DNA from: an uncultured Chloroflexia bacterium
GTDB lineage: Bacteria; Chloroflexota; Limnocylindria; Limnocylindrales; CSP1-4
Direction of reading: 5' to 3'
DNA length: 64,000 nt
Assembly (NCBI GenBank): GCA_963766735.1
Contig: CAVYBU010000002.1
Span: 96,001-160,000, forward strand
The notes beneath the pieces were generated by a model that was not told where the DNA came from, did not search any database, and worked only from the letters and a program-made list of their open reading frames with translations. A program made the position numbers and the translations under genes. This document shows, piece after piece, positions 1 through 64,000 of this stretch. Every line of letters begins with the position of its first letter. The first letter of the stretch is position 1.

Positions 1-2
1 GC

Positions 3-986
3 ATGACCCCCGCGGTGCGCCGACTCCTCCGTGAGCACGGCCTGGATGCCGCCCAGGTCGCGGGTACTGGCGGAGGCGGCCGCATCTCCAGGGCCGACGT
101 GCTCGCCCACGTTGAGGCACTCGGCGCCGGCGTGACGCCCGCCCAGCCGGCATCGCCCATCGCCCCGCCGGCCTCCGCGACGTCGGACCGGGCTGCCGCG
201 GCCGCCACGACCACGACTGCCGCGTCCGCCACAACCCCGGCGACCGCCGCTCCGGGCCCTATCACCTTCCCTCCGGGCGTGGACGAGCTGGTCGTCCCCA
301 TGACGCAGATGCGCAAGGGCATCGCCGCGCAGATGACCAGGTCGCTCCAGGCACCGCATGCCTACGTGCAGATGGAGATCGACGCCACCCGCCTGGTCCA
401 GCTCCGGGCCCGCCTCAAGGGCGCCTACCAGGCGAAGGAGGGGATCTCCCTGTCCTTCGTCCCGTTCGTGGTCAAGGCTTCGGCCGAGGCGCTCAAGCGC
501 ACGCCCACCTTCAACGCGCACTGGACGGACCAGGGTCTCGTCGCCCACCGGAAGATCAATGTCGGCGTGGCGGTCGCCGTCGACGAGGGGCTGATCGTCC
601 CCGTCATCCGGGACGCGGACCTGCTCTCGATCCACGGCCTCAACGTCGCCATCACCGATGTCGCGAACCGCGCCCGGGCGAAGAAGCTCCGCGTGGACGA
701 TTTTGGCGGCGGCACGTTCACGGTCGACAACACGGGCTACCTCGGCACCAACCTCGTGATGCCGATCCTCAACGTGCCCGAGGTCGGGATCGTGACGATG
801 GAGGCCATCACCAAGCGTCCCGTCGTCGTGTCCGGACCGGACGGCGACGTGATCGCGATCCGGTCGATCATGAACATGGTCCTGGCCATCGACCACCGGG
901 CAAACGATGGCGCCGCCGGCGCCGCGCTCCTGCGCGACATCAAGGCCTGGCTCGAGGGTGTCGGGCCGGAAACCCCGATCTACTAG
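3..986 (+). CDS. Dihydrolipoamide acyltransferase (E2) of a 2-oxoacid dehydrogenase, 5'-truncated by the window edge
   Basis: E3-binding domain (TPAVRRLLREHGLD...GGGGRISRADV), Ala/Pro/Thr linker, catalytic DHRANDG; lipoyl domain lies upstream of the window. Confidence 0.93.
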   Translation: MTPAVRRLLREHGLDAAQVAGTGGGGRISRADVLAHVEALGAGVTPAQPASPIAPPASATSDRAAAAATTTTAASATTPATAAPGPITFPPGVDELVVPMTQMRKGIAAQMTRSLQAPHAYVQMEIDATRLVQLRARLKGAYQAKEGISLSFVPFVVKASAEALKRTPTFNAHWTDQGLVAHRKINVGVAVAVDEGLIVPVIRDADLLSIHGLNVAITDVANRARAKKLRVDDFGGGTFTVDNTGYLGTNLVMPILNVPEVGIVTMEAITKRPVVVSGPDGDVIAIRSIMNMVLAIDHRANDGAAGAALLRDIKAWLEGVGPETPIY

Positions 987-993
987 GCGTCCC

Positions 994-2070
994 GTGGCCC
1001 GCGACCTCCCGATCTTCGACCCGAACCCGGCTCACGCGCACACCCCGGCCGCGTCGCTGTCCATCGCGATGGGCGGCGGCGTGACGGTCCCGGCCGCCGT
1101 GGCCGGCTCCTCCGCTCCGGCCGCTGACGGCAGCCGGCCCCTCCGCCGCCACCCCGACTGGATCAAGTCGAGGATGCCCTCAGGGGACAACTACCAGGAT
1201 CTCAGGGGCCTCCTGCGCGGCCTGAACCTCAACACCGTGTGCGCGGAGGCCGTGTGCCCCAACGTGGGCGAGTGCTGGGACCAGCGCACCGCCACGGTCA
1301 TGATCCTGGGTGACGTCTGCACCCGCGCCTGCGGCTTCTGCGCGATCAAGACCGGCCGGCCAACGTGGTTCGACGATGACGAGCCACGCCGGGTTGCCGA
1401 GGCCGTTGCCGCCATGCGCCTGGACCATGTCGTCGTGACCAGCGTCGCCCGCGACGACCTCCCGGATGGCGGGGCCGGTGCCTTCGCCGCCACGATCCGC
1501 GAGCTGAGGCAGCGGAGTCCCGGCATGGGCGTGGAGGTCCTGATCCCGGACTTCAACGGCGAGGAGGCGCCCCTCCGCGCGGTGATGGAGGCCGGGCCAG
1601 ACATCCTGAACCACAACCTCGAAACCGTTCGCCGCCTGCAGGGCCCTGTGCGCAGGCGGGCGCGCTGGGACCGCACGCTGGACGTGCTGGAGCGGGCCAA
1701 GGCCTACGCGCAGGAGTACGGCAACGAGGTTCACACCAAGAGCAGCCTCATGGTCGGCCTGGGCGAGACGCGCGAGGAGCTGACGGAGTGCTTCACCGCG
1801 CTCCGCGACGTGGAGTGCGACATCCTCACCATCGGGCAGTACCTGCGTCCGACCACGGACCACCTGCCCCTGGAGCGCTACTACCACCCCGACGAGTTTG
1901 TCGAGATGCGGGATGAGGCTCTCGCGCTGGGCTTCAAGCACGTCGAGTCGGGCCCGCTCGTCCGCTCCAGCTACCACGCCCGCGACCAGGTCCCCGGCGC
2001 TGCCGAGAAGGCGCTCCGCCGGCGCGCGACGCTCGACGCCGAGGGACGTGTCGTTCCCGCCATGGGCTGA
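994..2070 (+). CDS. lipA: Lipoyl synthase
   Basis: CAEAVCPNVGEC, radical-SAM CTRACGFC and RSSYHA motifs; GTG start at 994 inferred. Confidence 0.96.
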   Translation: MARDLPIFDPNPAHAHTPAASLSIAMGGGVTVPAAVAGSSAPAADGSRPLRRHPDWIKSRMPSGDNYQDLRGLLRGLNLNTVCAEAVCPNVGECWDQRTATVMILGDVCTRACGFCAIKTGRPTWFDDDEPRRVAEAVAAMRLDHVVVTSVARDDLPDGGAGAFAATIRELRQRSPGMGVEVLIPDFNGEEAPLRAVMEAGPDILNHNLETVRRLQGPVRRRARWDRTLDVLERAKAYAQEYGNEVHTKSSLMVGLGETREELTECFTALRDVECDILTIGQYLRPTTDHLPLERYYHPDEFVEMRDEALALGFKHVESGPLVRSSYHARDQVPGAAEKALRRRATLDAEGRVVPAMG

Positions 2071-2091
2071 TCGCGGCTATCCTTGCCGGCG

Positions 2092-3147
2092 ATGGTCGCC
2101 CACCTGAGCCGCAAGATTCCGCTCGCCGAGCTCCACTGCCACCTGGGCGCGGCCGTCACCCCCTCGATCATGTGGTCGATCGCCCATGCCCAGGGCATCA
2201 AGCTCCCGACGCGTGACTACTGGGACTTCCGGAGCCTCATCACGGTCCATCCGCGGCGTCCCAAGAGCTTCGACGGCTACCTGCAGCTGTTCCACTGGAC
2301 GGAGCTGATCCAGTCCAGCCCGATCGCCGTCGAGCGCGCCGTCTACGAGGTCATCGGCGGGGCCTACCGCAAGAACAACGTGACCACCACGGAGCTGCGC
2401 TTCAACCCGATGAAGCGGAACCGGGGCGGCGAGCAGGACGTGGACCACATCATCGCCGCGGCCGTTCGGGGGATGGACCGGGCCACCCTCGAGTACCCGG
2501 TGAAGCCCGGCCTCATCTTCTGCCTGGACCGGGCGTTCCCGTACGAGCTCAACGAGATCATCGTGGAGAAGGCGATCGCCTGGCGGGATCGCGGCGTGGT
2601 GGGCGTTGACATCGCAGGCCCCGAGTCGGCCACGTTCCGCGTCGCCGACTACCGGCGCATCTTCCGCCGCGCCCGCCAACACGGCCTGGGTATCACGGTC
2701 CACACGGGAGAATCCGGCCCCGTGGACGAGATCGCCCGGGTGATCGAGCAGCTGGAGCCGGACCGTATCGGCCACGGCGTGAAATCCGCCTACGACCCGC
2801 GCACGATGGCGATGCTCCGCGAGCGCGGCATCGTGCTGGAGATCTGCCCCACCTCGAACCTGAACACGGGCGTCGTGTCCAGCTGGGAGGAGTTCCGCTG
2901 GATCTTCGACCAGTTCCACCGCAACGGCGTGCGCTACACCATCAGCACCGATGGCCCGGAGATGCTCAAGACCTACATCCGGGATGAGCTGGCCACGCTG
3001 GGCCGCCTCGGCATCCTCTCGATCGAGCAGCAGGAACTGATTGCCGCCACGTCGCTGGCGGCGTCGTTCGTGCCCAATGTGTCCGACGTGCCGCTGCCCC
3101 GCCGCGAGCCTGCCACGCGCGAGGTCGTGGAGCGCGAGGAGGGCTGA
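2092..3147 (+). CDS. Adenosine/adenine deaminase family amidohydrolase
   Basis: AELHCHL, HTGE, RIGHG, EICPTSN and STDGP motifs. Confidence 0.88.
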   Translation: MVAHLSRKIPLAELHCHLGAAVTPSIMWSIAHAQGIKLPTRDYWDFRSLITVHPRRPKSFDGYLQLFHWTELIQSSPIAVERAVYEVIGGAYRKNNVTTTELRFNPMKRNRGGEQDVDHIIAAAVRGMDRATLEYPVKPGLIFCLDRAFPYELNEIIVEKAIAWRDRGVVGVDIAGPESATFRVADYRRIFRRARQHGLGITVHTGESGPVDEIARVIEQLEPDRIGHGVKSAYDPRTMAMLRERGIVLEICPTSNLNTGVVSSWEEFRWIFDQFHRNGVRYTISTDGPEMLKTYIRDELATLGRLGILSIEQQELIAATSLAASFVPNVSDVPLPRREPATREVVEREEG

Positions 3148-3198
3148 CCAGGCCCCGCGGATGGGCGTTGCGTCCCGCCAGGCGGTCGTCGTGCCAGG

Positions 3199-3864
3199 TC
3201 AGGCCTCGGGCACCGACCCGATTCGGTACTCGCAGCACCGGTCCCCGGTCGCGATGTGCCGCTCCCGTACCACGTCCGCGCCCAGCACCTCGCGGAACAG
3301 GTCCAGCTCCGCGCGGCATGCCGCCCCGCCGCCCCGGGCAATGTCCAGGACGGCGCAGTTGTGCTCCACGAGGAGGATTCCTTCACCGTTGACGCGCGCC
3401 TCCGAGATGTAGCCCTGCTCGTCCTGGATCCGCGCGAGCTCCTGCACGCGCTCCGCGAGTGATGCACCAGCCGGCAGGGCGGCGTCCAATCGAGCCCGCA
3501 GCGCGGCCCCTGCCTGTCGGCGGCGGGCCGCGAACACGTCCTCGACCAGCGCATCGCCACCGATCTCCTCGATTGCCGCGAGGAGTCCGGTCGCCAGCCC
3601 GTCGTAGTTGGAAGGGAAGAGGTCCTGGGCGTCCGACGTGACGTCGTACATGTGCCTGGGGCGGCCCACTCCGTGGCGAACGGTGGTCCGGGCGACGAGA
3701 CCGGCGGAGTCGAGAGCGCGCAACTGCTGCGCGACGCCGCTGCGGCTGGCCCCGAGGACCGACGCGATGACGTCCGGGAACGACGGACCGCTCCGCCGGA
3801 GGTGCACCAGGATAGAGCGCCGAAGCGCCGACGGGGAGGGGGTGGGGACGGCGGACTCGGACAT
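3199..3864 (-). CDS. SufR-like Fe-S winged-helix transcriptional regulator
   Basis: N-terminal HTH with GRPRHMY...FPSNY; C-terminal HNC...C...GDRCCEY cysteines. Confidence 0.8.
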   Translation of the reverse strand: MSESAVPTPSPSALRRSILVHLRRSGPSFPDVIASVLGASRSGVAQQLRALDSAGLVARTTVRHGVGRPRHMYDVTSDAQDLFPSNYDGLATGLLAAIEEIGGDALVEDVFAARRRQAGAALRARLDAALPAGASLAERVQELARIQDEQGYISEARVNGEGILLVEHNCAVLDIARGGGAACRAELDLFREVLGADVVRERHIATGDRCCEYRIGSVPEA

Positions 3865-3938
3865 GCGGGGCAGAGGCTACCAAGAACCTCGCCGACGCGA
3901 CGCCGAAGCTTGCCGCGTCGCTTCGGCTGGACGAAGGG

Positions 3939-4765
3939 CTACCCGCCCACCTCGACCAGCCGGACCACGAGACGGTACTTGCTCGTTCGAACCGACGCAC
4001 GTCTGCAGGGTCATCGACGGCGTGCCCTGCGCGGCCCACGCCCAGCTCGCATTGGTCGGGAGGGTGACCTTCCACCACTTGACCGCGTACACGCGCACTC
4101 GTCCCTTCGAGTCGGCGTACCAGGCCTTCATCCCCACCCTGAGGCGACCGGCGACGTATGCGTCGTGGAGCGGATCGAACACGCTGTACGGCATGACCCA
4201 TGAGGTAGACGTTGTTCGCCCCGGCGCAGCCCCAGCGGTAGACCCGGTTGTCGGGCGAGCGGGTGCGGTTGCACGGGAAGAACGCCACCGACCGGTTGAT
4301 CCTCAGGGCCGGGATCCAGACGTGGTTGCTACCGGAATACGCGGCGGAACCTGACGACCCGGACTTGGACTTGGGTTTGGAGCTGGACTTGGAGCTCGCC
4401 GGCTTCGTGGTGCTGGCCTTGGCCGATCGCTCGGGCATCGAGGCCCGGACAGGCGCCGCAGGTGCGGCCTCGGCGGCCGCCTGAGCGGCCGGGACGGTGA
4501 GGGCTTCGACGGTCGCCGGTGCGGGCAGGCGGGTGGTCGGGGCGCCTCTGGCAGGAAGGTCCCGGGACGGGACACCGCCCGCGGCATCCGTCTTGCTCGA
4601 TTCCGAGAGCACAAGCCCGGCGGGGGACCTCGCCGGGAGCGCGTGCGGACCACGCGAGCCGACGCTGGTCTGGGCTGCCGCTGCCACGACGGTCACCGAT
4701 TCGACGGCGAGCAGGAGGGCAAGGACCGTGGAGAGAGCGCGGCGCCGGCGCGGTGTGAGTTCCAT
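3939..4765 (-). pseudogene. Sortase-domain protein interrupted by two +1 frameshifts (possible assembly error)
   Basis: Signal/TM segment, Ser/Lys-rich linker, WIPALRIN, YLMGHA|YSVF, TLQTC and KYRLVVR across three frames; extra bases near 4189 and 3984; stop TAG at 3939-3941. Confidence 0.75.
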
Positions 4766-4935
4766 GCCCGGAGCATCGGCGCGTACGCGCACCACTTCGA
4801 GAACCCGGATGTCATCCGCTACCCGGGAGGCTGGTCAGGGTCCGGGTGCGGTTGTGTGCGGTCCGGTCGGGAGTGATCCAGTACCGGGATGGGACTCCGC
4901 GGCCGCGCTGCCGGCGAGCGCGGCGGGCTCCGGGA

Positions 4936-5406
4936 TCAGCCGCCCGTCCCGGCTGCCGCCTCCAGCGTCGTCCGGACCGCCGCCTCGAAGTCGGGTGCCC
5001 ATGGTCCCTGGCCGGCCAGCACGTACGGGGACTGCTGGATCTCCTCGTATGCCTGTGCGTCGGTCACGAACGAGGCCGCGCACGGCCCGATCCGATCGCG
5101 CAGGCGCTCGAATGCCGCCCGGTTGCGGAACACGTACAGGTAGAGCCGGACATCGGATGCCTGGTCGACCCCGCGGGCGTCGAAGGAGATAGCCGTCGGC
5201 ACCAGGTCCGGGTCCGTGCATCCAGCGTCGCCCGACACCCAGTCGGACACCTCGATTCCCGCGGCGTTGAAGCGACCCGCAAGACCCGGGAAATCGGTGG
5301 GCGTCGCAGGCGGCGCCGTCGATGAGATCGTGCCGCAGGCGCTCACCACGAGAGCGGTGAGCACAAGGGACAGGAGCCGCACACGGCCGGTGCGAGAGGA
5401 TGCCAT
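4936..5406 (-). CDS. Putative lipoprotein
   Basis: Lipobox-like VSACG after a hydrophobic stretch; TAGCCT -10 box 6 nt upstream of ATG. Confidence 0.75.
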   Translation of the reverse strand: MASSRTGRVRLLSLVLTALVVSACGTISSTAPPATPTDFPGLAGRFNAAGIEVSDWVSGDAGCTDPDLVPTAISFDARGVDQASDVRLYLYVFRNRAAFERLRDRIGPCAASFVTDAQAYEEIQQSPYVLAGQGPWAPDFEAAVRTTLEAAAGTGG

Positions 5407-5500
5407 TCCGGGAGGCTAGCACCGCTCCGGGCCGGCCGCTCAACCCCCGTCGGTCGTCGGCGGAGCGCGCCCGGGGAACGACCGTCGCGGTCGATGCCCG

Positions 5501-8410
5501 TCACCCGCGAGTGCGACGCTTCGCCTCCCGAAGGCGCGCCATGGTGTCCTCGTCTGGCGGTGGCGGAGACCCGGGACCCGCCGGGGTCGCCTGCCCTGTG
5601 TCGATGGTCGCGCCGGCCGATGGGGTAGCGCCCGGATCCGCCGCCGGCCGCTCCGCCGCCGGCCGCTCAGCCGCCTCGCGCAGGATCGCCGACCGGGCGC
5701 CCGCAGAGCCTGCGCGTTCGCGTGCAGCCAGCATCTCCTCCACGGGCTTCGTGCGTTCCGCCACCCGGCGCCCGCGCACGGTGTCCGAGACCCAGCGACG
5801 GCCATCCGCCATCTCGCGTCGGCCGAGCGCGACGCGCCGCAGCGCGATGTCGAGCGGCCAGAGCAGGAGCGCCAGCACCAGCAGCCACGGCCACAGCTCG
5901 GTGGACCGGCTCGTGCTCCGCAGGTCGTGGACCCAGGCCGCCGCGGGCGTCGCGAGAGCCGTGCCCCCGGTGGCGGACCGGATCGCGCCCAGCAGCTGCT
6001 CGTTCGCGCCCATCAGGCGGTACTCGGCGGCCGTCGGGGCGACCAGGCCGAGCGTCCGTCCGAGCGGCCCCTGGGCGGGCTTCGTCTGCGTCACGCGCAC
6101 CAGGTACGCGCCGCTCTGAAGGGACCCCAATGGCGCCTCGTAGACACCCGGAGCCACCTGGCTGAGGTTCACGTCGACGCGCGTGTCGTCGGATCCCAGC
6201 AGCGCTACCTGGGTCGCGTAGAAGTCACGCGGCGACCCGTCCGACGCGACGCTCTCCACCCGCAGGTAGGTGCGCCCGCCGCGGTCCACGAACGCAGCCT
6301 CGATCCCGCCGCTCTCCTCGCCGGGGAACGTCCAGCCGACCATCTGGCTGAAGAACTTCGCGAAGTCCTTCCAGCCTATCCAGCTCTTCGCCCAGCGGCC
6401 CGTGGAGTCCGATGTCCACGCCACCGAGCGCCCCAGGCCGTATTGCCACTGGGCGAGGAGGGGATCGTCGCGCGCGGTGACGAGGACGGTCTGCGCGGCG
6501 GGCTTGGCCGTGGTCCCGTTGTAGCCGAGCAGCTGCGGCAGGCCGCCCTCGATCCCACGCAGGATCGGCGAGGTCGAGGTGAGGATCGGGTGGAACGCCT
6601 CCTCCACGATCTGCTGGCCGGAGACCTGCTGTGTCTCCTTGAGGAAGATGTCGGGGATCGCGGCCGGGTTGGCCGCGTCGTAGAACCGCCCGCCGCCGTT
6701 CCTCGCCAGCTGCTCGAGGAACGGGTTGGCGCCGCCGCCCGCGCCCACGGTGGACAGCGTGATCCCGGCGCCCTTCATGTCCATGAGGATCTGGTCGTAC
6801 TGGCCGGAGCTGGACCAGCCGTCGGTGAGCAGGATGATGTGGCGCCGGGTGGCCGTCGCGTCCTTGAGCGACCGCACCGCCTGGTCCAGGCCGCCGAAGA
6901 TGTTCGTCTGGCCGTTGGCGGTGATCCCCGCGATGGAGGCCTGGAGGTCCTGGAGCCCGCCGAGCGGCGCCGTCTTCACGACCCAGTGCGCCGACTCGTC
7001 GAAGGCGACGACGCCAAGCTCGTCCTGGGCAGTCAGCGCCGACGCGGCCCGGATGATCGCCTCCTTGCCGATGTCCACCTTCTTCACGCCCGCGATCCCC
7101 GCGCCTCCGCCCATCCCGCCGTCGAAGCTGTTGCAGTGGCAGGCGTCCATCGAGCCCGACTTGTCGATCACCACGACGAGCGCCACGTCCGGCTGCTTCT
7201 GGCGGTCGCGGACGCCCATGTCCACCGGCAGCGCCTCCTCGAGCGGAGTGTCCGTGTACCCGCCGGCCCCGTAGGCGCGCGGGCCGCCGACCACCACGAG
7301 GCCGCGCCCGGCGTCCCGGACGAACACCTGGAGCGTGGCCAGCGCCTCGTCCGTGAGGCGCAGCCGGGGCACGTCGACCAGGACGACCGAGTCGTATGCG
7401 GCGAGGCCGATGAGGTCTGAGGGAAGCGCCTCGGGGATCACCGTGTCCACGTTCTGGCGCTCGATCTCCAGGGCCGCCACGAGCTGGTCCGCGACGTCCT
7501 CGTCACCCTTGACCACCAGGATGCGCGGCTCGCCCTTGACGATGGTGTTGGCGTCCGCGTGGTCGTTCTCGTTGAACGTGTCGCGACCCGCCTCGACGAC
7601 CATCCGGAGACGGAGGAACCCGGCCTCCGCGGCCGTGAACGTGAAGTCGACACGGCTCGCGCCCGCCGCAAGGCTGACGGCCTGCGTCTCGGCCAGCTCG
7701 CCGTTGACGAACAGCCGCACTGTTGCCGGCTGCGCCACGGTGGAGGTGATGTCGCCCGACACCTCGATCTCCTCGCCCAGGCGTGCGGTGGACGGCGACG
7801 TGAGTCGTTCCACCAGCACCTCATCGCGACCGGCGAGCCCCGTCAGGACCGTCTCCACCGCGATCCCGCGGGCGGCCGCCAGCGACGCCTCCGTCTGGCC
7901 CGAGCCCGTGGTGTCGTTGCCGTCCGAGAGCAGGACGATCCGCTTCTGGGCGTCGTCCGGGAAGAGCGCGGCGGCCAGGCGGAGCGCGGCTCCCACGTCC
8001 GTGGCGCCCTTCACCGGGGTCGATGCGATCCGGTCGATCTCCGCCAGGTCGGACGGGAGCCGCTCCACGAGCGCGTCACCTCCGAATGCGACGATCCCGG
8101 CCACGTCCTCGTCCTTCTTCGTCGCGAGCGACTCGCGGACGTACGCCAGCGCCTCCTCGCGTCCGGCGGTCCCCACGGAATCCGACAGGTCCACCACGTA
8201 CACCACGGCCAGCCGGTCGACCGGCAGGACGACCTGGAGCCCTGCCAGCGCGCTCACGAGCACCGCCAGCAGCAGCACGCGGACCGTGAGCGCCGCCCGC
8301 CGTCGCCCAATGCCCAGGCGGCGCCGGGACAGGAGGTGCAGGAGGATCACCACCGCGAGCAGGGGCGGCAGGAGCAGCAGCGCGAGGGGGGCGTCGAACG
8401 AGATGCCCAT
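5501..8410 (-). CDS. Membrane protein with two VWA domains and a class-I GATase-like domain
   Basis: N-terminal BatA-like TM segment; MIDAS DLSDS/LLSDG and DKSGS/LLTDG; GGPRAYGAGGY; C-terminal TM; ATG overlaps the upstream stop. Confidence 0.88.
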   Translation of the reverse strand: MGISFDAPLALLLLPPLLAVVILLHLLSRRRLGIGRRRAALTVRVLLLAVLVSALAGLQVVLPVDRLAVVYVVDLSDSVGTAGREEALAYVRESLATKKDEDVAGIVAFGGDALVERLPSDLAEIDRIASTPVKGATDVGAALRLAAALFPDDAQKRIVLLSDGNDTTGSGQTEASLAAARGIAVETVLTGLAGRDEVLVERLTSPSTARLGEEIEVSGDITSTVAQPATVRLFVNGELAETQAVSLAAGASRVDFTFTAAEAGFLRLRMVVEAGRDTFNENDHADANTIVKGEPRILVVKGDEDVADQLVAALEIERQNVDTVIPEALPSDLIGLAAYDSVVLVDVPRLRLTDEALATLQVFVRDAGRGLVVVGGPRAYGAGGYTDTPLEEALPVDMGVRDRQKQPDVALVVVIDKSGSMDACHCNSFDGGMGGGAGIAGVKKVDIGKEAIIRAASALTAQDELGVVAFDESAHWVVKTAPLGGLQDLQASIAGITANGQTNIFGGLDQAVRSLKDATATRRHIILLTDGWSSSGQYDQILMDMKGAGITLSTVGAGGGANPFLEQLARNGGGRFYDAANPAAIPDIFLKETQQVSGQQIVEEAFHPILTSTSPILRGIEGGLPQLLGYNGTTAKPAAQTVLVTARDDPLLAQWQYGLGRSVAWTSDSTGRWAKSWIGWKDFAKFFSQMVGWTFPGEESGGIEAAFVDRGGRTYLRVESVASDGSPRDFYATQVALLGSDDTRVDVNLSQVAPGVYEAPLGSLQSGAYLVRVTQTKPAQGPLGRTLGLVAPTAAEYRLMGANEQLLGAIRSATGGTALATPAAAWVHDLRSTSRSTELWPWLLVLALLLWPLDIALRRVALGRREMADGRRWVSDTVRGRRVAERTKPVEEMLAARERAGSAGARSAILREAAERPAAERPAADPGATPSAGATIDTGQATPAGPGSPPPPDEDTMARLREAKRRTRG

Positions 8411-10506
8411 CAGGTCCCCCGTCCGGCGGACGGGGTCCGCTGCAGCCGGGCGGCGGCGCCCCGTCTGATGCGGGCGAGGGTGTCGCGCTCGTAGACGAGC
8501 CACTCGGCGGTCAGGACCAGCAGGGCGGCGAGCGCGATCGGGATCCACAGCTCGTCGCGGGCGTTCGGCCGCTCTCCGGTGGCGCTGCCGCCCCCGGGGT
8601 CGCTGCTCGCACCCGGGCCGGGGCTCGCCGCAGGTGCCCCCAGCGCCGTGAGCATCGAGGCGTCGCCCGGGGCGATGTTCGATTCGTCGATGTCCAGAAG
8701 GTCTACGGCGAACCGCACCGGCGCATTGGGGTCTGCCGGGCGGAAGGTGGGTGGCGCGCCGGGCGAGCCCGCCGCCGCGGACGGCGACGGCGCACCGGAG
8801 GAGGTCGCCGCGGGCGTGGCGTCAGGGTCGGGGATGCCGGTGACCGTGTAGACCCCGAGGAGGTCTGTCCGGGCGAAGGTGACGCTGCCCGCGCCCTTCG
8901 TCGGGGCGATCAGCTCGTCGGTCGACGCGTCGGGCCGCTCCACGCGCACGCCGATCGAACCATCCGGGATGCTGAGCGTGATGGGCGAACCTGGGACGAT
9001 CGCGTCGGCGGGCGGGTGCGAGCCGCCGAACAGCTCACCCGCGAGGTTCGCCAGGAGGACCGGGAACGCCACCTGGAGCGGCAGGTCGGAGCGGCGCGGC
9101 TCGAAGGCCAGGACGGCGGCCGGTCGCCCTGCCAGGGTGCCCGCGTAGAGGAGGGGCGCGCCGCCTGGTCCGGGGATGATGGCGCGCCCCCAGGCGGGGA
9201 CCTCCATCTTCTTCGCCTCGGAGACATGGGTTGTGGTCAGGTCCACGTACCGCAAGACCGGGTCAGAAGGGTCAAGCGCCCCGATACCGGGGTTGACGAG
9301 CGTGCCCGTGACGCTGCCCAGGGGCGACGTCCTGGGCGGGGCGATCGCCAGGATCGGCCGCGCCGGCAGCTCGGCGGGCAGGTAGCCCTCGAAGATGACC
9401 AGGTCGAACAGCTCGGGCCGCGTTCCCGGTCCGTATTGGGCCGGTGCGACACCGTAGAGCTCCGTGTCCGGCAGGTGGGAGAGCGCGGTCTCGAGGTACG
9501 GGTCCCCGTCGCTGACCAGCAGCACCGTGCGCAGCGCCGCCGGCGGGACGATGGCCCAGGCCCGATCGTCCACGGCCAGCATGTCCGCGGCTGACGTCGA
9601 GGACTGGTCCTTCGCGGCCAGGCGCACCTCGATCACCGCCGCCGGGTGGTCGGGATCATCGATGTCATCGATCGAGACGTCGGTCCGCCGCTGGGGGTCA
9701 AGCTTGAGCGTGCGGGAGTCGCGCAGCACGCCGTCCGCGTAGACCTCGAGGCGCCGTTCCGCCATCTCCAGCCCCAGGTTCGCCACCGAGACGAACGCCG
9801 AGTGGGAGATCCCCGACGGCGCGGTCCGCACCGCCAGGGCCACGATCGCCTGGTTGTCCTGGTCGCGCCCGACGCGGAGCACGCGCAGTGGGGCCTCCAG
9901 CGTGCCGGCCGGCGGCGTGGCGATCGCGGCGTCCGTCGCCACGAGTATCTCCGCGTCGCCCGAGCGGGCCGCCAGCGCCGAGGCAAGCCGCAGGGCGTCA
10001 CCCAGGTCGCCTGCGTCGGAGGAAGCGGTGATCGACGCGATGGCTCCCTTGACCCTGCCCATGTCCGAGGTGCCGTTGGCGACGACCTTCGCGGTGCGCC
10101 CGGCCTCGACGACGCTGACCTTGCCGCCCGCAGGGAGGTCCCTGAGGGCCTCGATCGCGGCTGCCTTCGCCGCCTCCAGCCGGTTGGGCGACACGTCCGT
10201 CGCCTGCATCGACGCGGAGGTGTCCACCACCAGCACTATGTCCCGCGCGAGGCCGGCGGGACGCTCCACGAACGGGCGCGCGGCCAGCAGCACGAGGATC
10301 AGGACCAGCAGCAGCTGGAGCAGCAGCAGCAGGCTCCGGCGGAGCTTCTGCCACGGCGCGTTTGCCTCCACGTCGGAGACCAGCTTCTGCCACAGCAGCG
10401 TGGACGGCACCACGGCCTCGTCCCGCCGGAGCTTGAGCAGGTACATGGCGATGACGACCGGGATGAACAGCAGCCCGGCGAGTGCCAGCGGAGCGAGGAA
10501 CGGCAT
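8410..10506 (-). CDS. BatA + VWA domain membrane protein
   Basis: BatA motif (LLFIPVVIAMYLL...PSTLLW...LAARP), MIDAS DTSASM, C-terminal ELW..TM..EW. Confidence 0.88.
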   Translation of the reverse strand: MPFLAPLALAGLLFIPVVIAMYLLKLRRDEAVVPSTLLWQKLVSDVEANAPWQKLRRSLLLLLQLLLVLILVLLAARPFVERPAGLARDIVLVVDTSASMQATDVSPNRLEAAKAAAIEALRDLPAGGKVSVVEAGRTAKVVANGTSDMGRVKGAIASITASSDAGDLGDALRLASALAARSGDAEILVATDAAIATPPAGTLEAPLRVLRVGRDQDNQAIVALAVRTAPSGISHSAFVSVANLGLEMAERRLEVYADGVLRDSRTLKLDPQRRTDVSIDDIDDPDHPAAVIEVRLAAKDQSSTSAADMLAVDDRAWAIVPPAALRTVLLVSDGDPYLETALSHLPDTELYGVAPAQYGPGTRPELFDLVIFEGYLPAELPARPILAIAPPRTSPLGSVTGTLVNPGIGALDPSDPVLRYVDLTTTHVSEAKKMEVPAWGRAIIPGPGGAPLLYAGTLAGRPAAVLAFEPRRSDLPLQVAFPVLLANLAGELFGGSHPPADAIVPGSPITLSIPDGSIGVRVERPDASTDELIAPTKGAGSVTFARTDLLGVYTVTGIPDPDATPAATSSGAPSPSAAAGSPGAPPTFRPADPNAPVRFAVDLLDIDESNIAPGDASMLTALGAPAASPGPGASSDPGGGSATGERPNARDELWIPIALAALLVLTAEWLVYERDTLARIRRGAAARLQRTPSAGRGT

Positions 10507-10514
10507 GGCCAGGC

Positions 10515-11501
10515 CTACCCGACGACCCGGCGGCGGCGCAGCTCGGCGAACACGAGGTCGGCCAGCGGGGTGTCCGTGGACAGGGGCACGTACGAGGCGC
10601 GGCGCTTGGCAGCGACGTCGGCGAGGCTCTCCTGCCAGGCGGCCAGGCGTGCCTTGTAGTCGTCGAGCGTGGCGAGGTCAACCGTGACGTCGATGCCCTC
10701 ACGGCTCTCGCTGTCCACCAGCTTCAGGTCGCCCTCGAGCGGTGGGTCCAGCTCGTCCGGGGACAGCGCATGGAGCACGATCAGCTCGGAGCCTGTGGCC
10801 GCCAGCTCCCGGATGACGCGGTCCGCGCCGGGGTCCAGCAGGTCCGAGATCAGGACGATGACGCCGCGGCCGGGCAGCATCGCGGCGGCGTGGCGGGCGC
10901 TGGCCACGAGGTCCGTGGCACCCTGATCGGGCTGGATCCCGGACAGGTTGGCCAGCAGCCGGAACACCCGCCCGGAGCCGCGCAGGCCGCCCTGTCGCCG
11001 CGCCGTCCGGCCGGTGAGCGCTGCGACGACCACCCGGTCCTCGCCGGCGAGGGCGACGTAGCCCAGGGCCGCCGCCGCCCGCTTCGCAAACAGCAGCTTC
11101 TGCGGCTTCCCGAAGGCCATGGACGGGCTGGCGTCGACGAGGAACGTGATCGTGACGTCCTCCTCCTCGATGAATAGCTTGACGAACAGCTTCTCCAGGC
11201 GTGCGTAGACGTTCCAGTCCAGCTGGCGCAGGTCGTCGCCGAGGGTGTAGTCACGGTAGTCGGCAAACTCCACGGACTGCCCACGCTTGACGCTCCGGCG
11301 ACCACCCTTCAGCCCTCCCCGGACGGGCTGCTTCATGAGCACGTCGAGGCGCTCGAGCTGGCGCAGAAAGCCCTCGTCGAAGACCGTTGGATCCAGGGCG
11401 TTGGGGAGGAACGCCCGAGTGCCCGCCGGCCGCGGGGCGACGGGTTCATCCGGGGCCCGTTCGGCGGGCGGCTCGGTCGGCGGCGGGGAGGGGAGCGTCA
11501 T
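10515..11501 (-). CDS. DUF58 family protein
   Basis: GQSVEFADYRDYTLGDDLRQLDWN, DASPSM and LISD motifs. Confidence 0.92.
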   Translation of the reverse strand: MTLPSPPPTEPPAERAPDEPVAPRPAGTRAFLPNALDPTVFDEGFLRQLERLDVLMKQPVRGGLKGGRRSVKRGQSVEFADYRDYTLGDDLRQLDWNVYARLEKLFVKLFIEEEDVTITFLVDASPSMAFGKPQKLLFAKRAAAALGYVALAGEDRVVVAALTGRTARRQGGLRGSGRVFRLLANLSGIQPDQGATDLVASARHAAAMLPGRGVIVLISDLLDPGADRVIRELAATGSELIVLHALSPDELDPPLEGDLKLVDSESREGIDVTVDLATLDDYKARLAAWQESLADVAAKRRASYVPLSTDTPLADLVFAELRRRRVVG

Positions 11502-11524
11502 GGATCGCGGGTCGCCTGGCCTGC

Positions 11525-12556
11525 CTATTCGACGGCGGGCGGCGACACCTCGTCCAGGATCGTGCGGACGATGGCCTCGGAGGTGACACCCTCGGCCTCG
11601 CCCTCGAAGTTGAGGATCACGCGGTGTCGAAGCGCCGGCAGTGCCGCCGCCCGGACGTCGTCCACGGACACGTTGAACCGGCCGTCCATGAGCGCCAGGA
11701 TCTTGCCCGCGGCGACGAGCGCCTGGGCCCCGCGCGGGGAGCCGCCGTACCGGACGTACTGGCGCACGAGCGACGGCGCGCGCGTGCTATCCGGGTGCGT
11801 GGCCGCGAGCATCGCCACCGCGTACGCGGTCACGTGCGGTGCGATCGGCACCGCGCGCGCCAGGCGCTGCATCTCGACGATCTCGGCCGCGGTGGTCACG
11901 GGCTTGGCGGTCGGGGCATCTGCGCCGGTCGTCCGGTCAACGATCGAGATCAGGTCGTCCTCGGTGGGGAAGGGGACCATGACCTTGAGCAGGAACCGGT
12001 CCAGCTGGGCCTCCGGGAGGGGGTAGGTCCCCTCCATCTCGAGGGGGTTCTGCGTTGCGAGCACGAAGAACGGGGGGTCCAGCACGTACCGGTTCCGGGC
12101 CACGGTGACCTGGTGCTCCTGCATCGCCTCCAGGAGCGACGACTGGGTCTTGGGCGTCGCGCGGTTGATCTCGTCCGCAAGCACGAGGTTGGCGAATACC
12201 GGGCCCTGCTGGAACCGGAAGACGCGCTGGCCGCCCTCCTCGATCAGGATGTTCGTACCGGTGATGTCGGCCGGCATCAGGTCCGGCGTGAACTGGATCC
12301 TGTTGAACCGGCAGTCGATCACGTCCGCGATCGTCCGGACCAGCAGCGTCTTGCCCAGGCCCGGAACGCCCTCGAGGAGCACGTGGCTGTTGGCGAGCAG
12401 GCCCACGAGCGTCTGGCGGACCAGCTCGCGCTGGCCGACGATGACCTTGCCGACCTCGGCCTCGATGGCCATCGCACGCGCGGCGAAGGCCTCCGGGGCG
12501 AGCCTGACCGTGGCTTCTGGTGCTGCGACGGGCTGCGGGGTGGTGGAAGCGTCCAT
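11525..12556 (-). CDS. MoxR-family AAA+ ATPase
   Basis: GVPGLGKT, RIQFTPDLMPADITG, LADEINRA, EGTYPLPEAQLDRF. Confidence 0.96.
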   Translation of the reverse strand: MDASTTPQPVAAPEATVRLAPEAFAARAMAIEAEVGKVIVGQRELVRQTLVGLLANSHVLLEGVPGLGKTLLVRTIADVIDCRFNRIQFTPDLMPADITGTNILIEEGGQRVFRFQQGPVFANLVLADEINRATPKTQSSLLEAMQEHQVTVARNRYVLDPPFFVLATQNPLEMEGTYPLPEAQLDRFLLKVMVPFPTEDDLISIVDRTTGADAPTAKPVTTAAEIVEMQRLARAVPIAPHVTAYAVAMLAATHPDSTRAPSLVRQYVRYGGSPRGAQALVAAGKILALMDGRFNVSVDDVRAAALPALRHRVILNFEGEAEGVTSEAIVRTILDEVSPPAVE

Positions 12557-12597
12557 GGGTCCTCCGGTTGCGGAGCGAGGGGCCGGCGAGTCGCCGC

Positions 12598-14544
12598 CTA
12601 GTTGCCGGGGTTCAGTGAGCTGAAGTAGTCGCGCACGTAGTCCTTCACCGAAATCGGGACATACGAGCGGTCGAGGGTCGTGAGCGCGTACTGGTAGAAA
12701 TCGCTGTAGACCTGCTGGTAGGGGACGTAGGAGCCGTTGTCGGTCCCCTGGCCCTGCTGGCTGCCCTGCTGGGTCTGACCGTCCCCGCCCGTGCCGGCGA
12801 TGTACGAAGGGTCACCCGGCTTGCCAAGACGATCGAAAGGCGCGAACACGGAACCCAGGTCCTCGCCGAGCTGGGCCGGCCGGTTCGGGTTGATCGGCCC
12901 CCCCGGCTTGCCGTTCGACGTACCGGTGCCGAGGTGGCTGGCGTTGGAGCCGCCCCCGCCGAGCGAGCCGCTGCCTTGCCCCTGGCCCTGGCCCTGCCCC
13001 TGCCCCTGCCCCTGCCCCTGCCCTTGGCCCTGCCCCTGCCCCTGCCCCTGGCCTTGCCCCTGGCCCTGGCCCTGCCCCTGGCCTTGCCCCTGACCCTGCC
13101 CTTGGCCTTGCCCCTGGCCCGGCGAGGCGCCCGGTGAACCGCTGGGTTGGCCGCTCGCCTGCCCGCTGCCCTGCTGCCCGCTGCCCTGCTGCCCACTGCC
13201 CTGCTGGCCGCTGCCCTGCTGGCCGCTGCCCTGCTGGCCGCCGGAGTTCGCCAAGTTGCGCCGGGCGTCCTGCAGGTTGGAGGCGGCGGTGCTGAGGTCA
13301 CGGCTGATCTGCACCCGATTGCCGGCGGCGTCCAGCGCCTCTCCCAGCCGGTTCAGCGCCGCCCTGGCGCCCTCGGTGTCGCCCTGCGCCAGGCTGGAGG
13401 CGGCGTCCTTGAGTGCCTGGCCCGCCGCCCCGTCTGCCTGGCTGGCGGCACCCTGGAGCTGCGCCAGATCGCGTGCGAGATCCTCGCGTTCGGCGTTCGA
13501 CATGTCGTCGACCTTCTCGGCCAGGCCCTCGAGGTCGTCACGGGCCTCCTTCGGGTCCCCGCCGGGGTTCGCCTGGGGATCGCGGCTGGCCGTCCGCGAG
13601 AGGGACCGCGCAAGCGACGCGAGCGAGGCCGACCGCTGCTCGTTGGCCGGGTCAAGCTGGGCTCGCACGTCATCCTCAACGGCACCCAGTCGGGCGAGGT
13701 TGAGGTCCAGGTCACCCGGGTTCATCCGCAGCCGCTCGGCCAGCTCCCGGAGCTCCGCCGCCAGCTGCGTGCGGGGATCGTTTGCATCGGCGCCCTTGCC
13801 TTCGAGGTCCTTGGCGACCTCGTCGATGCGCTCCGCCTGGCGTTCCGCCTCCTCGCGAACCTCGCGCTGCTGGGCGATCACCAGGTCCTGCGGGTTGGGC
13901 AGGAGAAGGGCTGGCACCACCAGCGAGGCGGCGATCAGCGCGACCAGGGCGGGACGGCGTGACAGCCGTGGGCGGAAGAGTCCGGGGTCCACGGTCCGAA
14001 GCCGTGAGAGCGCGTCGCGCCGCTGACGGCGGATGAAACGGGCCTCCGCGTCGTGGAGATCGAACGACGGCCCGACGGCGATGGTGTCGTCGTCGCCGGC
14101 CGCGGCGGGTCCCGCGGTGGACGGCATCGAGCCCGCGAAGGCGAGCGCGGACGCGACCGCATCGCCGGCCCCTCCCTCGAAGTCAACCGCCAGGGCAGTC
14201 TCGCCGAGCGTCGGTCGCGCCCGGACCACCATGCCGAGCAGGATCAGCAGTCCGAGAATCGGAAGGGCAACCGCGACCAGCGACGCATGCTCGAGCGGAA
14301 CCAGCCGCTGGAGGACGGCCAGCACCAGCTCTGCGCAGGCCACCACGGCCAGCACGGCCCAGCCACGACGGACTGCTCTTCGCAGCCAGAGACGGCGTCG
14401 GTGTGTGGCCAGGCCCAGCCGGATCGCGGTCAGCGACGGGTCGAGTGCGATGCCGAGCGACGCGGGGTCGCCCGGCACGATCGGCCCGTTGGCTGCGGTC
14501 GTGGAGCGGCGGAGCCCCAGGCCGACAGACGGCCGGTTCGGCAT
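12598..14544 (-). CDS. Membrane-anchored coiled-coil protein with Gly-Gln repeats
   Basis: TM segments, long helical region, about 5 GQQGS and about 24 GQ repeats, C-terminal VPY...YVRDYFS; ATG at 14544 overlaps the permease stop. Confidence 0.8.
   Translation of the reverse strand: MPNRPSVGLGLRRSTTAANGPIVPGDPASLGIALDPSLTAIRLGLATHRRRLWLRRAVRRGWAVLAVVACAELVLAVLQRLVPLEHASLVAVALPILGLLILLGMVVRARPTLGETALAVDFEGGAGDAVASALAFAGSMPSTAGPAAAGDDDTIAVGPSFDLHDAEARFIRRQRRDALSRLRTVDPGLFRPRLSRRPALVALIAASLVVPALLLPNPQDLVIAQQREVREEAERQAERIDEVAKDLEGKGADANDPRTQLAAELRELAERLRMNPGDLDLNLARLGAVEDDVRAQLDPANEQRSASLASLARSLSRTASRDPQANPGGDPKEARDDLEGLAEKVDDMSNAEREDLARDLAQLQGAASQADGAAGQALKDAASSLAQGDTEGARAALNRLGEALDAAGNRVQISRDLSTAASNLQDARRNLANSGGQQGSGQQGSGQQGSGQQGSGQQGSGQASGQPSGSPGASPGQGQGQGQGQGQGQGQGQGQGQGQGQGQGQGQGQGQGQGQGQGQGQGQGSGSLGGGGSNASHLGTGTSNGKPGGPINPNRPAQLGEDLGSVFAPFDRLGKPGDPSYIAGTGGDGQTQQGSQQGQGTDNGSYVPYQQVYSDFYQYALTTLDRSYVPISVKDYVRDYFSSLNPGN
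12976..13240. repeat. Coding low-complexity repeats: 6-bp units encoding (GQ)n and 15-bp units encoding GQQGS
   Basis: Runs of ccctgc/ccttgg/cctggc and gctgccctgctggcc-type units with synonymous variation. Confidence 0.9.
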
Positions 14545-15572
14545 CACGCGTCGCCCCGCGCCTGCCGGCGGCGGAGATGCGGCAAGTGGAGGCGCCAGCG
14601 CCGGGTCGGCGACACGAGCTGGACGGACAGGATGATGAGCACGACCGAGATCGCGCCCATCGCGGCCAGGCTGCGGGGCCAGTAGCTGTCGCGGGGGATC
14701 CCGAACTGCTGGTCCCCGACCGAGTTCTGGCTGGTCACGCCGCTGATGATCGAGCAGGCGCCGCCGAACCCGGTCTCCGTGCCGCAGATCACGTCGATCT
14801 GGGCGACGAACGGGTTGAACCACATCAAGGCCTCGGGTGGCCGTTGGGTGAGCGACTCCAGCGGCCCGACATCACGCTGACCCTGGTCCAGACGGCCGCC
14901 GTTGCTGCCGACCATCGCAAACCAGAACACGAACAGGAACGTCGTCCCGGCGGTGAGCGCGATCGCGGCCACGAGGTTGATGACCGTGGCGGCCTGGGTT
15001 CGCTTCACGAGCGCCGAGACGAACAGCCCGAGCGCGCCGAAGAAGAACGCGGTCCCAACCAGCACGACGTAGCCCTTGACCATGTCGTCCGGGCCGACGC
15101 CACCGAACGTGAACACGAGCGCGGTCACCGGGATCGAGGCCAGGATCAGAAGGAAGACCCAGGTCAGCGCCGACAGCAGCTTGCCCAGCACGATCGCCAG
15201 CGAGGAGATGGGCGTCGTGACGAGCAGGTCAAGGGTCTGCTTCTCGCGCTCGAGGCTGATCGCCCCCGCGGTGGACGCCGGTGCCAGCACCAGCACGATG
15301 AGGGTGAGGAGCATGAGCAGGGCGGTGAACATCTGTCGCCCGATCTCGGCCGACGCGGAGATGGAGCCGCCGAACCCGCCTGAGAAGGACCGCTCGGCGA
15401 TCGACTCGATCATCCAGGCGAAGCCGGCGATGAGCAGCAGGTGGATCGTGAGCACCACGAAGGCGCGCCGGCCGCGCATGCGGCCGCGAAGCTCCTTGAC
15501 ACCCACGGCGGCGATGCCCGTGCCGACGTCGCGCAGGGCGCCGAGGCGGCGGGGTCGTGCGATGGCGGTCAT
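14544..15572 (-). CDS. ABC-2 type transporter permease
   Basis: KELR...AGAISLEREKQTLDLLVTTP...GKL motif; multiple TM segments. Confidence 0.9.
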   Translation of the reverse strand: MTAIARPRRLGALRDVGTGIAAVGVKELRGRMRGRRAFVVLTIHLLLIAGFAWMIESIAERSFSGGFGGSISASAEIGRQMFTALLMLLTLIVLVLAPASTAGAISLEREKQTLDLLVTTPISSLAIVLGKLLSALTWVFLLILASIPVTALVFTFGGVGPDDMVKGYVVLVGTAFFFGALGLFVSALVKRTQAATVINLVAAIALTAGTTFLFVFWFAMVGSNGGRLDQGQRDVGPLESLTQRPPEALMWFNPFVAQIDVICGTETGFGGACSIISGVTSQNSVGDQQFGIPRDSYWPRSLAAMGAISVVLIILSVQLVSPTRRWRLHLPHLRRRQARGDA

Positions 15573-16534
15573 GACGGCACCGTCGTCGGGACCGGATCAG
15601 GCGCCGTCACCTGGAGGAACAGCTCCTCGAGGTCGCTCGCGGCGCGGGAGAACGTGGCGACCCGGAGGCCCGCCCCGACGGCCGCCGCCAGGAGGCGGCT
15701 GGAGCCCTCGTCGTCACCGTGAAAGCCGATCTCGACCTGTCCGTCTCCCAGGAGGTCTGCGGTCACCACGTCCGGCTGGAGGGCGAACCAGGCACGCGCG
15801 GCCTCGTGGGCATCCTGCTCGCCCAGGACGCGGACGCGGAACACGGCCCCCACCCGGAGGCGCCTCTCGATATCCGCCACGCGCCCCTGGGCAAGCACCT
15901 GGCCGCGGTCGATGATCGCCACGGACGTGCACAGCTCCTCGAGCTCGGGGAGGATGTGGGACGAGACGAGGATGGTCTTGCCCAGCGACCGCAACTCCCG
16001 CAGCAACTCCCGCAGCTCCACCCGGGCGCGCGGGTCGAGGCCGGACGCCGGCTCGTCGAGGAGCAGCACGGCCGGATCGTGAACGAGGGCGTGTGCGAGG
16101 CACAGGCGCTGCTGCATGCCGCGCGAGAGACCCGCGACGTATGTGTCGCGCCTGGGACCCAGGTCCACCAGCTCCAGCAGGTCGCCGATCATGCGCCGCC
16201 GCCGATCGGCGCTGATGCCATAGCACCGGGCGAAGAAGTCCAGGTACTCCCAGACCTTCATGTCGTCGTACACCCCGAACGAGTCCGGCATGAACCCGAG
16301 GACGCGTCGCACGTCGTTCGGGTTGCTGCGCACGGATGCTCCGGCGATCTCCGCGTCGCCGCTGTCGGGGACGAGGAGCGTGGCCAGGATCTTGAGCGTC
16401 GTGGTCTTGCCGGCACCGTTCGGGCCGACCAGGCCGAAGATCTCGCCCTGGGCAATGTCGAGGTCCAGGCCGGCGACCGCGAGGGTCCGGTCGTAGCGCT
16501 TGACGAGGCCGGTGGCCCGCACGATCCCGCTCAT
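15569..16534 (-). CDS. ABC transporter ATP-binding protein
   Basis: GPNGAGKTT, LSRGMQQR, LLLDEP and SSH motifs. Confidence 0.95.
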   Translation of the reverse strand: MSGIVRATGLVKRYDRTLAVAGLDLDIAQGEIFGLVGPNGAGKTTTLKILATLLVPDSGDAEIAGASVRSNPNDVRRVLGFMPDSFGVYDDMKVWEYLDFFARCYGISADRRRRMIGDLLELVDLGPRRDTYVAGLSRGMQQRLCLAHALVHDPAVLLLDEPASGLDPRARVELRELLRELRSLGKTILVSSHILPELEELCTSVAIIDRGQVLAQGRVADIERRLRVGAVFRVRVLGEQDAHEAARAWFALQPDVVTADLLGDGQVEIGFHGDDEGSSRLLAAAVGAGLRVATFSRAASDLEELFLQVTAPDPVPTTVPS

Positions 16535-18981
16535 CGGATGGTTCCCTCGAGCACGACCGGGAACTGGAACCCGGTGCCGTCCTGGCGCGAGTTGACGAAC
16601 CTGACCTGGAGCTCGCCGCTCGCCGGGTCCACCCACCGGCCGGGGTCCGCGAGCTCGTAGGCCGTGGCCTGGCGCAGGTGCTCGAACTGCACCCAGGCGC
16701 CGGTGCGGACGTCGAGGACCTCCAGCTCGGGCAGGCCGTCCTGGGGGAGCACGCACCCCTCCGTCCCCGGATCACAGCGGACCGTCTCCTTGAGGGCCGC
16801 GGGCACCCCGGCGGGCATGCTCGTGTCGCCGCCGAACGTCATGGCCAGCAGGACCGCCGTCGGGTCGAACGTGCCCTCGAAGGGAATGGGCCGGAACGCC
16901 ATCCGCACGTCGCCGGTCCCGAAGCTGATCGTCCACGGGTCCTTGTTGAAGAAGTTGGCGTTCACCTCCACCACGCTCGCGCGGAGCAGGTCATCGCGGA
17001 ACACGGCCTTGCCCCTGACTGCGAGCGGGATCGGCACCTGGTACAGGACGTTGGCCTGGCGGCGGATCTGCTGGCCCTCGATCTCGATCGGGACGACCGG
17101 GTCGGAGCCCCAGGCGAGGAGCATCGCGGAGTCGCCGGCCAGCGAGGATGGGAACCCTGTCATCGGATCGATGGAGATCTGGTCGATCACCGAGCGGCGG
17201 ACGATCCTGCGCTGGTCCTCCTCGGACATCGTCATGCCGTCCCAGTTCGGCTGGCCGACCACCTTGTCCGACAGGGACGTCTGGTTGATCCAGTTGTTGC
17301 TGATGGCCATGCTCACGTCGGCGGTCTCGCCCGGGGCCAGGTCCTTGAGCTGGGTGGCAGATGACCCCAGCACGACGGCGGCGTCGAGCAGCGTCCGTCC
17401 GGAGCGGTTGGTGACGGTGCCGATGATCCGGCCGTCCTCCAGGCGCAGGTCCCCGTCGATCACGGGACCCGTGGCACCCGCCTCTGCGCGAAGGACGCGC
17501 AGGGACCCGAAGCCGACGGCGAGGTCGCGGATCCGTGACGGATCTCCCTGGAGGATGTCGAGCGCGCCCGCCGTCCCCGTGCCGAACATGTCGCCATTCA
17601 TGGGGGCGGCCAGGAGTGCCTCACCTGGGACCCGCACCTGGAACGTCGCCCGCGATGGGCTGAAGATGCCGAGATACGACTGGACAGTTGCCCGGTCCGT
17701 GCCCTGTGCTCCGCGGACGATCGCAACCTCGTGGACGATCACGTCGGAGCCTCGCAGGAGCGCCCCGATCCCGAACGAGCCCACGGTGAAGACCACGATC
17801 AGCGCCGGCACCGTGAACCACGCCCACTCCCGCCGGTCGAGCCGGCGCAGGACGATGTAGTTGACCGGACCGACCAGCAGGATGTATCCGAACAGCAGGA
17901 CGAGCAGTCCGCCGATCGGTGGCAGCGCGAGGCTGGGCAGGTTGGACACCGCGGACGCGATGGTCGAATCGTCCGTCAGCGAGACGATGCCGCCGGACCG
18001 GGGCGGCAGCAGGCGGCGCCACAGCGGGCTGTCGATGGTGTCGCCCTTTGCGATCCAGGGCGTGGTCGGGTCGAAGCCGAGCAGCGTGACCGACCCGGCC
18101 CCGACCCGCTTGTCGGCCGCGACGACGCGGTCACCGGACGTTGCCAGCGCGCTGCCCCCGATGAGGTCTCCGGCGTAGGCCGTGAGCGCCCCGGCATCGG
18201 GCGGTATGGTGCCCAGCAGCGGTCGCAGCACGGACGGATCGATGTCGCGGGTGCCCGTTGGGCGGTAGGGGAGCAGATCGTCCGGAAAGGCGGTCAGCGC
18301 GTCCGCTCCCGCGGTGCCGCCGATGATCACCAGGCGCCCGCCGCCCGACACCCACGTCCTCAGCGCGGCGAGCTGGCCGAAGGTGAGGCCCGATGCATCC
18401 GTGTCCTGCCAGATCAGGCGGTCGAGGGCCGACCAGGCCTGGATCCGATCGGGCAGGTCGCTCGCCGAGAGCGGGATGATCGTCGGCTGGGTGCCGTTCT
18501 GGTTCGGCAGCAGGTCCAGCTCGCCTACGATCCTGGCCGGGTTCTCGGAGACGACGCCGACGACCAGCTGGCCTTGGTCGTGCAGTGCGACCGCCACCTT
18601 CGACTCGGCCACCACCGTGGTTCCGTCGACCAGCTGGACGGTCATGGTGCCGCCGAACGTAGGTGGCTGGGCATACAGGAGGTACTGCTTCCGGGATCCC
18701 GTGGCCAGCTCGACAGGAGTGCCGAACCGTGTCTTCGAGTCCACGCCGCCACTGATCCGAAGCTCGCCGGACACGGCGGGTCCGGGGTTCTCGATATCCA
18801 CGGCGACCGCGAACCAGGAGCCGGTGCGGACGTGACCCTGGAGGAGGGCCCGCGCGGTCATGGTGAACCCGTCGGCCGCGACGACCGCCGGCGCCGCGGG
18901 TAGCAGAACGAGGAGCGTCAGGAGAGCCGCGATGAGGCCGGAGGTCAGGCGGGCAGAACGGGGGTTGCGGCGCGGCGGCAC
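16531..18981 (-). CDS. Large exported/membrane protein with a GATase-like domain (first gene of the ABC-MoxR-VWA operon)
   Basis: Signal peptide, WVSGGGRLVIIGG, internal TM pair (GPVNY...RREWAWFTVP); GTG preceded by a GAGGAG RBS. Confidence 0.8.
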   Translation of the reverse strand: MPPRRNPRSARLTSGLIAALLTLLVLLPAAPAVVAADGFTMTARALLQGHVRTGSWFAVAVDIENPGPAVSGELRISGGVDSKTRFGTPVELATGSRKQYLLYAQPPTFGGTMTVQLVDGTTVVAESKVAVALHDQGQLVVGVVSENPARIVGELDLLPNQNGTQPTIIPLSASDLPDRIQAWSALDRLIWQDTDASGLTFGQLAALRTWVSGGGRLVIIGGTAGADALTAFPDDLLPYRPTGTRDIDPSVLRPLLGTIPPDAGALTAYAGDLIGGSALATSGDRVVAADKRVGAGSVTLLGFDPTTPWIAKGDTIDSPLWRRLLPPRSGGIVSLTDDSTIASAVSNLPSLALPPIGGLLVLLFGYILLVGPVNYIVLRRLDRREWAWFTVPALIVVFTVGSFGIGALLRGSDVIVHEVAIVRGAQGTDRATVQSYLGIFSPSRATFQVRVPGEALLAAPMNGDMFGTGTAGALDILQGDPSRIRDLAVGFGSLRVLRAEAGATGPVIDGDLRLEDGRIIGTVTNRSGRTLLDAAVVLGSSATQLKDLAPGETADVSMAISNNWINQTSLSDKVVGQPNWDGMTMSEEDQRRIVRRSVIDQISIDPMTGFPSSLAGDSAMLLAWGSDPVVPIEIEGQQIRRQANVLYQVPIPLAVRGKAVFRDDLLRASVVEVNANFFNKDPWTISFGTGDVRMAFRPIPFEGTFDPTAVLLAMTFGGDTSMPAGVPAALKETVRCDPGTEGCVLPQDGLPELEVLDVRTGAWVQFEHLRQATAYELADPGRWVDPASGELQVRFVNSRQDGTGFQFPVVLEGTIR

Positions 18982-19022
18982 TCGGGCTCCTCGGCCATGG
19001 GCGGCGGGTCGGTTTGAACCTC

Positions 19023-19049
19023 GACGCGCGGACTGCCCGAAAAGTTGCA
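19023..19049 (-). promoter_or_regulatory. Putative ECF-sigma promoter TGCAAC-N17-CGTC
   Basis: Minus strand gTGCAACttttcgggcagtccgcgCGTCga, about 40 nt upstream of the operon start. Confidence 0.5.
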
Positions 19050-19211
19050 CGCCCCGTGTTCCCTCCGCGACCGGCCCCGGCTGCCCCGTGGTGGCCGTCC
19101 GCCCGCGCCTATCGTACGATGCGGGAGCCCCGGGACCGATCACGCCGCCCTGTGCCCGGCACCGCCGGCGAGATCACCGCCGCGCCCGACATCCGCGACC
19201 CAGAGGAACTC

Positions 19212-20525
19212 GTGCCCGACATCAGACCCTTCCGCGCGCTCCGCTACGACCTCGAGATCGCCGGTGATCCGTCGGCGCTCGTGGCTCCCCCGTACGACGT
19301 CATCGGCCCGGACCTCCACCGGGAGCTGCTCGCTCGCCATCCGCACAACGTGGTGAGGCTGGACCTGCCGCAGGTGGATTCCGGCGAGGACCCGGACGAG
19401 CGGTACCGCAGGGTTGCCAGGACCCTCGGGACCTGGCGCCAGGACGGCACGCTGCGCAAGGACCCGCGGCCCTCGATCTACGTCTACGAGCAGGCCTATC
19501 GCGTGCCCGGCACCGAGGTTGACCGCAGGCAACGGGGGTTCTTCGCTCGCCTGCGGATCGAGCCGTTCGGCCCCGGCAGCGGCGTGCTGCCGCATGAGAA
19601 GACCCTCTCCGGACCGAAGGAGGACCGGTACCGGCTGCTCCGCGCGGCCGGCATCAACACCTCTCCCGTGGTGGGGCTGTACGAGGACGAGGGGCGCACG
19701 GCCGCCTCCGCGCTGACGGCCATTGCCGCCGGGATCCCGGACATGGACATCACCGACGATGACGGAGTGCGGCATCGCCTCTGGGCCGCGCCGGACGATG
19801 GCGAGGAGTCCCTTGCCGCGAGCCTGTGTGCAACGGCCGCGGCTGGCCCCGTGTTCATCGCGGACGGCCACCATCGCTACGAGACCGCGATCCGCTACCG
19901 CGACGAGCGGCGCGCCAACCACACCGGCGAAGAGGACCCGGCGTACGACTTCATCCTGATGCTGTTCCTCGACGCTGCGGACGCGCTGACCGTGCTGCCG
20001 ACGCATCGCGTGGTCCGGGGGCTGGGCGATGCGGGGCTGGCAAGGCTCCGGGACGGACTGTCGCAGCTGTTCACTGTTACGCCCTCGACGAGCGAGGCAC
20101 TGGTCGAGCGGTTCGGGGCGGCCGGCGGCCTGGCCGGCGGCGAAGGGCGGTTCGGGCTGCTGACGCGGGACGGAGCATGGTTCCTGGACGCGAAGCGGGA
20201 CGCCTTCGCCGGGTTCGGATCCGGCGGCGCAGCCGTCGGCGCCCTGGACGTCTCGCTCCTCGCAGCTGCGCTCGAGGCTCTCCTGGAGATCGACGCCGCA
20301 GCCGTGGCCGGCGGTCAGCGGATTGCCTACACCAAGTCCGTGCTCGAGGCAGCGGCGCTCGTAGCCGGCGGAGACGACGGCGCCGATGCCGCCTTCCTGC
20401 TGGAGCCGACTCCGGTGGCGTCCATCCTTGCCGTGGCCCGCGACGGCGACGTGATGCCGCAGAAATCCACGTACTTCTACCCCAAGGCCCTCACCGGTCT
20501 CGTGCTCAGCCCGCACGAGTGGTAG
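19212..20525 (+). CDS. DUF1015 family protein
   Basis: PDIRPFRALRY, APPYDVI, PHEKT, IADGHHRY, MPQKSTYFYPK. Confidence 0.92.
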   Translation: MPDIRPFRALRYDLEIAGDPSALVAPPYDVIGPDLHRELLARHPHNVVRLDLPQVDSGEDPDERYRRVARTLGTWRQDGTLRKDPRPSIYVYEQAYRVPGTEVDRRQRGFFARLRIEPFGPGSGVLPHEKTLSGPKEDRYRLLRAAGINTSPVVGLYEDEGRTAASALTAIAAGIPDMDITDDDGVRHRLWAAPDDGEESLAASLCATAAAGPVFIADGHHRYETAIRYRDERRANHTGEEDPAYDFILMLFLDAADALTVLPTHRVVRGLGDAGLARLRDGLSQLFTVTPSTSEALVERFGAAGGLAGGEGRFGLLTRDGAWFLDAKRDAFAGFGSGGAAVGALDVSLLAAALEALLEIDAAAVAGGQRIAYTKSVLEAAALVAGGDDGADAAFLLEPTPVASILAVARDGDVMPQKSTYFYPKALTGLVLSPHEW

Positions 20526-20541
20526 GCGGAGGAACGGATCG

Positions 20542-21414
20542 ATGACCGACACCACCTCCTCCGACCGCGGTCTTGCCCGCACCGGGTCGGGCGGTCGCCC
20601 GGTTCGCAAGGACGAGATCGAGCTCGTGGACCGCGGTCTCTACGTGGAGTCGTGGCTTCCCGAGCGACGCTCCCGTCGGAAGCCGCTCGTGTTCGTCCAT
20701 GGCGAACTGGGTGGTTCCTGGGTCTGGGAGCGGTACCTGCACCACTTCGCCGGGCGGGGCTGGGAGGGCCACGCCGTCAACCTGCGCAACCACTACTGGT
20801 CGCAGACGGCCGACCCGGCCAGCCTCGACATCGAGTCCTACACCGAGGACGTGATCGCCGCCCTGGAGCGGCTCGGACCGACGGCCGTGGCCATTGGCCA
20901 CGGGCTGGGCGGCCTCCTGACCCTCAAGGCCCTCGAACGGGTGCCGGTTTCGGCCTACGTGCTCATCGCCCCCGAGACGCCCAAGGAGCTGCGCGAGCCG
21001 GCGCGCCCGCACGTGGTGCGCGACATCCCGGACGCCTACGGCCGGGCCGAACTTGGCTGGGAGACTCTGCCCGAGCGCCTGACGCGCGAGCACCGGGACC
21101 TGACCCTGGCCGACGTCCTGCGCATCCAGCACATGCTGGGCCAGAAGGCCTTCGAGTCCGGGCGGGCGCGGCGGCAGGTCCTCGCGGGCGTCTCCGTTGA
21201 TCGCGCTGCGCTTCCAGACGTGCCGCGGCTGGTCATCGGTGCGGGCCTCGACGCGTACGTGCCGGAGTCCGAGGTGGAGCGCCTGGCGGAATGGCTCGGG
21301 GCGCCGTACGAGCCGTTCGGGGCGCACTCGCACTTCGGCCTGGTCCTGGGCGAGCAGAGCTACCTCCAGGTCGCCGAGACGCTGCGGGCGTTCCTGGAGA
21401 CCAACCGCCTCTGA
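20542..21414 (+). CDS. Alpha/beta-hydrolase-fold protein lacking the nucleophile Ser (GHGLGG)
   Basis: LVFVHG, NLRNH, GHGLGG, C-terminal SHFG. Confidence 0.82.
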   Translation: MTDTTSSDRGLARTGSGGRPVRKDEIELVDRGLYVESWLPERRSRRKPLVFVHGELGGSWVWERYLHHFAGRGWEGHAVNLRNHYWSQTADPASLDIESYTEDVIAALERLGPTAVAIGHGLGGLLTLKALERVPVSAYVLIAPETPKELREPARPHVVRDIPDAYGRAELGWETLPERLTREHRDLTLADVLRIQHMLGQKAFESGRARRQVLAGVSVDRAALPDVPRLVIGAGLDAYVPESEVERLAEWLGAPYEPFGAHSHFGLVLGEQSYLQVAETLRAFLETNRL

Positions 21415-21420
21415 GGGTTG

Positions 21421-21486
21421 CGCGCGACGCTCCGCCGCGCCCCGCGCGACGCTCCGCCGCGCCCCGCGCGACGCTCCGCCGCGCCC
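21421..21486. repeat. 3 x 22-bp tandem repeat cgcgcgacgctccgccgcgccc
   Basis: Three exact adjacent copies read directly. Confidence 0.9.
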
Positions 21487-21555
21487 CCGACGGTTGCAGC
21501 CTCCTCGCGGCCCCTGCTATCCTCGCGCCCGGTCGATGGCATCGACCGACTCTGC

Positions 21556-21632
21556 GCCGCATTCGTCTAGAGGCCCAGGACACCGCCCTCTCAAGGCGGA
21601 GACCACCGGTTCGAATCCGGTATGCGGTACCA
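21556..21632 (+). tRNA. tRNA-Glu (anticodon CTC)
   Basis: Acceptor GCCGCAT/ATGCGGT-ACCA, anticodon arm CCGCC-CTCTCAA-GGCGG, T-loop GTTCGAATC; upstream TTGCAG...TGCTATCCT promoter. Confidence 0.96.
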
Positions 21633-21643
21633 AAGAACCCCCC

Positions 21644-21670
21644 ACGCCCCCGGCCCGCCCCGGGGGCGTT
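21644..21670 (+). terminator. Hairpin after tRNA-Glu, probable intrinsic terminator
   Basis: acgcccccgg / ccgggggcgt inverted repeat; weak U tract. Confidence 0.55.
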
Positions 21671-21695
21671 CCCCTGTTCGGCGAGTCGGACATCA

Positions 21696-21756
21696 CCGGC
21701 CCGCCCCGGCCCACGTCGCCTCCGGCCCGCCCCGGCCCACGTCGCCTCCGGCCCGC
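21696..21756. repeat. About 2.3 x 26-bp tandem repeat ccggcccgccccggcccacgtcgcct
   Basis: Two full copies plus a partial third. Confidence 0.85.
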
Positions 21757-21818
21757 GTTGGCCGCGGCCAATGTCCTAGACTCGCCGGGTCCCTCGTAAT
21801 GAACCACTGGAAGAACGC

Positions 21819-22940
21819 ATGTCGTCAACCCCCGATCGCCGTCTCGTGATCCTCGCCGAGGGCAACTTCGGCTACCACCACGGCAAGACCGCCATGGGCG
21901 TCATCCGCTTCGGCCAGGACAGGGTCGTCGCGGTCATCGATTCGGCCCAGGCCGGCCGGAACGTCCGCGAGTGGCTGGGTGACTCGGGCCGCTTCGACAT
22001 CCCCATCGTGGGGTCGCTGAGCGACGCGCTGGGCTTCGTCCCGCGCGCCGACGCACTGCTGATCGGCATCGCTCCCGCCGGCGGCCGGCTCCCGGACGAG
22101 TGGCGCCAGGTGGTCTTGTCCGCCATTCGATCGGGCCTCGACATCCTGTCCGGCCTGCACACGTTCCTGGGAGACGACCCCGAGCTCGCCGAGGCCGCCC
22201 GCTCAGCGGGCGTGCGGATCACGGACTACCGGCGACCACCGGAGCGCATGGAAACGTCCGTGGGGCGCCGCCACGATCCAGGCAAGCGGGTGATCCTCAC
22301 GATCGGGACGGATTGCGCGATCGGCAAGATGTCCGTCGCGCTGGAGCTCCGGCGCAGCGCCCAGGAGCTGGGGCGATCCGCCTCATTCGTCCCAACCGGG
22401 CAGACCGGGATCATGATCGAGGGTTGGGGCGTGGCCGTGGACCGGGTGATCTCGGACTTCGTCCAGGGGACCTGCGAGTGGATGAGCGAAGAGGGCGAGC
22501 GACGGGGGGATTGGGTCATCGTTGAGGGGCAGGGATCGCTGGATCATCCCGCCTATTCCTCCGTGACGCTCGGGCTGATCCACGGGTTCACGCCCCAGGC
22601 GATGGTCCTTGTGCACATGCCCGGCCTCGAGGAACACGACTTCGACCACGCGCCGGATCGCAGCTTTCCGATCAGGCCTCTGCCCGACTTCATCCGGATC
22701 CACGAGGAGGTAGCGGGACTGATCGCCCCCTCGAAGATCGTGGCCGTGGCGCTCAACACATCGCGGATCCTGGACGAGGCGGAGGCCCGAGCCGTCATTG
22801 CCACGACCGAGGCGGAGACCGGCATCCCGTGCGACGACCCGGTCCGGTTCGGCGGGGAGGAGCTGTGGCGCCGGATCGAGGTGGCCGTGGATGCGCTGCC
22901 GTGGGTCGTCCCGGCCCCCATCGAGGATGTATCGGCATGA
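21819..22940 (+). CDS. DUF1611 family protein (DgcN-like D-glutamate N-acetyltransferase)
   Basis: GKTAMG, IGIAPAGG, SGLH, GTDCAIGKM, TGQTG and VEGQGS motifs. Confidence 0.88.
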   Translation: MSSTPDRRLVILAEGNFGYHHGKTAMGVIRFGQDRVVAVIDSAQAGRNVREWLGDSGRFDIPIVGSLSDALGFVPRADALLIGIAPAGGRLPDEWRQVVLSAIRSGLDILSGLHTFLGDDPELAEAARSAGVRITDYRRPPERMETSVGRRHDPGKRVILTIGTDCAIGKMSVALELRRSAQELGRSASFVPTGQTGIMIEGWGVAVDRVISDFVQGTCEWMSEEGERRGDWVIVEGQGSLDHPAYSSVTLGLIHGFTPQAMVLVHMPGLEEHDFDHAPDRSFPIRPLPDFIRIHEEVAGLIAPSKIVAVALNTSRILDEAEARAVIATTEAETGIPCDDPVRFGGEELWRRIEVAVDALPWVVPAPIEDVSA

Positions 22941-24022
22941 CGTTCTCGATCCGGTTGCGGACGCTGGTGCTGCCCTTGCGCGATCCGTTCGTCATCGCCC
23001 GCTCGTCGCACGGTGGGGGTCGGACGAGCACCACCATCCTCGCCGAGCTGCGCGACGATGCCGACGGTCCGGACGGGCCCGTCGGGCTGGGGGAGGGGTA
23101 TCCGGACACGTATTACGGCGAGACGCCGGCCACGGTGGCCGCGGTGGTCCCGATGCTGCTCGAATCGCTGGATCCCCTGGGGCCAGCGCTGCGGGGATCG
23201 CTTGACGACGCGCGAACGGCGCTGGTGGCAGCCGAGGGCGCGATGACGGCAGCGATCGGAAACCACGGTGGCGCCAAGTGCGCGGTGGACATCGCCCTGC
23301 ACGATCTCGTTGGGAAGCGCCTGGGACTGCCGATCCGGACCCTGCTGGGCATCGACGCGCCGATCCCGCCGACTGACTTCACCCTGGGCATCGACGAGCC
23401 CGCCCTCGTGGCCGAGCGCGCTCGCCGCGCCGCCGCCTTCCCGGCGCTCAAGATCAAGGTCGGTGGCCCGTCCGACATCGCGACGCTCGAGGCCGTGCGA
23501 GCCGTGTACGGCGGACCCATCCGGGTGGACGCGAACACGGCCTGGACGCCGGAGGTTGCCCTGCAACTGCTCCCCGAACTGGAGAGGCTGGGGGTGGAGC
23601 TCATCGAGCAGCCCTTCCCGGCGGGGCGGCTTGACCAGCTGCGGGCGCTCCAGGAGCAGTCGGCGCTGCCGCTCGTCGCCGACGAGAGCGCGGTGTTCAT
23701 CGATGATCTCGAATCCCTGGTCGGCGTCGTGGACGGGATCAACGTGAAGCTCGCGAAATGCGGTGGGATCGGGCCCGCACGCCGGATGCTGGAGCGGGCG
23801 AACTCCATGGGTTTCCGAACCTTCATCGGTTGCATGGAGGAGACGTCCATCGGGATCGCCGCCTCGGCGGCCGTCGCGCCCCTGGCGGAGTGGCTGGACC
23901 TCGACGGGTGCCTGCTCCTGGCTGACGACCCCGTGACGGGCCTCGAGCTGACTCCCGACAAGCGCTGGCACCTTGCGGACCGGCCCGGCCTGGGCCTGGG
24001 GATCCCGGCGGGGACCTTCTAG
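22937..24022 (+). CDS. Enolase-superfamily dipeptide epimerase / N-acyl-amino-acid racemase (DgcA-like)
   Basis: LKIKVG, RVDAN, IEQP, ADES, NVKLAKCGG, GCMEE and DLD motifs; ATGA overlap with DUF1611. Confidence 0.9.
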   Translation: MTFSIRLRTLVLPLRDPFVIARSSHGGGRTSTTILAELRDDADGPDGPVGLGEGYPDTYYGETPATVAAVVPMLLESLDPLGPALRGSLDDARTALVAAEGAMTAAIGNHGGAKCAVDIALHDLVGKRLGLPIRTLLGIDAPIPPTDFTLGIDEPALVAERARRAAAFPALKIKVGGPSDIATLEAVRAVYGGPIRVDANTAWTPEVALQLLPELERLGVELIEQPFPAGRLDQLRALQEQSALPLVADESAVFIDDLESLVGVVDGINVKLAKCGGIGPARRMLERANSMGFRTFIGCMEETSIGIAASAAVAPLAEWLDLDGCLLLADDPVTGLELTPDKRWHLADRPGLGLGIPAGTF

Positions 24023-24077
24023 AGGACCCTGCCCGCGGCCACCGGTTCGGCCACCGCTACCCGATGTTGCGCCGGGG

Positions 24078-24163
24078 CGATCCACAGCTTTGGGGCGGTT
24101 GCCCGCGGCTGTCCACCACCGGTGGCGGGCTGTGGACAAGTCGGTGGGCAACATCGTGGAGAA
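24078..24163. promoter_or_regulatory. Cluster of DnaA-box-like 9-mers
   Basis: TGTGGACAA at 24131-24139 (exact reverse complement of TTGTCCACA) plus four degenerate copies. Confidence 0.45.
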
Positions 24164-24337
24164 GCCCCTACCGGCGCAGGCGCCCCACGCCGTACGATAG
24201 GCGAGTCGCTGGGGCCGGAGTCAACCGGCGCGAGATCGGCCCCGACGGCAAGCCCCGACGTTGTGCCGGGGGTCGGGCCCTACCCGCCCCGCCGCCGGCC
24301 GATCTGCCCTGTCCGAGCGAAAGAGGGACCTGTATCG

Positions 24338-24640
24338 ATGCTGCCCGCCGGCCATGCCTGCCCGACGACGCCCGAGGCCGAGGCCTTCGTGCGGTTCTGC
24401 TACCAACGCCGTCGTGTGGGGTGGCCGGAACTGTATGACGAGATGTGCGCGGTGGCCACCCGGGGGCTGTTCCAGGGGATGGGCCACGATGCGCTGTCCG
24501 AGATCGGCATCGGGTTCAGCCTGTTCGAGACGCCCCGCCTGGCCGCCCTGGTGACCCGCATCGCGAGCGAGGAGCAGGCGGCACGGCGCGCGGCACGCCT
24601 GGTCGCGCTCGAAGCGGCGCAGGCAACCACCGCGGCGTAG
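24338..24640 (+). CDS. Small hypothetical protein
   Basis: Globular-looking FVRFCYQRR..WPELYDEMCAVA sequence with GC3 bias; AAGAGGG RBS. Confidence 0.7.
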   Translation: MLPAGHACPTTPEAEAFVRFCYQRRRVGWPELYDEMCAVATRGLFQGMGHDALSEIGIGFSLFETPRLAALVTRIASEEQAARRAARLVALEAAQATTAA

Positions 24641-24706
24641 CAGGCAACCACCACCGCCGGGCGGCGCGGACCGATCGCCCGCTCAGCCGCGTCCTCGGTG
24701 CGGGCC

Positions 24707-24934
24707 TCAGGCCCGGATGCGCCGCCGGGCCATCTCGCCCTCGATCTGGCGCTCCGCCTCGACGTAGCGGTCGATCTGCTCGCGCAGCTGGTTGGCCTCG
24801 GGCGTGTAGAGGTGGACCTGCTGCTGGAGGATGTACGACAGCCGGCGGCTGGTCATCCGCACGTGGTCCAGGTTCTTCATGAGGACCAGCGGGTCCATCG
24901 AGGCGAGGTCTGACGGGGGGTACATCTGGTTCAT
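24707..24934 (-). CDS. Small helical hypothetical protein
   Basis: Strong GC3 codon bias, protein-like composition, TAGGAT -10 box upstream. Confidence 0.75.
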   Translation of the reverse strand: MNQMYPPSDLASMDPLVLMKNLDHVRMTSRRLSYILQQQVHLYTPEANQLREQIDRYVEAERQIEGEMARRRIRA

Positions 24935-25025
24935 CGCGAGGTCATCCTAGCCCAAGCGGAAGGCCCGCGGAGGGCGTGTAGGGCGACGGGCACCGCGATC
25001 CGCGATGCCCGGCCGTGGCCCCTGG

Positions 25026-25745
25026 TCAGGCGCCCGTGTCGCCCTTGAGCGCCGCGAGACGCGCCTCGATCTCGAGGTCGTCCTCGCTGCCCTCGAGCTC
25101 GGCGAACTGGTCCTCGAGCGACAAGGCGGAGACCTCCTCCATGCCCCGGGCCTGCGCCTCCTGGCGTCGGATCCGTTCCTCGAAGCGGTTGAGGTCCGAT
25201 GTCGGATCGAGGACGGAGACATCCTTCAGGGACTGCTGGACCTGCATCTGCGCCTGGGCCATCTTGGCGCGGGAGACCAGCTCGTCGCGCTTCAGGACCA
25301 GCTCCTCGCGCTTCAGCCGCATCTTGATGAGCCCATCCTTGAGCTTGTTGGTGAGCTCGGTCTGCTGGGCAATCTGGCGATCGAAGGTCGCTACCTGCTC
25401 GTCGAACGAGATCTGACGCTTCAAGGCGAGCTTGGCCAGGGCATCGAATCGGTCTGCCTCGGCCACGTTGCCCTTCGCACGCTCGGCGTCGGCACGCGCG
25501 GAGGCAGCCTTGGCCTTGGCCAGCCATTCGATCGAGGCCTCACGCGCCTCGCGTGCGTCATCCTCGAGCAGGCGCAGGTTGCCAATGGTCTGGGCGACGG
25601 CCTCCTCGGCCTCGGCGATGTTGCTGGTGAAGTCCCGGATGAGCTGGTCGAGCATCTTCTCCGGGTCCTCGGCGTCGTCGAGGATCGAGTTGATGTTCGC
25701 GCGGACCAGCTGGCCCATGCGCCCAAGGATCGAGGTCTGCGCCAT
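25026..25745 (-). CDS. pspA: PspA/IM30 family protein
   Basis: MAQTSILGRMGQLVRANIN..DDAEDPEKMLDQ; coiled coil; GGGAGA RBS. Confidence 0.92.
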   Translation of the reverse strand: MAQTSILGRMGQLVRANINSILDDAEDPEKMLDQLIRDFTSNIAEAEEAVAQTIGNLRLLEDDAREAREASIEWLAKAKAASARADAERAKGNVAEADRFDALAKLALKRQISFDEQVATFDRQIAQQTELTNKLKDGLIKMRLKREELVLKRDELVSRAKMAQAQMQVQQSLKDVSVLDPTSDLNRFEERIRRQEAQARGMEEVSALSLEDQFAELEGSEDDLEIEARLAALKGDTGA

Positions 25746-25831
25746 GTCGATGATCTCCCTGCTCGTCGTGCCTGCTCGGTGGATGGACCACCCGACCTGC
25801 GCCAGCTGCCGGGCCTGCATGTGATCGAAGC

Positions 25832-27956
25832 CTACCAGCGCCCTCCACGGACGCGTCCGCCGCTCTCGCCACCGAGGGCGCCGCTGCCGGGGGCTGCCGA
25901 ACCCGCCACCGCGAAGCCGGCCGCCCCCGCCGCCAGTGGGTCCCGGTCGACGCGATCCGCCGCCCGACCCCCCCCAAGGCGAACCGCCCCAGCCGCCCCG
26001 GCCGACACCGGTCACGGCACTGCCCACGATGCCGCCGAGGATGGCCGTCCCGAGGTCGGGTCCGCCCTGGTGGGCGTTGGCAGCCTCGAATTCGGCAGAT
26101 GCCAGGCGGTACGCCTCGTCGGCGAGCTGCGCTGCACGCGATGCCGCCGTCGTTGCCCGCTCGGGATCCGTCTCCACGAGGCCGGTGGCCTCGGCCAGCT
26201 GGGCCTCAGCCTCGGCTGCCCGGGTTCGAGCCTGCTGTCCGACGGCATGCCGGCGCGTGGTGATGTAGTCCACGGAGCGGGTGACCCTGCCCCGGGCGCT
26301 CGTCACGGCGGTTGCCGCTGTCTCCCGGCGCCGGCGCGCCTGCTCCTCCGCAGCCCGGATGCTGCCGATGATGGCGTCGGCGGCAGCATTCGCGGCCATC
26401 GCCTGCTGGAGGGCCGCCAGCGGATCGAGGGGCCGTGCCGCGGCCGTCCGCCGAGCCTCGTCGAGGGCCAGCTCGGCGGCGCGAAGCGCCTCGGCGGCCT
26501 GCGGGACCAGCGGCGCGGGCTGTGACTGCTGGACCGCGGCACGGGCCGCCGTCACGTCCGCCTCAGCCGCTGCGAGCTCCTCGGGGAGCTTCGCCGCTGC
26601 ACCGTCCAGCTCGACCGCCATGCGCTCCACGGCCTCCACGAGATGCGTCGCGCCGGCGAGCCCCTCCTGTGCGTGCCGGAGGGCCATCACGGCCTCATTC
26701 CGCTGGGAGTCCACCAGGGAGCGGCCGCGCTCCGCCTCCGCAGACGCGTCGTCGAGGGCCTTGTCGGCCTCGGGAAGGTTCCCTGCCACGGAGCCCGTGG
26801 CCGACGGGGCGTAGGTGGCGACCAGCCGGTCCATGGTTGCCGTCGCCGCGGTCCGGCGGGTACGCAGGGCCTCGATCGCCAGGCCGGCTGCGACCAGCTG
26901 CTCGGGTGCGGTTCGCTCGAGGTCGGCAAGCTGGTCGAACCGCTCCTCCTGGGCATCGAGCAGCTGGTTCGCATTCGCGGTCCGGGCCACGATCTCCCTG
27001 AGCATGGCCTCACGCTGGGCGGCGGTCTCTGGCTCGGCGTCGTCCAGGCGCTGGCGAATGGCGAATGCCGCGCGGAGCTCCACATCCGCCTGCGCGATGG
27101 CGTCCCGATAGGGGATCACCTCCGCGTCACCCCACTGGGCGGCGGCGAACTCCACGTCGTTGGCCGCGTCCTTCAGGGCCTCGTCGGTCTCGAGCAGGAG
27201 GCGGTTCGCGTCATGGTTGAGCTGTTCTGTGGTTGCTGCGGCCTCAGCGGCTCCCGACCGTCGCTTGAGCAGGGTCCGGGCGACGACGAGACCGACGACG
27301 AGGACGAGGACGAGGATGATGACCGGCGTGAGGCTGATGCCGCCGCCTGATCCGGAGTCGGACCTGTCGCCAACCGTGCCGCCCGGTGGGACCGTTGCCG
27401 GCGCGCTCGCAGGCGCGGCGGTGGCGGACGTGGCCACGGTGGCGGCGTCGCCGAGGGCGGCCACGCTCGCGATCACGGCTCCAGCGAAATCTCCCTCCGC
27501 CAGGCCGGGCTCGAGCGTCTCGACCAGGATCGCGTCGATCTCGTCGTCGGTGACCTCGTCCAGGGTCGGACCGACCCACAGGGCATCCGACCGGTCCTCG
27601 ACGGCGACCACGAGCAGCGCGTCGTTGCCGCCCAGCGAGTTGTCGGTGGCCAGGGCATCGGTGTAGGCAGAAACGTTGTCGGAGCCCGTCGTGTCCACGA
27701 AGGCGACGAACAGCTGGATGCCGTGGTCTGCGCGGAGATCCTCGAGTGCGTCCGCGATGGCCGCTTCCTCGCCCGTCGTCAGGACGCCGGCCTGGTCGGT
27801 CACGCTCTCGCTGAGCCTGGGACCGGCGCCGAGCGCGAGACCTGCGGCGGCGACGAGCAGCAGCAGCGCCGACGCTGCTGCGCGGGCGGCCGACACCGAG
27901 AGGTGCCGGACAGGGTGGAGGCGGCCGCAGAGGGCGATCTGGGTGGGGTTCCTCAT
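25832..27956 (-). CDS. TPM-domain membrane protein with coiled coil and Gly-rich tail; probable +1 error near 25890
   Basis: VTDQAGVL...IQLFVAFV...DALLVVAVEDR TPM domain, TM, helical region; removing one base gives ...GGRVRGGRW-TAG at 25832. Confidence 0.8.
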
Positions 27957-28009
27957 GGACCCCGATGCTACCGCCGTGAGACGCGTGCGTGGCAGCCCGC
28001 CCGCACGGA

Positions 28010-29422
28010 TCAGAGCGCTCGCAGCCTCGTCGGGGGCCAGGTCCAGTCGATCGGCAGGCTCGCGGACGCCAGGGCGCGCCGCCGGCCGGCCTCTGTCGCC
28101 CCGAGGACCAGGATCCGGTCCGTCTTCGTCGCCCGCCCCGCCTCCGTGCCCCACAGGCGCGTCATCTTCCGGTTCGCGGCCACCTCGTCGCGCACCAGGC
28201 CCGCCAGCCTGTAGCCGGCGGGGAAGGCGGCCTCCTCCCACGCGCGCTCGGCCAGGCCGATGCCCGCGTTGGAGGGCTTGCCGCGGTCCATCTCCACGTC
28301 GCCGATCACCACCACGGCGATGCCGTCATCCGCCATCGCCGGCCGGAGGTCGGTCAGGACCTCCCGCAGGAATGCGAGGTAGGGCTCCCGGTGGTGGGCG
28401 TCGTCCAGGGTGGCGTCGATGACACGGGCGTCGAAGCCCAGGAGCCACGTGCGGAGCCAGTTGTAGTAGCCGTACTTGAGGACGCGCAGATAGGGCGGTG
28501 ACGTGATCACGAGGCGCGCCCGGTCGGGCAGCCCGCGAGATCGGAGCGCCGTTCGAGCCCGGCTGCCGGCCGTCCGCGCGTCGCCCATGAGTGCCACGCC
28601 GGTGGTTGACGGGAGCGGCTGGCGGTAGAGGCGGTCCAGCTTGGCGGACAGGGCGTCGAACACGTCCCGGGCGGGTGGCTCGTAGCCGCTCCGGGCGACG
28701 AAATCCCGGACGTAGCGCGGCGCCATGCTGAACGTGTTCGGCATGATCGTGGACAGGTACGACGGGGTCTTTCCGTGCAGCACGCCCACGAGGGCCCCCG
28801 CGAGGAACCGGTCCGTGCGATCGTCGAGGCGCAGGTGGGAGCGGACCAGGAGCAGCTGGCCCAGCGTGCGCGGGTGGAACGCGAGCGCGACCTCGTCGGG
28901 GAGGGGCTCCCTGCGGGCGTCGGGTCCGGCGCCGCTGCCGGAGGCGGGGACGAAGGCGGACGGATGTCCGGGGCGGTGGATCGCGCGCTCCGCGAGGGCC
29001 AGCCAGGCTGGGGCGTCTGCGGCCCACTGCAGACGGAGAGCCGCGAGGCGGGTCCGGGCCTCGGCGGGGGTCGCGGGCTCCAGCTTGGCTCCGGTGAGGA
29101 CATGGGCCAGCGGGTTCAGGTCGTTGCCCACGCCGATGCGCCCTTCGGCGGCCGCCTGCAGGGGTGCCGTGCCGCGGCCAGAGAACGGGTCGAACACAAC
29201 GTCGCCCGGCCGGCTGTAGCGGGCGATGAAGGCGTGGACGAGCGAGGCCGGGAAGCTCGCCAGGTACGAGCACATGGGGTGGAGGCTGTGGCCCCAGAGG
29301 CGGGCCTGATCCTTCCACTCCGGCTCCATGGCGAGCGCCGGCAGCGCGCTCGGCAGCTCGAGAGCGAGCTGGCCGACGGCAAGCGGCCGCGTGCGACTGG
29401 TTCGAGAGGCCTGGTCGGGCAT
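28010..29422 (-). CDS. Orphan amino-type (probably N4-cytosine) DNA methyltransferase
   Basis: Motif X HSLHPMCSYLASFP, motif I FDPFSGRGT, motif IV TSPPY; start uncertain (29329 or 29422). Confidence 0.85.
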   Translation of the reverse strand: MPDQASRTSRTRPLAVGQLALELPSALPALAMEPEWKDQARLWGHSLHPMCSYLASFPASLVHAFIARYSRPGDVVFDPFSGRGTAPLQAAAEGRIGVGNDLNPLAHVLTGAKLEPATPAEARTRLAALRLQWAADAPAWLALAERAIHRPGHPSAFVPASGSGAGPDARREPLPDEVALAFHPRTLGQLLLVRSHLRLDDRTDRFLAGALVGVLHGKTPSYLSTIMPNTFSMAPRYVRDFVARSGYEPPARDVFDALSAKLDRLYRQPLPSTTGVALMGDARTAGSRARTALRSRGLPDRARLVITSPPYLRVLKYGYYNWLRTWLLGFDARVIDATLDDAHHREPYLAFLREVLTDLRPAMADDGIAVVVIGDVEMDRGKPSNAGIGLAERAWEEAAFPAGYRLAGLVRDEVAANRKMTRLWGTEAGRATKTDRILVLGATEAGRRRALASASLPIDWTWPPTRLRAL

Positions 29423-29749
29423 TCCCGCGCTCGACGTGACCTGCCCGGATTGGGCATCCGGACGAAGGGTCGCGAAGCGTAGCACGCGAGAATCGGCGCC
29501 GGGAGTCGGGCGAACGCCCCATGCGGAGCGCCGATGGTCCCAGGGTCGCCGGGTGGTGTCGCCGCGCGGAAGGTGCCCAGCACGACCCGGTCGTCCTCGC
29601 GTTGGCGGAGCCGCGATGACGCGGCCCCGGTCGATGGCATCGCCGGCCGGCGTCGAGGTGTCAGCCATGTGCCGGCGTCGCCAACCCGCCAGGATGGGGA
29701 CGGTGGCCTCAGGCATGTCGACTGACCCCGTGCCCGGCGTGCGTCTAGC

Positions 29750-30390
29750 GATTTCCGGCTGGACCTGAGGCGCGGCGTTGTCGGAGGAGTCGTGGGATGG
29801 CAGCACGAGCATGCGGCTGGAGGTGCCCAGCTCGAGTCACTGCGAGCAGGACGGCGACGGGCAGTCGCCTAGCTGGTCCCGCTGCAGTACGATGCCCCTG
29901 CGACACGGACGGATCCCGGTCCAGGCAAGGTCGACCCCGACGGCCCCGGCCGGCACAGGATCGGCACACGATCCATCGCGGTGCCCTCGCCGCAGGGCAG
30001 CTCTGGCGATCCGTGGGGATGATCGCCACACCGTAGGCGGAGCGCAAGCCCTCGGCGAAGCAGATGTCAGCCCCCACGAGGCTGCCGCCAGTCCAGGAAT
30101 CCTCGAACGTCGGGCGGAGGCATCGTGAAGGACGTCCCGAGCTCACGCACAGCGTGTCGCCGCGGAACCGCTCACCGATGTAGCGGCTCACGCCGTTGGA
30201 CCACGACTGAGTACACGCCGGTGACGACGCCCACCGCCGGCAGGTCCGTCAGGCACGACCGCAGATGTCGCCCCAGAACCAGGCCGCCGGTCCAGAGGCG
30301 TCCAGAGCGGGCTCGCCGCGGGACGGGGGCAGCCGCCACGAACACCTAGGCGGCCGCCAGCACGATGGTCTGACCCGGGCTTCCTGCATG
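29750..30390 (-). pseudogene. Probable decayed exported-protein gene
   Basis: Strong GGAGGGAGGT RBS then ATG near 30389; signal-peptide-like QTIVLAAA*VFVAAAPV broken by a stop and frameshifts; protein-like fragments downstream. Confidence 0.4.
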
Positions 30391-31023
30391 GTCTAGGGAC
30401 CTCCCTCCCGCGCGGGTCGGTCTCGCCAGTGGCTCGTAGCAGTCCCGGCGGCCGGGGTATGCACCGCGCGTCAGAGCTCCCACGGAAGGCAGCTGTGAGC
30501 TTGAGCGAGGCGGATCGTTGCGGGTCGCATGGGCGGCCCACTGCGACCTGCCGGGAGAACTCGAGTCGTGGCGTGGATCCACCTCTGCGACATGAGACGG
30601 TCGGATCGAGCGAAGCCCGTCGCTCGGCCGGCTCTCGGAGCTCGATGAGAGCGACCCGGCTGCTAGGCGCGGCGAAGCCCTGGGCGCGCGTGACGACGAT
30701 CCGGACTCGGTGGTATGCGCGATGCACGGTCGGAGGCGGGGACGTGCTTCCGACGATGACCGGATCCGCACGCCAAGATGCCGATGCGCCGCGCTCGCGA
30801 GGGCTCGTCGAAGCGGCCGGGAGGGCTGCAGCGGCTATCGGGCTGGCGTGTCAGGCACCACGATGCCGACGACTCTCGACTCGGGTCATGGCTGTCTCGA
30901 GCCGGTCGTTGGAGGCCCCGGCGGTCAGCAGTTGGTCGTCCAGTCCAGCGGCGTGCTACGAATGCTGGAGGCCAGTCAGCGCCATCGGCCGCCAGTTCGT
31001 GCGTAGACTGAGCACCTAACCCC

Positions 31024-31099
31024 GCCCCCGTAGCTCAGCGGATAGAGCAGCTGCCTTCTAAGCAGACGGTCGCAGGTTCGATTCCTGCCGGGGGCGCCA
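31024..31099 (+). tRNA. tRNA-Arg (anticodon TCT)
   Basis: GCCCCCG/CGGGGGC-GCCA acceptor, anticodon loop CTTCTAA, T-loop GTTCGATTC. Confidence 0.96.
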
Positions 31100-31608
31100 C
31101 ATCTCGCGTTCGTGCCGGTTCCCGTCGCCGGCCGCCTGATGGTCGCGACCCGGCTCCGTCCCGCGGTGCGTTGGTGCACCGCGAAGCTGTCCCGGCGCGT
31201 GCATTCGCTGATCGTTCGTCGCAGAATGTGCGGTGTCGGCCCGCGCCGCTCGACGGTCGCGGGGAGTTGACGCCCGGGGGCCGGTGCTCGCGACCGATCG
31301 ACGCATGGATGTGCCCCCACGCGCCGTTCGAGCGACGCCGGCCCGGGCCGGGCTCCCGCGGCCATTCCCAGGCCGACGCCGCGTCCCGCTCCGACGCCGG
31401 GTGCAAACGACCCGTTCCGGTCCGCCCGTCCGGTCGCGCGGCGCAACCCCACCGCACGCCCCCGAACCTGCGCTGGTACGACCGGCTGCCCGAGAGTACG
31501 GCTTGTCCGAGCCGCCCCGCACTCCGACACTCTCATCAACAGCAGGCCGGACCGCACCGCAGTGCCCTGCACGGTTTGCCCGGCCCGCGTTGACAGCAGA
31601 GGCAGCAC

Positions 31609-31803
31609 ATGACGTCAATGGCAATTCACAATCTCGGACCGATGCTCACGGCGAGCGAGGTGGCCGAGATGCTCCACCTCCACGTGAACACGGTGAAGCG
31701 CCTCGGCGACCGCGGCGAGCTCCCGTACTACCGCGTCTGCAAGCGCGGCGACCGGCGCTTCCGGCTCGACGACGTGATGGCGTTCCTGGCCCGAAACCGC
31801 TGA
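31609..31803 (+). CDS. Small Xis/BldC-like (HTH_17) DNA-binding protein
   Basis: MLTASEVAEMLHLHVNTVKR...GEL...GDRRF pattern. Confidence 0.85.
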   Translation: MTSMAIHNLGPMLTASEVAEMLHLHVNTVKRLGDRGELPYYRVCKRGDRRFRLDDVMAFLARNR

Positions 31804-31829
31804 TCCCGTCCTGGGCAGGCGCCCAGGAG

Positions 31830-33131
31830 CTAGCCCCGCAGGGCACCCTCGAAGACCCGCAGCGCCTCCTCGACCTCGGGCACCGTCACGTCCAGCGGCG
31901 GGATCCACCGGATCACCTGGTGGTGGATGCCGCAGGTGAGGAGCAGCAGCCCGGCATCGATCGCCCGGCCGGCCACCGCCTCTGCCGTGGCGCCGTCCGG
32001 CTCGCGGGTCTCGCGGTCCTTGACGAATTCCACGCCGATCATCAGGCCGGGCCCGCGCACGTCCCCGATCATCGGGAAATCCGCCATCAGCTCGCGCAGG
32101 CCCCCGCTGAGCTCCGCGCCCCGTCCCCGGGCGTTGGCGACCAGGTCCTCGTCCCGGATCGTCTCCAGGACGGCCACGCCGGCCGCGCAGGCCACCGGGT
32201 TGCCGCCGTACGTGGTGCCGTGGGCGCCGCGGCCCCACCGCTCCTGGAGCGCCTTGCTGGTCACGATCGCCGACAGCGGCAAGCCGTTCGCAATCGCCTT
32301 GGCCACGCAGACCACGTCCGGAATGATGTCCGCGTGCTCGAACGCCCACATCTCGCCGGTCCGCCCGTAGCCCGACTGGATCTCGTCCGCGATCAGCAGG
32401 ATCCCGTGCTCGTCGCAGATCGCGCGCAATGCCCTCAGGAACGCCGCCGGGGCCGGGTAGTAGCCGCCCTCACCCTGGACGCACTCGATGATGATCGACG
32501 CCACCTGGGACGGCGCGACCGTGGTCGCCAGCAGGTCGTCCAGGTGGGCGAGGCACGCCTCGGTTGCCGCGGCCGTGTCGTCATCGAAGTCCCGGTAGGT
32601 GGCAGGAAACGGGAGCTGGTAGATCGACGGCAGCAGCGGCTCGTAGCCACGGCGGTAGTTGAGCGAGGAGCTGGTGATGCTGGTGGCGCCGATCGTCCGT
32701 CCGTGGAACGCACCCCGGAACGCGATGATCGCCGGGCGCCCCGTGGCGCGCCGCGCGAGCTTGAGAGCGCCGTCGATGGCCTCCGAACCCGAGTTGAGGA
32801 AGAGGACGGTGTCCAGCGGGTCTGGGAACGTCTCGGCCAGCATCCTGGCGAGGGTGACCGTGGACTCCGCGAAACCGATGGCGTGGACGGGGCCGATGAG
32901 GCGATCCACCTGGGCGTGGATGGCCGCGGTCACGCGCGGGTGTGTGTGCCCGAGCGCCGTGACCGCGATGCCGTTGGCGAAGTCCAGGTAGCTGTTGCCG
33001 GCGGTATCGAACAGGCGGTGGCCGATCCCGTGGGACCAGCTGCGGTCCATGTACCGGCCGAGCACCGGCGACATGTTGGGGGCCGCCAGGGCGGCGAGGT
33101 CGAGGGCGTCGGAGGCGTCGTTGGTGTCCAC
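31830..33131 (-). CDS. Class-III PLP aminotransferase (4-aminobutyrate/5-aminovalerate type)
   Basis: YLDFANG, NSGSEA, FHGRT, QGEGG, LIADEIQSGYGRTG and AKAIANG motifs. Confidence 0.92.
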   Translation of the reverse strand: MDTNDASDALDLAALAAPNMSPVLGRYMDRSWSHGIGHRLFDTAGNSYLDFANGIAVTALGHTHPRVTAAIHAQVDRLIGPVHAIGFAESTVTLARMLAETFPDPLDTVLFLNSGSEAIDGALKLARRATGRPAIIAFRGAFHGRTIGATSITSSSLNYRRGYEPLLPSIYQLPFPATYRDFDDDTAAATEACLAHLDDLLATTVAPSQVASIIIECVQGEGGYYPAPAAFLRALRAICDEHGILLIADEIQSGYGRTGEMWAFEHADIIPDVVCVAKAIANGLPLSAIVTSKALQERWGRGAHGTTYGGNPVACAAGVAVLETIRDEDLVANARGRGAELSGGLRELMADFPMIGDVRGPGLMIGVEFVKDRETREPDGATAEAVAGRAIDAGLLLLTCGIHHQVIRWIPPLDVTVPEVEEALRVFEGALRG

Positions 33132-33272
33132 GGGGCGAGTATAGGGAGAGTCCGGCCCGTGCCGTCACATGCCTCCGGTCGTTTCAGCAGCCGCGGTGCG
33201 GCGTTAGGATGGAGCCACGTCCGTCCGTCCCCGCCAACGTCCGCGCGGGCCACCAATCGAGGCCACGAGACC

Positions 33273-34478
33273 GTGATCGACTTCACCCTGACCGACGAGC
33301 ACAAGCTCGTCCGCGCCTCCGCCCGCTCGTTCGTGGAGGCCGAGATCCTGCCCTACATCCGGGAGTGGGACGAGAAGGGCGAGGTCCACCGCGAGATCTT
33401 CGCGAAGATGGCCGAGATGGGGTTCCTGGGTGCGCCGGTCCCGGAGCGGTACGGCGGCGCCGGCATGGACTATGTCAGCTTCGCGATTCTGTGCGAGGAG
33501 CTGGAGCGTGCGGACACGGCCTTTCGCGTGGTCCAGAGCGTCCACGTCGGCCTGAACTCGCTCACGCTCCTGCAGTGGGGGACCGAGGAGCAGCGCCAGC
33601 GCTGGCTGGTCCCGCAGGCGAAGGGCGAGATGCTGGCGACGTTCGGCCTGACGGAGCCGGGCGTCGGCACGGACGCCGCGAGCCTGGCCACGACCGCGCG
33701 CCGGGACGGCAATTCGTACGTGCTCAACGGGCACAAGATCTGGATCTCGCTGGCTGACCTTGCCGACCACTTCCTCGTGTTCGCCACGGTGGACAGGGCG
33801 AAGAAGCACAAGGGCGTCACGGCCTTCGTGGTCGAGCGTGGAATGCCGGGGCTGACCACGGGCACGCTCCACGGGAAGCTTGGGATCCGGGCCGGCAACA
33901 CGGGCCTCATCGACTTCGAGAACGTCCGCGTCCCGGTCGAGAACCGGATCGGCGAGGAGGGCGAGGGCTTCCTGATCGCGATGAGCGCCATCGACCAGGG
34001 CAGGTTCACCGTTGCGGCGGGCGCCGTCGGTCTCGCACAGGCCTGCCTCGACGCCTCGCTCAAGTACGCGCACGAACGCGAGACCTTTGGCCAGGAGATC
34101 GGTCGCCATCAGCTGGTCAAGCAGATGATCGCCAACATGGCAAAGGGCACGGAGATCGGCAGGCTGCTGGTCTGGCAGGCGGCGGCGCTCAAGAACCGGG
34201 GCCTGCGCAACACGCGCGAGACGTCCCTCGCCAAGTGGCACGCGACGGACCACTCCGTGCAGGCGGCCCTCGATGCGATCCAGATCCACGGTGCCAACGG
34301 CTACTCGAACGAGTTCCCGGTTGAGCGCTACCTGCGCAACTCCAAGGCCGCGGTGATCTACGAGGGCACGAGCCAGCTGCACACGCTGATCCAGGCCGAC
34401 TACGCGCTGGGCTACCGCGAGGACCGGCCTCTGCGCTGCGAGCCGTGGCCGGCCGAGGGCTTCGACCGCCCCGGCTGA
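33273..34478 (+). CDS. Acyl-CoA dehydrogenase
   Basis: FGLTEPGVGTD, LNGHKIWIS, IHGANGY, IYEGT; GTG start inferred. Confidence 0.94.
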   Translation: MIDFTLTDEHKLVRASARSFVEAEILPYIREWDEKGEVHREIFAKMAEMGFLGAPVPERYGGAGMDYVSFAILCEELERADTAFRVVQSVHVGLNSLTLLQWGTEEQRQRWLVPQAKGEMLATFGLTEPGVGTDAASLATTARRDGNSYVLNGHKIWISLADLADHFLVFATVDRAKKHKGVTAFVVERGMPGLTTGTLHGKLGIRAGNTGLIDFENVRVPVENRIGEEGEGFLIAMSAIDQGRFTVAAGAVGLAQACLDASLKYAHERETFGQEIGRHQLVKQMIANMAKGTEIGRLLVWQAAALKNRGLRNTRETSLAKWHATDHSVQAALDAIQIHGANGYSNEFPVERYLRNSKAAVIYEGTSQLHTLIQADYALGYREDRPLRCEPWPAEGFDRPG

Positions 34479-34551
34479 CGCGAGGCCAGGAGTCCGTAGG
34501 AGAGATCTCCCATGCGCCCCTGGACGCGCGGCCCCCAGCGGGGGCAGCCGA

Positions 34552-35514
34552 TCAGGCTGCGGGCGCCTCGAGGGCGGCCGCAGCCACCACCTCCCGCTGC
34601 GCCATCCTCGCGCTTCGCCCGCGAGCGGTCACGATCAGCGCAACCGCGAGGACGATCACGGCCGCCGCGACGACCGTGCGGATGGTGAGGGGCTCGCCCA
34701 GGACGATCGACCCGAGGATCACGGCCACCACCGGGTTCACGTACGCGTAGGTGGCGATGCGCCCGAGGGGTGCAACCGTCAGCAGCCAGGCGTAGGTCGT
34801 GAACCCGACGAGGCTGCCGACCACAACGAGGTAGCCGATCCCGAGCCAGCTGGTGGCCGAGACAGCGCCGAGGTCGAAGCCGGCCAGCTGGCCGGTGAGC
34901 ACGGCGGCCACGAGGTACGCCAGGCCTCCGGCGATCATCTGGATGCTCGTGGAGAACAGGGCGGGCCGCGGGAGTAGCGCCCGCTTGGTGGCGTAGAGCG
35001 TGCCGAGCGACCAGAGCATCGGGGACACGATCAGGGCGGCCAGGCCGGCCGGGTCCAGCGGACCGACGTCACCCGCAGGCCAGGCCAGGATCGCGACCCC
35101 GACCAGACCCACCGCGATCCCGACCGCCGCGAGCATCGGGATTCGCTCGCCGAACAGGATGCGGCCGAATACCGCCAGCCACATCGGAACGAGCCCGATG
35201 AGGAGGGCGGCGATGCCGGTGGCGATGGTCTGCTGCCCCCATGCGACAAGCCCGGCGCCGCCGAGCAGGAGCATTGCGCCGACGATCGAGGCGTCGCGCA
35301 CCTGGATGGCCGATGGCCGGCGGATGGAGCGGCGATCCCGGAGGGCGACCCCGCCGGCGAGCAGCAGCCCGGCCGGCACGAAGCGGAGGAAGCCCATCAC
35401 GAACGGAGGCACGGTGTCGATTGCGAGCTTCATGCCGAGGTAGGTGGAGCCCCAGACAAGGTAGAGCACGATGAGGCCAGCCCAGATGGCGAGAGGGCTG
35501 GCAGGCTGACGCAT
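34552..35514 (-). CDS. EamA/DMT family transporter
   Basis: VWGSTY and YAYVNPVVAV motifs; about 10 TM segments. Confidence 0.92.
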   Translation of the reverse strand: MRQPASPLAIWAGLIVLYLVWGSTYLGMKLAIDTVPPFVMGFLRFVPAGLLLAGGVALRDRRSIRRPSAIQVRDASIVGAMLLLGGAGLVAWGQQTIATGIAALLIGLVPMWLAVFGRILFGERIPMLAAVGIAVGLVGVAILAWPAGDVGPLDPAGLAALIVSPMLWSLGTLYATKRALLPRPALFSTSIQMIAGGLAYLVAAVLTGQLAGFDLGAVSATSWLGIGYLVVVGSLVGFTTYAWLLTVAPLGRIATYAYVNPVVAVILGSIVLGEPLTIRTVVAAAVIVLAVALIVTARGRSARMAQREVVAAAALEAPAA

Positions 35515-35624
35515 CGGACCGGAGCTCCTGTGGCGTGGAGGGGCGAGTGTACCGATGGCACCCCACTTGTGCTAGTCGATTAGGCCAACCCGCGGCGGCG
35601 GACGCCCCCGAATCGGTGCTCCCG

Positions 35625-36458
35625 CTACGCCGCCGTCCCGATCGCCGTCGGCCGGCAGATCCTGCACGGCCGGTACCCGGCATCGGCCGCCTCCCCCAGG
35701 GAGCGGAAGGCGACCCGGTATCGGTCCTGCGTCCGCCGGGCGTGGCGGCAGGTGGGCCAGCAGACGATCCTGGTGGTGGTCGAGCCGGTGAGACGCTCGC
35801 CCCGCCGGGCGGCATCCTCCAGCGCGCCCGGGTCCAGGCCCTCCGCCGCGAGGATCGTCCGCTTGTTGTCCGGGCCGCCCAGGCTGTACTGGCCGATGGT
35901 GCCGTCGGTGCGGACGACGCGGTGGCAGGGGACGATGAGCGGGACGGGGTTGTGCCCGAGCGCAGTGCCCACGGCCCTGACCGCCTTCGGCCGGCCGATC
36001 TCCGCGGCGATCCACCCGTACGGGCGGACCTCGCCACGCGGGATCTCCAGCGCCTTGGTCCAGACGGCGACCTCGAACTCGGTCCGGCCGCGCAGGTCCA
36101 GCGGGATCCTCACCCGTCGCTCCCCGGCGAGGCGGCGGGCGATGGCATCCGCCAGGCCGGCGGGGAGGGCGGCGGCGAGGGTGGTGCGGCGGCCGGCGCG
36201 GGTCTCGTGACGTGCGACGGCGGCCGGCCCATCGTCGGCCAGCTCAACCTCGCTGACCCCGCGGCCGTTCCAGGCCACCCAGAGCCTCCCGATGGGGGAG
36301 TCGAGCGGCGCCATGCGGTCCGCCAGGCCGATCTCGACGAGAACGTCCTCCGCGACGTGGGCCGGAGCGGGGACGGCGAGGGCCGCGAGCGCACCGGGCG
36401 CGTCGGCCGCGTTGTCCGTGGGGTCCGCGGGATGCGTGGTGCGAGGGGATCGGGTCAT
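35625..36458 (-). CDS. ogt: Methylated-DNA-protein-cysteine methyltransferase with C-terminal Ada-type Zn domain
   Basis: IPRGEVRPYG, RAVGTA, VPCHRV active site; C-terminal CWPTC...GYRPCRICRP. Confidence 0.9.
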   Translation of the reverse strand: MTRSPRTTHPADPTDNAADAPGALAALAVPAPAHVAEDVLVEIGLADRMAPLDSPIGRLWVAWNGRGVSEVELADDGPAAVARHETRAGRRTTLAAALPAGLADAIARRLAGERRVRIPLDLRGRTEFEVAVWTKALEIPRGEVRPYGWIAAEIGRPKAVRAVGTALGHNPVPLIVPCHRVVRTDGTIGQYSLGGPDNKRTILAAEGLDPGALEDAARRGERLTGSTTTRIVCWPTCRHARRTQDRYRVAFRSLGEAADAGYRPCRICRPTAIGTAA

Positions 36459-37040
36459 GCGGTCAGCTCCTCGAGCCCGGTGCCTGCAGTCGCGGCGCGC
36501 AGCATGGCCAGGCCGCGGTGGACCTGTGCCTTGAGCGTGCCCTCGGGGCGACCGAGCACCAGGGACAGCTCGGCGTAGGAAAGGTCGTCGACATGGCGCA
36601 GGACGACGGGGATCCGGTAGCGCTCCGGGAGCGCCGCGAGCAGCGCAGCGAGGCGTTCTCGCTGGTCTGAGAGGGCGGCCAGCGCGGCGGGGTCCGTGGC
36701 GGCGCCGGCCGTGGGTTCGGCGCCTGCCTCGGTCAGGACGGCGAGCGGCGTCGTCGGCAGGACCCGACGCCGGACCCGGTTCCGGCACAGGTTCACGACG
36801 ATGGTCGCAAGCCAGCTGCGAAGACGGAGCGCCCGGATGCGCTCGGGCTCGTAGGTCGCGAGCGCGCGGTAGGCGCGGGTCAGGGCGTCCTGGGCCACTT
36901 CCTCGGCATCGTGGGGATTGCCCAGCACGCGCAGCGCGATCGCGTAGCAGCGATCGACATGGGCGTGAACGAGGACCTCGAACGTAGCCGTCGAGGTCCC
37001 GGGCCAGTCGTTCGGCAAGGGTTGTGTCGTCCATCACCAT
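36455..37040 (-). CDS. ECF sigma-70 factor with one +1 frameshift near 36986
   Basis: DAEEVAQD region 2, LSYAEL..LGRPEGTLKAQVHRG region 4; N-terminus MVMDDTTLAERL in the adjacent frame. Confidence 0.85.
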
Positions 37041-37044
37041 CAAG

Positions 37045-37071
37045 AACACGCTCCGGTCCCCGGCGGTTGCA
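37045..37071 (-). promoter_or_regulatory. Putative autoregulatory ECF promoter TGCAAC-N15-CGTGTT
   Basis: Immediately upstream of the sigma start codon. Confidence 0.5.
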
Positions 37072-37191
37072 CGCGGCGGCAGGAAGGCGGCTGCGACGGG
37101 CGGCGGATCCCGATCCTAGCAGCCCCGATCGGCTGTTCGGCAGCACCCGCGGGCGCGCTGGAAGGGGTCCCGGGCATGTCACAATCGCGGC

Positions 37192-38199
37192 ATGCGCGTG
37201 GACGACCGCTTCGACGACATGGTCGCCAGCCTCGGCGGCTTCTACCGGACCTGGTACGCCTATGCGGGCCTGGAGCTGGCGCTCTTCCAGCGACTTCGCG
37301 AGGCCGGGTCCGCGGGCATGACCGCGCTCGAACTCGGCTACCGGTCGGGGACCGAGCCCGAGCTGGTGGGCCTCTGGGCATGGGGCGCCTTCGCCCACGA
37401 CCTGGTGGAGATCGAGGGCGACAGGATCCGGCTGCCCGAGGACGTTGCCCGCGTGCTCCTCGATGCGGATCGCTCGGAGTACCTCGGCGGCCAGTTCCAG
37501 TTCGCCGCGATCGCAAGCCTGGACTACGGGATCCTGCCGGGCGTGTTCCGGACCGGGCGCCCGATGGAGGGCCGGCCCGACCGGTACCGCGTGGCGATCG
37601 AGCGGCTCACCCTCCAGGACATTGGCGTGTTCTTCCAGGAGATCCTGGCGACACTTCCGCAACTGGTCCTGGACCTTCGGCCGGGCACCCGGATCATGGA
37701 CGTCCACTGCGGCGCCGGTCGGTGGCTGATCGCCATGGCCCGCCGTTTTCCAGGCACGACCCTCATCGGCGTCGAGTTCGAGCCTGACTCCGTGAAGCGT
37801 GCTCACGTGAACGTGGCGGCCGCCGCGCTCTCCGATCGGATCTCGATCGAGACCGGCGACATGACGGCGGTCGGCCACCCGGACGAGATGGACCTCGTCT
37901 ACTTCCAGTACGCCCTGCACCACCTCCCGGACGCCGCAGCAGCCCTCCGGTCGGCCTGGAACGCGGTCCGCCCGGGCGGCTGGCTGGTGACGCTCGACTG
38001 GTACATGCCGTCCGACCCGGATGAGATCCGGACCCGGATGGGAGAGCTGCTGGCCGGCAACCAGCTGGACGAGCTGGTCCAGGGGACGCGTCTCGTCACC
38101 CGGACCGAGGCCCTCGACTGGTTCGCGGACGCAGGCCTGCCGGTGCCGGAGCTGATCGACCTCCCGTCGGGCGCTACCGCGATCGTCGCCCGCCGGTAG
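37192..38199 (+). CDS. Class I SAM-dependent methyltransferase with N-terminal wHTH
   Basis: MDVHCGAG motif I, YALHHL, RPGGWL. Confidence 0.85.
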   Translation: MRVDDRFDDMVASLGGFYRTWYAYAGLELALFQRLREAGSAGMTALELGYRSGTEPELVGLWAWGAFAHDLVEIEGDRIRLPEDVARVLLDADRSEYLGGQFQFAAIASLDYGILPGVFRTGRPMEGRPDRYRVAIERLTLQDIGVFFQEILATLPQLVLDLRPGTRIMDVHCGAGRWLIAMARRFPGTTLIGVEFEPDSVKRAHVNVAAAALSDRISIETGDMTAVGHPDEMDLVYFQYALHHLPDAAAALRSAWNAVRPGGWLVTLDWYMPSDPDEIRTRMGELLAGNQLDELVQGTRLVTRTEALDWFADAGLPVPELIDLPSGATAIVARR

Positions 38200-38258
38200 G
38201 GGGGCGACGCCGGGCTCCTCTGTCAGCTGTCCTGGCGCGGCCCCGGTATCGTGGCCGC

Positions 38259-39089
38259 GTGATCAGGAGCACGCCCATCGGCGCCGCCGCGATGCTGGCC
38301 CTCGAGCGGCACGAGACGGAATCGCACGCCATCCCGAGCCGCGAGGTCAGGGACCTCGGCGACGCGCTCATGCTGTACGACGACCGAGATCCGGATCCGT
38401 TCTGGAACCGGATGGCCCGGGTGCGGTGGCCCTCCGATCCCGCCGCCTTCGACCGACGCCTGGCAGAGGCGATGGCGCTGTTCCTCGTGCTCGGCCGGCG
38501 GCCGCACGTGTGGCCCTCGCCGGCCCACGCGGAGCCCGCAGACCTGGTCGAGAGGCTGGCCTCGAACGGCTTCCGGGACGTCGGCGGCGGGCACCTGATG
38601 GTGCTGACGGATCCCGAGTCCAGCGGGCCGGTCCGTCCAGGAGACGCGGGCCCGGAGGTGACGCTCCGAGCGATCCGCAGCGCGGCAGATGCCGCCCCGG
38701 CCGATCCCGACGCGATGGCAGGCGTCCTCGCAGATTCGTTCGGCGCCCTGCCCGAACGCGTCCCAGAGCTGGCCGCGGACCTGCGGGCCACTCTGGATGA
38801 CCCCCGGATCGTGCTGGCGATCGCCCAGGTGGACGGGGTAGCTGCCTCCGTCGCGAAGTCGACCACATTCGGCGGCCATTCGTACATCTCGTCGGTTGGC
38901 ACGCGACCACGGTTTCGGGGGATGGGGCTGGCGGCTCTGGTCACCCGCCACGTGCTTGCGGCCGCCGGCACGCGCGAAACCCACACGGTCTACCTCGGCG
39001 TGTTCAGCGGCAACCGCCCGGCGCTGCGACTGTACGAGCGTCTCGGCTTCGCCTCGATCGGCGAGTCGCCGGACCTCATGTTGGAATGA
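38259..39089 (+). CDS. GNAT family acetyltransferase
   Basis: VGTRPRFRGMGLA and N.PALRLYERLGF motifs. Confidence 0.85.
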   Translation: MIRSTPIGAAAMLALERHETESHAIPSREVRDLGDALMLYDDRDPDPFWNRMARVRWPSDPAAFDRRLAEAMALFLVLGRRPHVWPSPAHAEPADLVERLASNGFRDVGGGHLMVLTDPESSGPVRPGDAGPEVTLRAIRSAADAAPADPDAMAGVLADSFGALPERVPELAADLRATLDDPRIVLAIAQVDGVAASVAKSTTFGGHSYISSVGTRPRFRGMGLAALVTRHVLAAAGTRETHTVYLGVFSGNRPALRLYERLGFASIGESPDLMLE

Positions 39090-39109
39090 CGGCTTGAAGG
39101 CGTGATCCG

Positions 39110-39844
39110 ATGACGGCCTGGGCGAGGCTCACCTGGCAGGCGAAGGATCCGGCCGTTCTCACCGCCGACCTCGAGCGCCGCCTCGGGCAGGGTGCGGTTG
39201 TCCGACGGGGGCTCGGTGGTGGGCGCGTCATTCGGATGGGCGGCGGCGACGTGCACATCGTGCCCTGGCGCGTGGAGACGGCCGACGACACGCCGCGCCC
39301 GGAAGGGCGGCTGCTCTTCGAGCCGGTGGACCCGGAGGGCGAAGGCCCCGTGGCGGCGGACGACGCGGAGCGTGGCCCTGCCGAGGTTCTGCTGGCGCCA
39401 CCCCAGTTCCGCCTGGCGGGTGTGGGCTGGGCCACGGTGGAGCTGGATCGAGCGGCGGCCGAGCTCGATCCGTGGCTTGAGCCGACCCTCGACGGCCTCG
39501 ATGGCCAGGATCCGCACCTCGGTGCCCGCACCCGGGTCCGTCGTTCTCCCGGCCTGCCGGGAGAGGCGCTGGTCCTGGCCGAACCGGTGACCGAGGGCCG
39601 CCTCGCCGCGGCGCTCGCCCGGGACGGGGAGGGGCCCTGCGTGCTGTATCTCGAGCCTGCCGAGAGCCTCCAGGCCTGGCGCGTTGGAGCCGCTTCCCGG
39701 GGCATCACGACCTCGGCGATCCGGCCCGGTCCGCTCGGGCCGTCCGTCCTGATCTCCGGCGCGCGGTCCGGACCTCACCTGGTCATCGTCGAGGGCCCGG
39801 ACAGTTCGTCAGCGGGCGCCCACGGCGGTACCATCCACCCATGA
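39110..39844 (+). CDS. Hypothetical protein, possible VOC/glyoxalase-like fold
   Basis: ATVELDRAA, LVLAEP..EGRLAAALARDGEG pattern; operon position. Confidence 0.6.
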   Translation: MTAWARLTWQAKDPAVLTADLERRLGQGAVVRRGLGGGRVIRMGGGDVHIVPWRVETADDTPRPEGRLLFEPVDPEGEGPVAADDAERGPAEVLLAPPQFRLAGVGWATVELDRAAAELDPWLEPTLDGLDGQDPHLGARTRVRRSPGLPGEALVLAEPVTEGRLAAALARDGEGPCVLYLEPAESLQAWRVGAASRGITTSAIRPGPLGPSVLISGARSGPHLVIVEGPDSSSAGAHGGTIHP

Positions 39845-40281
39845 GCGACGCAGCCACTGTCACCGTTCGCGCCGCCGCGTCCCCGGACGCCGAGCGGCTG
39901 GCCACCCTCCTGACGGACGAGGGCTACCCGGCCGGGGCCAGCGACCTCGCAGCCCGGATCGAGCGCTTCGCGGGATCCGAATCGCGCGTGCTGGTGGCGG
40001 AGGCCGGTGGTGAGGTCGTCGGCTTTGTCGCGTTCCACCTGCTGCCACGATTCGAGACGGACGAGCGGTTCGCGCGGATCGTCGCACTGGTCGTGGACCC
40101 GGGGGTCCGGGAGCGGGGGGTCGGCCGCCTGCTCATGACCGAGGTTGAGGCCGTCGCGCGCGAAGAGGGCGCCGGCTTCCTCGAGATCACCGCCGGGCAC
40201 CATCGGCCGGATGCGCGGAAGCTGTTCGAGTCGCTTGGCTACGACGCGGACGTGGCGGACTACCTGCGCAAGCGCCCCTGA
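39841..40281 (+). CDS. GNAT family acetyltransferase
   Basis: LVVDPGVRERGVGRLL, AR.LFESLGY. Confidence 0.87.
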   Translation: MSDAATVTVRAAASPDAERLATLLTDEGYPAGASDLAARIERFAGSESRVLVAEAGGEVVGFVAFHLLPRFETDERFARIVALVVDPGVRERGVGRLLMTEVEAVAREEGAGFLEITAGHHRPDARKLFESLGYDADVADYLRKRP

Positions 40282-40543
40282 TCGGCACGGCCAGCCGGCG
40301 GGAGTTCGGCGACGCCATCCACCCGACGGAGTTCCTCCGTCACTCGATGTCGTACCGGCGTCTCCTGACGCGGTTCCGCCCCGTCAGCGCCCCCTGCCGG
40401 GACCGCCTGCTGGATGCCATGGACCCGTTTGCTCGTCGACCTCCATCGCGGCGGTGCCTGCCGGGGCGACAGCTCGCTGGTGCCCGCTCCCGTCGGACGA
40501 GACGGTGACCGGATTCGGCGTATCTCATGGACGCGGGGACGAG

Positions 40544-41113
40544 CTAGGACTTGGTGCCCTGGTTGGCGTCGGCGTCGGTTGCTGTGACGGCGCCCCAGCG
40601 CTCCAGGTGGACCAGCTCTGCGAGCGGCTTGCGCCCACCCTTCCTGTTCGGCCTGGTGAGGATGGCCGGGTCCGCCGGATACCCGAACGAGAGGATGTAC
40701 TCGCAGTGCATGCCCGCGGGGTAGCCGAGGAGCTCACGGGCGAGGTCGAAGTCGTAGACGGTGGCCGGGCAGCTGCCGATGCCCAGGTCCCAGGCGACCA
40801 GCATCATCTGGGCCGCCGCGCCGCCCAGGTCCCAGGTCACGCTGAGCGCCGCATCGGTTGAGCGAGGGTCCGGGGTGACGAGCGCGACGGCCGCCGCGGC
40901 CCCGGCAAGGTGCCCGGCATAGGGCCCAACCTTCGCCAGCTCCCGTCGCCGGTCGGGGTCCTGGATCACGATGAAATCCCAGCGCTGCTGGTTCTTGGAG
41001 CTGTGCGCGCGGCGGCCGGCGGCGAGGATCCGCTCGAGATGGGCCGGCTCCAGAGGGCGCGCGGCGAACTCTCGCACAGCACGCTTGTCGTGGACAGCAT
41101 CCCAGGTGGTCAT
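40544..41113 (-). CDS. Nitroreductase family protein
   Basis: KRAVREF, AHSSKNQQRWDF, LGIGSC, FGYP. Confidence 0.9.
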   Translation of the reverse strand: MTTWDAVHDKRAVREFAARPLEPAHLERILAAGRRAHSSKNQQRWDFIVIQDPDRRRELAKVGPYAGHLAGAAAAVALVTPDPRSTDAALSVTWDLGGAAAQMMLVAWDLGIGSCPATVYDFDLARELLGYPAGMHCEYILSFGYPADPAILTRPNRKGGRKPLAELVHLERWGAVTATDADANQGTKS

Positions 41114-42252
41114 ACGGCGGGCGCTCCTGGCTTGACACTGGCGTTGGGGGCTGGGTCGATCGGGTCGGTGCCGGCGGCGACCGGGACCGCGTCACGCCCG
41201 CGACCGTGGAGGATCTGGCCCAGCGACCGCATGCCGCCAGGCTGCTCGTCCAGGGTGGTCAGCCGCTCGGGTTCGGGGAGGCGGACGGCCGGCACGGCCG
41301 CGGCCAGGGCGGCCGCCTCGGCGGGCTCCAGCGGACCTGCCAGGGCGGTCGCCAGGAACCGGGCAACGGCGCCCCGGTAGGCCGGGAACTCGTACAGCCA
41401 GGAGTGTCGCCCGCCCGCGACGACCATCGTCTCGGTCACCGCGTGTGGCCGGGCGGCGCGCCGAGCGGCTGCCAGCCGCGACAGGTGTGCCACCGGCACC
41501 GCGCCGTCTTCGTCCCCATGGACCAGCATCACCGGGACCTCGATCTCGCGGATGGCCCGCGTCGCACTCACGGACGGGATGGTGTGGCCGCGCGGGCGCA
41601 GGTAGACCCGGGTGGTGAGCCAGGCCAGCGGCCACGCGATGGGGTCGGGGATCGGGAGGCGGGCGAGCCGGAACGTCTGGCGTGTCAGGCGGTATGGGTC
41701 CGCCGGCGTCGCGACGGCGATGACCGCCGCGATGTCCGGGTCGGCTGCGGCGGCGACGAGCGACCCGGCTGCCCCCATCGAGTGGCCGAGGATCGCGACC
41801 CGGGACACCTCGGGGCGGGCGAGCATGGCGGCGACCGCAGCCCGCGCATCGGCGGCGAACTCGCCCACCGACATCGGCAGCGTCTCGGGACCGTTGGCGC
41901 CGTGGCCGCGGACATCGAACGTGAGGACGTGGAACCCTGCCGCGTGCAGGACCTGGGCGTGGGGGAGCGTGCGGTCACGTGCCGACTCCCAGCCGTGGAC
42001 GAGGACCACGCCCGGGGCGCGGGCCGGCCCGGCCGGGATGAACCAGGCGGGCAGGCGAAGGCCGTCCGGCGTTGGGACCTCCAGGGTCTCGTAGGTGAGG
42101 TCCAGGGCGTCCGGCAGCCAGGCCGGCGGGTGCCGGTGCGGGTAGCCGGCCCGCACGCGGTATACGAGTGCAAAGCGGTACGCCAGCGCGAGGGGCAGGG
42201 CGGCGAGCGCGGCGGCAATCCCGGCGCGACGGGCGGTTCGGCGTGGTGTCAT
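41110..42252 (-). CDS. Alpha/beta hydrolase (serine aminopeptidase-like)
   Basis: VHGW, FDVRGHG, GHSMG, VHGDED, GGRH catalytic triad. Confidence 0.88.
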   Translation of the reverse strand: MTPRRTARRAGIAAALAALPLALAYRFALVYRVRAGYPHRHPPAWLPDALDLTYETLEVPTPDGLRLPAWFIPAGPARAPGVVLVHGWESARDRTLPHAQVLHAAGFHVLTFDVRGHGANGPETLPMSVGEFAADARAAVAAMLARPEVSRVAILGHSMGAAGSLVAAAADPDIAAVIAVATPADPYRLTRQTFRLARLPIPDPIAWPLAWLTTRVYLRPRGHTIPSVSATRAIREIEVPVMLVHGDEDGAVPVAHLSRLAAARRAARPHAVTETMVVAGGRHSWLYEFPAYRGAVARFLATALAGPLEPAEAAALAAAVPAVRLPEPERLTTLDEQPGGMRSLGQILHGRGRDAVPVAAGTDPIDPAPNASVKPGAPAV

Positions 42253-42288
42253 CGGCACAATCGGAACCCGGCACGGCGCGCTTGTCAA

Positions 42289-43074
42289 ATGGCGCGGGCT
42301 ACACTCAAGGGCGTGCCCCCCAAGGAACCCCACGCCGTCCTCGGCGTCGAACCCGGTGCCTCTCCGGATGAGATCAAGGCCGCTTGGCGTGCGCTCGCGC
42401 ATCGCCACCACCCGGACCTGACCGGGGACGATCCCGAGAATGCCCTGCGCGCCACGCGCCGCATGGCAGAGATCAACGCGGCCTATGCGGCGCTCACCCG
42501 GGCGGGCGAGACGAATGAGAGCCGGCGTGGGCGGCGAGCGCCCGGCAGCTCACCGGGCGGTTCCACCACGCCCGGTGCTGACCCGGGCCGGGGCACCCGC
42601 GGCAGCCGGGTGGGTGGCCCGCCGCCCCCACCGAGGACGCGTCCGGTCACCGGGCGACTGGACCTCAGCGATACCGTCCGGCCGCGCAACCAGACCACCA
42701 CACCACCGGGCGTCCGCTTCCCACTCACGGGGCAGCCACCGCTCCGCTGGGACCGCTCGTCGCCGGAGTTGCGCGCATCGCAGCCGTCGGGGCCGATGGA
42801 GCGGGACTGGCTCCCCGGCCACGTGCCGCCGGAGCCGCCCACGCTCGAGGAGGCGCTGGAGCTGGAAGTCACGTTCGGCAAGTTCCACGGCCACACGCTG
42901 GGCGAGATCGCCGCCTTCGAGCCGTCCTACATCGACTGGGTGGCCGGAACGGTCACGCGGGACCCGGACCTGGCGATGGCGGCGCGGGTCGTCGCGGAGG
43001 AGCTGGATCGACGGGGGATCCGGAGGCCCCACCGACCGTCGCGCCCGGGCTGGCAGACGAACCCGTACCAGTAG
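42289..43074 (+). CDS. J-domain protein with a C-terminal FGKFHG-type small domain
   Basis: PHAVLGV...AHRHHPD...INAAY J domain; VTFGKFHGHTLGEI...SYIDWV. Confidence 0.82.
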   Translation: MARATLKGVPPKEPHAVLGVEPGASPDEIKAAWRALAHRHHPDLTGDDPENALRATRRMAEINAAYAALTRAGETNESRRGRRAPGSSPGGSTTPGADPGRGTRGSRVGGPPPPPRTRPVTGRLDLSDTVRPRNQTTTPPGVRFPLTGQPPLRWDRSSPELRASQPSGPMERDWLPGHVPPEPPTLEEALELEVTFGKFHGHTLGEIAAFEPSYIDWVAGTVTRDPDLAMAARVVAEELDRRGIRRPHRPSRPGWQTNPYQ

Positions 43075-43146
43075 CTGGGCACGGCCGTCTGGCTCATGGA
43101 GCATCATCGGCCCATGCGTTCGGCGGAAGCCCCGCGCGGACATGAA

Positions 43147-43174
43147 TGCACCCCCGGGAGACGCCGGGGGTGCA
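43147..43174. terminator. Strong hairpin, likely terminator (U-rich tail on the minus strand)
   Basis: tgcacccccgg / ccgggggtgca perfect 11-bp stem. Confidence 0.6.
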
Positions 43175-43587
43175 GCGAGTTCGATCAGTCCTGCCGCCCC
43201 ACGCCCAGGCCTGCTGGCCGGATCGCCGTGGTTACTCGGCTCGTGGCTGGGAGCCCGGTGCCCCCGTGCCGTCGAGCGTCCCCGACGGCCGGGTAGTCCG
43301 GCCCTCCGGCCCGTGGCCGACGCCCCAGGTTGCCCCGAGTTGTCGTGAGGTCGGCGCGCTTCGAACGCAGAGCCAACGTACGGGCACGGTGGTGGAGCCA
43401 CTATGGGTCGCGTGTACGGGTTCCCATGGTGGCGATGGTCAGGCGCACCGCGGCACCGCCCGGACCATCGACGAAACCCCCCGGCGACCATCGGACCCCG
43501 TAGGTACTTCTCCCCATCGGGTATCGCGGCGATCTCATGGAACGTCGTTCGCGGCGCATTCCCGGCACCGCCGGTACGCTCAGGCCG

Positions 43588-44172
43588 ATGTCACGAACAG
43601 GCCTCCTCGCCACCGCGCTCCTGCTGGCGATCATCGTCGCGGCATGCGGATCGGCCATCCGCATTGTCAGCTTCGATCCCGCCTCACCATGCACCACCGA
43701 CGGTCGGCAGCCGGGCGCGTACCCGGACCTCGAGGCGGTCGTGCCCACCACCTATGAGGGCGAGGCGCCCGACAGCGTGGACTCCGGGCGGAGCTGCACG
43801 CCAGGCGCGCTCGGCACGCTGGCGGCGCGCGGGATCGAGGAGCTGCGGTTCGCAGGAGCGACGTGGGGGCTTGGTGGGACGAGCGGGCTGACCGTCGCCG
43901 CCTTTGAGGCCGATCGGCTGGACGCGGCGGCCATGATCGAGTTCTACGAGGAGGGCGCCAGGAGCAACCGCAAGACCGAGAAGATGCAGGCGTCGGACAC
44001 GACGGCCGCTGGACGGCCGGCGAGGCGTCTCGACGTGCTCCAGTCGGACGGCGCCTACCAGACGATCGTCGCGTGGCCATCGGGGATCGACGGGCGGGTG
44101 ATGGTCCTGCTGGCCGCGGACCTCGGCGACACGAAGGTCGCGGCCGCGGTGGAGGAGTTCGCTGCGCCCTGA
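43588..44172 (+). CDS. Putative lipoprotein
   Basis: Lipobox VAACG; TACGCT -10-like box just upstream. Confidence 0.72.
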   Translation: MSRTGLLATALLLAIIVAACGSAIRIVSFDPASPCTTDGRQPGAYPDLEAVVPTTYEGEAPDSVDSGRSCTPGALGTLAARGIEELRFAGATWGLGGTSGLTVAAFEADRLDAAAMIEFYEEGARSNRKTEKMQASDTTAAGRPARRLDVLQSDGAYQTIVAWPSGIDGRVMVLLAADLGDTKVAAAVEEFAAP

Positions 44173-44206
44173 TGTCGTCCGGGGCGCGTGCTAGAGTCGG
44201 CCGACG

Positions 44207-45997
44207 ATGAGCGACCGAGCCGACGCCTGGGCCGAACGGCGGCAAGCCTGGCGGATCGAGCGTCTCAACCCCGCGCTAGCGCGCCTGCCGGAGCGCAGCG
44301 ACCGCTTCGTGACGCTGGGCGACATCCCCGTCGAGGGCCTGTACGGCCCGTGGGACTGGGACCCGGCCGAAGACCCCACGGGTGCTGGTGAGCCGGCCGG
44401 CCCCGGCGGCCCCACCGCGCTGGACCACCTCGGCAGACCGCTTCGTGACGGTGGCGGCCGATACGTCGACTTCCAGCCGGCGCGCGACATCGGTCTGCCC
44501 GGCGAACCCCCGTTCACGCGCGGCGTCCACCCCACCGGCTACCGCTCCCGCCCCTGGACCATGCGTATGTTCGCCGGGTTCGGCAGCGCCGAGGACACCA
44601 ACGCCCGGTTCCGCCAGCTGCTCGACGCCGGCCAGACCGGTCTCTCGATCGCCTACGACATGCCCACCTTGTACGGCTACGACACCGACGACGCGGAGGC
44701 CGAGGGCGAGTTCGGCACCTGCGGCGTGGCCGTCAGCAGCCTCGCGGACATGGAGGTCCTGGTGTCGGGCCTGCCGCTGGACCGGGTCAGCACCTCGATG
44801 ACGATCAACGCCCCGGCCGCGCCGATCTGGGCGATGTACATCGCGGCAGCCGAGAAGAAGGGCGTCCCGCGGGCGCGCCTCGAGGGCACGACCCAGAACG
44901 ACATCCTCAAGGAGTACGTCGCCCAGAAGGAGTTCCTGTACCCGCCCGCGCCGTCGATGCGACTGGTCACCGACACGATCGAGTTCGGGACGCGGGAGAT
45001 GCCGCGCTGGAACACGGTCTCGATCAGCGGCTACCACATCCGCGAGGCGGGTTCGACCGCCGTCCAGGAGCTGGCATTCACGATCGCCGACGGCATGGCG
45101 TACGTGGAGGCTGCCCTCGCCCGCGGCCTTGCCGTGGACGACTTCGCCCCGCGCCTCTCGTTCTTCTTCAACAGCCACAGCGACTTCTTCGAGGAGATCG
45201 CGAAGTTCCGTGCCTCGCGCAGGATCTGGTGGAAGCTGATGACAGAGCGCTACGGGGCCACGGAGGAACGGTCCGCCTGGATGCGCTTCCACACCCAGAC
45301 GGCGGGCGTGTCGCTCACGCCCCAGCAGCCGCTCAACAACCTGACCCGGGTGGCCACCCAGGCGTTGGCCGCGATCCTCGGCGGGACGCAGAGCCTGCAC
45401 ACCGATGCCTACGACGAGGCCCTCGCTGTGCCCACCGCCGAAGCCGCCCTGCTTGCCCTGCGCCAGCAGCAGATCCTGGCCGAGGAGACGGGCGTGGCCT
45501 CCACGGTGGACCCGCTGGGCGGCTCCTGGTTCGTGGAGTCCCTGACCAACCGGGTCGAGCGCGAGGTCTGGCGCTACCTGGACGAGATCGATGCCCGTGG
45601 CGGCATGGTCGCGGCCATCGCGGAGGGGTACCCGCAACGGGAGATCGCGGACGCCGCCTACCGCTACCAGCGCGAGTTCGACGCGGGGGAACGGATCGTG
45701 GTGGGTGTGAACCGCTTCCAGAACGCGGAACCGATCCGCGTGCCAGTCCTCCAGGTGCCGGAAGGATCGCAGGAGCGGCACCTTGCCCGGCTGGAGCGGA
45801 CGCGGGCGGAGCGCGACGCGGGCGCGGTCTCGGCGGCGCTGGCAGGTCTGCGCGATGCGGCGTCGCGGCCGGAGTCCAGCGAGACGAACCTGATGCCGCA
45901 TTTCCTGCGGTGCGCAGAGGCCTACGCGACGCTCGGCGAGCAGTGCCGGGTGCTGCGCGATGTCTTTGGGGAGTACCGCGAGCCGGTTTCGGTCTAG
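44207..45997 (+). CDS. icmA: B12-dependent acyl-CoA mutase large subunit, isobutyryl-CoA mutase type
   Basis: [37 protein letters not shown]; no B12-binding domain. Confidence 0.85.
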
Positions 45998-46019
45998 CCG
46001 TGCGCGGTACGATGCTGGC

Positions 46020-46505
46020 ATGTATCTCGACGCCCTCTCCTTTCTCGAAGACGAGCGCGACGCCTTTCGCGCCTACCAAGAGCTCGACGCGCTGAACGAC
46101 GAGCAGCTGGACATCCCGGTCGCCGCCGCCGGCGGCTGGTCCGGCCGGGACCTCATGGGCCACGTGATCCTGTGGCAGGAGGCGGCCCTGGCCACGGCGA
46201 AGGAGCTTGCCCTGGGGGACCGGAGCCCGACGATGGAACGCCTCGAGGCCCAATGGGCTTCCGCGCCGGACGCCGGCGACGCCATCAACGAGGAGGGCCT
46301 GGCCCGCTTCCGCGCGATGCCGATCGCCGAGGTTCGCGAGCGCTTCCGCACCGTCTCCGGCGAGCTGCGCGGCTACTTGACGGTGGTGCCGGAGTCGCGC
46401 TGGATCAAGCACTCGACGCACCAGGAGTACTTCTTCGGCGAGACCACCGAGCACTACCAGGAGCACCAGAAGGAGCTCCGGGCGATCCTCGAGGCCGTCT
46501 CCTGA
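46020..46505 (+). CDS. DinB/ClbS-like four-helix-bundle protein
   Basis: GWSGRDLMGHV and HYQEH metal-binding histidines. Confidence 0.75.
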   Translation: MYLDALSFLEDERDAFRAYQELDALNDEQLDIPVAAAGGWSGRDLMGHVILWQEAALATAKELALGDRSPTMERLEAQWASAPDAGDAINEEGLARFRAMPIAEVRERFRTVSGELRGYLTVVPESRWIKHSTHQEYFFGETTEHYQEHQKELRAILEAVS

Positions 46506-46927
46506 GCGGGCCGGAGGGTAACGGCCACCTGCCCGAGTTCGGCGAGGACGAGGCCGACGAGGATCAGCCGCTCGACGCCGTCGAAGCCGCGGAGGGCGCC
46601 GCCGCCGCCGATGAGGAGGCGGACGAGACCCTGGACGAGCGGGTAGAGGCGGTGATCGAGGAAATGGACGGCGTCACCCGGGAGCGGGACGGCGAGTCGA
46701 TCTCCTATGCCGCCGGCGGCCGCGTGTTCGCGGTCCTGATGCCGGATCTCCTCGAGGTGGCGCTGGATCCGGCAATCGCGACGGCCGCGCTGCGCACGCC
46801 CGACACGCAGGCTTCGTCCCGGGGCAAGGGGTGGATCGCGTTCACGCCGGACGGGATCGACCGGTTCGCGCTGGACCGTGCGGACTCGTGGGTGCGGCTC
46901 GCCCACCGTCGCGCGACGGGCGGCTGA
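46502..46927 (+). CDS. Hypothetical protein with acidic N-terminus (YjbR/MmcQ-like fold possible)
   Basis: YAAGGRVFA...GKGWIAF...WVRLA; start uncertain (CTG overlapping the upstream TGA). Confidence 0.6.
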   Translation: MSGPEGNGHLPEFGEDEADEDQPLDAVEAAEGAAAADEEADETLDERVEAVIEEMDGVTRERDGESISYAAGGRVFAVLMPDLLEVALDPAIATAALRTPDTQASSRGKGWIAFTPDGIDRFALDRADSWVRLAHRRATGG

Positions 46928-47023
46928 TCGAGGCAGCGGATCGCGGCGCCGCACATGGAACGACCCCGGTTGGTGACCGGGGTCGTGATGTGTCTGCGGG
47001 TCCGGGTGAGCCGGACCTGAGGC

Positions 47024-47365
47024 TCAGACCTTCGGCGCCACGAGCGTGGAGAGGTCGAACGCCTGCTCGAGCTGGTCGAGCGGCCGGAACCCGACGACGC
47101 CCTGCGGCTGGGAGCCGGGCTTGAAGTAGGCGATGGTCGGGATGCTCATGATCCCGTACTTCTGTGAGAGGCCCGGGTTGGCGTCCACGTCCACCTTGAC
47201 CACGTCCACGACGCCGTCGTACTTCTCCGCGAGCTTGACCATCTCGGGCGCGACCATCTTGCACGGCCCGCACCAGGCGGCCCAGAAGTCGACCACGACC
47301 GGCTTGTCGCTGTTGATCACCAGTGCGTCGAACGTCTCGTCCGTTGCGTTCCTGATTTCCGCCAT
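47024..47365 (-). CDS. trxA: Thioredoxin
   Basis: DFWAAWCGPCK and SIPT motifs; AAAGGAG RBS. Confidence 0.95.
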   Translation of the reverse strand: MAEIRNATDETFDALVINSDKPVVVDFWAAWCGPCKMVAPEMVKLAEKYDGVVDVVKVDVDANPGLSQKYGIMSIPTIAYFKPGSQPQGVVGFRPLDQLEQAFDLSTLVAPKV

Positions 47366-47412
47366 GGGGCGGCTCCTTTCTCCCGCGCGAGCGGCGGGAC
47401 CAGTCCGGCCCG

Positions 47413-47709
47413 TCAGCGGGCGATGGCCTGAAGTAGCTGGCAAGCCTCGAGAACCCGGGGGTCCGCGAGGCGGTAGTAGATCGTGTTCCCGTCCCGGCGA
47501 GCCGTGACGAGACCCGCCGAGCGCAGCACCGCAAGGTGCTGGCTCATGTTCGGGACCTGACAGCTGACCCGCGACGCGAGGTCGCCCACGGAGACCTCGC
47601 CCGAGGCAAGGGACTCCAGGACGCACAGGCGTTTGGGGTCCGCGAGGGCTCGCGCGACGACGGCGGAGCGCCGGCGCTCGTCCTGGGTGGTGGCGGTCAG
47701 GTCGATCAC
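47413..47709 (-). CDS. ArsR/SmtB family regulator
   Basis: ALADPKRL, SQHLAVLRSAGLV, IYY motifs; three Cys. Confidence 0.9.
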   Translation of the reverse strand: MIDLTATTQDERRRSAVVARALADPKRLCVLESLASGEVSVGDLASRVSCQVPNMSQHLAVLRSAGLVTARRDGNTIYYRLADPRVLEACQLLQAIAR

Positions 47710-47808
47710 GGGCCAAGTGTCTCACTTATTGCGCAACAACGCAAGTGGGGGTTTGTGGCGGCGTCCCGATGCGCGGCGAGCCGCGTCCCGGAGACGCATA
47801 CTCGCCGG

Positions 47809-48825
47809 ATGAGCGAGAGTCCTGTCACCGTGGCCGGCATCCGCGCGACGCGGGCGACCCTGGCCGGGCGAGTCCACCACACGCCGATGCTGTCGTCGAT
47901 GACGGCCGCCGGGGTGGCCGGAGTCGCGGTCGGGGAGCGGCTCGGAGACGGTCGCCTCTACCTCAAGGCCGAGCACCTCCAGAAGACGGGGTCATTCAAA
48001 CCACGGGCCGCCTTCGCCCGCCTCTCGTCGCTGGGCGAGGACGAGCGGAGCCGGGGCGCGATCACGATCAGCGCGGGGAACGCCGGCCAGGCCTACGCAT
48101 GGGCAGGGCGCGAGCTGGGCGTGCCGGTGACCGTGGTGATGCCCGAGGGTGCCGTCGCGTCCAAGGTGGCGGCCTGTCTCGAATACGGTGCGGAGGTCGT
48201 GCTCCGCGGCACACACGTCGGAGAGTCGCTGGAGCACCTGCAGCTGATCCGCGAGGAGCGCGGCCTGGTGCTCGTGCACCCGTACGACGATCCGGAGGTC
48301 CTGCTCGGCAACGGCTCGTGCGGCCTGGAGATTCTCGAGGACCTGCCGGACGTGGATGTCGTCGTGGTCCCCGTTGGCGGCGGCGGGCTGATGGGTGGCG
48401 TCACAGTGGCCCTCATGGAGAGCCGCCCCCGGGTTCGCGTCTACGGCGTTGAGCCCATGGGATCGGACGCGCTGCGACAGGCGGTTGCGGCAGGGATGCC
48501 GGTTCCGGTGACGCCGGTGAGCGTCGCGGACGGCCTCGGTGCGCCAATCGCGGGCCGCCTCGCCACCGACATCGCCAGGCGCTACCTGGAGGACGTGGTC
48601 GTCATCGACGATGCCACGATCCTGGTGGGGCTCCGGTTCTCCGTGGAGCGGCTCAAGCAGGTTGTGGAGCCCGCGGGTGCCGCGGCGCTTGCCGCCGTCC
48701 TGGCTGGAGCGATCCCGCTCCGCGGGGGTGACCGTGTCTGCGTGATCCTCTCGGGTGGCAACGTGGCGGTGGAGCGCCTGGGCGACCTGCTCGCCAGCGC
48801 CTTGCCGCCGCCCGTGCAGCGCTGA
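47809..48825 (+). CDS. Threonine/serine dehydratase family PLP enzyme
   Basis: LKAEHLQKTGSFK, SAGN, PVGGGGL, VEPAGAA, SGGN. Confidence 0.9.
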   Translation: MSESPVTVAGIRATRATLAGRVHHTPMLSSMTAAGVAGVAVGERLGDGRLYLKAEHLQKTGSFKPRAAFARLSSLGEDERSRGAITISAGNAGQAYAWAGRELGVPVTVVMPEGAVASKVAACLEYGAEVVLRGTHVGESLEHLQLIREERGLVLVHPYDDPEVLLGNGSCGLEILEDLPDVDVVVVPVGGGGLMGGVTVALMESRPRVRVYGVEPMGSDALRQAVAAGMPVPVTPVSVADGLGAPIAGRLATDIARRYLEDVVVIDDATILVGLRFSVERLKQVVEPAGAAALAAVLAGAIPLRGGDRVCVILSGGNVAVERLGDLLASALPPPVQR

Positions 48826-48867
48826 TGACCGGCCCGGGGGCGCCGCGGGGGCGCCGCGGGCGGCGCG

Positions 48868-50085
48868 TTGCCACCTGGCCTCCCGCCGGCGCCGCGCAGT
48901 CCCGGCCCTGCTGCCGGCGCCCGCCCCATCTTCGACGGCACATTCGTCGGCCCGATGCTCCCGCCGCTGCCTCCAGCTCCGCCGCCACCAGGACCCGGCT
49001 GGATCCCGGCCTACCCGGGACCGCCCTTCGCGCCGCCCCCAACACCACCCCCGCCGACCGACGCGGTCCTGGCGATCCCGCTCACCATCCGCGGCCTGGT
49101 CAAGGAGTCGCTGGACATGCTCACGCGCTCGGACAGCGGGCTGCGTGGGGCGTCCTTCTACATCGGGTTCATCATGCTGGTGACGGTCGGCCCGCTGCTC
49201 GCCCTGCTCGCCCTTGTGATCGCCGGCCAGGGGGAGGCAGTCTTCGGTTCCATGCCCGCCACCGGCTCCACCTTCGATCCCGAGCCGGCAGATCTGGCCT
49301 GGGCGGGATGGATCGCCCTCGCGGCCATCCCGGGCATGCTCGGCTACATCGCCGCAACCGTCGAGGCGCGGACGCTGGCCACGGCCGTCATCGGGGCGCG
49401 GGCGGAAGGGCGGCCACTGCGGCTCACCGAATCCATCGCGCTCGCCCGCAAGGGGTTCTGGCCGGTCCTGGGCCTCCAGGTCCTCGTGGCGATCATCTCG
49501 TCGTTCGCCGCCCTGGTCGTCTCGATGGCCGTCCTGTTCGTCCTCGGGCCGGTCGAGCCCATCAGCTACGGCCTTCAGCTGGCGCTCGGCCTGCTCATCG
49601 GGACGCCCGTCGTCTACGTGCCGGCCGCCGTCGTCCTGGGCGGGACGGGCATCACGGAGTCGCTACGCCGCTCCTTCCGCCTGGTTCGCGCGCGGAAGAG
49701 GCTGGCGATCGTCGTCACGCTGTTCGGGCTCATCTCGCAGTTTGTCGTGCTGTTCGGACTGTCCGCGGGTCTGGACGCCGTCGCGCGCTTCATCGTCGGG
49801 ACCGGGCTAACCGAGAGCTTTCCACCACCGCTGGCGGTGCCCATCGCGGCAGCCTTCGTGTTCGCGATCGGCACCCTGGTGTTCCTGGTGGAGGCGATTG
49901 CCGCGGCGCCGCCGGTCTACGCGTTCATCGCCCTGACGCAGTACACGTTCGGCCTGGAAGCCGGCCGGCAGTCTCCGGTCAGGCTGCGGCACTCCTGGGA
50001 CCCGTGGCTGACCCCGGGGCTGGCGCTCGTTGCGTTCCTGGCGATGCTGGCGCTCCTCGGCGGGGTCCTGTCGCTGTCTGGTTGA
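48868..50085 (+). CDS. Integral membrane protein with Pro-rich N-terminus
   Basis: About 8 TM segments; true start may be ATG 48825 with a +1 error. Confidence 0.7.
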   Translation: MPPGLPPAPRSPGPAAGARPIFDGTFVGPMLPPLPPAPPPPGPGWIPAYPGPPFAPPPTPPPPTDAVLAIPLTIRGLVKESLDMLTRSDSGLRGASFYIGFIMLVTVGPLLALLALVIAGQGEAVFGSMPATGSTFDPEPADLAWAGWIALAAIPGMLGYIAATVEARTLATAVIGARAEGRPLRLTESIALARKGFWPVLGLQVLVAIISSFAALVVSMAVLFVLGPVEPISYGLQLALGLLIGTPVVYVPAAVVLGGTGITESLRRSFRLVRARKRLAIVVTLFGLISQFVVLFGLSAGLDAVARFIVGTGLTESFPPPLAVPIAAAFVFAIGTLVFLVEAIAAAPPVYAFIALTQYTFGLEAGRQSPVRLRHSWDPWLTPGLALVAFLAMLALLGGVLSLSG

Positions 50086-50091
50086 GGTGCC

Positions 50092-50511
50092 TCAGTCGAT
50101 CCCGAGCTGGGCCAGCCGGTCCTCGTCCTCGATTCCCAGGTGGTGCGCGAGCTCGTGGAGGATCGTGATCCGCACCTCGTCCGCAAGGTCCTCGGGATCC
50201 GGGAAGTCTTCCTCGAGCGGCAGCCGGAAGATGATGATCCGGGTCGGCACGGGGACCGAGTCGCCGCCCCACTCGCCCAGGGGCACGCCCTCGTAGAGAC
50301 CGTAGAGAGTCTCATCCAGCTTGAGGCCGTTCTCGCGCAGCTGCTCCGGTGAGGGCTCGTCCGCGATGACCAGCGCGATCCCGTCCAGCGCCGCGCGGAA
50401 CGGGTTGGGGATGCCGGCGACGGCGCGGTCCACCAGGCGGTCGAACCGCTCGTGGTGCCCGGGGCGCGCGTGGCGGCCGGTGCGGGCGGATCCTCGACGG
50501 CGCTTGGTCAT
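50092..50511 (-). CDS. Minimal zincin (Zincin_1) metallopeptidase
   Basis: LYGLYEGVPL, IIIFRLP, HELAHHLG. Confidence 0.88.
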   Translation of the reverse strand: MTKRRRGSARTGRHARPGHHERFDRLVDRAVAGIPNPFRAALDGIALVIADEPSPEQLRENGLKLDETLYGLYEGVPLGEWGGDSVPVPTRIIIFRLPLEEDFPDPEDLADEVRITILHELAHHLGIEDEDRLAQLGID

Positions 50512-50532
50512 GGCACGGGTATCGTAGCCGCG

Positions 50533-51558
50533 ATGTCCGACCGTCCCGAGCCTGAGCCCGACGCCCGCATGCCGACGTCGCCTCAGCCGTCCACGTGGTT
50601 GTCCGCCCGCGGACCGCACGCGAGCGGTCCCCTCGACCCAACCTTCCCGGACGTGGCGGCGGCGCCTCCGCCGGATCCTGGGGTTGTCCCCGATGGATTC
50701 GTCGTGATCGGGGACGACGACGTGCGGCTCCACTTCCTGGACTGGGGCGGGCCGGCCGGCGTGGGTCCCGTGCTCCTGATCCCGGGGCTGCTCCAGCCGG
50801 CCTGGTCGTGGTCGCCGGTGGCGCGCCGGCTGTGTGGCGTGCGGCACTCGGTGGTGCTGGACCTGCGCGGGCACGGGCTCTCCGATGCCCCGATGGACGG
50901 CTACGACCTGGACTCGCTGGTGGCCGATGCGCTGGCCGTGGCCGAGGGCTCGGGTCTCCTGGACGTAGGGCCGCTGGTGATCGCGGGTCACGGGTTCGGG
51001 GCCATTGTCGCCGCGGCGGCCTCGGCGCGGCTTGGGGAGCGGTGCGCGGGACTGGTTCTCGTAGACGGCGGCTGGGAGCGCCTGGAGGCAACCACAGGGC
51101 TGGACGTGGACGAGTTCATGCGTGGACTCGACGAGCCACCGGAGGTCCTTCGGTCGATGGATGCGTTCCTGGGGGATCGGCGGGGATTCGATCCGTACAC
51201 GTGGGACGCGGACCAGGAGCGGGCGGCGCGGGACGCGGTGGTCGAGACGGCCGCCGGGCGCGTTGTCCGGGCGGTCCGGCCGCACGTGGTGGAGGCCATG
51301 GTCCGGACGATGTTCGCCTACGATCCGGCCGTCGTCCTGGCGGAGGTCGAGGCGCCGGTTGTCGCCCTGGTGGCGCTCGGAGCCGGGGACCCGTCTGCAA
51401 CCGGGGTCCGGCTCTCGGAGCTCCGGCGCGCGGCCGGGGCACGGGTGGCGGCAGGCAGGGGCGCCATCCGCATCGCGGGTTTCCCAGGCATCGGTCACAA
51501 CCTCATGCGCTATCGCCCGGCGGACGTGGCGGCGGCGGTCCTGGCGCCGGCCGGCTGA
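50533..51558 (+). CDS. Alpha/beta-hydrolase-fold protein lacking the nucleophile Ser (GHGFG)
   Basis: [35 protein letters not shown]. Confidence 0.82.
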
Positions 51559-51614
51559 TCCCCGTGCGGGCGGACGCCGATCGCGACGGCCCGCCGCGCT
51601 ACCATCGCCCGACC

Positions 51615-52295
51615 ATGACCGACCGCTCCGCACACCGCGACCTGCCCGATACCGTCCGCCGCATCGTGGACGAGATGGAGAATGACATGGGCGAGGACCC
51701 CGCCCCGCCGCGTTCCGGGTCGGCCACGAACGGCCGGATCGAGGCCGCCGTGCGCGAGATCCTGGTGGAGATTGGCGAGGATCCGGATCGCGACGGCCTG
51801 CTCAACACCCCTGACCGGATGCACCGGATGTACTTCGAGTTGACGGCGGGGTACCACGTGGACCCGGAGCGCCTGATCAATCACGCGATCTTCGAGGTCG
51901 GCTACTCGGAGATGGTGGTGGTCAAGGACATCCCGTTCTACTCGCTGTGCGAGCACCACCTGCTGCCGTTCTTCGGCAGCGCCCACGTGGCGTATGTCCC
52001 GGACGGGCGCGTGATCGGCCTGTCCAAGGTCCCCCGGATCGTGGAGATGTTCGCGCGCCGCCTCCAGGTGCAGGAGCGGATGACGCAGCAGGTCGCCGAC
52101 TTCCTGATGGAGCGGCTGGCGCCGAAGGGCGTGGGGGTGGTCATCGAGGCGACCCACCTGTGCGCTGCGATGCGCGGCGTGCGCAAGCCGGGCACGGTGA
52201 TGACGACGGCGGCGGTGCTGGGCCTGTTCCGGCGGAACGACAAGACGCGCGCGGAGTTCTTCGCGCACCTTGGGCGGCCTGCGCCCGAGGCCTGA
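51615..52295 (+). CDS. folE: GTP cyclohydrolase I
   Basis: [28 protein letters not shown]. Confidence 0.96.
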
Positions 52296-52355
52296 TTCGC
52301 CCGGGTCAGCCGCCCGGTCGGATTGAAGCCGCCCGGTCAGCGGTCCGTTCGGATC

Positions 52356-53705
52356 TCAGCGGGCCTGCCGGATCGCCGCCGCGGCCGCGACCGCCGTCTG
52401 GATTGCCGTCTCCGTGTACCACGTCCCCAGGTAGTCACCCGCGAGATGGATGCGGCCGAGCGGCCGCGTGAGCGCCGCCTGCAGCCGGCTCCGCCCGACG
52501 CGCGGGTAGGGGAGGCCGCGCTCCCAGCGCTGGATGACGACCTCCGTGACCATCAGGCGCGACTCCGGGTAGAGGTCCCCGAGGTCCTCGCGGAAACGGT
52601 CGGCGATGGCCGCGTCGTCCAGGCCCGCGAGCCGCCGGGCAAACCCGGCCGCCGCGTACACCATGAGGCTCCCGCCCGGCTGACGTGGATGCCCCGCGGT
52701 CCGCAGGACGTTCGCCGTGTTGAACAGCATGCTGAACGAGCGCTTCGGGGTCGCGAGGGCGTACAGGTCGTCCCACGGCATGGCCGTGCGTTCGCGGGTG
52801 AGGAAGGCGCCGACGACGTAGGGGCCGTACGGGATCGCCTCGAGCGCCGCGGCCGTGTCGTCGGGCAGGTCGGCAACGATCTGGCGGGTCACGAAGGCCG
52901 GGGTCGCGACGACCGCCGCGGTGGCCCGTGCCTCGTGCTTCACGCCCCCCTCTGTCCAGGCGACCCGGACGCCGTCGCCCTCCGCTCGGACGGCAAAGAC
53001 CCGTGCGCCCAGCCGGGCACGATCGCCGATCCCGGCCGCAAGCGCGTCCGTGAACTGGCTCGAGCCACCGAGGATGTTTCGGGACAGGCCGGCCGAGCGG
53101 TTCCAGACGAGGTGGAAGTACCCGATGCCATACCCGGCCGCCAGCTCCTCGGGCTCGCCGGACGAGCGTGTCAGCGTCGAGCGGAAGAGGAGATCGACAT
53201 CCGCGGGAAGCTGGCCGGAGAAGTCCGTGAACGACCGGTCGTCCATGAACCGCAGCATCCGGAGCTGGCGCTCGGCCGGCTCCTCGCCGGGGATCGGTTC
53301 CGCGATCTCGGCGTAGCGCCTGACGGCGAGACGGAGGCGGATCCCGGCACGCACGAGCGCGACCCGGGCGCTCATGGACATCGGGAGGCGGAACGGGAAC
53401 GTCTCGACGCCGCCCGAGGCCACGGTCCTGCCGTTGAGGGAGACGGCCGCCAGTCGACCGGGAACCGGGACAGCGGTGACCCCGGCCTCGGACAGCAGCC
53501 GATCGGTGGTCGAGCCGGGCCCGCCGAACACATGGGCTCCGAAATTCAGCCAGACGTCGCCCCGGCGCTCCGACCGGATTCGCCCGCCGAGCCGGTCGCC
53601 CGCCTCGAGCAGGAGCACGTTCCGGTCTCGCAGCTCCCATGCCGCAGTGAGTCCGGCGATGCCGCCGCCCACCACCACGGCGTCGTAGCTCCCATTCCCG
53701 TCCAT
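52356..53705 (-). CDS. FAD-dependent oxidoreductase (protoporphyrinogen/amine oxidase family)
   Basis: [24 protein letters not shown]. Confidence 0.85.
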
Positions 53706-53778
53706 TGTGATCCCCTCCCTGGCGGGAGACGCGGCCCTTGTTCGCCCCCGTTCACTCGTTGAAGCCTACAATCCTGCC

Positions 53779-54183
53779 ATGACCGATCGACCGCTCAAGG
53801 TGCTGATCGCGAAGCCCGGCCTGGATGGCCACGACCGCGGCGCCAAGGTGCTCGCGCGTGGCCTCCGGGACGAAGGCTTCGAGGTCGTCTACACCGGCCT
53901 TCGCCAGACCCCCGAAATGATCGTGACGGCGGCGCTCCAGGAGGACGTGGACGTGGTGGGGCTGTCCATCCTGTCCGGCGCGCACATGACCCTGGTGCCC
54001 AGGGTCTGCACCCAGCTGCGGGAGCGTGACCTGGGCGATGTGCTCGTGACGGTGGGTGGGATCGTCCCGGACGAGGACGTCCCGGCGCTTCAGGACGCGG
54101 GCGTGGCCGCGGTCTTCGGGCCCGGCACCACCATCCGCGAGGTCGCCGACTTCATCCGCGCGAACGCGACGCCGCGCGACTAG
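53779..54183 (+). CDS. icmB: Cobalamin-binding small subunit of acyl-CoA mutase
   Basis: [11 protein letters not shown]...GLSILSG...GG B12-binding motif. Confidence 0.9.
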
Positions 54184-54184
54184 C

Positions 54185-55267
54185 GTGGCCGACCTCGCAG
54201 GACCGGCGGCCGGCACCCTCGCCGGAACCGGCGGCAACCCGGTCGGTGCCCTCGCCGGATCGAGTGCAGGCACCTCTGCCGAGCGTGCACAGGTCCTCTC
54301 GGACGCGGCGCGGGCCGGTGACCGGCGCGCCCTCGCCCGGCTCCTGACCGCGGTCGAGAATCACACGGCCGTCGCCGAGCATGCGCTCCGGCGCCTCTAC
54401 CCGCTGGCGGGAGGCGCTCACCTGGTCGGGATCACGGGGCCGCCGGGCGCGGGCAAGTCGACGCTCGTCGCCGCCCTGATCGCGGAGCTGCGCGCGGCCG
54501 GACGGACCGTGGCCGTCGTGGCCGTGGATCCGTCATCACCCATCACCGGCGGCGCCCTCCTCGGCGACCGGGTCCGGATGCAGTCCTACGCCGCCGACGA
54601 CGGGGTCTTCATCCGGTCGATGGCCTCGCGAGGACACGCGGGCGGGCTCGCGGCCACGTCCACCTCTGCCGCGGCGGTGTTCGACGCTGCCGGCTTCGAC
54701 ATCGTGCTGCTGGAGACAGTGGGCACCGGCCAGAGCGAGGTCGAGGTGGCTGCCGCGGCCGACACGACCGTCGTGCTGGAGGCGCCCGAGATGGGCGACG
54801 AAGTCCAGGCGATCAAGGCTGGGCTGCTCGAGGTCGCGGACCTTGTCGTCGTCAACAAGGGCGATCGGCCGGGAGCCCAGCGGACGGCCGCCCAGCTGCG
54901 CGCGATGCTCGTGCCGTCCGTGGCTCGCGAGGACCAGGCCGGCGGCGACGCGTACCGCCCGCTCCCCAAGCACCCGGAGGTCCTCGTCACAACGGCGTCC
55001 ACCGGCGAGGGCGTGCCGGAGCTGCTCACGGCCCTGGATCGGCACCGTGCGACCCTGGCCGGCGGCGCGACCCCCGCAGCCCGCCGGGCCCGGGCCGCGG
55101 CGCAGGTCCGCTCGGTGCTGGTGGAGCGTCTCTGGGAGCGGCTCAGAGCGCCCGGAGCCACGGCGGCCACCGACGCGGCGATCGACGCAGTCGCCGCCCA
55201 CGAGCTCGATCCCTACGCCGCGGCCGACCGCCTCCTGGCCGCGCTGAGCCATGAGGAGCCGTCATGA
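54185..55267 (+). CDS. meaB: MeaB/ArgK GTPase chaperone
   Basis: GPPGAGKST, AVDPSS, GDRVRM, ETVGTGQSE, NKGD. Confidence 0.93.
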   Translation: MADLAGPAAGTLAGTGGNPVGALAGSSAGTSAERAQVLSDAARAGDRRALARLLTAVENHTAVAEHALRRLYPLAGGAHLVGITGPPGAGKSTLVAALIAELRAAGRTVAVVAVDPSSPITGGALLGDRVRMQSYAADDGVFIRSMASRGHAGGLAATSTSAAAVFDAAGFDIVLLETVGTGQSEVEVAAAADTTVVLEAPEMGDEVQAIKAGLLEVADLVVVNKGDRPGAQRTAAQLRAMLVPSVAREDQAGGDAYRPLPKHPEVLVTTASTGEGVPELLTALDRHRATLAGGATPAARRARAAAQVRSVLVERLWERLRAPGATAATDAAIDAVAAHELDPYAAADRLLAALSHEEPS

Positions 55268-56124
55268 CAATCGAGCGCGTGTTCGTCGCCGGGGCCGGCC
55301 TCATGGGCCACGGCATCGCCCAGGTCCATGCGGCCATCGGCAAGCGGGTGACGCTCTACGAGCCCGATCTCGCGCGCGCCGTCGCCGGTCGAGACCGGAT
55401 CGCGGGCAACCTGGACCGTGCGGTGGCGAAGGCCAGGATCACGCCGGAGGCACGCGAGGCCGTCCTGGTCCGCATCCTCCCGACCGACGACCTGGCCGCC
55501 GCGGCCGATGCCGACCTGGTGGTCGAGGCGGTCTTCGAGGACCTCGCGGTCAAGTCCAGCCTGTGGACGGCGCTCGACGCGATCTCCCCTGCGCACGCCG
55601 TGTTCGCGTCCAACACCTCGTCCATCTCGATCGACATGCTCGCCGCGTCGGTGGGGGAGGCCCGACGCGGCCGCTTCGTCGGGATGCACTTCTTCAGTCC
55701 CGTGCCCGTGATGCCGCTGATCGAGCTGATCCGCGGCTCCGGAACCTCCGATGAGACGGAAGCGGACATCCGGGCGCTGGCCGGTGAGCTGGGCAAGCAG
55801 GTGATCGTGTCCGCGGATCGGCCCGGGTTCATCGTCAACCGAATCCTGATGCCGCTCCTCGCGGAGGCGATGCGAGCCTACGAAGAGGGTCTGGGCACGG
55901 CCGAGGACATCGACACCGGTGCGAAGGTCGGCCTCAACCACCCGATGGGGCCGCTCGAGCTGGCCGACTTCATCGGCCTGGACGTCTGTCTGGGCGTGAT
56001 GCGCGTGCTCGAAGAGGGGATCGGAGGCCCGCAGTTCGCCCCGCCCAAGGTGCTGATCGACCTTGTCACAGCCGGTCATCTGGGCCAGAAGACGGGCCGG
56101 GGCTTCCACGTCTACCCGCGCTGA
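55264..56124 (+). CDS. hbd: 3-hydroxybutyryl-CoA dehydrogenase
   Basis: GAGLMGHGIA, SNTSS, GMHFFSP, PGFIVNR, HPMGP. Confidence 0.92.
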   Translation: MTIERVFVAGAGLMGHGIAQVHAAIGKRVTLYEPDLARAVAGRDRIAGNLDRAVAKARITPEAREAVLVRILPTDDLAAAADADLVVEAVFEDLAVKSSLWTALDAISPAHAVFASNTSSISIDMLAASVGEARRGRFVGMHFFSPVPVMPLIELIRGSGTSDETEADIRALAGELGKQVIVSADRPGFIVNRILMPLLAEAMRAYEEGLGTAEDIDTGAKVGLNHPMGPLELADFIGLDVCLGVMRVLEEGIGGPQFAPPKVLIDLVTAGHLGQKTGRGFHVYPR

Positions 56125-56139
56125 GGTGCAGGCGAGGTC

Positions 56140-56168
56140 TTGACAGCGTAGAGTTCATGACATAAACT
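56140..56168 (+). promoter_or_regulatory. Consensus-like sigma-70 promoter TTGACA-N17-TAAACT with overlapping imperfect palindrome
   Basis: AT-rich patch; GTAG..TT...AAACTAC inverted elements across the spacer and -10. Confidence 0.7.
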
Positions 56169-56178
56169 ACTTCATGCC

Positions 56179-56775
56179 ATGAACACGCTCAGTTCGAAGC
56201 TTCCACCCGAGTCCCTCGAGTCACGGCTGTTTCGTACGTTCTGGGACGACGGCCTGCTCGACACCTTGTTCGGCGTCGGCGCGATCGGCGTCGCCGTCTG
56301 CTGGGCCGCCGGCCTGATCCCGCTCGGCGCCATCGTGCCGGCCCTCCTCGCCGTCGCCTGGAACCCGTTGCGGAGGAGGATCATCGAGCCACGCACTGGC
56401 TGGGTCGAGTTCAGCCGGGCGCGGACCGAGACCAACCGCCGCAGGCTGATCGGCGCGCTCTGGCTTGGTGTCGCCGTCCTGGCGCTGGTGCTGATCGCGG
56501 GCACGCGATCCGGCGGACCGTTGTTCCCGGATGACCTCGCGGCCGCCATTCCCAGCGTCCTGATCGGCGTCATGGCGGTCCTGGTCGCGGCGGGGTTGCG
56601 CGCGATTCGCTTCCTCGCGTACGCGCTGCTGTTCGTCGTGTTCGGCCTCGCGACGGCCCTTCTCGAGGGAGAGCCCGAGGTTGCGATGCTGGCCGGCGGC
56701 GGAGCGGTCGCCCTCTCGGGCGTCTGGCTCCTCGCGCGCTTCTTCCGTGCGACGGTTCCCGTTGACGAGCGCTGA
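56179..56775 (+). CDS. Membrane protein (about 6 TM)
   Basis: DDGLLD...EPRTGWVEF; hydrophobic segments. Confidence 0.75.
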   Translation: MNTLSSKLPPESLESRLFRTFWDDGLLDTLFGVGAIGVAVCWAAGLIPLGAIVPALLAVAWNPLRRRIIEPRTGWVEFSRARTETNRRRLIGALWLGVAVLALVLIAGTRSGGPLFPDDLAAAIPSVLIGVMAVLVAAGLRAIRFLAYALLFVVFGLATALLEGEPEVAMLAGGGAVALSGVWLLARFFRATVPVDER

Positions 56776-56800
56776 GGCACGGCGCGGCCGGCCAGCGGTC

Positions 56801-57091
56801 GTGCCCGAGATCGACACCTTCATCCACGAGCCGGCGCGGCTCCGGCTGCTGGTGTTCCTAGTGATGCTCGAACGCGCCGACTTCGTCTACCTGATCACGC
56901 ACAGCGGGCTCAGCCGGGGCAACCTGTCCGTCCAGATGAGCAAGCTCGCCGAGGCGGGCTACGTGGCGATCGACAAGAGCTTCGCGAACAACCGGCCGCA
57001 CACCCTGTATCGGCTGACCGACGCTGGGCGCGAGGCGCTGCGGGCCTATCGCCGGGACATGGCGACGATCCTGAGCGCGCTCCCGGGCTGA
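56801..57091 (+). CDS. Winged-helix (HTH_34/MarR-like) regulator
   Basis: IHEPARL, GNLSVQMSKLAEAGYV, LTDAGR. Confidence 0.85.
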   Translation: MPEIDTFIHEPARLRLLVFLVMLERADFVYLITHSGLSRGNLSVQMSKLAEAGYVAIDKSFANNRPHTLYRLTDAGREALRAYRRDMATILSALPG

Positions 57092-57114
57092 CCGCCCCGG
57101 TGTAGATTGCGGGC

Positions 57115-58350
57115 ATGGAACAGTCGAGCGGACCCAACGGCAACGTCTATCTCGTCAGCGCCGCGCGCACCCCGATCGGAAAGTTCGGCGGCGCGCTCGC
57201 CGGCGTCCCCGCCACCGAGCTCGGCGCCACGGCGATTCGCGCCGCTGTCGATCGGTCGGGCCTGGCCGGCAACGCGCCCTTGGACGAGGTCATCATGGGT
57301 CAGGTCCTCGGCGCCGGGTCCGGGCAGGCGCCCGCCCGCCAGGCGCTGCTGCGGGCCGGCCTCGCGGACACCACCCCCGCCACCACGATCAACCGCGTCT
57401 GCGGATCGGGCCTGAAGGCGATCATGTTCGCTGCGGCCGGCATCCGCGCGGGTGACGGCGACCTGTACGTCGCGGGCGGCATGGAGTCCATGAACCAGGC
57501 GCCGTTCCTGCTCCGCAAGGCGCGGTTCGGGTACCGGCTGGGGCAGGGCGCCCTGGACGATTCGGCGGTCCTGGACGGGCTCTGGTGCGCGGTCGAGGAC
57601 TGTCACATGGGTACCCACGCCGAGCGGGTCGCGATCAAGTCGGGCGTGAACCGGGAGGACCAGGACGCGTTCGCTCTCGGGAGCCACCAGAAGGCAGTTG
57701 CCGCGCAGGACCAAGGCCGGTTCGACGCCGAAATGGCCCCGGTGACGATCCGCGACGCGAAGGGGCGCGAGACGGTGATCTCCGTGGACGAGGGCCCGCG
57801 GCGCGATTCGACCGCCGAGGCACTGGCCCGCCTTGCGCCGGTCTTCGACCTGCCGACGGGAGAAGATCGCGGGAGCGCCACCATCGGGACCGTGACCGCC
57901 GGCAACGCCCCTGGCATCACGGACGGGGCCGCGGCCGTGGTCGTGGCTTCTGAGCGAGCCGTGGAGCGGCACGGGCTGGCGCCCCTTGCCCGGGTGGTCG
58001 GCTACGCGCAGGCCGAGGTGACGCCGAAGTGGCTGTTCCTTGCACCTGTCGCGGGCGTCCGGGCGCTCGAGGCGAAGACGGGACTGGCCGTGGACGACTA
58101 CGACCTGATCGAGGTCAACGAGGCGTTCGCGGCGCAGGTCCTGGCGGACGGGCGAGAGCTTGGCTTCGACTGGTCGAAGGTGAACGTCAACGGTGGCGCG
58201 ATCGCGCTCGGGCACCCGATCGGGGCGAGCGGTGCGCGGATCGTGGCCACGCTGCTCCACGAGCTGGGGCGGCGCGGCGGGCGGTACGGGCTGGCCACGC
58301 TCTGCCTGGGCGGCGGCGGCTCCGTCGCCATGGCGCTCGAACGGGTCTGA
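57115..58350 (+). CDS. Acetyl-CoA C-acetyltransferase (thiolase)
   Basis: [30 protein letters not shown]. Confidence 0.96.
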
Positions 58351-58462
58351 CGGCCACGGCCAGCGCCGACCCCTGCCGCCACCCGCCGGGCTCAACACGC
58401 GGAGGTCGATCGAACATGGCGCCGCGTCCCGGCGCGAACTTGCGCTATCCTTCCGCCGGTCC

Positions 58463-58537
58463 GGGCCGGTAGCTCAACGGTAGAGCAAGTGACTCTTAAT
58501 CACTAGGTTCAGGGTTCGAATCCCTGCCGGCTCACCA
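58463..58537 (+). tRNA. tRNA-Lys (anticodon CTT)
   Basis: GGGCCGG/CCGGCTC-ACCA acceptor, AGTGA-CTCTTAA-TCACT arm, GTTCGAATC. Confidence 0.96.
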
Positions 58538-58852
58538 TTCCTGGACCCTCTCCGCCTGTGCAGCCGACCCTGGCGCCCCTGCGCCCGATGGCGGCTTGGC
58601 ACCGGATCGCCACCATCCGCCGCAGCACCGGGCATGACCACGCATGGGTCCGCCATGCCGTCAGGCAGGGCCGTTGGCCTCCATCCGGGCCCGATCGAGG
58701 GGCCCTTCGCCACCCTCTGCGGCGACCTCTGGTAGGGGTGGAGTCGACCCGCGTCGGCGATCATTGGTACCGGCGTCCCCTTGATCGCGTCGCAGCCGGC
58801 GCGGGCAACGCGTGTGCCTGCACCCTGCGCCGTAGCGCTATAGAGGGTCGCG

Positions 58853-60064
58853 ATGGGCGAGGACGGTCTGTACGCCGCACTGGTGCGGCGCGGGATGTCC
58901 CGCCGGTCGTTCCTCCAGTTCTCGACGGCGATGGCTGCCGCCCTTGCGCTCCCGGCCACCTACGCGCCGCGAATCACCGCGGCCCTCACCGTCGCGCCGC
59001 GCCTGCCCGTCATCTGGATCCGCGGCCAGGGCTGCGGTGGCAACACGGAGGCCTTCATGCGGGCCGCCGACCCGTCCGTGGCCACGCTGCTGCTCGAGAC
59101 GCTGTCGATGGAGTACCACGAGGCGTTCCTGGCCTCCGCGGGCGACTCGAGGGACCTGATCCTCGCCGACGCCATGGACCGCTACCCGAACGGGTACCTC
59201 GCGGTTGTCGAGGGTGCCGTGCCCACCGGCGCCGGCGGTGCCTACTGCCTGGTGGGCGGACGCCCCGTGGGAGACGTCGTGCGCGAGGTCAGCGACGGCG
59301 CCCTGGCCACGCTGGCCGTCGGCTCCTGTGCGTTTGATGGCGGCGCCGCGGGGGCCAGCGGGGGCCAGACCGGGGCCGAAGGCATCCGGTCGCTGGTCGG
59401 CAACGGGCAGCTGATCACCTTGCCGGGTTGCCCCCTCAACGTGGAGAACCTCGTCGCGACGATCGTCCACTACCTCACGTTCGGCGAGCTGCCGCCGGCG
59501 GATCCGATGGGCCGGCCCCTCTTCGCCTACGGGCCCCTCGTTCACAACAAGTGCGAGCGCCGGCCGTTCTTCGAGTTCGGCGAGTTCGCGCTCGCGTGGG
59601 GCGACGAGGGGGCCCAGAAGGGCTGGTGCCTGTACAAGCTCGGCTGCAAGGGCCCAGAGACGATGGCCAACTGCCCGACCGTCAAGTACGGCGACGGGGT
59701 CAGCTGGAACGTCCGGGCCGGCCACGGCTGCGTAGGCTGCACGATGCCGGACTTCTGGGATGCGATGGGACCCGCCTACGACCGGCTCCCGCCGGTGATC
59801 CCGTTCCTGCCCAACATCACGGCCGACCAGATCGGTGTGGCCATGGTCGCGGGTGTCGGGGCGGTTGCCGCGGCGCACGCGGTGGGCATGGGCGTCCGCT
59901 ACAAGCGTCGCGCGGTCCTCGAGAGCCGGGCGGCCGCCGCCCAGGCGGCCGAGGGAGCCGGCGAAGCTCGTGCCGATGACGCCGGAGCCGCCGGTGCCGG
60001 AGACATGGCCAACGCCGGCGTCGAAGACACGGCCAGCGGCGGCGCAGACCCGGAGGCGCGCTGA
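58853..60064 (+). CDS. [NiFe]-hydrogenase small subunit (Tat signal, C-terminal TM), atypical proximal cluster
   Basis: SRRSFL Tat motif; CGGN, GSCA, PGCP; HNKC, CLYKLGCKGP, GHGCVGC. Confidence 0.92.
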   Translation: MGEDGLYAALVRRGMSRRSFLQFSTAMAAALALPATYAPRITAALTVAPRLPVIWIRGQGCGGNTEAFMRAADPSVATLLLETLSMEYHEAFLASAGDSRDLILADAMDRYPNGYLAVVEGAVPTGAGGAYCLVGGRPVGDVVREVSDGALATLAVGSCAFDGGAAGASGGQTGAEGIRSLVGNGQLITLPGCPLNVENLVATIVHYLTFGELPPADPMGRPLFAYGPLVHNKCERRPFFEFGEFALAWGDEGAQKGWCLYKLGCKGPETMANCPTVKYGDGVSWNVRAGHGCVGCTMPDFWDAMGPAYDRLPPVIPFLPNITADQIGVAMVAGVGAVAAAHAVGMGVRYKRRAVLESRAAAAQAAEGAGEARADDAGAAGAGDMANAGVEDTASGGADPEAR

Positions 60065-60065
60065 C

Positions 60066-61841
60066 ATGGCCCGCGTCGTGATCGATCCCGTCACGCGGGC
60101 CAGCGGCCATCTGCGCATCGAGGCGGACGTCTCGGGCGGCGCGGTGGCCGAGGCGTGGACCTCCGCCACGATGTTCCGGGACCTGGAGACGGTCCTGCGC
60201 GGACGTGACGCCCGCGACGCCTGGCTTCTCGCGGAGCGCATCTGCGGAACGTGCACCAGCGTCCACGCGCTTGCGTCCGTGCGCGCTGTGGAGAACGCCC
60301 TCGGCATCGACATCCCCACCAACGCCCGCCTGATCAGGAACATCCTGGCGTCGACCCAGCTGGTCCGGGACCACGTGCTCGGGTTCTACGTGACCCAGGG
60401 CCCGGACTGGGTCGATGCCAGGTCCGCGCTCAAGGCCGATCCGGTCGCCACTGCCCGCCTCGCGCGCGAGACCAGTTCGCGGCCGCAGTCCGGTCCCGAG
60501 CACCTCACGAGCGTCCGCGACAGGCTTGCCGCGGTCATCGACTCGGACCAGCCCGGCATGTTCGCGGGCGGCCCGTGGGGCCACCCGGCCTACCAGCTCA
60601 GCCCGGAGCAGAGCCTGCTTCTGCTGGCGCACATGCTCGAGGCGCTGGATTGGCAGCAGTCATTCATGCGGATCCACGCGCTGCTCGGCGGCAAGGATCC
60701 CCACCCGCAGACGTACGTCGTCGGCGGGATGGCGCTGGCGCCGCCCTGGGGCGGACCCAACCCGCCCCTGACCCGGGAGCACCCGATGGTCCCGGACCAC
60801 AAGGCGCCGGTCGCCCTGAGCGAGGCCGGGATCGCCATGATCGATGACCTGATCGCGAAGGGGCGGGCCTTCGTCGAGCAGGTGTTCGTGCCCGACGTGC
60901 GCCTCCTCACTGCGGCCTACCCGGAGTGGGGCGCGCTGGGCGCCAGTTCGGGCGACTACCTGTCCTGGGGTGACTATCCCCTAGGGGACGGCAAGGATCC
61001 AGCTCTGTTCCTTCCGCGCGGGCGTGTCTCGGGCGGCAACATCAACCTTGGGCTGGAGGCCGAACCGGACCGCGTGGCCGAGACCGTGACGCACGCCTGG
61101 TACACCTACACGGGCGGTGACGCGGCGCTCCTTCGACCGTCCGAGGGCGAGACCGTGCCCGCGTGGTCCGGGCCCCCTCTGCCTCTGGAGACCCTCGACG
61201 GCGCGGCCAAGTACTCGTGGGTCAAGGCCGCACGCTACGACGGCAAGCCCGTCGAGACGGGGCCCCTCGCCCGCACGCTCGTCGGGATCGCGAACGGCCA
61301 GTCGGAGATACGTGAGGGGCTGGCCATGCTGCTCGAGGAGACAGGCCTCGACGTCGAGGTCATGCCGAGCGTCCTGGGGCGGATGCTTGCCCGGGCGCTC
61401 GAGGCCCAGGTCCTGGCCCGCCAGGCAGCCACCTGTCTCTCGGAGCTCAAATCGAACCTCGCCACGGGCGACGTCGCGGTAGCGGACCTGTCGTTCTGGG
61501 AGCAGGGGTCCTGGCCCTCAGAGGCCGAGGGCCGCTCCATCGGCGAGGGGCCGAGGGGAGCCGTTGGCCACTGGGTGCGCATCCGTGACGGCCTGATCGA
61601 CGCCTACCAGGTGGTGGACGGGAGCACCTGGAACACCTCGCCGCGAGACGCGATGGGCGGCCGCGGCCCCATCGAGACCGCCCTTGTCGGCACGCCGGTC
61701 GCCGACCCGTCCCGCCCCCTGGAGATCCAGCGCGTCGTGCATTCGTTCGCGCCGTGCGCCGGCTGCGCCGCCCACCTGTTCGATCCGCGGGCGGTCGGCC
61801 CGCTCGAGATCCGCGTCCGCGCGGGGGAGAGGACCCGATGA
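60066..61841 (+). CDS. [NiFe]-hydrogenase large-subunit homolog with atypical active-site residues
   Basis: L1 RICGTCTSVH, PRG, L2 HSFAPCAGCAAH plus C-terminal extension. Confidence 0.9.
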   Translation: MARVVIDPVTRASGHLRIEADVSGGAVAEAWTSATMFRDLETVLRGRDARDAWLLAERICGTCTSVHALASVRAVENALGIDIPTNARLIRNILASTQLVRDHVLGFYVTQGPDWVDARSALKADPVATARLARETSSRPQSGPEHLTSVRDRLAAVIDSDQPGMFAGGPWGHPAYQLSPEQSLLLLAHMLEALDWQQSFMRIHALLGGKDPHPQTYVVGGMALAPPWGGPNPPLTREHPMVPDHKAPVALSEAGIAMIDDLIAKGRAFVEQVFVPDVRLLTAAYPEWGALGASSGDYLSWGDYPLGDGKDPALFLPRGRVSGGNINLGLEAEPDRVAETVTHAWYTYTGGDAALLRPSEGETVPAWSGPPLPLETLDGAAKYSWVKAARYDGKPVETGPLARTLVGIANGQSEIREGLAMLLEETGLDVEVMPSVLGRMLARALEAQVLARQAATCLSELKSNLATGDVAVADLSFWEQGSWPSEAEGRSIGEGPRGAVGHWVRIRDGLIDAYQVVDGSTWNTSPRDAMGGRGPIETALVGTPVADPSRPLEIQRVVHSFAPCAGCAAHLFDPRAVGPLEIRVRAGERTR

Positions 61842-62647
61842 CCGCCACCCCGAACACCCTGCGGGGGACGACGGCCCCCGTCGATGTCCCGGCCCCGGCC
61901 GACCCGGAGGCTGCGCCTGGCGCTCCGGCACAGGCGGCCCACGAGATCGACCGGCCGCACGAGCGCGTCCGCCTCTACATCTGGCAGGTGCCGGTGCGGG
62001 TGACGCACTGGGTGACCGCCGCCTGCATCGTCATCCTGAGCGTCACCGGGCTGTACATCGCGGACCCGTTCCTGGTCCCGCCCGGCGGATCGGTGATGTC
62101 GACGATCCGGCTGCTCCACATCCTGACCGCGCTCCTCTTCCTTGTCTCGGGGATCATCCGCACCTGGTGGCTGCTGGCCGGGAACCGGTTCTCCCGATGG
62201 TCCGCATTCATCCCTACCTCCAAGTTCCAGGCAACCGAGCTGTTCCGCCAGGCGGGCTTCTACGGGTTCGTCCGCAAGGAGATCCCCAAGGTGCTCGGCC
62301 ACAACCAGCTGGCCGCGACCGCGTACCTCGTGCTGTTCGCGCTGCTGCTCGTGGAGACGGTCACCGGCTTCGCTCTCGACGGGCTCATGGGCACCGAGCC
62401 TGGCGCCACGCTCTTCGGCTGGATGCGCGAGCTGTTCGGCCCGCAGATGCTGCGCCTCGTCCACCACCTCGCCATGTACGCGATCCTCGCAATCGCGCTG
62501 TTCCACATCTACAGCTGCATCCTGGTCGACCACATCGAGAGCAACGGGCTGATCTCCAGCATCGTGACGGGCTCCAAGTTCCCGACCCGCGAGGAGATCG
62601 TGGAGTCCCGCGACGGCGGCCCCGAGATGCTGGAGAGGGCGGAATGA
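61838..62647 (+). CDS. Ni/Fe-hydrogenase b-type cytochrome subunit
   Basis: VRVTHW, RLLH, GHN, RLVHH, FHIY haem-ligand histidines; 4 TM. Confidence 0.92.
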   Translation: MTATPNTLRGTTAPVDVPAPADPEAAPGAPAQAAHEIDRPHERVRLYIWQVPVRVTHWVTAACIVILSVTGLYIADPFLVPPGGSVMSTIRLLHILTALLFLVSGIIRTWWLLAGNRFSRWSAFIPTSKFQATELFRQAGFYGFVRKEIPKVLGHNQLAATAYLVLFALLLVETVTGFALDGLMGTEPGATLFGWMRELFGPQMLRLVHHLAMYAILAIALFHIYSCILVDHIESNGLISSIVTGSKFPTREEIVESRDGGPEMLERAE

Positions 62648-63186
62648 TCGCAACGGGCCCGGCCGTCGTTCTCGGGGTGGGCAACGTGCTGCTCCGCGAC
62701 GACGGCGTCGGTGTGCGCGTGGTCCAGGAGCTCGCCCGGCTGACGGCGGACGACCCGCGCGCGGTGCCCAGCGGCACGCACCTGGTGGATGGCGGGACTC
62801 TCGGCCTGGACCTCCTCCAGGCCGTGCGCGGCGCTCGCTCGCTGCTGCTCGTCGATGCGGTGAACCTGGGCCGGGCGCCCGGCACCGTCAGCGTCCTGCG
62901 TGGGCAGGCGATCACCGCGTCCTGCGTGGGCGGGGCGATCCCCGGCGGCGTGGGCGAGCTGCTGGGCATGGGTCGGCTGATGGGATGGCTGCCGGATCAC
63001 GTGACCCTCCTCGGCATCGAGGCGGGCGACACCGGGACGGGGGTCGGCCTCTCGGCCTGCGTTGAGGCGGCCGTCCCGACTGCCGTGGAGATGGCTCGCG
63101 TGGAGCTCCGCGCGCTCGACGAGCTCGCACCGGCTGGGAGGTCGGAGGCGCCGGCGGTCCGGCTGAAGGAAGGGGCGGCGGCATGA
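62644..63186 (+). CDS. Hydrogenase maturation protease homolog
   Basis: GVGNVLLRDDGVG, VDGGT, VDAV; conserved His absent. Confidence 0.87.
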   Translation: MIATGPAVVLGVGNVLLRDDGVGVRVVQELARLTADDPRAVPSGTHLVDGGTLGLDLLQAVRGARSLLLVDAVNLGRAPGTVSVLRGQAITASCVGGAIPGGVGELLGMGRLMGWLPDHVTLLGIEAGDTGTGVGLSACVEAAVPTAVEMARVELRALDELAPAGRSEAPAVRLKEGAAA

Positions 63187-63905
63187 GACGCAGGCTTGAC
63201 AGGACGCTGCGCCTGCTCATCGCGATGAACCTGATCGTGGTCGCCCTGCTCGCGTTGACCATGGTCGCGGGCTGGATGAAGGTCCTGCCGTCGGTCGGCG
63301 GCCCAACGCCGGCCACCTCCGACGCGCCGGCGGCCACCCCGGAACAGATGGAGATGGGCCTCGCCCATATCCCGACGTCCAGCAGCTGCCTGCTCTGCCA
63401 CGAGGCGGGTGGCGCCAGCGGGGTCAAGGTCATCCCGGCCATTGGCCACCCGCTGGAGGGCTGGGGGGCCTGCCTGACCTGCCACACGGACGACAAGCTC
63501 GGCCGCAACGCACCCGGTCACAAGGACATTGCCCAGACCGAGTGTGTCAACTGCCACAAGGTGGCCCAGGAGGGCCCGTCGATCACCCAGGCCCACGCAG
63601 ATCTGCACGAAGCGTGCTTTGACTGCCACGGCTCCGTGGCGCACCTCCCGTCCAGCATGGTTGGGCGCAACCAGGACGAGTGCTGGCTCTGCCACAAGCC
63701 GAACCCGGCCCCGCCGCCCACGAGACCGCATCCGGAGCCTGGGCAGCTGACATGCCGCGCCTGCCACCAGGCAGCAGACGCTGGCGCCTTGCCGATCGAT
63801 CATGCGCTGCGGGCGGACTCGAGCTGCCTGCTCTGCCACAACATCCGGGCGACGTCGGTCGAGAGCTCGTCCGAGGTCCCGTCCGCGAGCCCGTCCGGGG
63901 GCTGA
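63183..63905 (+). CDS. Membrane-anchored heptahaem cytochrome c
   Basis: N-terminal TM; seven CxxCH motifs (CLLCH, CLTCH, CVNCH, CFDCH, CWLCH, CRACH, CLLCH). Confidence 0.9.
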   Translation: MRRRLDRTLRLLIAMNLIVVALLALTMVAGWMKVLPSVGGPTPATSDAPAATPEQMEMGLAHIPTSSSCLLCHEAGGASGVKVIPAIGHPLEGWGACLTCHTDDKLGRNAPGHKDIAQTECVNCHKVAQEGPSITQAHADLHEACFDCHGSVAHLPSSMVGRNQDECWLCHKPNPAPPPTRPHPEPGQLTCRACHQAADAGALPIDHALRADSSCLLCHNIRATSVESSSEVPSASPSGG

Positions 63906-64000
63906 TCGGGTCCATCCTGCGCTCTCGCCGTTGGCCCCGGGCGCTGGACCCGACCGGTCGTCCGCGGATGGGCGATCATGGGGGCATGCAGAACATGCTC

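Follow-up and report, generated by a model that had tools for sequence, protein, structure and literature searches.

How much of the active-site surroundings can a membrane-bound [NiFe]-hydrogenase lose and still oxidize H2? Textbook accounts of [NiFe]-hydrogenase mechanism give a fixed place to the proton-gate Glu and the gas-tunnel Val of the large subunit, two residues known mainly through site-directed mutants. Both are replaced in an operon found in 64,000 nt of DNA from an uncultured Chloroflexia bacterium (this whole stretch is called the window below, and positions are counted from its first letter). The original prediction took the operon for a selected divergent clade, not decay, that had lost H2 catalysis and become a non-H2 redox enzyme, a sensor or a structural paralogue.

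Operon structure

The operon spans positions 58853-63905 on the + strand, which all five genes share, with no internal stops. It encodes a small subunit (58853-60064, 403 aa; TIGR00391, 360 bits, cut-off 179.5), a large subunit (60066-61841, 591 aa; PF00374, 554.6 bits; best PDB match 3myr_B, E 2e-148), a hydrogenase-type cytochrome b (61838-62647, 269 aa; TIGR02125, 126.5 bits, cut-off 121.5), a HyaD/HybD-type maturation endopeptidase (62644-63186, 180 aa; TIGR00072, 112 bits, cut-off 47.45) and a membrane-anchored heptahaem cytochrome c (63183-63905, 240 aa; seven CxxCH motifs). The first junction is a 1-nt gap and the other three are 4-nt overlaps. ARAGORN places a tRNA-Lys (CTT) gene at 58463-58537 (+), 315 bases upstream; it is a neighbour, with no functional link implied. 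Gene calls, overlaps and ARAGORN thus agree with the predicted arrangement, a tightly coupled five-gene operon free of frameshifts and following tRNA-Lys.

The five-gene order is conserved in seven of 10 loci and in four of six further loci, and the reading frames are uninterrupted here and at 10 further loci; in one relative (L015) the small- and large-subunit matches are frameshifted. Small subunit, large subunit, cytochrome b and protease stand in the same order in Escherichia coli Hyd-1 (HyaABCD), the Cupriavidus necator membrane-bound hydrogenase (HoxKGZM) and a paralogue in the same genome. No gene of another catalytic module was found in the operon or its flanks, and no kinase gene within the operon; a response regulator and a histidine kinase lie ~5-7 kb downstream (G000 C2:165130-167221), with unrelated genes between.

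Large subunit

The Ni/Fe ligands C60, C63, C564 and C567 are present, as are H570 and a 21-residue C-terminal extension; the Cys pairs and the C-terminal His are kept in 118-119 of 119 close homologues. Around this site much has changed. Codon S13 (60102-60104, +) occupies the column of the gate Glu (HyaB E28, in the motif R-x-E-G-H), where the clade has G 102, N 12, D 3 and S 2 (n=119); Glu is found there in none of the 119, against 32 of 37 readable representatives outside the clade. Codon T62 (60249-60251, +) is in the column of the tunnel Val (HyaB V78; clade T 109, S 7, A 3, n=119) and codon T110 (60393-60395, +) in that of HyaB L126 (clade A, R, S, T or G). Codons D518-G519 (61617-61622, +) replace HyaB V530-P531; the Asp is invariant (119/119) and also occurs in the sister sequence P0121, while the next position is Gly in 64 and Ala in 55. 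V530 lines the Fe-CO pocket. At the canopy position, where HyaB has D574, codon A562 (61749-61751, +) encodes Ala; the clade as a whole shows A 66, N 20, D 17, S 13, G 2 and V 1, and its basal members retain the Asp. Finally, a clade-specific 17-residue insert (residues 227-243; 60744-60794, +) follows the GGKDPHPQ..VGG loop. It is missing from 33-34 of 34 comparison sequences, yet its residues W228, G230, P231, H239 and P240 are invariant in all 119 homologues.

A second candidate proton route is preserved. D102, H103 and E446 are each present in 119/119 and R497 (HyaB Arg509) in 114/119, with Gly there in four large subunits; together they correspond to the Arg487-Asp103-His104-Glu436 route of Thiocapsa roseopersicina HynSL, which is intact here. 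In HynSL, mutating that route cripples the enzyme and the gate mutant E14Q keeps ~50% of activity (PMC3325256). For the tunnel Val, a review describes a very conserved residue at which many substitutions nonetheless raise O2 resistance (PMC11023054).

Small subunit

The small subunit matches PF14720 and PF01058 and contains sites for three Fe-S clusters, a membrane helix at its C-terminal end and a tail rich in Ala and Glu. Its Tat signal is recognized by PF10518 (23.4 bits, cut-off 22.7) and TIGR01409 (18.8 bits, cut-off 16.7). Medial and distal cluster ligands are kept. The proximal cluster keeps three of four ligands and so departs from the all-Cys pattern of group 1, with Asn for Cys20: codon N64 (59042-59044, +) is in the Cys20 column (HyaA mature numbering), where 120 homologues have N 88, E 16, D 15 and one gap. 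In the group 1h small subunit this column is Asp. Neither of the supernumerary cysteines of O2-tolerant 1d enzymes (Cys19, Cys120) is present in the clade.

Cytochrome b, protease and cytochrome c

Five His of the cytochrome b, the most conserved of the five gene products, align with His of HyaC. In the protease, D20 takes the place of HybD E16 and D71 is retained, while the loop aligned with HybD His93 (62929-62949, +) has no His, the column being Pro or Gly. This His is missing in 11 of 11 operons and present in seven of seven reference proteases, so that the Glu/Asp-Asp-His metal site of HyaD/HybD-type endopeptidases is incomplete; the hupD profile TIGR00140 scores 87.1 bits, under its cut-off of 151.8. 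The cytochrome c has an N-terminal membrane helix and CxxCH motifs at residues 69, 97, 121, 145, 167, 191 and 215. It belongs to a family of its own, and such names as its 388 homologues bear say nothing about function. Likeness to the MtrA/DmsE-type multihaem 'wire' cytochromes is weak (TIGR03508, E 1.7e-7, far below cut-off; PDB 6r2q_A, E 0.012), and unlike these it combines seven haems with an N-terminal membrane anchor.

Alignment therefore bears out the predicted retention of the Ni/Fe cysteines, the medial and distal Fe-S ligands and the haem ligands. The four changes called in the window (large-subunit Glu to Ser and Asp to Ala, small-subunit Cys to Asn, loss of the protease His) are real as well.

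Clade, selection and genome context

The clade is monophyletic, with SH-aLRT support of 100 on 25 of 55 tree rows, and adjoins HyaB-like rows and the paralogue of its own genome. Clustering at 50% identity recovers it as a single cluster (763 bits); P0121 comes after it with 556 bits, and the representative after that has 456 bits. The equivalog cut-offs of Hyd-1 (448 versus 1101) and Hyd-2 (440 versus 969) are not reached.

Between the window and L007, dN/dS is 0.21 for the small subunit, 0.18 for the large, 0.25 for cytochrome b, 0.33 for the protease and 0.14 for cytochrome c; overall, the protease lies at 0.29-0.55 and the other four genes at 0.14-0.25. Five further pairs were compared for the large subunit: four give 0.18-0.20, and the most distant one, L010, gives 0.47. 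For the canonical paralogue of the same genome pair the value is 0.088, about half that of the variant (~0.2). With the substitutions common to 119/119 homologues, monophyly, dN/dS well below 1 rather than near it, and the gene order kept, the original prediction of a selected divergent clade is upheld against decay.

A canonical, Glu-bearing hydrogenase was found elsewhere in the genome (G000 C3:246187-250778), itself with Asn at Cys20. Since seven of the nine genomes bearing the variant also hold a canonical group 1 enzyme, the variant need not share the canonical job. Of the hyp genes, hypF, hypC, hypD, hypE and HypA are present, along with a haem-copper oxidase; HypB (TIGR00073) gave no match over cut-off in this 94%-complete genome. 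All clade members are metagenome-derived, from uncultured soil and sediment Chloroflexota (Limnocylindria-type); we found no cultured or purified member and no paper on the clade. Two RNA libraries, from two studies, contain contigs with 90-98% likeness to four of the genes (large subunit, cytochrome b, protease, cytochrome c), a weak hint of expression, as DNA may be present in such libraries.

Comparison with known hydrogenases

With the cytochrome-b-linked group 1 enzymes the clade shares the Tat signal, the small-subunit membrane helix, the four Ni/Fe Cys, the C-terminal extension and the distal and medial ligands. It differs from them in the missing gate Glu, the polar tunnel mouth, Asp518, the 17-residue insert, the non-Cys residue at Cys20, the His-less protease and the extra heptahaem cytochrome c gene. 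The closest solved relative is HynSL of Allochromatium vinosum and T. roseopersicina (PDB 3myr), which we take to be group 1e. The Arg-Asp-His-Glu route is fully kept between the two, whereas Hyn retains the gate Glu; the partners of Hyn are Isp1 and Isp2, not a cytochrome b and a heptahaem cytochrome c.

The most instructive comparison is the C. necator group 1h enzyme (AH), whose large subunit shows no difference from PDB 5aa5_C in the 148 N-terminal residues searched. It reads TRIVGS where others read TRIEGH, and its small subunit reads GCDGD versus CTGC. The same review lists AH as an O2-insensitive H2 oxidizer with a 3Cys+1Asp proximal cluster (PMC11023054). Like the clade, AH has no Glu in the gate column (Val in AH) and a carboxylate or amide at the Cys20 column (Asp in AH; Asn, Glu or Asp in the clade). 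The relation is distant (5aa5_C, E 3e-25, versus 3myr_B, E 2e-148). Within the stretch of AH that was read, neither a Tat signal nor a cytochrome b occurs, whereas the clade enzyme has both, and AH keeps D574 and the protease His, with Pro at V530, in contrast to the Asp and His-less protease of the clade. Kinship to HofG/HhyL, a cytosolic location and the absence of Tat signal and cytochrome b, by which group 1h would be recognized, are not features of this clade; the likeness is convergent, in a distant enzyme.

The description of the altered positions as near-invariant must be relaxed for Glu and Cys, given the Val and Asp of the C. necator group 1h enzyme, and for Cys20 also given the Asn of the canonical paralogue. 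No precedent was found for two of the changes only, the loss of the protease His and Asp518 beside the Fe-ligand pocket.

A working hydrogenase or a retooled one

Because a group 1h H2 oxidizer also lacks the Glu, its loss alone is no proof of lost catalysis. The original claim of such a loss is further weakened by the Asp of AH at the same column as the clade's Cys20 replacement, by the Asn at Cys20 of the genome's own Glu-bearing paralogue, by the half activity of T. roseopersicina E14Q and by the clade-invariant Arg-Asp-His-Glu route. What we infer from the sequences instead, with a probability of about 0.6, is a working uptake hydrogenase, probably O2-adapted and with a rerouted proton path, that feeds cytochrome b and the membrane-anchored heptahaem cytochrome c. 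Purifying selection, monophyly, the retained metal ligands and gene order, and the hyp genes and haem-copper oxidase of the genome also favour this reading. The enzyme would be Tat-exported and outward-facing and would serve respiratory H2 uptake; its Ni-Fe(CN)2CO site would be built by the HypC, HypD, HypE and HypF of the genome and processed by the dedicated protease. The usual exit for protons, from Cys576 via Glu28 to Glu16 of the small subunit, would have been abandoned, protons most likely leaving via Arg497-Asp102-His103-Glu446, perhaps with help from Asp518 and the insert's His239. In three respects the enzyme parallels group 1h and laboratory Val74 variants: polar residues at the tunnel mouth (Thr62, Thr110), a missing gate Glu, and Asn, Asp or Glu in place of the fourth proximal Cys. 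This suggests a probably slow, O2-adapted oxidizer in an aerobe. Three Fe-S clusters would relay the electrons to cytochrome b (quinone) and the co-translated heptahaem cytochrome c.

Whatever its activity, the clade is a natural experiment on the gate Glu and tunnel Val, run throughout a membrane-bound lineage from uncultured bacteria that are abundant in soil and sediment, and homology-based surveys of 'uptake hydrogenases' pool enzymes whose active sites sit in quite different surroundings. If active, it would mean that the Arg-Asp-His route is able to carry catalysis, that O2 insensitivity has a second solution, independent of that in groups 1h and 2a, and that H2 oxidation is linked to a heptahaem cytochrome outside the membrane.

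The changes might instead be neutral drift in a normal, fast uptake hydrogenase, with water at the Glu site and no O2 adaptation. The E14Q result (PMC3325256) would allow this, and positions 28 (G, N, D, S) and 574 (A, N, D, S, G) do vary; but drift leaves unexplained the new invariants (D518, W228, H239 and P240 in 119/119, T62 in 109/119) and the parallel disappearance of the protease His from 11/11 operons, and we consider it unlikely. A shade less probable is a site retooled away from H2, for another small substrate or as a quinone-to-heptahaem electron module with the Ni-Fe fold as scaffold; to this extent the predicted non-H2 chemistry may apply. Such retooling would suit a second sphere rebuilt in a coordinated, clade-wide manner (E28 lost, V78 to T, L126 to small or polar residues, V530 to D, P531 to G or A, D574 mostly lost), the invariant insert, the His-less proteases, the canonical paralogue in 7/9 genomes and a cytochrome b more conserved than the catalytic subunit. 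Yet the Ni, Fe and Fe-S ligands (proximal 3/4 Cys), Arg509 and the Asp-His pair are kept, a proven H2 oxidizer shares the Glu loss and the non-Cys proximal ligand, and the operon and its flanks hold no other catalytic module. Asp518 and the His-less protease could mean a different cofactor environment or maturation, a point against the reading as a working uptake hydrogenase. Also counting against that reading are the lack of a HypB match, the canonical enzyme alongside the variant in most genomes, a dN/dS about double that of the paralogue, and the distance of the group 1h enzyme. A narrower version, to which we give slightly less credence again, has the Ni-Fe pocket re-lined for another small molecule or an altered Fe-ligand set, with a protease that has departed from the usual mode of nickel recognition and wiring to the outward heptahaem cytochrome; it would draw on the missing Glu gate, the invariant Asp above the diatomic Fe ligands, the polar tunnel mouth and the Trp and His of the insert.

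An H2 sensor like HoxBC/HupUV, binding H2 with little turnover and signalling to a regulator, is very improbable. The proton exit is impaired on paper and the downstream response regulator and kinase might serve such a sensor, but a Tat signal, C-terminal extension, own protease, membrane helix and cytochromes b and c are present, and that kinase is split off by unrelated genes. Moreover, C. necator HoxC keeps the Glu and ends at the His without an extension, and HoxB has no Tat signal. The sensor proposed in the original prediction thus lacks its hallmarks, and the structural paralogue proposed with it is unsupported. Least credible is a decaying pseudo-operon, despite the frameshifts of L015 and the Gly at Arg509 in 4/119; for the operon in the window, decay is refuted by the open frames here and at 10 loci, dN/dS well below 1 and the conserved residues, with invariant ligands among them.

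The operon and its genes

A membrane-bound [NiFe]-hydrogenase lacking the glutamate of the proton gate (HyaB E28) is encoded at window 58853-63905 by five co-directional genes without internal stops: small subunit (58853-60064), large subunit (60066-61841), cytochrome b (61838-62647), protease (62644-63186) and cytochrome c (63183-63905). All five assignments are backed by Pfam and NCBIfam. The subunit genes lie 1 nt apart, the later joins are three 4-nt overlaps, and a tRNA-Lys(CTT) gene (58463-58537) precedes them, bearing out the predicted frameshift-free operon behind tRNA-Lys. Seven CxxCH motifs were counted in the cytochrome c, whose N-terminus forms a membrane helix. The host genome, G000, is 3.6 Mb and 94% complete, the window (G000:C2:96001-160000) has a G+C content of 71.5%, and those homologues that are named belong to MAGs of Chloroflexota and Candidatus Limnocylindrales.

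No hydrogenase-related genes were found on either side of the operon: the upstream flank carries fatty-acid and propionate genes, the downstream flank genes with no relation to it. The upstream stretch 53707-58350, where gene names rest on opening residues only, holds a methylmalonyl-CoA mutase B12-binding domain, a MeaB-like G3E GTPase, a 3-hydroxyacyl-CoA dehydrogenase-like gene and a thiolase, all unrelated to the hydrogenase operon.

Substituted and kept residues

Proteins were aligned with E. coli HyaAB, HybOC, HyaD and HybD (K-12 record) and with solved structures, and all four of the originally predicted substitutions were confirmed. The large subunit reads TRASGH vs TRIEGH at the gate (HyaB E28 to S13) and FAPCAGC vs FDPCLAC at the C-terminus (D574 to A562); the small subunit reads GCGGN vs ECTGC at the proximal cluster (Cys20 to N64); and the protease loop aligned with HybD His93 has no His, the Glu16 column being Asp. 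The same alignments upheld the retention of the Ni/Fe cysteines and of the Fe-S and haem ligands: the large subunit keeps all four Ni/Fe Cys, Arg509 and the C-terminal His with a 21-residue extension, the small subunit retains its remaining Fe-S ligands (medial, distal and three proximal), and neither the cytochrome b His residues nor any of the seven haem motifs have been lost. Modelled with AlphaFold2 (pLDDT 82.9, pTM 0.87), the large subunit has low confidence at residues 9-14 (gate loop), 210-245 (an insert) and 565-591 (C-terminus). A complex prediction (small subunit 46-360, cytochrome b 38-269, cytochrome c 1-225) scored 0.00, which speaks neither for nor against contact.

The same genome carries a canonical group 1 operon (contig C3:246187-250778) with TRIEGH, DPCLAC and a His-bearing protease, which serves below as the own-genome paralogue.

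The Glu-less clade

The clade was surveyed through 119 large-subunit homologues of 56-100% identity (120 were listed, and one without the C-terminal motif was left out), and the substitutions are not private to this genome. At the E28 column the clade has G in 102, N in 12, D in 3 and S in 2; at D574 it has A in 66, N in 20, D in 17, S in 13, G in 2 and V in 1; and at V78, the tunnel Val, it has T in 109, S in 7 and A in 3. The V530 column is Asp in 119/119, and also in the sister sequence P0121, while P531 is G (64) or A (55), L512 is V in 113/119 and G503 is S in 116/119. The L126 column holds A, R, S, T or G, and the His of the H122 column is gone. A 17-residue insert (large-subunit residues 227-243), in which W228, G230, P231, H239 and P240 are invariant, is missing from 33-34 of the 34 comparison sequences.

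Since those 34 were picked by the R-x-E-G motif, counting Glu among them is circular; a fairer count, over representatives outside the clade with at least 500 residues and a readable motif, gives Glu at the gate in 32 of 37. The five Glu-less ones are P0121 and the unrelated lineages P0160, P0165, P0204 and P0231, and these four suggest that Glu-less [NiFe] large subunits evolved repeatedly. P0165 has a package similar to the clade's (His at 28, CGTC, Gly-Ala at 530-531, Gly before PC), and P0231 comes from Candidatus Kapabacteria.

An exhaustive search over 1.84 billion representatives returned 4650 hits. Clustering at 50% identity leaves the clade in a single cluster (763 bits); P0121 comes next at 556 bits, after which scores fall to 456 bits. 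The 55 rows of a quick maximum-likelihood tree comprised the clade proteins sampled at every fifth entry, each representative 500-660 residues long that has both CxxC motifs, HyaB and HybC of E. coli, the own-genome paralogue and the large subunit of L014, a related locus. One group, with an SH-aLRT of 100 in this quick tree, holds all the Glu-less clade rows and P0121, and its neighbours are HyaB-like rows and the own-genome paralogue; the predicted divergent clade thus stands as monophyletic with P0121. Basal members (P0101, P0106, P0116 and P0056, and loci L041-L043 and L045) still have Asp574, which was therefore lost only after the Glu had gone and Asp530 had been gained.

Selection on the operon

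Pairwise Nei-Gojobori dN/dS between the window and locus L007 is 0.21 for the small subunit, 0.18 for the large subunit, 0.25 for cytochrome b, 0.33 for the protease and 0.14 for cytochrome c, at dS of 0.14-0.24. Four further pairs give 0.18-0.20 for the large subunit and 0.29-0.55 for the protease, and the most distant pair, L010 and the window, reaches 0.25-0.58 (large subunit, 0.47). As a control, the large subunit of the canonical paralogue has 0.088 between the window's and L007's genomes, and 0.25-0.39 in more distant pairs. Given these values, well below 1, and the control, the operon is under purifying selection, at short distance somewhat looser than that on the canonical paralogue; the expectation of selection and not decay held. 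The high G+C of the genome has probably compressed dS. The catalytic subunit is usually the best conserved; here cytochrome b is the best conserved of the five proteins, at 72-93% identity vs 58-94% for the large subunit (window and L007-L013).

Features without found precedent

The protease His is missing in 11/11 variant operons and present in 7/7 references (HyaD, HybD, HycI, HoxM, HoxW, the protease of the C. necator group 1h hydrogenase AH, and that of the own-genome paralogue). The invariant Asp518 (V530 column) and the Gly/Ala at 519 stand where Val-Pro is otherwise found, just before the Ser/Thr contacting the cyanide ligand; the Val of this column would line the CO pocket, as in Desulfovibrio structures. 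A literature search on Val/Pro residue names at these two columns found nothing. The heptahaem cytochrome forms a family of its own with 388 homologues, which, where named, have no functional name; its likeness to DmsE/MtrA-type cytochromes is faint only. These three features and the insert with its invariant Trp and His are without precedent in what was examined. In the literature searched, neither the clade nor a Glu-less group 1 enzyme nor a heptahaem partner is described, though supplementary trees might include these sequences. Among solved structures the cytochrome c is matched best by PDB 6r2q_A, a multihaem chain whose file names the molecule 'Cystathionine beta-synthase', a label that looks wrong for a CxxCH-rich chain.

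Does H2 catalysis survive?

The original prediction read the substitutions as a coordinated loss of H2 catalysis, and proposed a non-H2 redox enzyme, a sensor or a structural paralog. The loss does not follow from these changes. C. necator AH, whose pHG1 genes were drawn from a plasmid collection, has a large subunit that agrees with PDB 5aa5_C at every one of the 148 N-terminal residues searched. It reads DPITRIVGSLG, which MAFFT and HMMER both pair with DPVTRIEGHLR; the aligned TRIVGS thus makes AH an H2 oxidiser with Val at the gate column, Glu-less like the variant. The AH small subunit reads GCDGD, its second Asp falling in the Cys20 column occupied here by N64. The review PMC11023054 classes AH as O2-insensitive, with three Cys and one Asp as proximal cluster ligands, and reports that replacing this Asp abolishes the insensitivity; it also describes the tunnel Val, Thr in most of our clade, as very conserved, yet with many substitutions raising O2 resistance.

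Among 120 small-subunit homologues the Cys20 column is N in 88, E in 16, D in 15 and a gap in 1. Since the Glu-bearing own-genome paralogue has Asn there too (DCAGN), the Cys change is independent of the Glu loss, which rules out the two as one package, and a non-Cys fourth proximal ligand may be common in this neighbourhood of group 1.

For the gate itself, T. roseopersicina HynL E14Q is reported to retain about 50% of in-vitro activity, while Arg487 and Asp103 changes abolish activity and His104 changes severely reduce it, and an Arg-Asp-His-Glu proton route was proposed (PMC3325256). The counterparts of that route, R497 (114/119) and D102, H103 and E446 (119/119 each), are kept here, and the clade conserves them better than the comparison set does. 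The best solved relative is A. vinosum Hyn (3myr).

The sensor reading fits poorly with an enzyme that has a Tat signal, a C-terminal extension, a protease, a membrane helix and two cytochromes, and no kinase was found within its operon. HoxC of C. necator retains the Glu and stops at the His, whereas the variant lacks the Glu and has the extension; HoxB, unlike the variant small subunit, lacks a Tat signal. The variant is not an ordinary hydrogenase, and we put a non-H2 function at about one in eight. Judged from its sequences, it is most likely a working, probably O2-adapted uptake hydrogenase, in which the proton path would be rerouted and the electron output extended. What stands of the original prediction is the observation and the selected divergent clade, by the 119-homologue survey and dN/dS; the loss of catalysis and the sensor are not supported.

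Distribution and genome context

Ten related loci were obtained from single-protein patterns, and seven of these genome contigs have the five-gene order; the exceptions are L009 (cut at a contig end), L014 (a canonical Firmicute enzyme) and L016 (partial). Four of six further loci have it as well, L045 being cut. The basal member L041 (2512-5647) has small subunit, large subunit, cytochrome b and heptahaem cytochrome genes with no protease gene between. In L015 (4813-7751), which comes from a single MAG, tblastn breaks the small-subunit match into two pieces and the large-subunit match into three, in different frames; decay in that lineage or an assembly error could account for this.

Among 151 genomes sampled from the class (including the unpublished G096, counted solely as a variant-free genome), nine have variant-type matches (516-606 bits), all in the window's own family (9/45 vs 0/106 in other families). 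Seven of the nine also have the canonical enzyme (740-782 bits), and all six sequences retrieved from them are Glu-less. Of five genomes reached via loci, three have both types and two the variant alone.

The maturation genes that the prediction had proposed looking for are in part present in G000, besides the canonical operon: hypF, hypC, hypD and hypE lie on contig C25, and a HypA match on C4, beside another hydrogenase. HypB gave no match above the cut-off in this 94%-complete genome; a weak HypB-model match at window 54407-54865 was rejected as the MeaB-like GTPase adjoining the methylmalonyl-CoA mutase B12 domain. A haem-copper oxidase is also encoded. Two more [NiFe] large-subunit genes (C4:228882-231140 and C17:141384-142622) align with PF00374 at its ends only and therefore belong to other hydrogenase groups; one of them neighbours a HypA and a protease-like gene.

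Sediment and aquatic metagenomes of 11 studies contain near-identical DNA. Contigs in two RNA libraries (two studies) resemble the large subunit, cytochrome b, protease and cytochrome c at 90-98%, only a weak hint of expression, because such libraries can contain DNA; depth and gaps of the aligned contigs were not counted toward expression level or absence. At window 59522-59708 aligned contigs pile up, and in all four runs they are interrupted at 59616-59655, leaving loose ends to either side; the pile-up is the conserved GWCLYK..GCKGP motif common to other organisms' small subunits, and not a genome-specific feature.

Follow-up and report, generated by a model that had tools for sequence, protein, structure and literature searches.

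The hydrogenase operon and its large-subunit gene

We analyzed a window of 64,000 nucleotides from an uncultured Chloroflexia bacterium (GCA_963766735.1, contig CAVYBU010000002.1, positions 96,001 to 160,000, forward strand). The window carries a five-gene [NiFe]-hydrogenase operon that encodes a small subunit (P0001), a large subunit (P0002), a b-type cytochrome, a maturation endopeptidase, and a c-type cytochrome (Table 1). The cytochrome b gene likely starts at ATG 61838, which forms an ATGA overlap with the large-subunit stop codon; its longest open reading frame begins at GTG 61754. P0001 carries a Tat signal, a membrane helix at its C terminus, and the ligands of three Fe-S clusters. Compared with Escherichia coli Hyd-1, it lacks the two extra Cys residues of the O2-tolerant proximal cluster: Gly occupies both positions 19 and 120, so that the six-Cys proximal cluster of group 1d is absent. 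In addition, the second proximal-cluster Cys (Hyd-1 mature C20) is replaced by Asn, as is likewise the case in the small subunit of the canonical paralog L001.

Table 1. Genes of the operon and features of the large subunit (window positions; residues are numbered in P0002, with Hyd-1 equivalents in parentheses)
Feature	Positions	Strand	Basis
Small subunit P0001, 403 aa	58853-60064	+	PF10518, PF01058, PF14720; TIGR00391; alignments to 1h2a_S and HyaA
[NiFe]-hydrogenase large subunit P0002, 591 aa (catalytic subunit)	60066-61841	+	PF00374
Ser13 codon AGC, aligned with the proton-gate Glu (E28)	60102-60104	+	Alignment
L1 metal ligands Cys60-Gly-Thr62-Cys63; Thr62 for Val (V78)	60243-60254	+	HyaB alignment
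Arg101-Asp102-His103 (H117-D118-H119); first His replaced by Arg	60366-60374	+	HyaB alignment
Clade-specific inserted loop, residues 225-243 (APPWGGP...HP..P)	60738-60794	+	HyaB alignment and clade comparison
Pendant Arg497 (R509) in PRGAVGHW; Val500 for Leu of PRGALGHW (L512)	61554-61565	+	Alignment
Asp518-Gly519, replacing Val530-Pro531 of Hyd-1	61617-61622	+	Alignment; clade; X3, X4, and X19 contigs
L2 motif Ala562-Pro-Cys564-Ala-Gly-Cys567-Ala-Ala-His570; Ala562 for the canopy Asp (D574)	61749-61775	+	Alignment
C-terminal extension, 21 residues past His570	61776-61838	+	Sequence, alignment
b-type cytochrome subunit	61838-62647	+	PF01292; TIGR02125 (126 bits, above cutoff)
HyaD/HybD-type maturation endopeptidase; overlaps the cytochrome b gene by ATGA	62644-63186	+	PF01750; TIGR00072
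Membrane-anchored c-type cytochrome with seven CxxCH motifs; overlaps the protease gene by ATGA	63183-63905	+	Sequence, profiles

The order of the five genes is conserved in the window and in 10 of the 11 related loci examined. The heptaheme cytochrome gene is conserved downstream of large subunits that, like P0002, lack the proton-gate Glu (here termed Glu-less), and no multi-heme gene lies within ~3 to 4 kb downstream in any of three canonical operons. The canonical group-1 loci L047, L048, and L001, the last being the paralog that the window's genome itself carries on contig C3, have the same core of small subunit, large subunit, cytochrome b, and protease, and their large subunits carry RIEGH, QDHVIHFYHLHALDW, VVPSTWN, and DPC. 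HypD is present in the window's genome, with no hyp genes adjoining the operon and no kinase or regulator inside it. Downstream of the operon, inspection of the open reading frames by eye indicated a response regulator/kinase-like pair and carbamoyl-phosphate-synthase-like genes. A tRNA-Lys lies 315 bases upstream. A genomic island was considered and rejected, since no tRNA-Lys repeat of at least 14 bases was found in the window plus 15 kb downstream.

The reading frame of P0002 runs from ATG 60066 to a stop codon at 61839-61841 and is open across 591 codons. PF00374 matched P0002 with 554.6 bits over profile positions 1 to 508 of 508, and the best solved relative was 3myr_B (phmmer, E value of 2e-148). 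The NCBIfam equivalogs scored below their cutoffs (Hyd-1, 448 bits against 1101; Hyd-2, 440 against 969; NiFeSe, 402 against 600). All four metal Cys residues are present (C60, C63, C564, and C567), as is the C-terminal His570. By these matches P0002 is classed as a group-1 [NiFe]-hydrogenase large subunit; we file it as a variant rather than an ordinary member because it lacks the proton-gate Glu (E28). Judging from the family, its C-terminal extension is presumably cut off by the endopeptidase of the operon.

An AF2 model of P0002 had a pLDDT of 88 and aligned in Foldseek with TM scores of 0.89/0.94 to 3myr_B and 0.89/0.90 to HyaB. The pLDDT fell below 50 at residues 9 to 14 and 566 to 571, and also within the poorly modeled inserted loop (227 to 231 and 237 to 243). 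A model of the canonical paralog built from the same alignment was equally poor at residues 10 to 14 and at the C terminus; because both models are weak at the N-terminal motif, the low pLDDT says nothing about the missing Glu.

Substitutions around the metal site

Residues were mapped by phmmer alignments to solved structures and by a MAFFT alignment with E. coli HyaB, both of which upheld the residue assignments made relative to Hyd-1 in a preliminary description of the window. That description had reported GCC AGC at 60099-60104 in place of the usual N-terminal motif, and the reading frame confirms it: the N terminus is DPVTRASGHLRIE, in which GCC (60099-60101) encodes Ala12. In the alignments Ser13 takes the position of Hyd-1 E28, the Glu named as missing, and Ala562 that of D574, the Asp named as missing from L2 (P0002 HSFAPCAGCAAH aligned with Hyd-1 HSFDPCLACSTH). 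The reported replacement of the V-P-(S/T)-T loop by YQVVDGSTWN corresponds to V530D and P531G when aligned with Hyd-1 YQCVVPTTWN, and the canopy Arg of PRG, given as retained, is Arg497 (R509). The departures reported in the His-rich helix stood in part. P0002 RDHVLGFYVTQGPDW aligned with Hyd-1 HDHLVHFYQLAGMDW contains H117R and H122G with D118 and H119 retained, but the consensus against which the helix had been judged is incomplete even in Hyd-1 (FYQLAG), which leaves H117 and H122 as the only departures.

P0002 has in common with HyaB (group 1d; 3uqy, and 5lmm with E28Q) the fold, the four Cys residues, R509, D118/H119, and the C-terminal His with a cleavable tail; the two operons are alike in their Tat-exported small subunit, cytochrome b, and HyaD-type protease. 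P0002 differs from HyaB in the absence of Glu28 and Asp574, in Asp-Gly for Val530-Pro531, in Thr for Val78, and in an extra inserted loop of 14 to 19 residues, and its operon has the additional heptaheme cytochrome gene. In both sequence and fold, the best solved match of P0002 (3myr) is of the Allochromatium vinosum/Thiocapsa roseopersicina Hyn type, which we take to be group 1e. Hyn-type enzymes keep the Glu, the VVPST loop, and the DPC Asp, whereas P0002 lacks all three. The partner of Hyn-type enzymes is the Isp complex; the third gene of the window operon, by contrast, encodes a cytochrome b.

We then compared these positions across a clade set consisting of the 120 nearest database proteins, P0002 included. 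The preliminary description had paired the N-terminal Ser with the loss of the L2 Asp as a motif whose range should be sought; the absence of Glu held throughout, in a single clade, whereas Ser proved to be a local variant and the loss of D574 only partial. Position 28 is Gly in 103 proteins, Asn in 12, Asp in 3, Ser in 2, and Glu in none, a Glu-less pattern that exceeds chance. Ser13 is one base from the Gly that is usual in the clade and was therefore not derived directly from Glu. At position 574, Ala (66) is followed by Asn (20), Asp (17), Ser (13), and others (4). Position 530 is Asp in 120/120, followed at 531 by Gly (65) or Ala (55).

The residues that hold the metal site are largely unchanged. 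C76, C79, C576, C579, and H582 are retained in at least 119 of the 120 proteins, D118 and H119 in all 120 (with H117 replaced by Arg in 113), and the CN-binding Ser/Thr532 in 117. R509 is retained in 115, the rest having Gly (4) or Lys (1); among clade representatives, the motif reads PGG, with no pendant Arg, in P0107, P0109, P0113, and P0120, and Lys takes the place of the Arg in P0102. Within the clade, V78T reaches 91% and L512V 94% (84% of the outgroup has Val at position 78), and in the inserted loop Trp228, Gly229/230, Pro231, His239, and Pro240 are almost invariant. This clade signature clusters near the active site and is strictly kept among sequences down to 56% identity.

Integrity and history of the Glu-less clade

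We considered whether the substitutions could be sequencing or assembly artifacts, or the gene a decaying pseudogene. The only irregularities that might favor this are a relative from a metagenome-assembled genome (L015) in which the large and small subunits are broken across frames and a 1-base gap at 61566 in one low-depth contig, and neither amounts to real support. Base-calling error, which the preliminary description had thought unlikely, is excluded by the same signature in all 120 of the nearest proteins, which come from many sources, and by contigs from other runs, which keep the changes rather than restoring Glu and Asp. An X3 DNA contig is identical to the window over 61311-62163, spanning the Asp518 and Ala562 codons. 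Over 60030-280, a second X3 contig differs from the window at 1 base; it would take three changes to turn the AGC codon into one for Glu. In contigs from X4 (DNA; 61431-61846) and X19 (RNA library; 61508-61775), no difference touches Arg497, Asp518, or Ala562, those at 61554, 61565, and 61616 being synonymous. Together with the open frame and the dN/dS values below, this evidence refutes the artifact or pseudogene explanation, to which we give practically no weight.

The large-subunit gene is under purifying selection, with a dN/dS of 0.18 against its closest relative, L007 (dS of 0.17), and of ~0.20 against L008 and L012. Values of 0.46 to 0.49 against L010, L011, and L013 were set aside because synonymous differences plateau near 0.47 to 0.49 in this GC-rich gene. 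When the Glu-less and canonical paralogs were compared for the same pair of genomes, dN was 0.030 versus 0.009 and dN/dS was 0.18 versus 0.088; the Glu-less large subunit thus evolves about threefold faster than its canonical paralog at nonsynonymous sites. When the operon is divided into 30 bins, 24 are covered by RNA-library contigs of 92 to 99% identity, the uncovered parts being uninformative; these contigs give a weak hint that the operon is expressed, with DNA carry-over possible in the RNA library.

The Glu-less proteins formed one clade with a support of 100 in both FastTree (159 rows) and IQ-TREE quick (60 rows), and the canonical RIEGH enzymes L047 and L048, which come from the same family, were its sister with a support of 100 (IQ-TREE quick, 60 rows). 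On these trees the loss of Glu28 and the gain of Asp530 map to the clade stem. The loss of D574 is placed later and is partial, in the sub-branch with P0002; basal members retain DPC. Among 401 sampled genomes of the phylum, only members of the window's own family had the Glu-less type, and the source names of the relatives are Limnocylindrales or Chloroflexia. A canonical group-1 enzyme is also present in 9 of the 12 Glu-less-type genomes examined (G000, G001, G004, G005, G306, G084, G354, G258, and G250) and was not found with the queries used in G002, G003, and G226, the completeness of G002 and G003 not being given. In the literature searched, we found no earlier description of a Glu-less group-1 (or 1f) branch; the supplementary hydrogenase tables of one preprint (bioRxiv 10.1101/2021.08.23.457424) may include genes of this type.

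Proton exit and alternative readings

The proton route in [NiFe]-hydrogenases has been debated for two decades, mostly by means of point mutants. The canonical proton exit leads from the terminal Cys to Glu28. Two papers (PMC8020662, PMC10430524) call this Glu "a universal proton gate" and count it, together with the pendant Arg, as one of the two outer-shell residues that are "crucial for activity". Part of a study of the T. roseopersicina Hyn enzyme gives ~50% of the in vitro activity for E14Q, and it proposes, with support from mutagenesis, an alternative route through Arg487, Asp103, His104, and Glu436; the same text cites Desulfovibrio fructosovorans, in which removal of the Glu abolishes activity (PMC3325256). 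According to these sources, standard enzymes are left with little or no activity when the Glu is changed to Gln (PMC3325256, PMC8020662), and Hyd-1 with this Glu changed is not entirely inactive (PMC10430524).

Our preferred reading, to which we assign a probability of about 0.6, is that P0002 is the catalytic subunit of a functional group-1 uptake hydrogenase, membrane-bound and exported by Tat, with a re-routed proton exit. As judged from the sequence, the metal-site ligands, pendant Arg, maturation determinants, and electron-transfer partners are intact. On the clade stem, the Cys-to-Glu28 exit would have been given up, the Asp at position 530 gained along with Gly or Ala for the following Pro, and the seven-heme cytochrome c gene brought into the operon. 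H2 would still be split at the Ni-Fe site, and the three Fe-S clusters would relay electrons to cytochrome b, the heptaheme cytochrome, or both. Protons might leave by way of the invariant Asp518, possibly assisted by Thr62 and by water filling the room that Gly/Ser13 leaves. They might also follow a hydrogen-bond chain of Arg497-Asp102-His103-Glu446, as in T. roseopersicina Hyn, all four residues of whose route are present in P0002; given the PGG and Lys representatives named above, however, an Arg-Asp-His route cannot be general for the clade.

A more specific proposal, which we hold only tentatively and regard as rather doubtful, is that Asp530 acts at the Ni-Fe site as a new acceptor or gate for the proton, or else modifies the pocket of the Fe ligands, so that the clade would form a separate mechanistic class with its own proton-coupled electron-transfer wiring. 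Asp530 would lie next to the Fe ligands, where Gly or Ala in place of the Pro frees the loop, and the branch on which it appeared is also the one on which Glu28 was lost and the heptaheme cytochrome acquired. The strand and loop of Asp518-Gly519 are what we take to be the lining of the Fe diatomic ligands. Invariant in the clade, this Asp is a candidate compensating acid. Some members dispense even with the "strictly conserved" pendant Arg.

Two other readings accept the gene as genuine and give it a different role. An enzyme without its proton gate may bind and perhaps split H2 with very slow turnover and act as a low-flux, sensing, or redox-poising module instead of in respiratory H2 uptake. 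The losses of activity in the Glu-to-Gln variants point in this direction, as do the large subunit's faster evolution compared with its canonical paralog and the canonical group-1 enzyme that accompanies it in most of the genomes examined. We nevertheless consider slow turnover unlikely. The Tat signal, membrane anchor, cytochrome b, and heptaheme cytochrome are an electron-delivering build, the operon is without a kinase or regulator, the signature is strictly kept over a wide range of identity, and the three genomes noted above yielded no canonical group-1 enzyme to the queries used. Group 2b H2-sensing hydrogenases are cytoplasmic, lack a Tat signal and a C-terminal extension, and are coupled to a histidine kinase; we rejected identity with that group, against which the Tat signal, membrane helix, 21-residue extension, and cytochrome partners speak.

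Less probable still is that the rebuilt Fe-ligand shell (V530D, P531G/A, L512V, V78T, and the inserted loop) changes the cofactor ligands or the reaction, so that the protein would not be an ordinary H2/H+ enzyme. Such a change would fit Desulfovibrio structures, in which the CO on the Fe sits in a pocket lined by positions 512 and 530, as well as the clustering of the signature near the active site, the invariance of Asp530, and the new cytochrome partner that arose on the same branch. However, the first-shell ligands, Ser/Thr532, and mostly Arg509 are retained, the gene comes with a maturation protease and a small subunit of the ordinary kind, and nothing positive speaks for another substrate.

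An entire lineage of uncultured bacteria that are abundant in soil and sediment, and to all appearances successful, is without the gate Glu and has fixed another acid near the metal; the Glu-less clade is in this respect a natural test of how protons move in [NiFe]-hydrogenases. The clade also matters for genome surveys in which every PF00374 match is taken for an ordinary H2-oxidizing enzyme.

Glu-less large subunits also occur elsewhere in metagenomes. P0203, P0205, P0213, and P0243 have Gly or Asn at position 28 with intact Cys ligands and fall on separate FastTree branches among Glu-bearing group-1 sequences; DPC and Pro531 are conserved in them, and their residue at position 530 is Thr or Ser instead of Asp. 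Thr or Ser at this position was found in 3/3 independent Glu-less representatives versus 6/32 Glu-bearing rows, a comparison that we do not count as evidence of convergence because the events are too few. In a 50%-identity library of 150 representatives (149 after P0082 was set aside), the N-terminal motif was recognizable in 86, of which 74 had the Glu and 12 did not; 6 of these 12 Glu-less representatives resemble the clade described here or fragments of it.

Active-site residues of the large subunit

The large subunit is encoded within an operon of five genes (see table). It covers the whole PF00374 profile at 554.6 bits and falls below every NCBIfam equivalog cut-off tested; among solved structures, it is closest to Allochromatium vinosum 3myr_B (E 2e-148), Salmonella Hyd-5, and E. 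coli Hyd-1. An AlphaFold model (mean pLDDT 88) superposed on 3myr_B with TM scores of 0.89/0.94. The operon is tightly packed, in a way suited to translational coupling: a single base separates the small-subunit stop from the large-subunit ATG (window 60062-60068), and three ATGA start/stop overlaps follow (61838-61841, 62644-62647, and 63183-63186). We saw no sign of a genomic island at the upstream tRNA-Lys gene, as no direct repeat of it of at least 14 bases was found within the window plus the 15 kb that follow.

Features of the hydrogenase operon and its upstream tRNA gene
Feature	Window position	Strand	Remarks
tRNA-Lys (CTT)	58463-58537		315 bases upstream of the operon
Small subunit	58853-60064	+	First operon gene; Tat signal
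Large subunit	60066-61841	+	Second operon gene; open, 591 codons
b-type cytochrome	likely start ATG 61838	+	Third operon gene; overlaps the large-subunit stop
HyaD-type endopeptidase	62644-63186	+	Fourth operon gene
c-type cytochrome	63183-63905	+	Fifth operon gene; seven CxxCH motifs, N-terminal anchor

Residues were mapped by alignment with solved structures and with E. coli HyaB (Hyd-1), which bore out every substitution listed in the preliminary description. The position of Hyd-1 Glu28 is occupied by Ser13 (AGC, 60102-60104), that of Asp574 by Ala562, and those of Val530-Pro531 by Asp518-Gly519. In the His-rich helix, His117 and His122 are indeed replaced (by Arg101 and Gly106), but the consensus originally quoted for it was too strict, Hyd-1 itself reading FYQLAG. 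From Desulfovibrio structures, we take the Fe-bound CO to sit in a pocket lined by positions 530 and 512, and a cyanide to be hydrogen-bonded by position 532. Retained are the four cysteines (Cys60, Cys63, Cys564, and Cys567), the pendant Arg497 (R509), Asp102 and His103 (D118 and H119), Glu41, presumably the Mg-site Glu, and the C-terminal His570 with a 21-residue tail.

These substitutions are not an artefact. Base-calling error had been considered unlikely, and contigs from runs X3 and X4 (DNA) and X19 (an RNA library) restore neither Glu28 nor Asp574 where they overlap. One X3 contig is identical to the window across 61311-62163; a second differs by one base in 60030-60280, and Glu at codon 13 would take three changes. 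The X4 and X19 contigs, which cover the 3' part of the gene, carry 15 and 6 differences, respectively, and leave Arg497, Val500, Asp518, and Ala562 unchanged. Because the best DNA source may be the window's own sample, the comparative argument is the stronger one.

A clade of relatives without the gate glutamate

A word-indexed search returned 6456 proteins at E <= 0.001; the best 120, window protein included (56-100% identity to it), were aligned together with 39 other rows to count residues by position. Among these 120, position 28 is Gly in 103, Asn in 12, Asp in 3, Ser in 2, and Glu in none, whereas 32 of the 39 other rows have Glu. Ser is common only to the window protein, its closest relative (locus L007), and P0119. 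Position 530 is Asp and D118 and H119 are retained in all 120; position 531 is Gly (65) or Ala (55), and position 574 is Ala (66), Asn (20), Asp (17), Ser (13), or another residue (4). R509, described as "strictly conserved" in [NiFe]-hydrogenases, is retained in 115 of the 120. Four metagenome proteins (P0107, P0109, P0113, and P0120) read EAPGGALGHW, with Gly at R509 (equivalent to window 61554-61556), and P0102 has Lys (PKG); all five keep DPC and the His-rich helix. The four with Gly at R509 form a basal sub-branch. Further near-invariant changes specific to the clade are Thr in place of the Val that separates the L1 cysteine pair (91%), Val for Leu in PRGALGHW (94%), Arg for His117, Ser, Gly, and Gly in the stretch ahead of PRG, and an insertion loop (window residues 225-243) in which Trp, Gly-Gly, Pro, His, and Pro are invariant.

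In a library clustered at 50% identity, about one full-length representative (P0082), together with P0122, stands for the entire group. With P0082 left out, 86 of 149 representatives had a recognizable N-terminal motif, comprising 74 with Glu and 12 without, 6 of which resemble the window clade or its fragments. FastTree (159 rows) recovered a single clade of 122 rows (support 100), none with Glu, and a quick IQ-TREE tree (LG+G4, 60 rows) a single clade of 33 (SH-aLRT 100). Judged from these comparisons, the Glu-less signature is a lineage trait. Seven [NiFe] large-subunit representatives outside the clade also lack the gate Glu (P0203, P0205, P0213, P0243, P0193, P0256, and P0260). FastTree placed P0205, P0213, and P0243 among Glu-bearing group-1 rows, which argues that the "universal" Glu was lost more than once.

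The sister of the clade in IQ-TREE (support 100) is the pair L047 and L048, canonical enzymes (RIEGH/VVPSTWN/DPC) from the window's own family. Basal members (P0109, P0113, P0122, P0102, L045, and the L041/L043 branch) have Gly28 and Asp530 and keep DPC, some also keeping the His-rich helix. Thus, Glu28 loss and Asp530 gain would belong to the stem and Asp574 loss, later, to the branch holding the window, an order that assumes a root outside the clade (the trees are unrooted). Against L007 (94% identical protein), dN/dS was 0.18 (dS 0.17), and against L008 and L012 about 0.20; for the canonical paralog in the same genome pair, it was 0.088 (98% identity). These values indicate that the Glu-less gene is under purifying selection, with a nonsynonymous rate about three times that of the paralog.

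Of 401 genomes drawn from across the phylum, 33 had a match at E <= 1e-100. The 30 best loci (14 weaker matches left out) comprised 7 Glu-less, 22 canonical, and 1 with an unreadable N-terminus (L060); all 7 lie in family f1, the window's own (G000, G306, G084, G354, G258, G250, and G226). Source names of relatives were Chloroflexia, Chloroflexi, or Candidatus Limnocylindrales. Within the window's own genus, three genomes (G306, G084, and G354) carry Glu-less genes (L041, L042, and L043) only 56-59% identical to the window's and of other subtypes (DPC-keeping, or RAGGN/APC), a pattern indicative of either ancient paralogs, differentially lost, or transfer inside the family.

Candidate proton routes

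E28 has been termed "a universal proton gate" (PMC8020662). E28 and R509 are also described as a pair of outer-shell residues that "appear crucial for activity," in a paper noting as well that Hyd-1 variants are not fully inactive (PMC10430524). In the part of the literature searched, supplements excluded, we found no account of a natural group-1 lineage that lacks the gate Glu. As shown here at the sequence level, the metal-binding and maturation apparatus is intact and the signature conserved and selected. The enzyme would still split H2, with the proton probably leaving by a route other than Glu28. One candidate is an Arg-Asp-His-Glu hydrogen-bond chain. In Thiocapsa roseopersicina Hyn, Glu14Gln is reported to retain ~50% of in vitro activity, and altering Arg487, Asp103, or His104 to impair it (Szori-Doroghazi et al., PMC3325256); equivalents of the chain are all present in the window protein (Arg497, Asp102, His103, and Glu446). 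The other candidate is the new Asp518, the only ionizable novelty fixed in all of the best 120 of 6456 proteins. Since four clade members read PGG and one PKG for PRG, we lean towards Asp518 as the general route in the clade.

Genome and operon context

The window genome encodes four [NiFe] large subunits and one copy of HypD. The other three large subunits keep the Glu. One, on contig C3, is a canonical group-1 paralog accompanied by a Tat small subunit and a cytochrome b of its own; the other two are shorter proteins that appear group-3-like by their motifs. The five-gene arrangement recurs in L007, L008, L010, L011, L012, L013, and L015 and downstream of Glu-less L072-L074. The exception is L009, whose Glu-less large subunit is followed by neither a cytochrome b nor a protease match; its only cytochrome c match spans 44 residues and overlaps the gene end. 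In L015, both subunits are split across reading frames. Either faulty assembly or true decay may explain these oddities.

The heptaheme cytochrome c gene lies downstream of every Glu-less operon examined except L009 and was not found in any of the three canonical operons examined (sisters L070 and L071 and the window genome's paralog, L075), so that its gain maps to the branch where Glu was lost. As gain and loss then count as one evolutionary event, the association provides no statistical evidence of coupling.

Actinobacterial group 1h enzymes are known to have a proximal cluster of three Cys and one Asp. In the window's small subunit, Asn (within GCGGN) takes the place of the proximal cluster's second Cys (Hyd-1 mature C20). 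The extra Cys of O2-tolerant enzymes was found in neither small-subunit type of the group. Asn also occupies C20 in the small subunits of L001, L007-L013, and L019-L021, except for L011 and L013, which have Asp; the pattern covers both Glu-less and canonical small subunits of the group.
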